The notes under the pieces: model-generated
What the model saw: the letters and a program-made list of their open reading frames with translations, nothing else
Told to the model about the DNA's origin: nothing
Database searches by the model: none
Made by a program: the position numbers and the translations under genes
Shown here: in pieces, positions 1 to 34,174 of the stretch
Numbering within the stretch: the stretch's first letter is position 1
Layout: every line of letters starts with the position of its first letter
From: a virus
Lineage: Duplodnaviria > Caudoviricetes
IMG/VR virus record: IMGVR_UViG_3300033076_000503
Span: 1-34,174 of that record
DNA length: 34,174 nucleotides
Strand: one strand, 5' to 3'

Positions 1-62
1 TAACATATCTTAGACCTATCTCAATAAAACCCGTCACAACTAGGTGCAGGCCTAACTCGTTG

Positions 63-308
63 TTAGCTGAACATCCGACAAAGCCATAAAACAACTGACC
101 TATTAAGGCAATTCTGAGTATCTGTTTTTACTGGCAGAATGTATCTCTTCCAACCTTTCCAACCGCAATAGCTTACTTTCATTCTGATGCGTAGTTTAAT
201 CCATGTTTTTGCACCACCAGAACGATTATGCAAAATCTGAAAATGAAAAGACTTAGTGTACTGAAAGTACCATTCGCCAAGTCTTTTACTCCAAAAACAT
301 TCTTCCAT
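63..308 (-). CDS. Hypothetical protein (81 aa), AT-rich, possibly cassette-derived
   Basis: AAAGGAG RBS upstream of ATG at 308; visibly more AT-rich than flanking genes. Confidence 0.65.
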   Translation of the reverse strand: MEECFWSKRLGEWYFQYTKSFHFQILHNRSGGAKTWIKLRIRMKVSYCGWKGWKRYILPVKTDTQNCLNRSVVLWLCRMFS

Positions 309-348
309 AAAAACTCCTTTGCCGAAGGTCTGCGCCTATCGGTTACAT

Positions 349-531
349 CTAGGCATTGCGCTCATTGATACCAATCCCCAGCGCCTCGTCTGACAGCAGC
401 TCAATACGCTCTGTTCGCCCCGAGTTAAGTGTGACCGTGAGCACTGTCAGGTGGCCCTTGTAGGACTCGCTAGCAAGCTTCTTGGTTTCGACGCTGACGT
501 TTTTAACGTCGTGAATGGTGATGGTGGTCAT
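349..531 (-). CDS. Hypothetical protein (60 aa; MTTITIHDVKNVSV...)
   Basis: AAAGGAG RBS upstream of ATG at 531; in frame with the longer upstream ORF. Confidence 0.6.
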   Translation of the reverse strand: MTTITIHDVKNVSVETKKLASESYKGHLTVLTVTLNSGRTERIELLSDEALGIGINERNA

Positions 532-768
532 CTGGGCTCCTTTGGATTTGACAGATGTTTCAAGATGGCTTCGACGCCAGCGTTGATTCTGCGTTTTTCG
601 GCGTATGGCGTATGCATCATAGAACACCGTAACTAGATCAGATAGGATTGGCACCTCCAGAGCAATCAACCCCTCGCTCTCCAGCTTCTTCGCCAGTGCG
701 TGCACCTCTACAGGCTTGAGAGATGGCGCCCCCTCGGCGATGGCGGTTCTTAGGTGGTCAATGGTCAC
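349..768 (-). CDS. Hypothetical protein, long form (GTG start overlapping the upstream TGA), reading through into the 60-aa ORF
   Basis: GTGA start/stop coupling with ORF 765-1061; open frame to 349. Confidence 0.45.
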   Translation of the reverse strand: MTIDHLRTAIAEGAPSLKPVEVHALAKKLESEGLIALEVPILSDLVTVFYDAYAIRRKTQNQRWRRSHLETSVKSKGAQMTTITIHDVKNVSVETKKLASESYKGHLTVLTVTLNSGRTERIELLSDEALGIGINERNA

Positions 769-1061
769 GATGGCCTCCATGCTTCAGCTTTGACGATGGC
801 TTCCTTGAACCTATCCTCTCCATACTGGTCAAGGATAGCAATAGCCAGCTTGGTGGCCAGCTCCACAGTAGGCGCCCCACTTCTCGGAACAGCGAAGCCG
901 GTAGCGATATGAGACACGTTAAAGCCCCACCCACTACTGCAATCATGAACGCAGAACTTGGCGCCGAAGTGTTCGAACTCGGCATAATAGGGCGAATGCA
1001 CAAGGCCACAGTGGTCGGCCTTCTCGAACGTACCAATGGGGTCAGGTTTTTCATCGTTCAT
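765..1061 (-). CDS. Phage hypothetical protein (98 aa)
   Basis: GGAGG RBS; abuts the upstream ORF; operon-consistent strand. Confidence 0.75.
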   Translation of the reverse strand: MNDEKPDPIGTFEKADHCGLVHSPYYAEFEHFGAKFCVHDCSSGWGFNVSHIATGFAVPRSGAPTVELATKLAIAILDQYGEDRFKEAIVKAEAWRPS

Positions 1062-1062
1062 C

Positions 1063-1332
1063 TCACTTCCTCCCTTTCAGCACGATCAGATTAGCCAGTG
1101 TTCCTGGTACCATCTTCTCTAAGCGCTCGGTGGATATCCCCTTGCAGGCATTGACGCAGGCGACGATGCGGCGGGCGTCTTCGTCCGGGCCGCCTCCGTG
1201 AATCTGCGTGTGCCTCTGGCCGACCCAAAGGTCTTCGTTCGCGTCGTTCTGGCCGATGTGAGCCACTGGCTGAAAATCTGACTGTAGCCGTATATCAAAG
1301 ATGTCCCACGGCTCCGGTGTGTGCTTACTCAT
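1063..1332 (-). CDS. Phage protein of the 'HTPxPW...ARRIVACVNAC' type (89 aa)
   Basis: MSKHTPEPW N-terminus and DARRIVACVNACKGI motif typical of small phage early proteins; ATGA coupling at 1329-1332. Confidence 0.8.
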   Translation of the reverse strand: MSKHTPEPWDIFDIRLQSDFQPVAHIGQNDANEDLWVGQRHTQIHGGGPDEDARRIVACVNACKGISTERLEKMVPGTLANLIVLKGRK

Positions 1333-1691
1333 CCTCTCCCCTCCTCGAAACTCTCTCTTAGCTCGGCGTACTCTTCCCTCATATTCGGCTCCGGCGCCAC
1401 TCCGGTAACCACGCGTATGATCCGCTGTAGTAGCGCGTTTGCTTCTACGGGGCGATTGCCGATATTGCATCGATCATTCTCTTCTAAGTTGCGGACGGGA
1501 ACCAGGTTCAGAGCGTGGTTGAGAACCTTCTCGCCATACTTATCGAGCCGGTTCCTAGTCTTGGCTACGCGGTGTGCTAGTTGCGGCGTGCCAGAACGAA
1601 GCGGCTCACCAGAGACGACGCTTCTCCAGTCGGCGGCAGCAAAGAGGAACTCGCGCTTGTCGTTGGCGTCAGCCTTGTCGCGGTCACGCAT
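1329..1691 (-). CDS. Phage hypothetical protein (~120 aa)
   Basis: Overlaps both neighbours in a coupled operon; start moved to ATG 1691. Confidence 0.7.
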   Translation of the reverse strand: MRDRDKADANDKREFLFAAADWRSVVSGEPLRSGTPQLAHRVAKTRNRLDKYGEKVLNHALNLVPVRNLEENDRCNIGNRPVEANALLQRIIRVVTGVAPEPNMREEYAELRESFEEGRG

Positions 1692-1938
1692 CAACACCAG
1701 CCCCAATGACGCCGACAGTTGCTATAGCTGGGATAAGAACCCACCAGCCCCACCCCCAGAACAGGCCGGCTACGGATAGCCCACATAGAATGCATGCAGC
1801 AATCGCAGTGCCAACAGCGTCGCTATTCCCTGAAACGTATTCTGTGCGAACTTCCACGACCTTCTCGGGTTGAGCCGCTACAAGGCGCTCGTACTCTTCC
1901 ATGGGAAGTATCACTTGCTTTTTGTTCTCGTCCATCAT
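1684..1938 (-). CDS. Small membrane protein with two C-terminal hydrophobic segments
   Basis: GGAGG RBS; AVGTAIAACILCGLSVAGLFW and WWVLIPAIATVGVIGAGV hydrophobic stretches. Confidence 0.75.
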   Translation of the reverse strand: MMDENKKQVILPMEEYERLVAAQPEKVVEVRTEYVSGNSDAVGTAIAACILCGLSVAGLFWGWGWWVLIPAIATVGVIGAGVDA

Positions 1939-1962
1939 TCCTCCAAAGTCACGGTAGATCGG

Positions 1963-2367
1963 TTAAAATGGTACATCAGACACGGGCCAGACTTCATGGA
2001 TATATTCTTCTTTCGTGGGGGCCTCAGACGGATTCTTGTCAAACTTGGTCATGAACTCCACAGTCTCGCCCACAATCTTAACCTTAGACTGCTTGCGCCC
2101 ATCTTTATCCGTCCATCGATCTTGCTTGAGTCGCCCCATCACGCGAACACCTCGACCCTTCTCAAGCATCTCGAGACATCGCTCGGCTGTTTTGTTCCAT
2201 GTCTCGACATCGAAGAAACTAACCTCTTCTTTCTTCTCGCCGTCTTTCTTGTAGTACCGATTAGAGGCCACGGTGAACGTGCATAGGATGCCGCCGCCAA
2301 CCTCGCGTTTCTCGGGATTGGCGACGAGATTGCCTTCGATTAAGACATTATTGAGACTGTTCATCAT
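1963..2367 (-). CDS. ssb: Single-stranded DNA-binding protein
   Basis: OB-fold motifs NNVLIEGNL, SFFDVETW, GRLKQDRW; acidic C-terminal DVPF tail. Confidence 0.97.
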   Translation of the reverse strand: MMNSLNNVLIEGNLVANPEKREVGGGILCTFTVASNRYYKKDGEKKEEVSFFDVETWNKTAERCLEMLEKGRGVRVMGRLKQDRWTDKDGRKQSKVKIVGETVEFMTKFDKNPSEAPTKEEYIHEVWPVSDVPF

Positions 2368-2789
2368 TCCTCCGTTAATACGACGCCCTTCTCGGCTGCG
2401 TCTTGTTCTGCTACGTCGATCAAGATCGATTCCTGTTCTACGCTCGCCCTAGACTCGCTCTGGGCAATCGACATCTCTACAAGCACGCCCTCGGGTGTCT
2501 TATAGTGCACTACATCGAAAGGCCAGCCGCGAGCGATAGCCTTCTGTTTCAGCTCCATTTTCAGGCGCTCGAAATCGTCCTGCGTCTGCACACAAATCTG
2601 TGCCACAATCGCGTGAAACTTCGCTGACTGGCTTCCACGCCCTGTACTCCGTGGCCGAAACGGGGCCTGAAACGTCACTTGCAAGTAGGGCGCTTTCTGC
2701 TTGGATAGCATGTTGCGCACTTGCAACTTCTGGGCTTCGGTCAGCATGAGACGGTCACCGACAATCTCGACGGCGGGGAACTTAACCAT
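2364..2789 (-). CDS. NinB/Orf-like recombination accessory protein
   Basis: RPRST..SQSAKFHAIVAQI resembles the NinB 'RS..QN..(L/F)' helix; position in the recombination module; GGAG before ATG 2789. Confidence 0.55.
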   Translation of the reverse strand: MVKFPAVEIVGDRLMLTEAQKLQVRNMLSKQKAPYLQVTFQAPFRPRSTGRGSQSAKFHAIVAQICVQTQDDFERLKMELKQKAIARGWPFDVVHYKTPEGVLVEMSIAQSESRASVEQESILIDVAEQDAAEKGVVLTEE

Positions 2790-3375
2790 ACGCTCTCCAG
2801 GATGCGTCAAACGCCTTCCACGCCTCAGGCCACTGCCTCAGGTGGCCAACCATATCGCGGACCAGTTGAGCGGCTGGCGGGCACTCCTGGCGTAGATAGC
2901 GTTCCTCGTAGACGCGCCGTCCGTCGCTGATGAGATAGCGGAACACGGGAACGGTCTCAAGGCACTCCAGGTAGATCGGGTGCTGCGCGGTGTCCTTGAA
3001 CTTCGGAAACTCGTAGGAGACGGTGAACTTCACGTCGGACGCGATGGGCCCGGCCAGATGGTCCACCTTCCCGTACAGCAGATAGGCTTGCCCGTCAACC
3101 TCGATTTCCTTGCTCACCTTGAGCTGACGCACGCCGCCCGGAACCTCTGCCGCGGCTTCCTCGACACACGCCCAGTAGTCGTCCACCAGTTCCGGTCGGT
3201 ACCCATCCACCCATGCGAACACGTCGGCCTCGAACTTGTTCCCTGCCTCCATGGCTGGAGTAGACTCGAACTTTACCTTGCGAATGGTAGCGAGAATCGA
3301 AGCGTCATCCAGTTCCTCCGAGTTCATGTAGTAGAGCCATGAGTTGATGAGTGTCGGCGTGATGAGGTACCTCAT
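2782..3375 (-). CDS. PD-(D/E)xK-superfamily exonuclease, likely partner of the Sak4-like ATPase
   Basis: AMEAGNKFE, LYGKVD, ASDVKF and Q-x-x-x-Y (QHPIY) motifs; ATGA coupling with the ATPase gene. Confidence 0.8.
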   Translation of the reverse strand: MRYLITPTLINSWLYYMNSEELDDASILATIRKVKFESTPAMEAGNKFEADVFAWVDGYRPELVDDYWACVEEAAAEVPGGVRQLKVSKEIEVDGQAYLLYGKVDHLAGPIASDVKFTVSYEFPKFKDTAQHPIYLECLETVPVFRYLISDGRRVYEERYLRQECPPAAQLVRDMVGHLRQWPEAWKAFDASWRAYG

Positions 3376-4301
3376 GCTTTCTTCGTGAACCTCTTGGCGA
3401 CCATATCGAAGGACAGCTCCAGCTCGTCCGCCCTGGCCTTGAGCTTCGCCCATGCTTCGTCCTTGGATGCGAACACATGCGATAGACCACCAAGCGATTG
3501 CAGGGCTTTGGTAGCGGTCTCCGCGTCGTCCACATTGGCCACGATCTCAGACACGGTAGCCATCAGAGCTTGGTACTTTCCAAGCTCATCCGAGGTTGAC
3601 GCCTCAGCGCTGTCCAGCTTGGCGAAGAGTTCCGTCAAGAAGTTGTTCGGGCGACCCTTGACAAGCTCCGGCACCTCATAGACCTCGTTCACGTTGCGGT
3701 TGCCCTTGGCAAGATATCGCTCGTCCATAGCGAAGAAAGACACGGTACGCTTGTTCGCTCGGGCCTCCATGAATCCGCCCAGGTCTACGGGCTTCCAAAC
3801 CTCGTTCTTAGTCGATCCCGGCACGTCAGGACGCCACTTAGCCGTATCGCCATCCTTGTCCTCGCGGGCATGGAAGGTGATGACGAGGTGCTTGCTCAGC
3901 ACACGGGCCACGTACTCGGTCAGGCGCTTGAACTCGGCAGCGACCTCCCCAAATCCCTGGAGCGACAAAGCGCCGTTGGACTTCCCGGCCTTTGGGTTGC
4001 GCTTGATGATCCAGTCGGACATAAAGTCAAACAGAGCACCCCCCGTGTCGAGTACGATAGTCTCGAAAACAGCCAGGTCAGGATTCTCCGGCTTCAAGTC
4101 GTCAAGGATTTCTTGATAACTCGTAGGCTGAATGTACGGGGTGCGGTGTGTGGGATCCACGCGGTCAAGGCCCCTGTCGGTGTCGACCCAAAGAGGTTTT
4201 GGGGCGCTCAGGGCGAGCGTAGACTTGCCTAGGCCAGGGATGCCGTACACCAGGACGCGGTATCGTTTCGAGGGCATAGCCTCGGTAGGTTTGCGGATCA
4301 T
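3372..4301 (-). CDS. Sak4-like / AAA_24 recombination ATPase
   Basis: Walker A GIPGLGKST, DTDRG, Walker B IVLDT, ITFHARE; lies next to an exonuclease and ssb. Confidence 0.9.
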   Translation of the reverse strand: MIRKPTEAMPSKRYRVLVYGIPGLGKSTLALSAPKPLWVDTDRGLDRVDPTHRTPYIQPTSYQEILDDLKPENPDLAVFETIVLDTGGALFDFMSDWIIKRNPKAGKSNGALSLQGFGEVAAEFKRLTEYVARVLSKHLVITFHAREDKDGDTAKWRPDVPGSTKNEVWKPVDLGGFMEARANKRTVSFFAMDERYLAKGNRNVNEVYEVPELVKGRPNNFLTELFAKLDSAEASTSDELGKYQALMATVSEIVANVDDAETATKALQSLGGLSHVFASKDEAWAKLKARADELELSFDMVAKRFTKKA

Positions 4302-4375
4302 CGGTCACTCTCCTTGATCTTAGCTATGGACAGGGATAGGCGAGGGAGTTCGGGGGCGTCGAAGAGGTCAGCCAA
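4298..4375 (-). CDS. Possible 25-aa coupling peptide (MADLFDAPELPRLSLSIAKIKESDR, TTG start)
   Basis: Fills the gap between ORFs; its TGA overlaps the ATG of the ATPase gene. Confidence 0.3.
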   Translation of the reverse strand: MADLFDAPELPRLSLSIAKIKESDR

Positions 4376-4565
4376 CTCGCACAGTCCCACATTTAGGGCA
4401 TACGAAAAGCTCGGTTTGTGGTTTCACGTGGAGTCGGTAGTAACCAACTGTCGACACCTCTTCAATCCTAGCCGTCGTGCCAATGGACCTGAACGCGGTC
4501 GTATAGTTGAACTTCTCGCCATCATAAAAAGGGTCGTCGCTTTCATGCCCGCATACGCACCTCAC
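4368..4565 (-). CDS. Small Zn-ribbon protein
   Basis: CVCGH and CPKCG motifs; GTGA coupling with the upstream gene. Confidence 0.75.
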   Translation of the reverse strand: MRCVCGHESDDPFYDGEKFNYTTAFRSIGTTARIEEVSTVGYYRLHVKPQTELFVCPKCGTVRVG

Positions 4566-4723
4566 TCTCTCCCCTCCCCGCTCTTAGCGGCATCGACTAC
4601 CATACCGTCCATGAGGGCAAGACCCTCCTCGAACAGCACCTGTTCGAGGCTCGGCGGTTCCTTGACCACGTGCTGAGGCGTGTGGACCAAAATGCGGTCT
4701 TCCAGGTGTGCGGTGTAGGTCAT
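4562..4723 (-). CDS. Hypothetical protein (53 aa)
   Basis: AGGAGG RBS before ATG 4723; ATGA overlap with the RHH gene. Confidence 0.65.
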   Translation of the reverse strand: MTYTAHLEDRILVHTPQHVVKEPPSLEQVLFEEGLALMDGMVVDAAKSGEGRE

Positions 4724-4863
4724 TTCGATTCCTCCTGTTCTTTGCCTTTGCGCACCCATCGGCGCAAGATGTCGGCTACCTTGAGACCTTCCATAGCAGC
4801 CCGTTCCTTGGCAGCCTGAAGGATGCCAGGATCAAGGCGGATGTCGGTTTTGTCTTTTCTCAT
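4720..4863 (-). CDS. Ribbon-helix-helix (Arc/CopG-like) transcriptional regulator, 47 aa, leaderless
   Basis: MRKDKTDIRLD beta-strand, then helix, turn (EGLKVADILRRWV) and helix; first gene of the leftward operon. Confidence 0.8.
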   Translation of the reverse strand: MRKDKTDIRLDPGILQAAKERAAMEGLKVADILRRWVRKGKEQEESK

Positions 4864-4898
4864 ACCATCACAGTAGCTCACCGTAGCACACAAGTCAA
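4864..4898 (-). promoter_or_regulatory. Leftward sigma70-type promoter TTGACT-N17-TACTGT, 6 nt before ATG
   Basis: -35 at 4898-4893, -10 at 4875-4870; no SD sequence. Confidence 0.8.
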
Positions 4899-4957
4899 CC
4901 AAAACATGTAGCACTTTGGGTAGGGAGCAAAGTCCAGAATGTTTCCCAGGATGCCGC

Positions 4958-4992
4958 TTGACGTGTGAGCCTGTGTGAGCTATCATGGCCGT
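4958..4992 (+). promoter_or_regulatory. Rightward sigma70-type promoter TTGACG-N17-TATCAT, 6 nt before ATG 4993
   Basis: -35 at 4958-4963, -10 at 4981-4986; no SD sequence. Confidence 0.8.
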
Positions 4993-5469
4993 ATGACATT
5001 GATTAAATTAGCCAGTGGCGGTCATGCAATCGTCGATGATGAAGATGTAGAACGAGTCTCTAAGCACAGATGGCATCTTACTGGAGGATATTGCGCCACG
5101 GTCATGAAGACGGACGGCAAATGGAAGCGGATGCTGATGCATCACTTCATCATTGGCAAACCCCCCAGAAGGATGGTGACAGACCACGCCAATGGTAACA
5201 AGTTAGACAATAGAAGAAGCAATCTTAGATTCGCTACCCATTCCCAGAATGCCCATAATACTTATCGACATAAATCAAATACGTCTGGGTTCAAGGGGGT
5301 ATGGTGGTCGAGTGACGCGAAATGCTGGATGGCAAATATCAATGTCAGGGGTATCGGCATACATCTGGGCAAGTTCAATACTGCATATGAGGCGCATCTA
5401 GCTTATAGAACCAAGGCGAAGGAATTGCTAGGTGAGTTTGCAAATGACGGATTTGGACCGATAGCCTGA
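4993..5469 (+). CDS. HNH endonuclease with C-terminal AP2 domain (homing-endonuclease type)
   Basis: AIVDDED, MHHFI, DHANGNKLDNRRSNLR (HNH), NTSGFKGV...W.A.I...HLGKF...EAHLAY (AP2). Confidence 0.93.
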   Translation: MTLIKLASGGHAIVDDEDVERVSKHRWHLTGGYCATVMKTDGKWKRMLMHHFIIGKPPRRMVTDHANGNKLDNRRSNLRFATHSQNAHNTYRHKSNTSGFKGVWWSSDAKCWMANINVRGIGIHLGKFNTAYEAHLAYRTKAKELLGEFANDGFGPIA

Positions 5470-5578
5470 CCACCCACCCGGTCTAACCACCGTGGCACTA
5501 CATGCCTAGATTGATGATAGCCTATGTAGGCGGAAAGAGCCAAAGGAGATTGAAATAGCAACTGGAAGTGAGGGAAGA

Positions 5579-5857
5579 ATGAAGTTCGAATGGAAGCGCA
5601 GTAATGGACGCCGATGGGCTGACGAGTGTGACCTGGTGGCCGGTAAGATTAGGCTGGCCTCGATCATCAAGAACATTGGCGCCAAGGGTGGGCCTGAAAC
5701 TTTTCGTCTTGTGTTCTCTTTGCCGCAGATTTCAGGAAGCGATGTCTTAGAAAGATTCGATCCATCAAAGATTGACGAGATCAAGAAGCATGCCGAGCAT
5801 GTATGCAAAAAGTGGTTTGCTGCGGCCGGCTTTGTGCTGGAAGTGAGGAAGGAATGA
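5579..5857 (+). CDS. Hypothetical protein (92 aa) flanked by 21-bp direct repeats
   Basis: GAGG RBS; ATGA overlap with the YopX-like gene. Confidence 0.75.
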   Translation: MKFEWKRSNGRRWADECDLVAGKIRLASIIKNIGAKGGPETFRLVFSLPQISGSDVLERFDPSKIDEIKKHAEHVCKKWFAAAGFVLEVRKE

Positions 5858-6195
5858 GAGAGATCAAGTTCAGAGTTTTTGACGAGGGGCGTTTCTGGTA
5901 CTTCCACATTGGGCAGGTTTGGGACGACGAGACTAAGAGGAAGTATTTCCAGTTCTGTCTCGATGGCAAGAAGTTTGAGCAGTTCATGGGCCTTAAGGAC
6001 AAGAACGGCGTCGAGATTTTCGAGAGGGATATCGTCAGAAGCGTGAGCATTGACGAGTATGCTGACACTAGGACCGAGAGGGTTGTCGTGGAAGAGATCA
6101 AGGACCTTATCATTTACATTAACACACTGACTTGGATTCCGAAGCACGGCGAAGTCATCGGCAACATCCACGAGAACAAGGAGCTTCTGAAATGA
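5854..6195 (+). CDS. YopX-family phage protein
   Basis: MREIKFR, QFMGLKDKNGVEIFERDIV, EVIGNIHENKELL. Confidence 0.93.
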   Translation: MREIKFRVFDEGRFWYFHIGQVWDDETKRKYFQFCLDGKKFEQFMGLKDKNGVEIFERDIVRSVSIDEYADTRTERVVVEEIKDLIIYINTLTWIPKHGEVIGNIHENKELLK

Positions 6196-6497
6196 GCTGC
6201 AACGAAACCGCTTATTACCTACGATCCGACGAAGACGCCGTTGACTATCTGCGTGACAAGCCGATGGGTAGGTGTACGTGGTGTGGAGCTCGCGTCCTAG
6301 ACCTCAGTGCACAATCCGGCATGTACCCCAGCGGCCACGAGGCTTCAAGACTGTATGGGAGTCGTTCGTGCCGATGGGACATGACAGACACGGAGCTCGG
6401 CAACCGCGCGCGCTACCAAGAGGAGCGCGAGGCGCAGGCCTTAGTCAATGAGCAAGTGAACCGAGAGGTATCCCGTGGCAAAGAACCGCCGTGCTGA
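6192..6497 (+). CDS. Hypothetical protein with CxxC motif
   Basis: ATGA coupling at 6192-6195; CTWCG motif. Confidence 0.65.
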   Translation: MSCNETAYYLRSDEDAVDYLRDKPMGRCTWCGARVLDLSAQSGMYPSGHEASRLYGSRSCRWDMTDTELGNRARYQEEREAQALVNEQVNREVSRGKEPPC

Positions 6498-6702
6498 CAA
6501 CACCAGAAACGAGCGTCAGCGTCGATGGTACTGGCGCAACCGCGAGTTAAAGAACCAGCTTAACCGTGATCGTTACCACGGGTTCAAGGCCGCTGGGCTA
6601 TGCCCCTGTTGTGGTCATCAGCCCGACGTCGACCGTATACTGTGCCGACCTTGCCAGGATAAGCGTAAGGGGATCGCCAGCAGGATGGAAAGTTCCCGTT
6701 GA
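6475..6702 (+). CDS. Basic Zn-finger protein
   Basis: GAGGT RBS; Arg-rich helix, then GLCPCCG...LCRPC. Confidence 0.7.
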   Translation: MAKNRRADNTRNERQRRWYWRNRELKNQLNRDRYHGFKAAGLCPCCGHQPDVDRILCRPCQDKRKGIASRMESSR

Positions 6703-6727
6703 CTGTGCGGGGTTGGTGTGCTAGACT
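6699..6727 (+). promoter_or_regulatory. Promoter TTGACT-N17-TAGACT with extended -10 (TG), upstream of the replication genes
   Basis: Consensus spacing; followed by a ~150-nt structured leader. Confidence 0.75.
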
Positions 6728-6737
6728 GTATTTGTCC

Positions 6738-6867
6738 GTGTTTCGCGAGCGGCAACTCGCGTGACACTTGCCTCGGTAGGGGGTAGGATTCAAGAGCCGT
6801 TTACGACACCAGGGGGTGCTTACCGCTAGCCCCCGTTCCTTGCCGGGGGTGTCGTAAACGGCTTTTT
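6738..6867 (+). ncRNA. Structured leader / C4- or CI-like antisense RNA element
   Basis: Perfect 16-bp stem (6795-6810/6848-6863) with a T run; two inner loops complementary to two upstream hairpin loops. Confidence 0.7.
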
Positions 6868-6885
6868 CATTTGGAGCATAGAGGA

Positions 6886-7557
6886 ATGGACCGAGACTTT
6901 AAGGGGGTATTTTTCCCCAAAGACATCTGGCTTAATAATGGGTTGTCCCTTATTGAAAAGGCGTTGCTTATCGAAATCGACAGCCTAGACATAGGGGAGG
7001 ACCACTGCTTTGCCTCCAATGGGTACTTAGCAGCGTTTGCCGATTGTTCGGTGGATACGGTATCAAGGTCAATTAAAAAACTTGCCAGTTTGGGGTATAT
7101 CCTAGTTGAGCCAAGTAAGACGCCCTGGGGTGTTCAGCGCCGTATAACCAGCCTCCTACCCCTCCGCAAAATGCATACCCCCCCTCCGCAAAATGCGGAT
7201 ACCCCCCCTCCGCAAAATGCGGAACATAGTATTACTCCTGTCTTACGACTTGAAAAGAACAATAGAAAACGCCAACAGCAAGAGAGGCATAAACATGGAG
7301 AGTACCAACACGTGCTTCTCTCTACCTCTGAACTCGAAAAGCTCAAGTCAAAGTTTCCTCTGGACTGGTCACAACGAATCGAAGCCCTTGACCGAGGTAT
7401 TGAACTAAAGGGATACAAGTACAAAAACTTCTACTTAGCGATCCTGGAATGGGACCGCCGAGACAAGCAAAAGAACGGCGCAGCGTCAGGCGACGATTCG
7501 TGGCGGTTCCGCGATCCGCGAGCCGAGCGCTTGAAAGAGGCTGCGAATGCCCGCTAA
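6886..7557 (+). CDS. Phage replication initiator (N-terminal winged HTH, lambda O-like organisation)
   Basis: DFKGVFFPKDIW...LS..EKALL.EIDSL...CFASNGYLA...S..TVSRSIKKL...GYI; internal iterons; upstream of dnaB; GAGG RBS before ATG 6886. Confidence 0.9.
   Translation: MDRDFKGVFFPKDIWLNNGLSLIEKALLIEIDSLDIGEDHCFASNGYLAAFADCSVDTVSRSIKKLASLGYILVEPSKTPWGVQRRITSLLPLRKMHTPPPQNADTPPPQNAEHSITPVLRLEKNNRKRQQQERHKHGEYQHVLLSTSELEKLKSKFPLDWSQRIEALDRGIELKGYKYKNFYLAILEWDRRDKQKNGAASGDDSWRFRDPRAERLKEAANAR
7159..7220 (+). repeat. Three 16-bp iterons CCCCTCCGCAAAATGC (putative replication origin)
   Basis: Copies at 7159, 7181 and 7205 inside the initiator gene, followed by an A-rich tract. Confidence 0.85.
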
Positions 7558-8782
7558 ACCCGAACACCGCGACGCTAACGAATGGGCATTCCTTGGCTGC
7601 GTGATTCTTGATAGCGACATCCTTGTTTCGTCGTACCTGACAGAAACGATGTTCACGACGCATCGCGGGGTATTTAGGACGCTTTCAGACATCGCGGCCA
7701 AAACTAAGATTGATCATACCGACGTTGCTAGACTTATGGGGTTGGGGTTGGATGGCGTAACTATTTCCAAGTTGACCGAGGCCGTACCGAGCGCTGCCAA
7801 CTGGGAATACTACCAGAAGACAATTTTCGAGGCGTGGGCAGAAGACACAGTAAAGGCTGCGTACAGGCTCGCGCTTTCCGAGGGATTCCCAGGATGTATC
7901 GACACCGTAGAACGGGCTGTGACCGCTGTAGCTCTTCGCCAAACTAATTCTAAGACAAAGCATGTACGCGAGATTATCCATCCCGCCTTAGAGCGAGTTA
8001 TGGAGCGAATTAGAACACGCGGCAAGATTCCTGGTGTATCATGGGGCTTTGAAACCATCGACCAATGCACGCTCGGCGCTCAACCTGGGCAATTCGTTGT
8101 TGTGGGTGCTAGGCCGTCTCAAGGTAAAAGCGCCATCATGGCACAGATGGCCAGGTCTATGGCTAAGGATGGCCAGACAGTCGGCGTTGTCACCATCGAA
8201 TCATCGGAAACCGAGCTTGTGATCCGCATGTTGGGCGCTGATGCTCGGATTGACGGGCGAGACTTGCAGACCGGCATGATCGGGCAGGCTCACCTAGCCG
8301 GGCTCAAGTTGTCCGCTGAGCGGCTGATATCTTCTGGCATCTTGATCCACGATCAGCCATCAATTCGCATCGCGCAGCTTCAGGCTGTTATCCGCAAGAT
8401 GGCTAGGGACGGCGCTAAGGTTGTCTTTCTCGACTACTTGCAGCTAGTGCGCGTTCCTGGAAAGGATAGGCGCATGGATGAGGTTGGCGAGGCTTCAACG
8501 TCACTGAAGGCTATAGCTCGAGAGCTTGGCGTGTGTGTTGTGGCTATGGCGCAACTAGGCCGAGACTCTGACGACAGGCGGCCAAACATGGGCGACCTTC
8601 AACACTCATCTCAAATCGAGCAAGACGCCGACCAGATTTGGCTTTTGTGGCACAAGCAGGACGGCGAGGGCAATTTCACCGAGAGCCGCGTCATCCTAGC
8701 TAAGGTTAGGGACGGCCATGTTCGAGATGTTCCTGTCAAGTTTGATAGGCCGACACTAACATTTTTCGAGGTTGAGCCGTGA
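7547..8782 (+). CDS. dnaB: Replicative DnaB-family helicase
   Basis: GARPSQGKS Walker A, VFLDYLQL, MAQLGR, RPNMGDLQHSSQIEQDAD, AKVRDG. Confidence 0.96.
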   Translation: MPAKPEHRDANEWAFLGCVILDSDILVSSYLTETMFTTHRGVFRTLSDIAAKTKIDHTDVARLMGLGLDGVTISKLTEAVPSAANWEYYQKTIFEAWAEDTVKAAYRLALSEGFPGCIDTVERAVTAVALRQTNSKTKHVREIIHPALERVMERIRTRGKIPGVSWGFETIDQCTLGAQPGQFVVVGARPSQGKSAIMAQMARSMAKDGQTVGVVTIESSETELVIRMLGADARIDGRDLQTGMIGQAHLAGLKLSAERLISSGILIHDQPSIRIAQLQAVIRKMARDGAKVVFLDYLQLVRVPGKDRRMDEVGEASTSLKAIARELGVCVVAMAQLGRDSDDRRPNMGDLQHSSQIEQDADQIWLLWHKQDGEGNFTESRVILAKVRDGHVRDVPVKFDRPTLTFFEVEP

Positions 8783-8831
8783 GAGAGCGGAGAGAACCAT
8801 ACAGCGATTGAAAGACCAAGGAGGTCAAAAT

Positions 8832-9074
8832 ATGAACTGGTATACGATTCAGGGTGTGCCGATGTACATCACGAGCCGAGCAGCAACGATGATGACTGAG
8901 GCCGGTGTTAAGCCTGAGGCAATGAAGAGCCGGACGGCGCTATTTGTGCCTAAGGCCCCGACATTCACCGATGAGCAGATTTCAGCGTGGTTGTGGTTGT
9001 CTAAGGCCAAGGCTGAAAAGACGAGAAGCAAGAAAGTTAAGCCAGAGATTCGCGAACTCGTTGAGATGGTATGA
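8832..9074 (+). CDS. Hypothetical protein (80 aa)
   Basis: AAGGAGG RBS before ATG 8832; frame is open from 8772. Confidence 0.65.
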   Translation: MNWYTIQGVPMYITSRAATMMTEAGVKPEAMKSRTALFVPKAPTFTDEQISAWLWLSKAKAEKTRSKKVKPEIRELVEMV

Positions 9075-9244
9075 ACCCAGGAAGCAACGAAGCCATCGAC
9101 GCCGGGTGTCTTTGCCCAACCTACGACAACGCACACGGTCAAGGTAGTGGATACCGTGGAGAATCCGGCGAGCCGCTGTTTTGGATCGAGGAAGGGTGCC
9201 CACTGCACGGAACAAAGAGGGAGGTCTTAGATGACAAAAGATGA
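9071..9244 (+). CDS. Small Cys/His phage protein (57 aa; MNPGSNEAIDAGCLCPTYDNAHG...FWIEEGCPLHG), absent from the ORF track
   Basis: Translated by hand; ATGA coupling; CxC...CPLH metal-binding motif. Confidence 0.8.
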   Translation: MNPGSNEAIDAGCLCPTYDNAHGQGSGYRGESGEPLFWIEEGCPLHGTKREVLDDKR

Positions 9245-9584
9245 GTATTACGGGAACATCATCCTGATTGGCAATGATGCCGTCACGCAAAGCAAGTTCG
9301 AGCACGCTACGTTCCCATACAAGATCGCGAGCGTCGAGCTGTTGTGGGACAAGATTAACGCAAGGCAACAAGCGCCATTCGTGCCGGACTGGAGTTTGAA
9401 GCCGGAGTGGGCTGTTGGTTTCTGCGGCGCATGGACTGAATCTGGATGGGGTAGACCCTATGTGCGTGGCGAGTTCTATTTTCCCGCCCCCAAGCCCACA
9501 GACGCTGAACTTTCCGCCATGTTCGACAAGCTCGACAAAGACAAACGTGTGCAGATCCTGAGAGACGCGGGGGTGGTGGTGTGA
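9231..9584 (+). CDS. Hypothetical protein (117 aa)
   Basis: GGAGGT RBS; coupled to neighbours. Confidence 0.75.
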   Translation: MTKDEYYGNIILIGNDAVTQSKFEHATFPYKIASVELLWDKINARQQAPFVPDWSLKPEWAVGFCGAWTESGWGRPYVRGEFYFPAPKPTDAELSAMFDKLDKDKRVQILRDAGVVV

Positions 9585-9823
9585 GTTGGAAACAAGTTTC
9601 GGTGGATGAACACCAGGATGCCGAGAGAGACTTGAAATACATCGGCATTTGTTGGTATTGCGGACTACCCAGTGGAGTGACATGGCGAGCAGCTAAGAGC
9701 GCGGGGCCTCCGCTCCAATATGGGGACATAAACTCAGGCGATCACGAGGACGGAAGACAATGTATCCGCGCACTAAGAGATGCTGGGGCCATAGTTCTAC
9801 CAATAGCGGAGCAACCGAAATGA
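9581..9823 (+). CDS. Hypothetical protein with CxxC...H...C motif
   Basis: GTGA coupling; CWYCG motif. Confidence 0.7.
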   Translation: MSWKQVSVDEHQDAERDLKYIGICWYCGLPSGVTWRAAKSAGPPLQYGDINSGDHEDGRQCIRALRDAGAIVLPIAEQPK

Positions 9824-10239
9824 CCCAAGAACACAGAGACCTATTCCTAGCCATGGATGGATGGCAGGAGACAGAGCGCGGGTATATTCGCGTGAACGAG
9901 TACTTTGATGTTCACGACACGATGCCTGTCCCCAGAGTGATGCGGTTCTATGTCAGAGCCAACATGCACCAAACGCACCGCAAGTTCCGCCGCTTCCCCT
10001 TCGGACGCAAGCCTAAGCACGACCCGCTGGTGGGATGGTTTGCTACCGACGCAAAGATTCGTCGCGGCACTAGGACGGCTACGCTCAAGAGCGGTAGAGA
10101 GATCGAGGTCGACAACTGGGACGACTCGGACCCGAGGGGAACGCCACGGCCCGAGCTGCGTGAGATTGCATACAGGTGGCTGTATACTGCTCGAAACAAG
10201 CGCCAGGGCTGGGACAAGTACGGGGAGGTGATGGGATGA
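9820..10239 (+). CDS. Hypothetical protein (139 aa)
   Basis: GGAG RBS and ATGA coupling at 9820. Confidence 0.7.
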   Translation: MTQEHRDLFLAMDGWQETERGYIRVNEYFDVHDTMPVPRVMRFYVRANMHQTHRKFRRFPFGRKPKHDPLVGWFATDAKIRRGTRTATLKSGREIEVDNWDDSDPRGTPRPELREIAYRWLYTARNKRQGWDKYGEVMG

Positions 10240-10532
10240 GCTACCAGTGGAAGGTTGGAGAGTTGGCGGTGTGTATCGATGCCTCAAAATCTGATGGTGT
10301 ACTACATGAGGGGTGGCTCTATCCTATCTCAGAAGTTGCCGAAACTTATAAGAACTGCAATCCAGGAATACAGAACTCTGGTACAGGATTACTATTCGAG
10401 ACGGGGCCACGGCCCACTCGGGCGGACTACTGGTCGTCTCGTCGCTTCCACCCCCTACACGGCACCGACATCCGCAAGCTAGAAGAGAAGTACCCGGAGT
10501 ACGTCATCAAGACAAACGAGGTGGAAGGATGA
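10236..10532 (+). CDS. Hypothetical protein with SH3-like N-terminus (WKVGELAVCID)
   Basis: GGAGGT RBS; ATGA coupling; KVGxxxxC pattern seen in small phage beta-barrel proteins. Confidence 0.7.
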   Translation: MSYQWKVGELAVCIDASKSDGVLHEGWLYPISEVAETYKNCNPGIQNSGTGLLFETGPRPTRADYWSSRRFHPLHGTDIRKLEEKYPEYVIKTNEVEG

Positions 10533-10753
10533 GTATTACGAGTGGGTTTGAGGAATCTAAGAACGCCCTGACGAGGACATACCCAGACTTTCGCGTAGAC
10601 GCCCTACTCGCGCACACACGAGCGCTAGAGGCGATGCTGAAAAAGCATGAGTGGACCAAACCATATGCCCCGACGTGCTCAGAGTGCGGTATGTATGAAT
10701 CACAAGGGCATGCCCCCAATTGCCAACTCGCCAAGCTTCTGGAGGGTGTATGA
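10529..10753 (+). CDS. Small Zn-binding protein (CSECG...GHAPNC)
   Basis: CxxC-H-C motif; coupled operon. Confidence 0.75.
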   Translation: MSITSGFEESKNALTRTYPDFRVDALLAHTRALEAMLKKHEWTKPYAPTCSECGMYESQGHAPNCQLAKLLEGV

Positions 10754-11082
10754 GCCGATTCGATGCTTTCTGGGAGTTCAAGAACTCCCTCAATGGCCTA
10801 ACTCGGGAGCAGGCTGAAATCGAGGCTGCTAAGTATGACCGCCATGAGTACCATGTTTTCGTGGAGGAGATAACCTTTGATACCGGCGAATACGGGTACA
10901 CCGACGACCTAGGCTATATTCATAACAGAGAGATGAGAACGGGAGTCTTTAAAGTTGTCACTCGAAAGCGCGACCATGAGAATGAGAGGAAGGCAACGGA
11001 AGCCGGTAGAGCTATCAGTGAAATGATGACAGCCTACTACTCAACGCACGATCATAGCGACTTATTCAGGAGGGAGTCATGA
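10750..11082 (+). CDS. Hypothetical protein (110 aa)
   Basis: GGAGG RBS; ATGA coupling at 10750. Confidence 0.7.
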   Translation: MSRFDAFWEFKNSLNGLTREQAEIEAAKYDRHEYHVFVEEITFDTGEYGYTDDLGYIHNREMRTGVFKVVTRKRDHENERKATEAGRAISEMMTAYYSTHDHSDLFRRES

Positions 11083-11156
11083 AGCTACTAACAGCCTTTA
11101 TTCTCATCTACACCTTTGTCGTCACCTCATACCTCTCTGTAGGGGGTGGTCTGTGA
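11079..11156 (+). CDS. 25-aa hydrophobic peptide MKLLTAFILIYTFVVTSYLSVGGGL, absent from the ORF track
   Basis: AGGAGG RBS; ATGA and GTGA coupling on both sides. Confidence 0.6.
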   Translation: MKLLTAFILIYTFVVTSYLSVGGGL

Positions 11157-11359
11157 AACGGGCAAACATCGAATACACGGTAATCTGTGAAGATGCAAAC
11201 TATCCTTTCATGACCCAGATGCGCCACATGATCGAAGATGGATGGGAACCCCTAGGAAGTGTTCAGATTGTGCGCGAGTTAGACCCGAGTTTCGGTACGC
11301 GGTACTATCAGGCCATGATCCGACGCACTAGAAAATCTTGGTGGAGGTTCTGGGAATGA
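11153..11359 (+). CDS. DUF1737-like small protein
   Basis: IEDGWEPLGSV...YYQAM motif; aromatic/basic C-terminal tail KSWWRFWE. Confidence 0.75.
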   Translation: MKRANIEYTVICEDANYPFMTQMRHMIEDGWEPLGSVQIVRELDPSFGTRYYQAMIRRTRKSWWRFWE

Positions 11360-11631
11360 TCGATCCCGATAACTTTAGACGAGACCGAGAGTGGCCATGC
11401 TGCCAACCAGACTGCAAACTAACGTTCCCAACATCTGAGCAAATGCAGCTCCACTTTAAGCTAGACCACACAGAAGAAGAGAAAGATGCCGCATGGGCCA
11501 AGGTGCCTGCGTTCTTTGAATCAAGGCGGCAGGTATTTGGTTTAGTTGCGGTCATGGATCATGGTAGGTTGGCATCGCTGCAAGCAGAGGGCGCCGGGCT
11601 CATCAGTCGAGCGCCCGTGGGGGAGAAATGA
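11356..11631 (+). CDS. Protein with a classical C2H2 zinc finger
   Basis: W-P-C-x4-C-x3-F-x5-M-x2-H-x4-H; GGAGGT RBS; ATGA coupling. Confidence 0.75.
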   Translation: MIDPDNFRRDREWPCCQPDCKLTFPTSEQMQLHFKLDHTEEEKDAAWAKVPAFFESRRQVFGLVAVMDHGRLASLQAEGAGLISRAPVGEK

Positions 11632-12167
11632 AGAGGTGCTCGACATGCAAAGGGACTGGCAAGGTGAAATGGGACTTTAGACAGGGGGCTACGGATCGTG
11701 ATGTGCGCGAAGTCCGATGCCCAAATCCAGATTGTTTCGAAGGGATGATCGTGGTAGATACCGAAAGACGCATATCTAACTTACTGACATCAATAAACTG
11801 CCCTGACGCCAGTGGCGTACTGCGCAATATCATGACCGTCATCGAAGCCGACCGCGAGGCCGTCCATGCCGAGACACGTGAGGAGCTGCTGAAGACGCAT
11901 TTCGCCATGGGCGAGGACGTTCAATACCAGTTCCTAGGCGGCGGCGGGTGGTCTGACGGAAAGATTGGAGTCCAGTCCGCTGGACGCATCTACGCAGATG
12001 TCAACGTCCGACGCCGACCGAAGATGCGGCGCATGACCCATGGAGAGCTTGCATCCAGAGTAAGTGAAGTCTACAGCATCGGCAAGGAAGAGGCTAAGAG
12101 TTTGAACGGTGATACACTGGCCGACCTGCTTCGCAACCGAGGGTTCCCGGTACAGGTGGAAGAATGA
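11628..12167 (+). CDS. Hypothetical protein with N-terminal DnaJ-type Zn motif
   Basis: CSTCKGTG and CPNPDCFEG. Confidence 0.75.
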   Translation: MKRCSTCKGTGKVKWDFRQGATDRDVREVRCPNPDCFEGMIVVDTERRISNLLTSINCPDASGVLRNIMTVIEADREAVHAETREELLKTHFAMGEDVQYQFLGGGGWSDGKIGVQSAGRIYADVNVRRRPKMRRMTHGELASRVSEVYSIGKEEAKSLNGDTLADLLRNRGFPVQVEE

Positions 12168-12367
12168 AAGACACAGACGACCAAGGAAACCCAGTAAGGG
12201 GAGATAACGAATCCTGGTACCACTACCACCTAAGGTGGGCTTTCAAGTGGGCGAGTGAGGCTGGCGAGCGGCGAAGGATCGGAGCCAAGTCGATGGTTGC
12301 GGATGCTGACACGCGGATGGCGAATGTTAGGAACGGGTCGGTATCTAGTGATGTGGGGGCGATGTAG
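12164..12367 (+). CDS. Hypothetical protein (67 aa)
   Basis: ATGA coupling with the upstream gene. Confidence 0.55.
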   Translation: MKDTDDQGNPVRGDNESWYHYHLRWAFKWASEAGERRRIGAKSMVADADTRMANVRNGSVSSDVGAM

Positions 12368-12410
12368 TGGAACACAAGAAAGAGCTTAAAGTTAGGATGC
12401 GAGATGTATA

Positions 12411-12446
12411 TTGACTACGCCAGTACTACAAAGTAATATTGTTGGC
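12411..12446 (+). promoter_or_regulatory. Promoter TTGACT-N17-TAATAT, 7 nt before the terS ATG
   Basis: -35 at 12411-12416, -10 at 12434-12439; no SD before ATG 12447. Confidence 0.65.
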
Positions 12447-12845
12447 ATGGGACTACGCGGACCAAAGAAAGGCGAAGGCGGACGACCCCCGATTCCGTTT
12501 GACAAAGAACAGTTTGAACGGATGGCCGCAATCTCATGCACCAAACTTGAGATAGCTTCAATCTTCAATATGTCCGAAGACACACTGGAAGGCAAAGTAG
12601 CCGAAGCATACGACGGTGAAACTTTTTCGGCGGTCTATAAAAAGCATCAAGGAACAGGCAAGCAATCACTACGTAGGATGCAACTCCAAGCAGCCGAGAA
12701 GGGCAACGTGGCTATGCTCATATGGCTTGGCAAGCAGTGGCTTGGGCAGTCTGACAAACAGGAACTAACTGGAAAAGATGGCGAGCCCATCGCGTTCACC
12801 GAGATCAAGCGAGTTATACTTGACCCTAGAACTCCAAACGCCTAG
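12447..12845 (+). CDS. terS: Terminase small subunit
   Basis: GRP N-terminal motif, HTH (CTKLEIASIFNMSEDTL), GNVAMLIWLGKQWLGQSDK, ELTGKDGEPI tail; directly upstream of terL. Confidence 0.9.
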   Translation: MGLRGPKKGEGGRPPIPFDKEQFERMAAISCTKLEIASIFNMSEDTLEGKVAEAYDGETFSAVYKKHQGTGKQSLRRMQLQAAEKGNVAMLIWLGKQWLGQSDKQELTGKDGEPIAFTEIKRVILDPRTPNA

Positions 12846-14046
12846 GTGGGCATTGCCGTTACTCCAGCCATCGCGCTACAAAGGTGCGCATGGCGGGCGG
12901 TCATCCGGCAAGTCGCATTTCTTCGCTGAACGCCTGATAGAAGAACACATAGCCAATCCAAACCAGTCGAGCGTCTGTGTCCGCGAAGTTCAGAGAACGC
13001 TCACCCATTCCGTGAAACGTCTATTGGAGAGCAAGATTGCTTCGATGGGAGCCTCAGCATATTTCGAGGTGCTTGATGACAAGATCCGCAGCCGTCGCGG
13101 TGATGGCCTTATCATCTTCCAGGGTATGCAGAACCACAATGCCGATTCCATCAAGTCACTTGAGGGGTTTGACCGCGCTTGGGTCGAAGAGGCGCAACGC
13201 CTTAGCCAGACAAGCTTAGACTTGCTTCGACCTACCATCCGCAAGCCGGGATCGGAACTATGGTTCACATGGAATCCTAATCAGGATACTGACCCTGTTG
13301 ACGTCTTGCTACGTGGTCCAAAGTTGCCGCCACGCGCCATCGTAGTCGAAGCAAACTACACAGACAATCCATGGTTTCCTCCCGAGTCTCAAGAGGAAAT
13401 GGAATACGACCGAAGCTCCGATCCTGAGAAATACCAGCACATCTGGATGGGGAAGTATCTGTCGCACTCTGAGGCTCGTGTGTTCCGCAACTGGCGCATT
13501 GAAGAGTTCGACACACCACCTGACGCCATCCACCGGCTGGGCGCTGACTGGGGGTTCAACGACCCTACGGTTATGGTGCGGTGCCACATTGTTGGCCGAA
13601 AGCTGTTCGTGGATTATGAAGCCTATCGCGTCAACTGTGAGATCCTGGATATTCCCGATCTATTCATGACGATTCCCGAGGCCGAGAAGTGGCCTAGCGT
13701 GGCTGACTCAAACCGTCCTGACACCATCAGCCATGTTCAGAAGCATGGATTCCCAAAGATGACAGCAGCCATCAAAGGTTCGGGATCGGTCGAGGACGGT
13801 GTTGAGTGGCTCAAGAGCTACGAGATCATTGTGCATCCGCGTTGCCATCACGTCATCGATGAACTGACGGCCTACAGCTACAAGGTCGATCCTCTGACAC
13901 AGAAGGTCTTGCCTGTACTTGAGGACAAGAAGAACCACGTCATAGACTCGCTACGGTATGCCTGCGAGGGAGTGCGCCGTATCCAGGTTACTAGAGTCGT
14001 CCACGCAGCACCGCCTCAGCCCATGGCGAACTTCTGGAACAGATGA
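12820..14046 (+). CDS. terL: Terminase large subunit (PBSX-family-like); start uncertain (12778 ATG or 12820 TTG)
   Basis: HGGRSSGKS Walker A, AWVEEA Walker B, FTWNP, GADWG nuclease motif, NHVIDSLRYA. Confidence 0.97.
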   Translation: MTLELQTPRWALPLLQPSRYKGAHGGRSSGKSHFFAERLIEEHIANPNQSSVCVREVQRTLTHSVKRLLESKIASMGASAYFEVLDDKIRSRRGDGLIIFQGMQNHNADSIKSLEGFDRAWVEEAQRLSQTSLDLLRPTIRKPGSELWFTWNPNQDTDPVDVLLRGPKLPPRAIVVEANYTDNPWFPPESQEEMEYDRSSDPEKYQHIWMGKYLSHSEARVFRNWRIEEFDTPPDAIHRLGADWGFNDPTVMVRCHIVGRKLFVDYEAYRVNCEILDIPDLFMTIPEAEKWPSVADSNRPDTISHVQKHGFPKMTAAIKGSGSVEDGVEWLKSYEIIVHPRCHHVIDELTAYSYKVDPLTQKVLPVLEDKKNHVIDSLRYACEGVRRIQVTRVVHAAPPQPMANFWNR

Positions 14047-14054
14047 CCCATCAC

Positions 14055-14090
14055 TTGACAAAATGACACACAAGGGTTGAATATACACAC
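14055..14090 (+). promoter_or_regulatory. Candidate promoter TTGACA-N18-GAATAT between terL and the inserted genes
   Basis: Perfect -35; weak -10; 6 nt before ATG 14091. Confidence 0.45.
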
Positions 14091-14120
14091 ATGAGCATTT
14101 ATGACACGGGGTGTATCTGA

Positions 14121-14459
14121 ATGACTCCAATCCACGAGAAAGGCTGGAAGGGCGAGCGCGACAGGGTCAAGTTGATGGGCATGTACCGAGAGCTTGCTAG
14201 GTGCTTCCTGTTTAAGCCGCTCGAAGATTGGCAACTAGCTAGGATGACGAATCACCAGCTCGACAGGCTTTGCCGTGACACGTGGGATAGGCAGCCTACC
14301 AAGGAGCACAGATGGTACGCCGAGTCACATGGTATCAGGCCCAGGTCAGGCGAGTTTAAATGGCGATGGTTCTGGCGCGATCTTTTTCACCCGCCCAAGA
14401 AGCCGACATTCGCCAAGGCTTCGAAGCAGTCAATCCCGTTCGTGAGTGCGGCTGATTAA
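14121..14459 (+). CDS. Hypothetical basic, Trp-rich protein inserted between terL and portal
   Basis: Open frame; TAATG coupling with the next gene. Confidence 0.6.
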   Translation: MTPIHEKGWKGERDRVKLMGMYRELARCFLFKPLEDWQLARMTNHQLDRLCRDTWDRQPTKEHRWYAESHGIRPRSGEFKWRWFWRDLFHPPKKPTFAKASKQSIPFVSAAD

Positions 14460-14932
14460 TGGCTGCGAATATTCGCTACGTCGGCACATACCGAATCAAG
14501 CAGTCGGCAGATAACCCCAACAGATTCTGGATTATCGACGATGTTGCCAATACTCCCGTCGAGACTGGCAAGGATAGGAAAGGCAACCCCGTTATGTTTC
14601 TAGAGGCTGCTGATTTTGACGAGGCTGAGAAATGGGTGCTGCATAATCTGCACGCTCAACCCTCGGCCACGGTATCGCCAGACGTCGGCATAGTAGTCAA
14701 CGCAGGCACACCGAAGAGCGAGTCTGTATCGCCGCCTATTGCCAAGATCGATGACAACGTCGTGAAGGTGGATTTCGAGGCCCAACTACCGCATATAGTT
14801 TCAGAGACGATGTGTGTCAAATGCCTGACGCGATTCATTGATGTTAGGCCTGTGGGCGTTTTACTGAAAGACCTTGAATGCCCGAAATGTGGACCGGGCT
14901 TCATGATTGACACCGGGGAAGGTTTGGGATGA
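14459..14932 (+). CDS. Hypothetical protein with C-terminal Zn ribbon
   Basis: CVKC...LECPKCG; ATGA coupling to the portal gene. Confidence 0.75.
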   Translation: MAANIRYVGTYRIKQSADNPNRFWIIDDVANTPVETGKDRKGNPVMFLEAADFDEAEKWVLHNLHAQPSATVSPDVGIVVNAGTPKSESVSPPIAKIDDNVVKVDFEAQLPHIVSETMCVKCLTRFIDVRPVGVLLKDLECPKCGPGFMIDTGEGLG

Positions 14933-17046
14933 GCGACACCTACATGGACCAAGACGAAGAAGAGGTCGAAGACCCCAACGACGAAAGACTCAGGAAGGTT
15001 CACGCCGAGGCTATTAAGCGCTTCGACGCTATCCAGTCCGCTGTTTATGACGAGAGGATGCTTTGTCTGTCTGATCGTCGCTTTGTTTCTATTGCCGGTG
15101 CCCAATGGGAGGGCGCGCTCCAACAGCAGTTTGAGAACAAGCCAAGGATGGAGGTCAATAAGACTCTTCTTGGTGTCATGCGGATCATCAACGAGAAGCG
15201 AAACAACCCTGTAACCGTCGAGTATCTCCCGAAAGACGACGATGATGCCGATAGAGCTGATTTCATCAACGGCCTATTCCGGGCTGACGAACAAGATTCC
15301 AACGCAGAAGAAGCCTACAACAACGCATTCGAAGAGGCTGTCACAGGCGGCTTTGGGGCGTGGCGTCTGCGAGCTGACTACGAGGACAAGGAGTCAGAGG
15401 ATAACGACTACCAGCGTGTGTATATTGAGCCAATCTATGATGCGGACTCCTGCGTATTCTTTGACCTGTCATCCCAGAGACAAGACAAGTCAGATGCTAA
15501 GTTTGCGTTTGTGCTTGTAGCCAAGACCCACGAGGATTTTATAGAAGAGTGGGGCGAAGACCCCACTACATTCGACAAATCCATCACGCAGTGCTATTTC
15601 GACTGGACCACAGACAACCAAGTTTATGTCGCCGAATACTACGTCGTTGAAGAAGTCAAAGAAATGGTTCAGGTGTGGCGCGATGTGCTTGGTGAAGACG
15701 TTAAATACTACAAGGCTGATTTTGCCAACGACCCTGGGCTTGCTGATAGGCTAGCAGCCACTGGCAATGTGTTTGTTCGCAAGAAAGCAACTGTCCGAAG
15801 CAAGGTTCATAAGTACCTTCTGAGTGGCCAATCCGTGCTCGAAGACTGCGGATATATTGCCGGAACGCAGATCCCGATTATCCCCGTCTATGGGCGAAGG
15901 TTTGTCATTGACGGCGTTGAGCGATGCGTGGGGCATGTCCGCCCTGGCAAAGATCCGCAAAGAATCCTCAACGTTGAAGTATCCAAGATGGTTGAGCTAG
16001 CGGCTACGTCATCGCCGAGAATCCCGGTTTTGATGCCAGAGCAGATTGCCGGGCACGAGGATGCATGGAACCGAAGGAATATTGACTTGCCTGGGTACCT
16101 TTTACTGAATACCATTACTGACGCTCAAGGGAACACGCTTCCTGCTGGTCCCGTGGCACATATCGAGCCACCGGAAATCCCGCAGGCGTGGGCTGCACTC
16201 ATTCAGATCGCCAATCAAGACATCGAACAGATCCTAGGCAATCGGCAGAACACTGATAAGATCGTATCCAACGTCAGCGAAGAGACTGTCATGGCTACGC
16301 AGTCGTCAGTCGACATGCAGACCTACACGTTTATTTCCAACTTCGCTCTCGCTATGAAGCGAAGCGGAGAAGTCTATATCCCCATCGCTAAGGAAGTCTA
16401 CGTCGACAAGGGGCGAAAGGTTAAGACTGTCGCTAAAGATGGTAAAACGACATTGGCTGTCATTAAGTCCCCTATTATGGGACCGGATGGCGTTACGACT
16501 GACAATGACCTTTCTAAGGGCTCATTTGATGTCATTACCGACGTCGGGCCATCATCTAAGAGTCGGCGCGATGCCACGGTTAAGAAGCTCATGAAGATGA
16601 TTGCCACTCCTGGGATGGACCCACAGACCATGCAAATGCTGCAATACCTCATTCTCATGAATACCGAGGGCGAAGGCATTCAAGACGCCAGAGACTATGC
16701 GCGAAAGAACCTGGTCAAGAGTGGTGTGCTCAAGCCAACGGACGAGGAAGCTAAGGCAATGCAGCTTGAGGCTAAGATTCCCAATCCCAATGACGAGCTA
16801 CTCAAAGCTGCTGCCAATGAGGCGAATGCCAACGCTCAGAGGGCTCAGGCCGATGTGGTCAAGACCATGGCCGAGATTGAACAGATCAATGCCAAGACTA
16901 TCGAGACGCTTGCCACTGTTGAGGCCAAGACGAATGGGATGGCTATTCAGTTGGCGGAGCTAGCGGGCTATTTGATGCCCAAGGGGTCGCCCGGCCAAGA
17001 GCCGCGGCCACTACCGCCCAACACAGAGATTCCACAGTTGCCATAA
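14929..17046 (+). CDS. Portal protein, P22-like
   Basis: 705 aa; F...AGAQW, RNNPVTV, GGFGAWR, IPIIPVYG, G.VR..KDPQR..N, FDVITDVGPS..SRR; C-terminal helical region; position after terL. Confidence 0.95.
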   Translation: MSDTYMDQDEEEVEDPNDERLRKVHAEAIKRFDAIQSAVYDERMLCLSDRRFVSIAGAQWEGALQQQFENKPRMEVNKTLLGVMRIINEKRNNPVTVEYLPKDDDDADRADFINGLFRADEQDSNAEEAYNNAFEEAVTGGFGAWRLRADYEDKESEDNDYQRVYIEPIYDADSCVFFDLSSQRQDKSDAKFAFVLVAKTHEDFIEEWGEDPTTFDKSITQCYFDWTTDNQVYVAEYYVVEEVKEMVQVWRDVLGEDVKYYKADFANDPGLADRLAATGNVFVRKKATVRSKVHKYLLSGQSVLEDCGYIAGTQIPIIPVYGRRFVIDGVERCVGHVRPGKDPQRILNVEVSKMVELAATSSPRIPVLMPEQIAGHEDAWNRRNIDLPGYLLLNTITDAQGNTLPAGPVAHIEPPEIPQAWAALIQIANQDIEQILGNRQNTDKIVSNVSEETVMATQSSVDMQTYTFISNFALAMKRSGEVYIPIAKEVYVDKGRKVKTVAKDGKTTLAVIKSPIMGPDGVTTDNDLSKGSFDVITDVGPSSKSRRDATVKKLMKMIATPGMDPQTMQMLQYLILMNTEGEGIQDARDYARKNLVKSGVLKPTDEEAKAMQLEAKIPNPNDELLKAAANEANANAQRAQADVVKTMAEIEQINAKTIETLATVEAKTNGMAIQLAELAGYLMPKGSPGQEPRPLPPNTEIPQLP

Positions 17047-17055
17047 GGAGGCGCG

Positions 17056-17913
17056 ATGTCAGATCAAGCTGAAATGGAGTTCGAGGAACAAGTTGCCACT
17101 GAGCAGCCTGAGGCTGTGGTTGAACAGCAAGAACAGCCTGAGGTACAGCATGAGATAGCGGCTGTCAGCCTAGGCGACCCGGAGGAACCCAAGGAAGGCG
17201 AAGAGCCTACAGATAGGTCGCCAGGGCTAGTCAATAAGCTTAGGAAGCTTGCGCGAGAGAAGGATAAGGAGCTGCGGGAGCTGCGCGAAAAGCTCAAGGC
17301 TTCAACGCCCGCTCCCGTGCCGCAACTTGGCCCCAAGCCTCGATTCGAAGATAGTTATGATTCTGATAAGTTCGCCGCTGACCTTCTGGAATGGGAAGAT
17401 CGACGTCGGGCCATTGCTGCCGAAGAGGCTAAAGCCCAAGAGCAGCAGAGAGCCTTGGAAACAGACTACCAATCCAGGCTGTCTAGATATGAGGAATCCA
17501 AGGCGCTTCTGCCATTCGATGATTTCGATGTTGCCGAAGAAGCTGTCATGCAGTCTTTAAGCGAGACGCAGCGTGCATTGCTGATTAAGGCGGCTATTCA
17601 GCCGGATGTATTGGTCTATGGCCTTGGGAATAGTCCTGATAAACTCAAGACGCTAGCCGCGATCTCAGACCCCGTGGACTTCGTGCGAACATTAGCATGG
17701 CTAGAAGCAAAGGAGCTGAAAGTGGAGAAACGAACGGCTACAAGGACCGAGCCCGAGCGTGTGGTACGCGGCACAGCCCCGCTGACTGCGGTTAGTCTTG
17801 ACAAAAAGCTTCAGGCGTTGGAAGATGAAGCAGATAGGACCGGGGACAGGACTAAAGTCCTTGCCTATCGCAGAGAGCTTAAAGCCAGAGAGCGTCAAGC
17901 AGCTCTGCGCTGA
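17056..17913 (+). CDS. Scaffolding protein
   Basis: Acidic, coiled-coil; lies between portal and coat; C-terminal helix-loop-helix EADRTGDRTKVLAYRR resembles the P22 coat-binding domain. Confidence 0.85.
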   Translation: MSDQAEMEFEEQVATEQPEAVVEQQEQPEVQHEIAAVSLGDPEEPKEGEEPTDRSPGLVNKLRKLAREKDKELRELREKLKASTPAPVPQLGPKPRFEDSYDSDKFAADLLEWEDRRRAIAAEEAKAQEQQRALETDYQSRLSRYEESKALLPFDDFDVAEEAVMQSLSETQRALLIKAAIQPDVLVYGLGNSPDKLKTLAAISDPVDFVRTLAWLEAKELKVEKRTATRTEPERVVRGTAPLTAVSLDKKLQALEDEADRTGDRTKVLAYRRELKARERQAALR

Positions 17914-18043
17914 ACCTGGGTATCGCTAGCCCTAACTAGCAGTTGACCATGGTAGCCGTCCGACCGAAACCGGATGAGTTGGTATTTTGGCGTCCCGTTG
18001 GGTTCGCTAATCACGATTCATCACGTTTTCAGGAGGCCTACCG

Positions 18044-19318
18044 ATGGCCAACGCTTTTTCCAAAGAGGAAATTACCCTCTATGACCAGGTCCTAGAAGGA
18101 TTCCAGGACCAACTTGTCATTACTAAGCAAGTCAGTATTTACAACACTGACTCGACCACTATGGAGCGAGCTAACAACGTCATTTGGCGTGTTCAGCCCT
18201 ATATCGCTCAGTCGTTTTCTGGCATGGACCAGACCGCCAACTTTGTCGACAACACGCAATTGGCCGTGCCTGCTACCCTTGGGTTCTCGCGCTCCGTGCC
18301 GTGGTTCCTTGATGCCCAGCAGCTCCGGGATGCTTCACAGGAAGGCCAGCTTTCGAAGGCTGCCGCTCAGAAGCTTGCTTCGGACATTAACCTCGGCATG
18401 ACCAACCTGGCGATGCTTCAGGGTACCGCCGTTGTCAAGAGAACCGTTGCCGCCACCGGGTTCACCGATGTAGCGCTCGCTGACTCTATTTTCAATGAGC
18501 GTGGCGTACCGAATTATGACAGATCCATGGTTATCCCCACCCGTGACTATAACAACATGGCGGACAACCTTCAGGGTCTGTCGCGCTCGTTCGGAAACAA
18601 CAAGTCGGAGACTGCTTACGATAAGGCGCTGATTAACTCCGATGTTTCTGGGTTCGCTGTGTTCAAGGCTGACTACGGCGCTCGCCTTCAGGCTGCGGCT
18701 GGTAGCGGTATCACGATTTCGACCCTGGACGCTGGCAACCAGTATTACACGCCTAAGGCCACTTCCACCGCTACCACTGGTGAAACCAACAACGTTGACA
18801 ACCGCTATCAGCGCGTGACTGTCTCGAGCACCACCAACGTGGTAGCTGGCGATGCGTTCACCATTGCCAACGTTGACTCGGTGCATGCTATCACCAAGGC
18901 GGACACTGGCCAGCTCATGACTTTCCGTGTTATCTCGGTCGACTCGCCTACCACCATGACGATTTCGCCCCCGATTATCAGCAACCAGGTTCCTAACTCG
19001 GCTAGCACCCAATACCAGAACTGCGTCGTGACATCGAAATCCGGTACCGCCGCCCTCGTCTTTCTCAATACTGTGGCGACTGCCCCGACTGTGTTCTGGC
19101 AGAAAGATGCCCTCGAGCTTCTTCCCGGGCACTATGTTGTTCCTACGAGCGCTGGCGTAGCTACTATGAAGGCCAAGACTGACAACGGTATCGAAGTCAC
19201 TATGACCAAGTTCTACGACATCAACACCATGAAGACCAAATATCGTTTTGACGTTCTTTATGGTCTGGTCAACAAACAGCCTGGCATGTCTGGAATCATG
19301 CTGTTCAGCCAGTCGTAA
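18044..19318 (+). CDS. Major capsid protein (P22 gp5-like, with inserted beta domain)
   Basis: MANAFSKEE, AAAQKLASDIN, AGDAFTIANV, FWQKDALEL, YRFDVLYG; AGGAGG RBS. Confidence 0.95.
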   Translation: MANAFSKEEITLYDQVLEGFQDQLVITKQVSIYNTDSTTMERANNVIWRVQPYIAQSFSGMDQTANFVDNTQLAVPATLGFSRSVPWFLDAQQLRDASQEGQLSKAAAQKLASDINLGMTNLAMLQGTAVVKRTVAATGFTDVALADSIFNERGVPNYDRSMVIPTRDYNNMADNLQGLSRSFGNNKSETAYDKALINSDVSGFAVFKADYGARLQAAAGSGITISTLDAGNQYYTPKATSTATTGETNNVDNRYQRVTVSSTTNVVAGDAFTIANVDSVHAITKADTGQLMTFRVISVDSPTTMTISPPIISNQVPNSASTQYQNCVVTSKSGTAALVFLNTVATAPTVFWQKDALELLPGHYVVPTSAGVATMKAKTDNGIEVTMTKFYDINTMKTKYRFDVLYGLVNKQPGMSGIMLFSQS

Positions 19319-19323
19319 GCTGA

Positions 19324-19350
19324 CGGGGGCGCCTAGCGCTCCCGATTTCT
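19324..19350 (+). terminator. Hairpin after the coat gene (possible intrinsic terminator)
   Basis: CGGGGGCGC-CTA-GCGCTCCCG followed by ATTTCT. Confidence 0.55.
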
Positions 19351-19366
19351 ATTAAAGGAAAGAAAG

Positions 19367-19972
19367 ATGCAACTACAGATTAATCAGTTCGGCAACACCC
19401 AGATCACCTTGACCGCTGCCCAGTCGCTGGCTTTCGGAAGTCAGGGCACGTTCAACGTTTATCTGATCCAGTCGTACCCGAACCAACCCCTTGTGCGGAG
19501 TTCGTCACCCGTGGCGACTGTCACCAACGGTGTTAGCTCGTATGCTCCTGGCGCTGCCGTAACCCTGTTTCTCGAAGTGAGTTCTGGCGCCATTGGGTAC
19601 TACGATTATGGCGCACAGCCCTTTGTTCGTGATCTCGTCGGGAAGTTCCTTCAGCCTACCCCAGGAACGCTCAACGCTACCGGCACCCTGACCGCTGCTC
19701 TGATCGGAACAGGCATTGTCACCTCGACAACTGCCGCCGCCGTCACTGCTACCCTGGACACTGGCGCCGTTATGGATGCTGCTGGCGTATGGGCCATCGG
19801 CGATAGCTTCGAGTGGTCGGCAGTGAACACCGGAGGCGCTAACGCGTTTACCGTCACAGCATCCTCGAACCATACGATCACCGGAGCTGGTGCTGTTGCA
19901 GCGTCTTCGTCTGGGCGATTTAGCACCAGGAAGACTGCCGCGGGAACGTTCGTAACGACCAGACTTAGCTAA
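19367..19972 (+). CDS. Putative capsid decoration / virion structural protein
   Basis: Ala/Thr/Gly-rich beta protein directly after the coat gene. Confidence 0.7.
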   Translation: MQLQINQFGNTQITLTAAQSLAFGSQGTFNVYLIQSYPNQPLVRSSSPVATVTNGVSSYAPGAAVTLFLEVSSGAIGYYDYGAQPFVRDLVGKFLQPTPGTLNATGTLTAALIGTGIVTSTTAAAVTATLDTGAVMDAAGVWAIGDSFEWSAVNTGGANAFTVTASSNHTITGAGAVAASSSGRFSTRKTAAGTFVTTRLS

Positions 19973-19976
19973 TGAT

Positions 19977-20000
19977 GTGGGCTGGGGAGACTCAGCCCAC
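19977..20000 (+). other. GAGA-tetraloop hairpin (transcript stabiliser or terminator)
   Basis: GTGGGCTGGG-GAGA-CTCAGCCCAC; lacks a clear U tract. Confidence 0.5.
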
Positions 20001-20016
20001 AGTTATAGGAGAAAAC

Positions 20017-20226
20017 ATGCAGATTGAAGTTGTCTTGGATTTCCCGAGAACGATGTACAAAGTTCCAGGCCCTAAGAATGGAGCTGGGTTCCTCCCAGGC
20101 CTCACCTATGATGATCTCATCGTTGAGAGCGAGGATGCTGCCAAGGGCGCTCTGAAAGCTGGGTTCTTTTTGACTCCTAACGAGGCTGCCGAGGCTTACA
20201 AGAGTAAGCCCAAGGCTGGCGCGTGA
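20017..20226 (+). CDS. Small head-associated hypothetical protein (69 aa)
   Basis: AGGAG RBS before ATG 20017; FPRTMYKVPG...ALKAGFFLTPNEA. Confidence 0.75.
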   Translation: MQIEVVLDFPRTMYKVPGPKNGAGFLPGLTYDDLIVESEDAAKGALKAGFFLTPNEAAEAYKSKPKAGA

Positions 20227-20270
20227 TGAAAAAGAAAAGCGGCAAGAAAAAGGGCGGCAAGGGCTGTTGA
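20226..20270 (+). CDS. 14-aa basic micropeptide MKKKSGKKKGGKGC
   Basis: TGATG coupling upstream; stop 1 nt before the next ATG; fills the whole gap. Confidence 0.6.
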   Translation: MKKKSGKKKGGKGC

Positions 20271-20271
20271 T

Positions 20272-20763
20272 ATGGGATGGACTAAGCGCCAATTTGTGAC
20301 GGCAGCCTTTGAAGAGCTTGGCATGGCTGATTATGTTTTCGACCTCAGCCCCGAGGATCTTCAGGGAGCTGTCAGGCGCTTAGATTCTCTCATCGCCGAA
20401 TGGAGCGGCCTTGGGATCCAACTTGGGTACCCTCTAGCCGTCGATCCTGACAATGCCGACCTGGATTCCGGCACGCAAGTCCCGATTTCATCGAATACAG
20501 CAGTATTCCTGAATCTTGCGATCAGGATAGGCCCTAGCTACGGTAAGCCGATATCTGCTGACACGAGGCTAGCCGCCAAAAAGGCATATGACATTCTCTA
20601 CGCTCGCGCGTCGAGGCCGTCGATCATGCAATTACCAGGAAATACGCCTCTTGGCGCTGGGAATAAAATGTGGCGCGGCATTCCGCAGCCATTCGTCCTT
20701 CCGCCCTCCGATGCTAACATCGGCGAGCCATCAAACGGCATTGACTTGCCGCAAGGATTATAA
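20272..20763 (+). CDS. Head-to-tail adaptor (P22 gp4-like)
   Basis: TKRQFVTAAFEELG, RRLDSLIAEW, GIQLGY, NLAIRIGPSYG, PLGAGNK. Confidence 0.88.
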   Translation: MGWTKRQFVTAAFEELGMADYVFDLSPEDLQGAVRRLDSLIAEWSGLGIQLGYPLAVDPDNADLDSGTQVPISSNTAVFLNLAIRIGPSYGKPISADTRLAAKKAYDILYARASRPSIMQLPGNTPLGAGNKMWRGIPQPFVLPPSDANIGEPSNGIDLPQGL

Positions 20764-20764
20764 C

Positions 20765-21226
20765 ATGGCTGAACTAACGACCATCGATAGCGTTTCATCC
20801 GGCGATCTCGTTGTTGTGTGGAGTGGATCAAATAGCCCGCCTTATTACGGGGCGTCGATTAATACGATAGCTGAGGCCGTGGAGCCGCTGCTTACACAGC
20901 CAGGGCAATATACTACTCAGTATTCCGCACCAGCGGCGACTGGGTTTACGACAACGGTCACGGCTGGTTCGACTGGGCAGGATGATGTCAGGCTCATTAT
21001 TACGCCTGGCGGTGCGTATGCTAACGGCACAATCGTCCTTCCGTTGGCGTCAACATGCATCGATCATCAGAAACTGCTCGTAACATGCACCCAAGCCGTG
21101 ACAACGTTGGCGATTACGCTTAATGGTGCAGTAAGCGCGCCAGGGGCTCCGACGACATTGGCAGCTAATGCGTTCTTCATGCTCATGTTTGACCAACCAA
21201 CTCTCAACTGGTACCGGGTAGGATAA
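20765..21226 (+). CDS. Virion structural protein (153 aa)
   Basis: AAGGA RBS before ATG 20765; beta-rich; C-terminal WYRVG. Confidence 0.75.
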   Translation: MAELTTIDSVSSGDLVVVWSGSNSPPYYGASINTIAEAVEPLLTQPGQYTTQYSAPAATGFTTTVTAGSTGQDDVRLIITPGGAYANGTIVLPLASTCIDHQKLLVTCTQAVTTLAITLNGAVSAPGAPTTLAANAFFMLMFDQPTLNWYRVG

Positions 21227-21235
21227 GGAGTTATC

Positions 21236-21526
21236 ATGTTAATCAACCCATTCGTTCCTGGATCAACGCAAAACGTCAGCACAGGTGGAGCAAGCGCCGA
21301 GATTGCGTTGGCATCCGAGAATGACAGTGTTCGCATTGAAAATTACGGTACAAACCCATGCTACATCAAGCTTGGTTTCACCGGGGTCACAGCTACCACA
21401 AGTGACATGGTAGTCCGCGCTGGCAGCACTGCGTATTTCTACAAGGGCAACAAGACAGCACTGGCGCATCTCCAGATCACCGGGGCAACGACGCTTTCGA
21501 TTACGACTGGTACCGGTGGCTGTTAA
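21236..21526 (+). CDS. Small virion structural protein (96 aa)
   Basis: AAGGAG RBS; VRIEN.GTNPCYIKLG beta-sandwich pattern; TAATG coupling. Confidence 0.75.
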   Translation: MLINPFVPGSTQNVSTGGASAEIALASENDSVRIENYGTNPCYIKLGFTGVTATTSDMVVRAGSTAYFYKGNKTALAHLQITGATTLSITTGTGGC

Positions 21527-22929
21527 TGGCTTCGATCCCCATTCTCTCAGGAGTCTACACCTCTGAAGCTGGGGATTTTACCATCTCATACCCGGTCAAC
21601 CTCATCCCCATCCCGGTCGCTACCGGAATTAGTGGTGCTTACTTAAGGCCTGCGGACGGCATTGTCAGCCAAGGATCGGGCCCAGGCATAACAAGAGGTG
21701 CCATTAATTGGAACGGCGTCTGCTATAGGGTCATGGGTTCAAAACTGTGCTCCATTGACGCATCTGGCAATCTCACAATATTGGGCGACGTCGGTCTCGG
21801 CGGCCAGTGCGCGCTTGATTATTCCTTTGACAGGCTAGCTATATCGTCAAATGGGAACCTATTTTACTGGGATGGAACGTCATTAGCGCAGGTAACCGAC
21901 CCGGACCTTGGAACCGTGCTTGATGTTGTATGGGTCGACGGGTATTTCATGACAACCGATGGAGAAAACTTAGTTGTCACGGAATTGGCCGACCCGTTTT
22001 CCATCAACCCACTTAAATATGGGTCGTCCGAAGCAGACCCAGATCCTGTTATGGCAGTCCTGAAGCTCAGAAATGAGATCTTCGCTGTTAATAGGTACAC
22101 CACCGAGGTATTCAATGACGTTGGCGGCACAGGGTTCCCGTTTTCACGGAACCAGGGTGGTCAGATCCAACGGGGGGCCGTTGGGACATTCGCATGCTGT
22201 GTTTATTCAGAGGCTATTGCGTTTGTTGGCGGAGGGAGAAACGAAGCGCCTTCGGTTTATATCGCGCAGAACGGTGTCACGAATAAGGTAAGCACACGTG
22301 CCATCGATATCCTTCTATCAACATATTCCGAGCATGCCCTGTCTCTTATTGTCATGGAATCGAAGGTATCTGGGAACCTTAATCAACTTTGGATCAGGCT
22401 TCCCGACCGAACCATCGTCTTTGACATCGCGGCTACCGGGGCTGTCGGCGAGCCAGTGTGGTTTACTCTAACAAGTTCCATCGATGGTTTCGAACCCTAC
22501 AGAGCTAAGGATCTTGTATGGTGTTACGACAAATGGCTCCTTGGAGACGGCACTGACAGTGGTTACGGCGAACTTACCCAAACACTATCAACACAATGGG
22601 GCGTTTCTTATCGGTGGGAGTTTGGCACAGGGATCGCGTATAACCAGTCCATGGGCGCTATTTTCCATCGTTTGGAGCTTGTTGCGCTGACGGGAAGAAT
22701 TGCGCTTGGTGATGATCCTCAGATATCCACATCGTACTCGGAAGATGGCGAGACATGGAGTCAGGATAAGCTTGTCAGTGCCGGAAAGATTGGCAATAGG
22801 CAGAAAAGACTGGTCTGGTATAGGCAGGGGAAGATGCGAAACTGGCGCGTCCAGAGATTTAGAGGGGATGCTAAAGCGTTTCTATCGTTTGCTAGGCTTG
22901 AAGTCCAGGTGGAGCCGTTGGCGGTCTAA
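21526..22929 (+). CDS. Tail hub / DNA stabilisation protein (P22 gp10-like)
   Basis: PVNLIP...SGAYLRPADG, VWVDGYF, YGSSEADPD, SYSEDGETWS, RLVWYRQG. Confidence 0.92.
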   Translation: MASIPILSGVYTSEAGDFTISYPVNLIPIPVATGISGAYLRPADGIVSQGSGPGITRGAINWNGVCYRVMGSKLCSIDASGNLTILGDVGLGGQCALDYSFDRLAISSNGNLFYWDGTSLAQVTDPDLGTVLDVVWVDGYFMTTDGENLVVTELADPFSINPLKYGSSEADPDPVMAVLKLRNEIFAVNRYTTEVFNDVGGTGFPFSRNQGGQIQRGAVGTFACCVYSEAIAFVGGGRNEAPSVYIAQNGVTNKVSTRAIDILLSTYSEHALSLIVMESKVSGNLNQLWIRLPDRTIVFDIAATGAVGEPVWFTLTSSIDGFEPYRAKDLVWCYDKWLLGDGTDSGYGELTQTLSTQWGVSYRWEFGTGIAYNQSMGAIFHRLELVALTGRIALGDDPQISTSYSEDGETWSQDKLVSAGKIGNRQKRLVWYRQGKMRNWRVQRFRGDAKAFLSFARLEVQVEPLAV

Positions 22930-23814
22930 ATGGCGGGAACATTAATACCGACGCGCGACCAGCTTAAAAGATGGTGCTCAGATTCTCAGGGAACGGATGA
23001 GGACCTACTAAGGAAGATCGAACAGGTTTTCTTTGGGGTTGAACAGATACCAGGTCTTGAGGACGGTGTTGACAATAATACACTGGCCATTAGTACGTTA
23101 TCTGACCTTGTCAGGCCGATAACAATCGACCCCATTCAGCCGCTATCCGCGCAGATTTCGAGTAATACGACGTATACGCTCACTGGTGGCGAGGCTACCG
23201 AGGGCATGAAGACTGTTCTCATCCCATCGGCGTATCTCGTCGCGTCTGCCGGTGGCCCATTCACACTCACGATAACCACCGGGCTTGGAACTACTGAAAC
23301 TGTCACTATATCCGCTGCCGGATCGACCATTGTTAGCGGCGACCTTATTTTTAACATCCAAGTTGATGCTTCGGGCAATGTTAATGCCCAGTGGTTTGGG
23401 TACACGGTCCTCGACTCTCTCGGCGAGGGGATAATCTCAAACAATGGCAGAAGGTACCCATCACTTGTCGATGATTCGCGTGTGACAACGGGTACGACAG
23501 ATAGAACCGAGACTGTTAGAACCCTTGAAATAGGACAGACCGCGCTTATTAATTGGGCGTGTGGCGTTACTGGTGGCGTGGCCAGAACAATAACATTTGC
23601 ATTGCCGGATGTTCCTGCCACGGCTGATACTTACCAAGTATCGGGGTTAGCCCAGCAGGCCGCTACCAATACATTGACTACGGCTGCGGCGTTTCCGGCA
23701 TTCGTTACGTTCTCGTCATTTGGTGCATCTGCCGGGGGCGTAACATTGCCATTCGCTGGCATAGCCAGCGGTAACACTGCGTCTATTCATGGGTATGTAA
23801 AGAGGTTGAGTTAA
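22930..23814 (+). CDS. Tail-associated protein at the P22 gp26 (needle) position, with an extended beta-rich C-terminus
   Basis: Synteny; short N-terminal helical part followed by a Thr/Gly-rich region. Confidence 0.6.
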   Translation: MAGTLIPTRDQLKRWCSDSQGTDEDLLRKIEQVFFGVEQIPGLEDGVDNNTLAISTLSDLVRPITIDPIQPLSAQISSNTTYTLTGGEATEGMKTVLIPSAYLVASAGGPFTLTITTGLGTTETVTISAAGSTIVSGDLIFNIQVDASGNVNAQWFGYTVLDSLGEGIISNNGRRYPSLVDDSRVTTGTTDRTETVRTLEIGQTALINWACGVTGGVARTITFALPDVPATADTYQVSGLAQQAATNTLTTAAAFPAFVTFSSFGASAGGVTLPFAGIASGNTASIHGYVKRLS

Positions 23815-23834
23815 TGGCGATATCGTGTTATGAT
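23806..23834 (+). promoter_or_regulatory. Promoter TTGAGT-N17-TATGAT (extended -10) for the cupin/ejection genes
   Basis: Consensus spacing plus TG motif. Confidence 0.6.
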
Positions 23835-23887
23835 TCCTTTAGGCGCGTAGCGAGTTCCGCCGCTCAGTACCCCAATATGGAGGACAA

Positions 23888-24313
23888 ATGAGCACCGAAC
23901 TTGCGCCTTCTACTGAATTAGCGTTTAAAATAGAGCGCGAACTCCTCAAGATGCCACAAGCTGACCATAAGACGGAGCATGACTTTGTCGACGGTATTTA
24001 TGCTAGAACATTCAGCGTCCCTGCTGGCGTGCTACTGACCGGCGCTGTCCATAGGAATGAGTCGTTTTTTGTCGTGAGGTCAGGACTCTTTCTCGTCACA
24101 ACTGATAACGGCGATAAACTCGTTGGGCCTGGGCATATGATTGCAACAAGGCCAGGGACAAAGCGCATCCTATTTACGATGTCAGACACGGTCATCACCA
24201 CATTCCACGCCAATCCAACCAACGAGCGAGACCCGGAAGCTCTGTGGAAAATGTACACAGTCCCAGAGGATGACGTTGGTAGCCTTCTACTAGAATCCGA
24301 GGTGGCGCCATGA
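23888..24313 (+). CDS. Cupin-like protein
   Basis: HDFVDGIYARTFSVPAGVLLTGAVH...G...GTKR...TTFHAN double-stranded beta-helix pattern; GGAGG RBS. Confidence 0.75.
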   Translation: MSTELAPSTELAFKIERELLKMPQADHKTEHDFVDGIYARTFSVPAGVLLTGAVHRNESFFVVRSGLFLVTTDNGDKLVGPGHMIATRPGTKRILFTMSDTVITTFHANPTNERDPEALWKMYTVPEDDVGSLLLESEVAP

Positions 24314-25029
24314 GTTTCTGGATAGCCGGGGCTACTGTTGTCGCTGCTGGTGTCACGGCGGGGGCTGGCATCTACAATGCTAACAAACAGTCTGAGGCTG
24401 CCCAGAAAGCATCTGAGATCCAGTCCGGGGCAGCGCAGGCAGGGATTGATGAGCAGCGTCGACAATTTGATAAGATTCAGGAACTCCTCAAACCTTATAT
24501 TGACTCTGGTAATGCGGCCCTGAGAGCACAAAACGATATCAACGGGATCAACGGCCCATCTGCTCAAGCTGCTGCCATCGCGCAACTCGAGAATAGCCCG
24601 CAGTTTAAGTCAATCGTGGGACAAGGCGAGACGTCTATCTTACAGAATGCTGCCGCTACTGGCGGTGTGCGTGGTGGAAATACCCAGGGCGCATTGGCAC
24701 AGTTTAGGCCTGCGATGCTGTCACAGCTCATTACCGATCAATATTCCAGGCTCGGCGCTCAGACGCAGCTTGGCCAAGCATCGGCTGCTGGTCAGGCCTC
24801 CGCCGGTCAGCAGAACGCTAATAATGTCGCTGCCCTCCTTGGCCAACAGGGCGCGGCCCAAGCTGGTGGCGTTATCGGGCAGGCTAATGCAAACGCGAAC
24901 GCTGTCAATGCGATCACGGGTGGGATTGGTACAGTAAGCGGTATCAACTGGGGAGGGCTCTTCGGAGGAACAACTCCACCATCTCAAGGCGGTCAAACGC
25001 AGTCGCCAACAACGACTCCGCAAGGATGA
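24310..25029 (+). CDS. DNA ejection/transfer protein (P22 gp7-like)
   Basis: Hydrophobic N-terminus, Ala/Gly/Gln-rich, LKPYIDSG, AAATGGVRGGNTQGAL. Confidence 0.85.
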   Translation: MSFWIAGATVVAAGVTAGAGIYNANKQSEAAQKASEIQSGAAQAGIDEQRRQFDKIQELLKPYIDSGNAALRAQNDINGINGPSAQAAAIAQLENSPQFKSIVGQGETSILQNAAATGGVRGGNTQGALAQFRPAMLSQLITDQYSRLGAQTQLGQASAAGQASAGQQNANNVAALLGQQGAAQAGGVIGQANANANAVNAITGGIGTVSGINWGGLFGGTTPPSQGGQTQSPTTTPQG

Positions 25030-25035
25030 TGAAAT

Positions 25036-26343
25036 ATGAGTGATGGACCGATCAATTACACATCGCAATTTGCTCCTCCCGTTCCTCCCAATGTGGCGTT
25101 TGCACAAGGTCTAGCTTTGGCTGATCGCGCCAATCAGCAGATTGCGGTCAACCAGCAGCAGCAAGCCGCCATGAGCAGGCAGGATCAGATATCAAAGCTT
25201 CTGGAAAGGGTCAATGGACCGCAAGGTACGGCTAACGATAGAGCCCAATTAACCATGATGCTTAACCCGGACCAGGCTAAGGTTTTGCAAGATCACTTCT
25301 CTAGCATGGATAAACAGAAGCTTTCGGCTGCCGTTAGGGATTCCATGGCTATGTTTGTCGCGTTTGACCAGGGCGAGACTAAACTCGGTATTGATCTTAT
25401 GAAGCAGCAAGCCGAGGCAAGGCGCGCGTCTGGCGATGAGCCAGGCGCTAAGATGTTAGAAACATGGGTTCAGGTCGCTGAAGTTAATCCCAACGCTACC
25501 AAGAATTGGCTCGGCGGGATCATCCCCCTAAGTTCCGAGGGTAAGGATGCTATGCAGTCCTATCTCGACCAGAGGAAGTCGCCGCATGATATCAATCTTG
25601 TTGATGCCCAGGCTGCGCAAGCATGGGCTAATTCGGAGAAAGATCGATTGGCCGCTACCCGTGGCGTACCACTAAGTGCGTCTTCCGAGGGAATTGTTAA
25701 TAGGGCCATAGAAGACCAGGCGGATCAGTTATCTAAGGCCGCACAGTATTCCGATATCGCCAGCGCCATTGAGCGGGTATCTCCTGCTGGAGGTCTTGCT
25801 GGCAGAACGTGGGAAGAGGCTAAGAAACTTTTTGGTGGCCAGGATATTGTTACAACCCTAAAACAGGAATGGTTAAGGCTCAAGAACCCGGAAGTTCTCA
25901 AGAGCCTACCTCCCGGGGCAGCTTCGGACCTGGATATCAAAACGGCTCAGGCTGCATTCCCCGATGAAAACGCCAATCCAGCCCAGATAGCTTCATTCGC
26001 GCGCGGTATTGCAAAGCTCAAAACATACGAGGCATCTATTAATGGCCTCAAGGCTGGGTGGATCAGTGAGAATGGTAATTTGGGAACTGCCAAGAGCGAG
26101 TTCTCATTAACAATACCTGGCCAAACAGACCCCGTTACGATCAAAAGTGGTGAAACATTCAAGACGGTTCTGGACAAGTTGTCCGTTCCTAAGATTGCCA
26201 GCGCGCAGATTGGCGACACTGGGAAGCCAGCCACACTCACCATTACACTATCTGACGGTACCGTGGTAGGACCATTCCCCGATCAGAAGACACTCGAGTC
26301 CGCTAGAGCTGATGCGATCAAATCAGGGTTGATCAAGAAATGA
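25036..26343 (+). CDS. DNA ejection protein (gp20 position)
   Basis: Helical Gln/Ala-rich protein; LPPGAASDLD motif; synteny. Confidence 0.75.
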   Translation: MSDGPINYTSQFAPPVPPNVAFAQGLALADRANQQIAVNQQQQAAMSRQDQISKLLERVNGPQGTANDRAQLTMMLNPDQAKVLQDHFSSMDKQKLSAAVRDSMAMFVAFDQGETKLGIDLMKQQAEARRASGDEPGAKMLETWVQVAEVNPNATKNWLGGIIPLSSEGKDAMQSYLDQRKSPHDINLVDAQAAQAWANSEKDRLAATRGVPLSASSEGIVNRAIEDQADQLSKAAQYSDIASAIERVSPAGGLAGRTWEEAKKLFGGQDIVTTLKQEWLRLKNPEVLKSLPPGAASDLDIKTAQAAFPDENANPAQIASFARGIAKLKTYEASINGLKAGWISENGNLGTAKSEFSLTIPGQTDPVTIKSGETFKTVLDKLSVPKIASAQIGDTGKPATLTITLSDGTVVGPFPDQKTLESARADAIKSGLIKK

Positions 26344-28676
26344 GTGACCCCGCCGCTGATTTCGCCAAAAAATACGGAGTCAAGGTTATAAAACCTCAGA
26401 AGAGTGAAGAGCCAAGGGCTTCGGCTGAGGAGTTTGCTAAGAAATACGGCGTAGGCACAACAACGATATCGGGGGCTGATGCTATTTCTGGCAATTATCC
26501 TGATACTCCCGAGGCTAGGGCTAAGGCAGCCCAAGAAGCCATGGCGGCTCTCAATGGGTACCCGTCTGCCCAGGCTGCGAAGGATGCAGCTCCTGGGTTA
26601 TACGGAGCGATCACAAGGGGCGTTACTGAGGGGCTTCTCTCGCTCATAACGCCATCGTCTAAAGACAACCCGTTTCGCGGGATTGAAGCTGGCGATGAGT
26701 GGCGTAAACGTGGCGGCGAGTTCAAGCCAGAATACCTAGATCCCACAATTACGGATGCTGTAGCGAGTGAGCTAACAAAGCTAGGCGTCGCCGAGCCTAA
26801 GGATGCATCGCAAAGGATTCTCAAGTCTATTATCACTGGAGCGACGGCTGCTGGTACTGGCGTTGGTCTTGGTCGGGCGATTCCTGCTGAAATGGGAACG
26901 TTTTTCAAATCGCAACCATCCCAGCAAGTGGCCGCTGGCGCTGGTGCGATGGGGGCTTCTCAGACCGCCGCTGAGGCTGGGGCAACTGACCCGATATCCC
27001 AGGGTGCCGCGGGACTTCTTGGAGCTGTGACAAGCGCGGGCATAGCTGGGGCAAAGCCTAGCGTTGAGACAGGAATGAAGCCATTGCCGACGACAGACCT
27101 CAAAACTCTATTAAGGCGATCTGGTAATAAATCCGTCCAGGAACAGCTAGCGCAGAGGTTAGATGTCGATCCCGAAGGAATTGCCGCATCTCAGAGACTT
27201 GGTATGAATCTTCCTGCTGACGTTTTCGCTCGCAATACCCAGATGAAAGAGCTTGCTGGCGTGACCAGAGGCGTTAGGGGTAGCGCGGCTAGTGAGGACT
27301 GGGCTAATGTCTTAGCAGATTCTCTCGATAGAGCTGACGAGACGCTGAAAAACATTGGGGTGGTTTATGAAAACGGTAAGCCATCCCTCCCTGTTGTGTC
27401 TGCCAACGTACTCCACGATTTAGCGAAGGCTAGGGATGCTAACATCACGGCGGCGAAAGAAGTCTTTAAGCGTGTTGATGAGGTTGTCCCTAAGGCTACT
27501 CCCGTCGAGCTTCCTAATACCGCCAAGGCCCTGCAAGACATTAAAGCTGAAGTTGGGGACCAAATATACCCACAGGAGCAGGCACTTCTCGATTCTATCG
27601 CCAAAGGGAATCTTACCTACGGGGGATTTATTAGGATCAAGAACTCAATCGGGGAGGCTCTGGGCGGCCAGGGACCATATGCTGACCTTAAAGGCGCTTC
27701 CGCCGCGAGACTTTATGATGCGCTTAAAGAAGACCAGAAGTTTAATGTAGGCAAGCTTGGTAGCCCTGATCTTGTTACTGAACTTGATGCTGCAAATGCT
27801 GCCTATAGGAAGGGCTCGGAGCTTAGAGACCTCGTTATTCGCGGGTTTGGTGAGAATGAAACAGGCGGAATTGGGTCCAAGTTGGTTGCGGCCCTCGATC
27901 CATCAAGCCTCAAGAAAGACGCATCACAGTTTAATAAGGCGATGGAGTTTGTCCCCGACGACCTCAAAGGTCAGGCTATCGCTACAGCCATAGCTTCGAA
28001 ATCTAGGGCTACAAGTGGCGATAAATCAGTTTTCAGCCCCAATAGCTATGCTGACGTTTACGAGGGCATACTTAGCAACAAGGACGTGGCTAAGCAAGTT
28101 TTCTCCTCTCTCCCAGAAGGGTCGTATCAGTTTATGTCTGACCTCTATTCAGTCTCAAAGGCTATTAGAAACGCACAAAACGCCATATCGAGAACGGGCG
28201 CGTCAATGCAGGCCTTCAAGGATACACTTGGTGCCGATAGCCTCATAGATAGCGTGATGAATGCCGCGACAAGGGCCGGTGCCGGTGCTGTTGGCGGAGC
28301 TATAGGTACAACTGTTGCTGGACCTGGCATTGGTACTGCTGCTGGTATCGCGGGCGGATACGCTCTTGGCGACTCGTTGATTAAAGGAAGGCCAGCAGCT
28401 CTAGCTAAGGCTGGCAAGCTTCTCAGAAGTGAGAAGTTCCAGAAGATGGCCATAGATGCGGCAACTAAGAAGACTTCGCCCAATGTTGCCAATGTTGCCA
28501 ACTCTGAAGAGTTCAAGGCATTTGCCGATTCTATCGGAGTTCCCAAGGACCAAAGGTACTCTTGGCTTGTTGGCGCGCTCGTTGGGTCTAACCCACAGAC
28601 ATCCATCGAAATAAATCGAAACAAACCACAGCCCATGTCAGCGCTCGAGGCAAATCGCGCCAAAGGAAGGTCGTAA
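26340..28676 (+). CDS. Large DNA ejection protein (gp16 position)
   Basis: 778 aa, helical, with Gly/Ala-rich hydrophobic segments; synteny. Confidence 0.75.
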   Translation: MSDPAADFAKKYGVKVIKPQKSEEPRASAEEFAKKYGVGTTTISGADAISGNYPDTPEARAKAAQEAMAALNGYPSAQAAKDAAPGLYGAITRGVTEGLLSLITPSSKDNPFRGIEAGDEWRKRGGEFKPEYLDPTITDAVASELTKLGVAEPKDASQRILKSIITGATAAGTGVGLGRAIPAEMGTFFKSQPSQQVAAGAGAMGASQTAAEAGATDPISQGAAGLLGAVTSAGIAGAKPSVETGMKPLPTTDLKTLLRRSGNKSVQEQLAQRLDVDPEGIAASQRLGMNLPADVFARNTQMKELAGVTRGVRGSAASEDWANVLADSLDRADETLKNIGVVYENGKPSLPVVSANVLHDLAKARDANITAAKEVFKRVDEVVPKATPVELPNTAKALQDIKAEVGDQIYPQEQALLDSIAKGNLTYGGFIRIKNSIGEALGGQGPYADLKGASAARLYDALKEDQKFNVGKLGSPDLVTELDAANAAYRKGSELRDLVIRGFGENETGGIGSKLVAALDPSSLKKDASQFNKAMEFVPDDLKGQAIATAIASKSRATSGDKSVFSPNSYADVYEGILSNKDVAKQVFSSLPEGSYQFMSDLYSVSKAIRNAQNAISRTGASMQAFKDTLGADSLIDSVMNAATRAGAGAVGGAIGTTVAGPGIGTAAGIAGGYALGDSLIKGRPAALAKAGKLLRSEKFQKMAIDAATKKTSPNVANVANSEEFKAFADSIGVPKDQRYSWLVGALVGSNPQTSIEINRNKPQPMSALEANRAKGRS

Positions 28677-30805
28677 TGTCGACTTTAGTTCAATCACCTT
28701 TCGAAGTTTTCTTGGATAGAGATGGCACGCCACTGGAAGGTGGAAAGGTCTATATCGGTACCGTTGGGCAGAACCCGGAAACCAACCCCATCAATGTATT
28801 TTGGGATTCGGCACTCACAATACCGGCTGCGCAGCCTATCCGGACTAGTGGCGGCTACCCGTATTTATCGGGCACCCCGGCGCGAGTATTCGTGTCAGAT
28901 GATTATTCGATCACCGTCAAGGATAGGAATGATGCTCTTGTGTTTTCCGATTGGTCTGGGTCTGCATTCTCAGCATCATCGCTATTGGCAAAGATCAAGA
29001 GTTTGGATGGATCTGGATCTGGCCTTGTAGCGGAAGGGTTGCAGTCTACACAGATCACTGACCTAAACTTCGACCCGACACTCTTAGGTCTAAGTGTTCG
29101 TGAGATGCGCGCCTATGCCACATCATTAAATCCGGCTAACCCTCCAGTCGCAGGGTATGACTATTATCTTGTCCAGCTTCTCTATGTTGCCACCGGAGAG
29201 TTCCGCGTTGTCGTGACGCCATTTGGCGCCAACGGCATACAGTACGGGCGAATATGGACAGCCAGTGCATGGGGATCTTGGCTCCCGCTTAGCGCCACTG
29301 GGTCAAATCCTTTCCTATTCGGCACTAGGAACATAGGCATTGGAACTGGGGCGCTATCAGTACTAACATTGGGGACTGATAACGTAGCTGTGGGTAATAG
29401 CGCGCTTAATTCCGTGACGACTGGCGTTGGAAACGTCGCTATAGGATCAAGTGCGCTAGCTCTAAGCGCCACAGCAAGTAATAACATTGCTATAGGGTTG
29501 AATGCTCTAGCGGCTAATACTACGGGAACGCCCAATCTTGCCATAGGCACGTCGGCACTTGGGGCTAATACTACTGGGATCAATAATATTGCCATAGGCC
29601 ATAACGCTCTCGCCGTGAGCACTGTAGCTGTATCGAACATAGCCATTGGATCGGGCGCGCTATCATTAACAACTACCGGGTCGACGAACATAGCTATAGG
29701 TAAATCATCCTTAGCATCGAATACTACCGGTTCGACGAACATAGCTATAGGTAATGATACGCTAAACGCCAACACTATTGGCACCAACAATGTAGCTATC
29801 GGTCCCTCGGCACTGAATAAAAGTACTATAGCGTCAAATAGCGTTGCTATTGGAACAGCTTCTCTATTTTCAAATACTACAGGTGCTGATAGCATTGCCA
29901 TTGGTAATAATACTCTGTTCTTCAACACGACTGGATCTAATAATATTGCCATAGGATCAAGCTCAATGATGGCTAATACAACTGGAGCGAACAATACGGC
30001 ATTGGGTTACCAATCACTGGCTGCTAATACTACTGGCATAAGCAACACAGCTCTAGGGTACCAATCATTATTGGCCAATACTAATGGAACGACTAACACG
30101 GCGGTAGGATACCAGTCATTGGCAGCAAACACTACGGGCGCGACAAATACCGCCGTTGGGTATCAGTCATTAGCAGCCAATACCACAGGGGCGACTAATA
30201 CAGCCATTGGGTACCAGTCGCTCGTAGCTAATACTACAGGCATCAACAATACAGCCCTTGGATACCAGGCGCTTAACACCACGACCACCGGAACAAACAA
30301 CACTGCCATAGGCTACCAGGCAACAGCCGCCGCCGCCGGTTCGACGAACTCTGTAACTCTTGGGAATGGCTCGGTAACCATCATTCGAGCCGCCGTGACA
30401 ACGATAACAGCGATTTCTGACAAGCGAGACAAAATCGATATAGATGATTTGCCACCCATGCTTGATGTGATCAAATCTGTTAAGCCTGTCACGTTTCGGT
30501 GGGATCTTCGAGAGAGATATGCCACCAAAGACAATACTGGTGACGTTATGCGCGATCAGGATGGTATGCCGATATACGATAAACCATCTGACGGGTCGCT
30601 AGCGGATGACCATTTTACCATGGGTATCATTAGCCAGGAACTTAAAGAGCTTCAGGAGAGGTTTAATATGCCTTGGCTGAGTTTGGTATATGATGAGAAC
30701 CCAAATAGAATTGAGGCCAGGCCAGGCAATCTCCTATTACCAGCCATAAAGGCCATTCAGGAGTTGGCCGAACGTGTCGAGTCTCTAGAGGCTAAGCTTG
30801 CGTAA
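28676..30805 (+). CDS. Tailspike/tail fibre: P22-type head-binding domain, 17-aa repeat region, C-terminal S74 intramolecular chaperone
   Basis: SPFEVFLDRDGTPLEGGKVYIG...NPETNPINVFWD; repeats; SDKRDK...KPVTFRW...GIISQEL...IKAIQEL. Confidence 0.92.
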   Translation: MSTLVQSPFEVFLDRDGTPLEGGKVYIGTVGQNPETNPINVFWDSALTIPAAQPIRTSGGYPYLSGTPARVFVSDDYSITVKDRNDALVFSDWSGSAFSASSLLAKIKSLDGSGSGLVAEGLQSTQITDLNFDPTLLGLSVREMRAYATSLNPANPPVAGYDYYLVQLLYVATGEFRVVVTPFGANGIQYGRIWTASAWGSWLPLSATGSNPFLFGTRNIGIGTGALSVLTLGTDNVAVGNSALNSVTTGVGNVAIGSSALALSATASNNIAIGLNALAANTTGTPNLAIGTSALGANTTGINNIAIGHNALAVSTVAVSNIAIGSGALSLTTTGSTNIAIGKSSLASNTTGSTNIAIGNDTLNANTIGTNNVAIGPSALNKSTIASNSVAIGTASLFSNTTGADSIAIGNNTLFFNTTGSNNIAIGSSSMMANTTGANNTALGYQSLAANTTGISNTALGYQSLLANTNGTTNTAVGYQSLAANTTGATNTAVGYQSLAANTTGATNTAIGYQSLVANTTGINNTALGYQALNTTTTGTNNTAIGYQATAAAAGSTNSVTLGNGSVTIIRAAVTTITAISDKRDKIDIDDLPPMLDVIKSVKPVTFRWDLRERYATKDNTGDVMRDQDGMPIYDKPSDGSLADDHFTMGIISQELKELQERFNMPWLSLVYDENPNRIEARPGNLLLPAIKAIQELAERVESLEAKLA
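29330..30349 (+). repeat. 20 tandem 51-nt (17-aa) coding repeats, consensus N-x-A-(I/L/V)-G-x-x-(A/S)-L-x-x-N-T-T-G-x-x
   Basis: Counted from the translation; constant 51-nt period. Confidence 0.9.
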
Positions 30806-31448
30806 GGTGATGATAGGGACGCCATGTTATACTGGGAACGTCCATTGTCGCTATACGAATGCCATGGCCGCAACCATCAAGCTTGGTCTAAGGCTTGGCA
30901 TTGATATTTACCCACTGTTTATCCCGGGCCAAGCTATGATTCATACGGCAAGAAATGACGTTATAAGACATTTCTTGTCTACCGATTGCACAGATCTTGT
31001 ATTCATCGATTCTGACATAGGGTGGGAGGCTGAAGACTTCTTTCGGCTCATTAACGCCGACGTTGACGCGATTGGCGCAACTTATAGATACAAATCTCCG
31101 GACGTAAGATTTGTTATGAAAACATTGAATGGCGACGTGCCAGACCTAACCGTCAACCCGACAAAAGTTGCTGGACTTGGAATGGGATTCTTTAGGCTTT
31201 CCCGTGCTGCTATACAGAGGCTTTGGGAACAGTCGGAAGAGTATATGGCGCCAGATGGCGTAGCCTATAGGTCTGTCTTTGAGTTCAAGATTGTTGATGG
31301 TAAAGAGGTGGGTGAGGATATCGCCATGTGTATGAAGCTGCCTGAGGTGTATCTTGATATGGGTATTGTTATTCAGCACTGTGGCGAGGCTATCTACATG
31401 GGATCACCGATGCAGTGGCTAGAGTCAATTAAGGGTGAGTCTATATGA
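30798..31448 (+). CDS. GT-A fold glycosyltransferase-like protein
   Basis: KVMIGTP, ARNDVIRHFL, LVFIDSD (DxD), GMGFFRLSR, GED, terminal HCG; overlaps the tailspike stop. Confidence 0.85.
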   Translation: MRKVMIGTPCYTGNVHCRYTNAMAATIKLGLRLGIDIYPLFIPGQAMIHTARNDVIRHFLSTDCTDLVFIDSDIGWEAEDFFRLINADVDAIGATYRYKSPDVRFVMKTLNGDVPDLTVNPTKVAGLGMGFFRLSRAAIQRLWEQSEEYMAPDGVAYRSVFEFKIVDGKEVGEDIAMCMKLPEVYLDMGIVIQHCGEAIYMGSPMQWLESIKGESI

Positions 31449-31465
31449 TGCATACGAGTGCTTCG

Positions 31466-31879
31466 TTATATCTTGCCAGAGAGCCTCACAAAGAGTGTAT
31501 CAGCCGATCCAAATATCTTTTGGCTGATTATCTTACCAGCAACAAGGTTTTCGACTGAATGCGTACATATATGTTCAAAACCAACCGTGAGTTCTTTCCA
31601 TATGATACCACTCCGAAATGTATAAGTGTCTTGCAAAGGCGCCATTTGAAGCATCGAGTTACTTTTAACGAACTCATTCCTAATGCTAGTGCCAATATAA
31701 ATACCGTCTTCACCCTTCTGGCCATCAAAGATCGGGTAGCTAAGAGTAAACCCATATTCTCCATAATACATCGGGCTAATACGGTATACATTCCGAGCAT
31801 CGCCAGAGACATCAACCGACGGAATGGCACCCCCTTCAATAGACCATGCAAGGGTAAGGATCTGAAACAGAGAGTTCAT
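31466..31879 (-). CDS. Antisense moron; putative beta-stranded outer-membrane-like protein
   Basis: AGGAGG RBS; alternating hydrophobic/aromatic strands; AT-rich; opposite strand to neighbours. Confidence 0.7.
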   Translation of the reverse strand: MNSLFQILTLAWSIEGGAIPSVDVSGDARNVYRISPMYYGEYGFTLSYPIFDGQKGEDGIYIGTSIRNEFVKSNSMLQMAPLQDTYTFRSGIIWKELTVGFEHICTHSVENLVAGKIISQKIFGSADTLFVRLSGKI

Positions 31880-31989
31880 GGTAGCCTCCTATCAAAGAGT
31901 CTGGGGCTAATCCGCAATGTTATCAAGAACAACATTCTGGACTTTCCGTCATATGACATAGGGATTAAAATGCTAGAAGGATGCGTTGA

Positions 31990-32139
31990 ATGCCGCTGAA
32001 GAAAGGATCGTCGAGAAAAGTTATCTCAGAGAACATCAGCAAAGAGATGCACTCTGGTAAGCCTCAGAAGCAAGCCATAGCCATCGCATTGAGCGAGGCC
32101 AGGAAGTATAAGAAATCTAAGAAGGCTAAGAAGAAGTAG
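31990..32139 (+). CDS. Small basic phage protein (49 aa; [38 protein letters not shown]...), absent from the ORF track
   Basis: Translated by hand; recognisable MPLKKG...QAIAIA phage motif; Lys-rich tail. Confidence 0.85.
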
Positions 32140-32147
32140 GAGGTCCT

Positions 32148-32537
32148 ATGTCCATCATTCGTAATTTCGTGACCAAGATTCCACTGGCGTGCGGGGTTGA
32201 CCCCATCATCGCCAAGGAGTTTGGCAAGCTCAACAAACGTCTTTTCGACCTGGAAAAGCGCAACCCCAACGGCCCACTCAACCGCAAGCGGTTCGTCAGT
32301 GTCGCCGACCGTCTCGCTGTTGGTATCGACCCGTGGAAACGGTTCGCCGACCCGCGAAAGCTCGCCTATGCCGTAGCTCTGCTTGAGTTCGCAGCCAAGA
32401 CCATCGACGCTAACGGCGGGGAATGGAAGGGCAAGAAAGAGGCCAAGTCTGCCCTCGCGCTTCGTCAGGCTGACAACCCCGAGGTCGCGGCGCTCATGAC
32501 CGTGGAGCAGGCGGCCACTATGGGTAACTGGGCATGA
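32148..32537 (+). CDS. Hypothetical protein (129 aa)
   Basis: AGGAGGT RBS; coupled to the next gene. Confidence 0.8.
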   Translation: MSIIRNFVTKIPLACGVDPIIAKEFGKLNKRLFDLEKRNPNGPLNRKRFVSVADRLAVGIDPWKRFADPRKLAYAVALLEFAAKTIDANGGEWKGKKEAKSALALRQADNPEVAALMTVEQAATMGNWA

Positions 32538-32737
32538 AAATCAAACTGTCAACCGGCACGGAAATCATCTTGACGGCGAAGGAGTTCGAGGAGTTGCGTC
32601 TAGCGGCCGCGCTAATGCAGCCTCAGCCGATACAGCCCGTCATCCATCCACACCCATGGCCATCATATGGTGCGACATGCGGATGCGGTGCATGTAGTGG
32701 CGATGGATACGGGTCTAATACGAGGACATTGACATGA
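32534..32737 (+). CDS. Hypothetical protein (67 aa)
   Basis: ATGA coupling on both sides. Confidence 0.6.
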   Translation: MKIKLSTGTEIILTAKEFEELRLAAALMQPQPIQPVIHPHPWPSYGATCGCGACSGDGYGSNTRTLT

Positions 32738-33309
32738 CTCTGCACCAGGTGATCGGCAGGATTTGCGCTGTTTTCTCGGTTGTTGTCTTCACGTACAACG
32801 TTTTCACACCCCACAACCCCGACCACTGGCTCAACCTTGCCGAGACCCTGGTACTTTCTATTCTTTTCATCACGGCGCTCTACTTCTCCCCTAAGGTGGC
32901 GAAGACGCTTCACGTACTCCTTTTCATGGCTATGTCGACCATAGCTGTCTTTACCGACACCGGCTTTGCCTTTAGTGCGTTTATGGCCGTGTCGACGTTT
33001 ATCCTGATCTACGCATATGGCGGTTTCAAGACGATGGCAGCTTGGAAACTGCCCATTGCCGCCGTGGTCTGCTATAGCGTATGCACTGTTGGTGTTTTGC
33101 ATTATAGCGAGTTGACGGTTGCAGCGTTTAGCCAGGCTGCTATCTGGGCGCTTTTCATTGCCCTTTTCATCACCTTCCTGTGGCTCGTCGAGCGTGAGAT
33201 TAGACGACGATTCTACGCGGACTTTGCATCCGAACTCATCCAGCAAAATCACGACCTACTTCAAGAGATACGACAACTTCACAAAGGGTGCAAAGATGAC
33301 AGAGATTGA
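32734..33309 (+). CDS. Multi-pass membrane protein (about 5-6 hydrophobic segments)
   Basis: GAGG RBS; long hydrophobic stretches; charged C-terminal helix. Confidence 0.8.
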   Translation: MTLHQVIGRICAVFSVVVFTYNVFTPHNPDHWLNLAETLVLSILFITALYFSPKVAKTLHVLLFMAMSTIAVFTDTGFAFSAFMAVSTFILIYAYGGFKTMAAWKLPIAAVVCYSVCTVGVLHYSELTVAAFSQAAIWALFIALFITFLWLVEREIRRRFYADFASELIQQNHDLLQEIRQLHKGCKDDRD

Positions 33310-33652
33310 GAGGCTTGCAGAATTGGAGAAGAAACAGGCGCTACACGAGGCGGCTGTGAAATCTTGGCAGGAGGCGCATGAGGAGCGAATGAGCTTCCAA
33401 ATGACCGCTTTTTCTCAGCGTCTTGAAACCGTCGAGGTGACACAGATGTCTATGCATCAAACAATGAGCGGGGTCAAGGAAGGGCTCGACAAGATCGTTG
33501 ATCGGCTAGACCGAGAAGCCGCGATCAAGGAAGCCATTAGCGGCGACCGAAGAAAACGCAAGATGGACCTCAAGGATTGGATGCAAATATTCCTCGGGAT
33601 CATTGGCGCGGTTGCCATTATCCTCCCCGTCGTCAAATCCATGATCAATTAA
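33296..33652 (+). CDS. Coiled-coil protein with one C-terminal TM segment (holin/XhlA-like architecture)
   Basis: MTEIERLAELEKKQ...; IFLGIIGAVAIILPVV. Confidence 0.7.
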   Translation: MTEIERLAELEKKQALHEAAVKSWQEAHEERMSFQMTAFSQRLETVEVTQMSMHQTMSGVKEGLDKIVDRLDREAAIKEAISGDRRKRKMDLKDWMQIFLGIIGAVAIILPVVKSMIN

Positions 33653-33654
33653 TC

Positions 33655-33682
33655 TTGACATCTCACTAAATCGTGTTACTCT
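33655..33682 (+). promoter_or_regulatory. Promoter TTGACA-N16-TACTCT with extended -10
   Basis: Perfect -35 and TG motif; predicted start ~33689-33690; no ORF directly downstream. Confidence 0.7.
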
Positions 33683-33689
33683 AACCAAC

Positions 33690-33807
33690 AGACGCGCGAG
33701 ACCTGACAGCATGGGTCGAGGATCATTCCTCCCAGTGAGACTAGACCCGGCTCCAATGCAACTATCGCCCGTGTTGGCGTGGCCATTGGTACAGGCTCGC
33801 GCGATCT
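33690..33807. ncRNA. Candidate ~118-nt three-way-junction RNA
   Basis: Closing stem CGCGCGAG-a-CCTG/CAGG-CTCGCGCG; arms GGGTC/GACCC and CCAATG/CATTGG; promoters on both sides. Confidence 0.65.
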
Positions 33808-33876
33808 ATTTCCCATACTAGCACTTTGCTCCATAAAACCATTCCGCAAAGTCCAGATGATTCCTGAAACTTTCTG

Positions 33877-33911
33877 TGGACAGACACAAGCGGTGGTGTT
33901 AGCATGTACTC
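33877..33911 (+). promoter_or_regulatory. Promoter TGGACA-N17-TAGCAT (extended -10), 6 nt before ATG 33912
   Basis: Same leaderless geometry as at 4863 and 4993. Confidence 0.65.
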
Positions 33912-34174
33912 ATGAGCAACGCATATGTCTGTCCCGTGTGTGGCGGTGTTGGAAAGGTGGCTGTCAATGGTTGGTGGCCATGCATTTCGTGTAACGGCAC
34001 TGGATGGCTCGCATATGGCACAACTTCAACAGCGAACGTCATGGGCAAGGAAAAAGACCCCGCAGCCGTAGCGCTTGGCCGGAAAGGTGGACAAGTAAAG
34101 TCTGAGCGAAAGCGTCAGGCGGCACTTGAACGCGAGGCCAAGAAGAAAACACGGCGCGAGGCTGAGAAGAAAGA
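33912..34174 (+). CDS. Protein with two CxxCxGxG motifs fused to a basic KDPAAVALGRKGG region; truncated by the window end, absent from the ORF track
   Basis: Hand translation MSNAYVCPVCGGVGKV...CISCNGTGW...KDPAAVALGRKGGQVKSERKRQAA...; no stop before the end. Confidence 0.8.
   Translation, partial: MSNAYVCPVCGGVGKVAVNGWWPCISCNGTGWLAYGTTSTANVMGKEKDPAAVALGRKGGQVKSERKRQAALEREAKKKTRREAEKK

Follow-up and report, generated by a model that had tools for sequence, protein, structure and literature searches.

The stretch of DNA analysed here (the window) comprises positions 1 to 34,174 of IMG/VR record IMGVR_UViG_3300033076_000503, a near-complete uncultured phage whose genes include those for P22-type portal and coat proteins, Terminase_3, DnaB and SSB. 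The host is likely to be a spirochaete because the named relatives of the SSB (57-60% identity) carry Spirochaetales, Spirochaetia or Spirochaetaceae labels. The last late gene has its stop codon at 33652, 2 nt ahead of the -35 hexamer of a predicted promoter, which is followed by a folded element of 118 nt, a bipartite DNA motif and a further promoter-like site (Table 1). Upstream of the late gene is a 191-aa multi-pass membrane protein (32734-33309) with 31 relatives and no Pfam or PHROG family, which is kept just ahead of lysis-like genes at all related loci; positions 32533-32733 are missing from other contigs. Elsewhere in the window, a long branched, attenuator-like hairpin followed by a T run (6793-6866) has the promoter at 6699 on one side and the replication-initiator gene (about 6886) on the other, and a complete relative (G001) has a similar structure ahead of its corresponding region.

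Table 1. Features of the element, its surroundings, its candidate targets and its homologues
Feature	Position	Strand	Remarks
SD/start of 83-aa membrane-protein gene	1934-1944	-	Second 11-nt complement of arm 1
ssb SD/start region	2363-2373	-	11-nt complement of arm 1; overlaps the Glu-Glu-stop end of a NinB-like gene
Last late gene	33296-33652	+	118 aa, one C-terminal hydrophobic stretch; no Pfam family
Predicted promoter	33655-33682	+	-35 TTGACA 33655-33660, 16-nt spacer, extended -10 TG-T-TACTCT 33674-33682
16-codon ORF of the sequence-only reading	33676-33726	-	Rejected as gene
Predicted Y-shaped non-coding RNA, 118 nt	33690-33807	+	Fold z -4.28; diverged homologues
Closing stem P1, 5' strand	33690-33705	+	Pairs with 33792-33807
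Arm 1	33708-33752	+	Apical loop CCUCCC 33728-33733, an anti-Shine-Dalgarno motif
Arm 2	33753-33789	+	Conserved motif CGCCCGUGU (33766-33774) at tip
Bipartite motif TAGCA(C/T)TTT-N20-AAAGTCCAG	33819-33856	+	Upstream of promoter-like site 33877-33905
Copies of bipartite motif	Window +33819-33856, +4909-4937, -31975 to -31937; G001 +11765, -34176, partial +36995		
Homologues of the RNA	L062 6370-6483; L063 6210-6322; L064 7757-7869		Matches of model R1

The promoter has the sequence given for it in an earlier, sequence-only reading of this DNA (TTGACA-N16-TACTCT), with a perfect -35; the TG at 33674-33675, absent from that reading, makes the -10 (TACTCT, 33677-33682) an extended one, and the predicted start is 33688-33690. 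The site was unlisted by a consensus scan because its -10 has three of six matches. Other sites of the phage resemble it: the window has 7 instances of TTGAC-N16-18-TANNNT, whereas 30 shuffles have 2.7 on average and 6 at most. The + strand of the element is very probably transcribed.

The three-way junction proposed for 33690-33807 holds up, with a predicted energy of -56.1 kcal/mol and a z score equalled by none of 200 shuffles. A 128-nt version of the element reaches z -5.56, and the minus strand folds more weakly (z -2.6 and -3.4). The second loop is CGUGUU, and the longest C run in the element is 3. Arm 1 had been said to present the 11-mer ATCATTCCTCC; it does so in part, the CCTCCC bases being unpaired (p 0.98-1.0) whereas TCATT, five of the 11 bases, is mostly paired (p unpaired 0.02-0.27). 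The segment AUCAUU (33722-33727) is lineage-specific and also mostly paired.

Two close strains, X3 and X4, are each represented by one contig from sequencing runs at a depth under 4; X5 and X6 yielded no coverage of the element. Together they differ from the window at three element positions, and no pair is broken: one change falls in a bulge, and the other two, both in arm 1, are A33745G (U-A to U-G) and G33749A (U-G to U-A), which preserve pairing on the + strand only. Changes are fewer inside the element than in the downstream flank (2/118 positions versus 7/108 in X4 and 3/93 versus 10/108 in X3; Fisher p 0.09 for each strain). The promoter of X4 carries three substitutions, all among the 16 spacer bases, with the hexamers and the TG intact. 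Beyond the element, both strains lack the 129 nt at 33916-34044, which in the window form a Cys-rich insert, so that ATG 33912 is fused to a small basic KGG-motif protein.

The sequence-only reading recognised no known family here, and Rfam searches agree, with no match at gathering score in the window and none at E <= 10 on 33550-33950; the copy at locus L063 (see below) gave two sub-threshold matches. Neither the window copy nor the L063 copy has a blastn match among GenBank phages, and a 29-nt plasmid match was set aside as chance. A 22-mer was found in none of the metagenome contigs and none of the genome contigs. Pattern scans of viral contigs returned 7, 30, 9 and 7 loci, all unrelated as judged by model R1 or by reading, a motif pattern scan of genomes returned one unrelated locus, and locus searches by the 118-aa and 129-aa neighbour proteins gave nothing. 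The literature searched holds no paper on this RNA. The loop motifs are absent from seven of the nine supplementary files of PMC10690425; the other two, which have no searchable text, could contain the family.

Because DNA pattern scans gave chance matches only, related loci were gathered through the upstream 191-aa membrane protein. Six of the eight metagenome loci were scanned with model R1, built from the window copy alone; L065 and L069, which look the same as G001 and G003 by length and matches, were left out. Full-length matches occur in three of the six (L062, L063 and L064; 21.5 bits, E ~0.002). There is no match in L067, and the contigs of L066 and L068 end ahead of the slot. A plain pairwise alignment gives z 7.2, a value that no shuffle out of 2000 equals, and with the reverse complement the score is no better than random. 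L063 and L064 are the same over the element and L062 is identical to L063 at 109 of 113 positions; thus, the three loci, with two sequences, amount to one independent lineage.

Within that lineage the diverged copies keep the fold with compensatory changes. In the three-sequence alignment, which was fitted to the model, 13 of 44 pairs are changed on both sides (0/500 shuffles), including 4 of the 15 pairs of the closing stem and 4 of 6 at the base of arm 2; RNAalifold counts 12 of 38. Coming from three sequences, these compensatory counts are suggestive only. Conservation extends to the closing stem, to the base of arm 1, to CCUCCC with GUGA after it, and to CGCCCGUGU, which is identical in all three aligned sequences; the L063 loop reads UCUCCUCCC. 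AUCAUU, the minus-strand ATG and any minus-strand -10 are not conserved.

All three homologues share the strand and the post-lysis slot of the window copy, each immediately following a tRNA-like gene. The L062 copy starts at the base after a tRNA match (6301-6369) and has five tRNA genes upstream. A TTGACA-17-TATCGT promoter, placed where the last late gene stops, opens its cassette, and back-to-back terminators follow, so that the RNA lies between a + promoter and a + terminator. L063 and L064 retain only the adjoining tRNA-like gene. The strand of the homologues, their tRNA operon context and the promoter and terminators of L062 indicate that the + strand is the likely product. Folding energy in the homologues favours the minus strand (z -5.9 and -5.1 versus -3.7 and -4.5), and some of their C-A oppositions would be wobbles if read on that strand.

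The same loci hold other structured sequences. The L062 tRNA cassette has two further folded non-tRNA units (5527-5587 and 6493-6600), the latter ending in a T-arm-like hairpin, with several degenerate tRNAs between the two. On the minus strand of L064 there are sub-threshold matches to twister-P1 (10100-10178; 40.6 bits, E 6e-6) and to the type III hammerhead (10822-10878; 33.1 bits, E 0.001), each of which ends at the SD of an early gene.

Model R2 finds no copy in the three complete relatives G001, G002 and G003 (the scan stopping 107 bases before the end of G003), in G004 to G006 (a loose first look) or in two Manatee Spring phages; its best stray scores, 18.5 and 20.2 bits, are partial stem matches. 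In G003 the post-lysis slot is occupied by a 126-nt tRNA-like RNA (L014:11668-11793) behind TTGACG-17-TAGAGT. This RNA has an acceptor stem, D-like and T arms and two long internal arms, is preceded by two folded units, and is missed by ARAGORN and Rfam.

These observations point to a real, conserved and so far undescribed small family of phage RNAs. A structured + strand RNA with an exposed anti-SD loop is supported by conservation, by covariation and by the position of the relatives in tRNA operons. The leading interpretation, which has about an even chance of being right, is a generic anti-Shine-Dalgarno sRNA that dampens messages with strong SDs. A stable Y-shaped RNA would be made from its own predicted promoter and, with its 5' and 3' ends locked in a 15-bp stem, would be protected from exonucleases; in the relatives it would be released from a tRNA precursor. 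The CCUCCC loop would pair in trans with G-rich SDs (GGGAGG or GGAGGA) and block 30S loading, not just on ssb but on a set of phage early messages and perhaps also on messages of the host. There are precedents in bacteria: in the accessible text of PMC6486639, C-rich loops of 6C RNA pair with ribosome-binding regions without chaperones, and in that of PMC10746234 the anti-SD seed of NfeR1 pairs at translation starts and represses. Counting against the anti-SD model are duplex energies that show no clear seed-target co-evolution, conservation seen in one independent lineage through an alignment that was fitted to the model, the modest predicted net energies, the stronger minus-strand fold of the homologues, the three complete relatives that manage without the RNA, and CGCCCGUGU, which it does not explain. 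This motif may provide another seed or bind a protein; a scan for its complement listed no site that could be tied to a start codon.

The distribution of matching SDs does not help to decide. Watson-Crick matches of at least 6 nt to the loop are present in 5 of the 11 genes called in the leftward early operon, compared with 1 of 25 late genes; for loop-matching SDs the early and late counts are 7/29 and 1/25 (p 0.056, with heuristic gene calls). The corresponding counts are 11/50 and 1/28 in G001 (p 0.047) and 1/13 and 1/9 in L064, where the bias is absent. The bias was rejected as evidence because G001 shows it equally without having the RNA.

The main rival, because the second motif has no target that could be found, is a stable RNA of the tRNA operon with a structural or decoy role; it would bind a protein or complex through its junction and conserved loops, and its anti-SD appearance would be secondary. 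This reading would fit with the position of the RNA among tRNAs and other unexplained folded RNAs, with the different, partly tRNA-like RNAs that take the slot in G003, and with the nine nucleotides of CGCCCGUGU being as conserved as the anti-SD loop. Length and Y shape also recall 5S rRNA, which is about 120 nt long and Y-shaped with paired 5' and 3' ends. However, the 5S model (RF00001), positive in 14 of 14 control genomes, has no match at E <= 10, nor do those of C4, 6C and ar14; ARAGORN is negative on the element, which has no D or T arm; and the conserved exposed loop is exactly anti-SD, as in tested sRNAs. A decoy is conceivable but rather unlikely.

Within the anti-SD model, a narrower case is a dedicated silencer of ssb and the membrane-protein gene that acts through an 11-nt duplex, with a seed retuned in this lineage. 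The 11-mer occurs exactly three times in the window (1934, 2363 and 33722), as had been stated, with 0.01 expected. It had been taken as the complement of the SD plus start codon of both genes. The match stands, but the start probably does not: both genes read GGAGG-A-ATG-ATG, and because SSB relatives start MNSLN the likely ssb start is the second ATG, at 2364; by analogy, the membrane-protein gene would start at 1935. With the CCUCC loop fixed, an 11-nt match to any of the phage's own SD contexts would arise from only 17 of the 4096 hexamers next to it (0.4%, under a uniform model applied post hoc), and ssb ranks first of 219 SD-bearing starts by raw duplex energy. Likewise, the best site of the L064 RNA in its own phage belongs to an early gene read leftward, with an exact match of 9 nt that reaches 11 when wobbles are counted (-13.9). 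Among the sites listed, and with L064 partly covered, exact matches are longer within a phage than across phages (11 versus 8 and 9 versus 7), but by energy the L064 RNA favours a window gene (-15.4) over the best site in its own phage, with 12.5 of 51.9 kb covered.

The specificity claimed for ssb and the membrane-protein gene is nevertheless weak, since AUCAUU, which holds the anti-AUG bases, is not found in the homologues. Opening the 11 nt costs 7.2 kcal/mol, which leaves a net energy of -6.4 at ssb, compared with -7.0 for the loop alone, and of -3.8 at the membrane-protein gene, compared with -5.1. Counting the cost of opening, the longer duplex gains nothing over the loop. With opening costs included, ssb falls to seventh of 90 ribosome sites, behind GGGAGG sites, and the membrane-protein gene lies outside the top 8 of the 90; the best predicted net energy is a modest -8.5 kcal/mol. 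Match length alone is not decisive because the element also shares an unrelated 11-mer (with position 23574) and a 14-mer with coding regions. The latter is an exact match, in the same sense, of 33789-33802 in the 3' strand of the closing stem to 7861-7874 on the coding strand of dnaB, and was treated as chance.

The ssb site also doubles as the last codons of the upstream gene. The 11-mer recurs at this gene end in G001, a phage without the RNA, where the match is 12 nt long. In G001 this junction is followed directly by a homologue of the window's gene at 1706 (homology by eye). The ssb and membrane-protein genes look inserted at the junction of the NinB-like gene, and the sites at 1934 and 2363 are probably one duplicated junction module. 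The two sites flank ssb, which is absent at the G001 junction, and are therefore probably not independent. A dedicated silencer is on balance an unlikely form of the anti-SD model.

Less probable still, though not negligible, is the possibility that the structure serves the late or tRNA transcript only as a 3'-end cap, a processing signal or a terminator-like fold. The GC-rich closing stem is followed by UUUUCUUU in the homologues, and L063 and L064 have no evident promoter between the last late gene and the RNA. In contrast, the window has a dedicated promoter with kept hexamers, in L062 a separate terminator follows after another 115 nt, and the loop sequences are conserved while the stems change.

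The sequence-only reading also proposed a promoter on the minus strand. Its -10, TGCTAGTAT, and the 16-codon minus-strand ORF are both present in the sequence. No -35 accompanies this -10, and it overlaps a DNA motif that is repeated: read backwards, it corresponds to the left half of TAGCA(C/T)TTT-N11/20/21-AAAGTCC, which has five aligned copies in two phages, with TAGCA, TTT and AAAGTCC invariant. Each copy is an imperfect inverted repeat upstream of a promoter-like site or gene, and spacers that differ by about one helical turn suggest a protein-binding site. The copy at 33819 is more likely a putative site of this kind for the next promoter. It is the only copy that, read on the other strand, has the -7 T needed by a -10, and it is doubtful that TGCTAGTAT also fires backwards as a promoter. 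In the homologues, the minus strand lacks TANNNT in the 60 nt downstream and its SD is not followed by an ATG, and in L062 a minus-strand terminator lies between the early genes and the RNA. The antisense partner is accordingly not supported.

The peptide fares no better. Its ORF has only the first ATG of the ATG-ATG pair, 1 nt after the SD, a spacing too close for normal initiation, and this ATG is replaced in L063 and L062. A type I toxin-antitoxin-like sense/antisense pair with the 16-aa peptide is therefore highly improbable: TGCTAGTAT resembles the phage's own extended -10 (compare 6699), an X3 change within it spares the key positions and the minus strand folds too, but the minus-strand -10 and the peptide ATG are absent from the homologues, the former is half of a repeated motif pointing the other way, the peptide has no long hydrophobic run, and the L062 copy is shielded by the minus-strand terminator.

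Returning to the anti-SD sRNA, a more elaborate version, tentative and less likely than its generic form, would be a portable Y-shaped RNA of phage tRNA operons with a seed retuned in each lineage. In the window such an RNA would have left the tRNA array, acquired its own promoter and gained bases with which its seed also covers the start codon of the gene that follows the NinB-like one. Its role would then be that of a programmable translation brake, either on the phage's own recombination and replication operon or, given the 12-nt match, on the same junction of a competing relative.

To our knowledge, few trans-acting phage sRNAs have been characterised, and folded RNAs among phage tRNA genes are mostly without an assigned function. 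The family described here is compact, covarying, Rfam-negative and so far tiny, and its seed is testable. Anti-SD loops as such are an already known device; if this one does block ribosome-binding sites, phage tRNA operons would deliver translation repressors besides tRNAs. If it does not, the conserved loops would point to an unknown protein partner.

Among known branched RNAs, the hammerhead ribozyme has CUGANGA and GAAA as its core at a three-way junction; the junction reads CUGACAG in the window, that of the homologues has no CUGA and there is no Rfam match, and a hammerhead was rejected. In phi29-type prohead RNA the two arm loops are complementary to each other. Here CCUCCC and CGUGUU are not, and the phage has a P22-type portal and Terminase_3, so this candidate was rejected as well. 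C4 antisense RNA of phages P1 and P7 is branched, uses its loops as seeds and is released by tRNA-type processing. The RNA resembles C4 (RF01695) in being phage-encoded and branched; it differs in that it does not adjoin an antirepressor operon, the C4 model has no match, and a complement scan found no target with complements of both loops.

Other likenesses are with bacterial sRNAs. The L063 loop equals the consensus of the Burkholderia anti-hemB sRNA (RF02837) over 12 nt, but the score, 12.2 bits, falls far short of the cut-off of 49.5, the alignment is limited to the first hairpin, and the window copy has no match. With 6C RNA of high-GC Gram-positive bacteria (RF01066, 0 matches) it shares C-rich loops on stems; according to the accessible text of PMC6486639, 6C is proposed to form chaperone-independent G-C pairs with several mRNAs, including that of a replication gene. 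Unlike 6C, the phage-borne RNA has no six-C run, has unlike loops and ends in a 15-bp terminal stem. The cuckoo or alpha-r14 RNAs (NfeR1, RSs0680; RF02344), as far as their accessible descriptions go, are similar in length and likewise carry a CCUCC-type loop on a hairpin with variable stems; the RF02344 covariance model gives 0 matches at E <= 10. In the accessible text of PMC4615179 they consist of two to four adjacent hairpins with no multiloop, each with CCUCCUCCC, and come from Rhizobiales and Rhodobacterales, whereas the three-way junction of the RNA described here is closed, one of its loops has CCUCCC, its second motif differs, and the phage that carries it has an SSB whose nearest relatives bear spirochaete labels. 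With one independent lineage in hand, the RNA shows the trait of the anti-SD sRNA class, an unpaired C-rich motif that is conserved while the stems vary.
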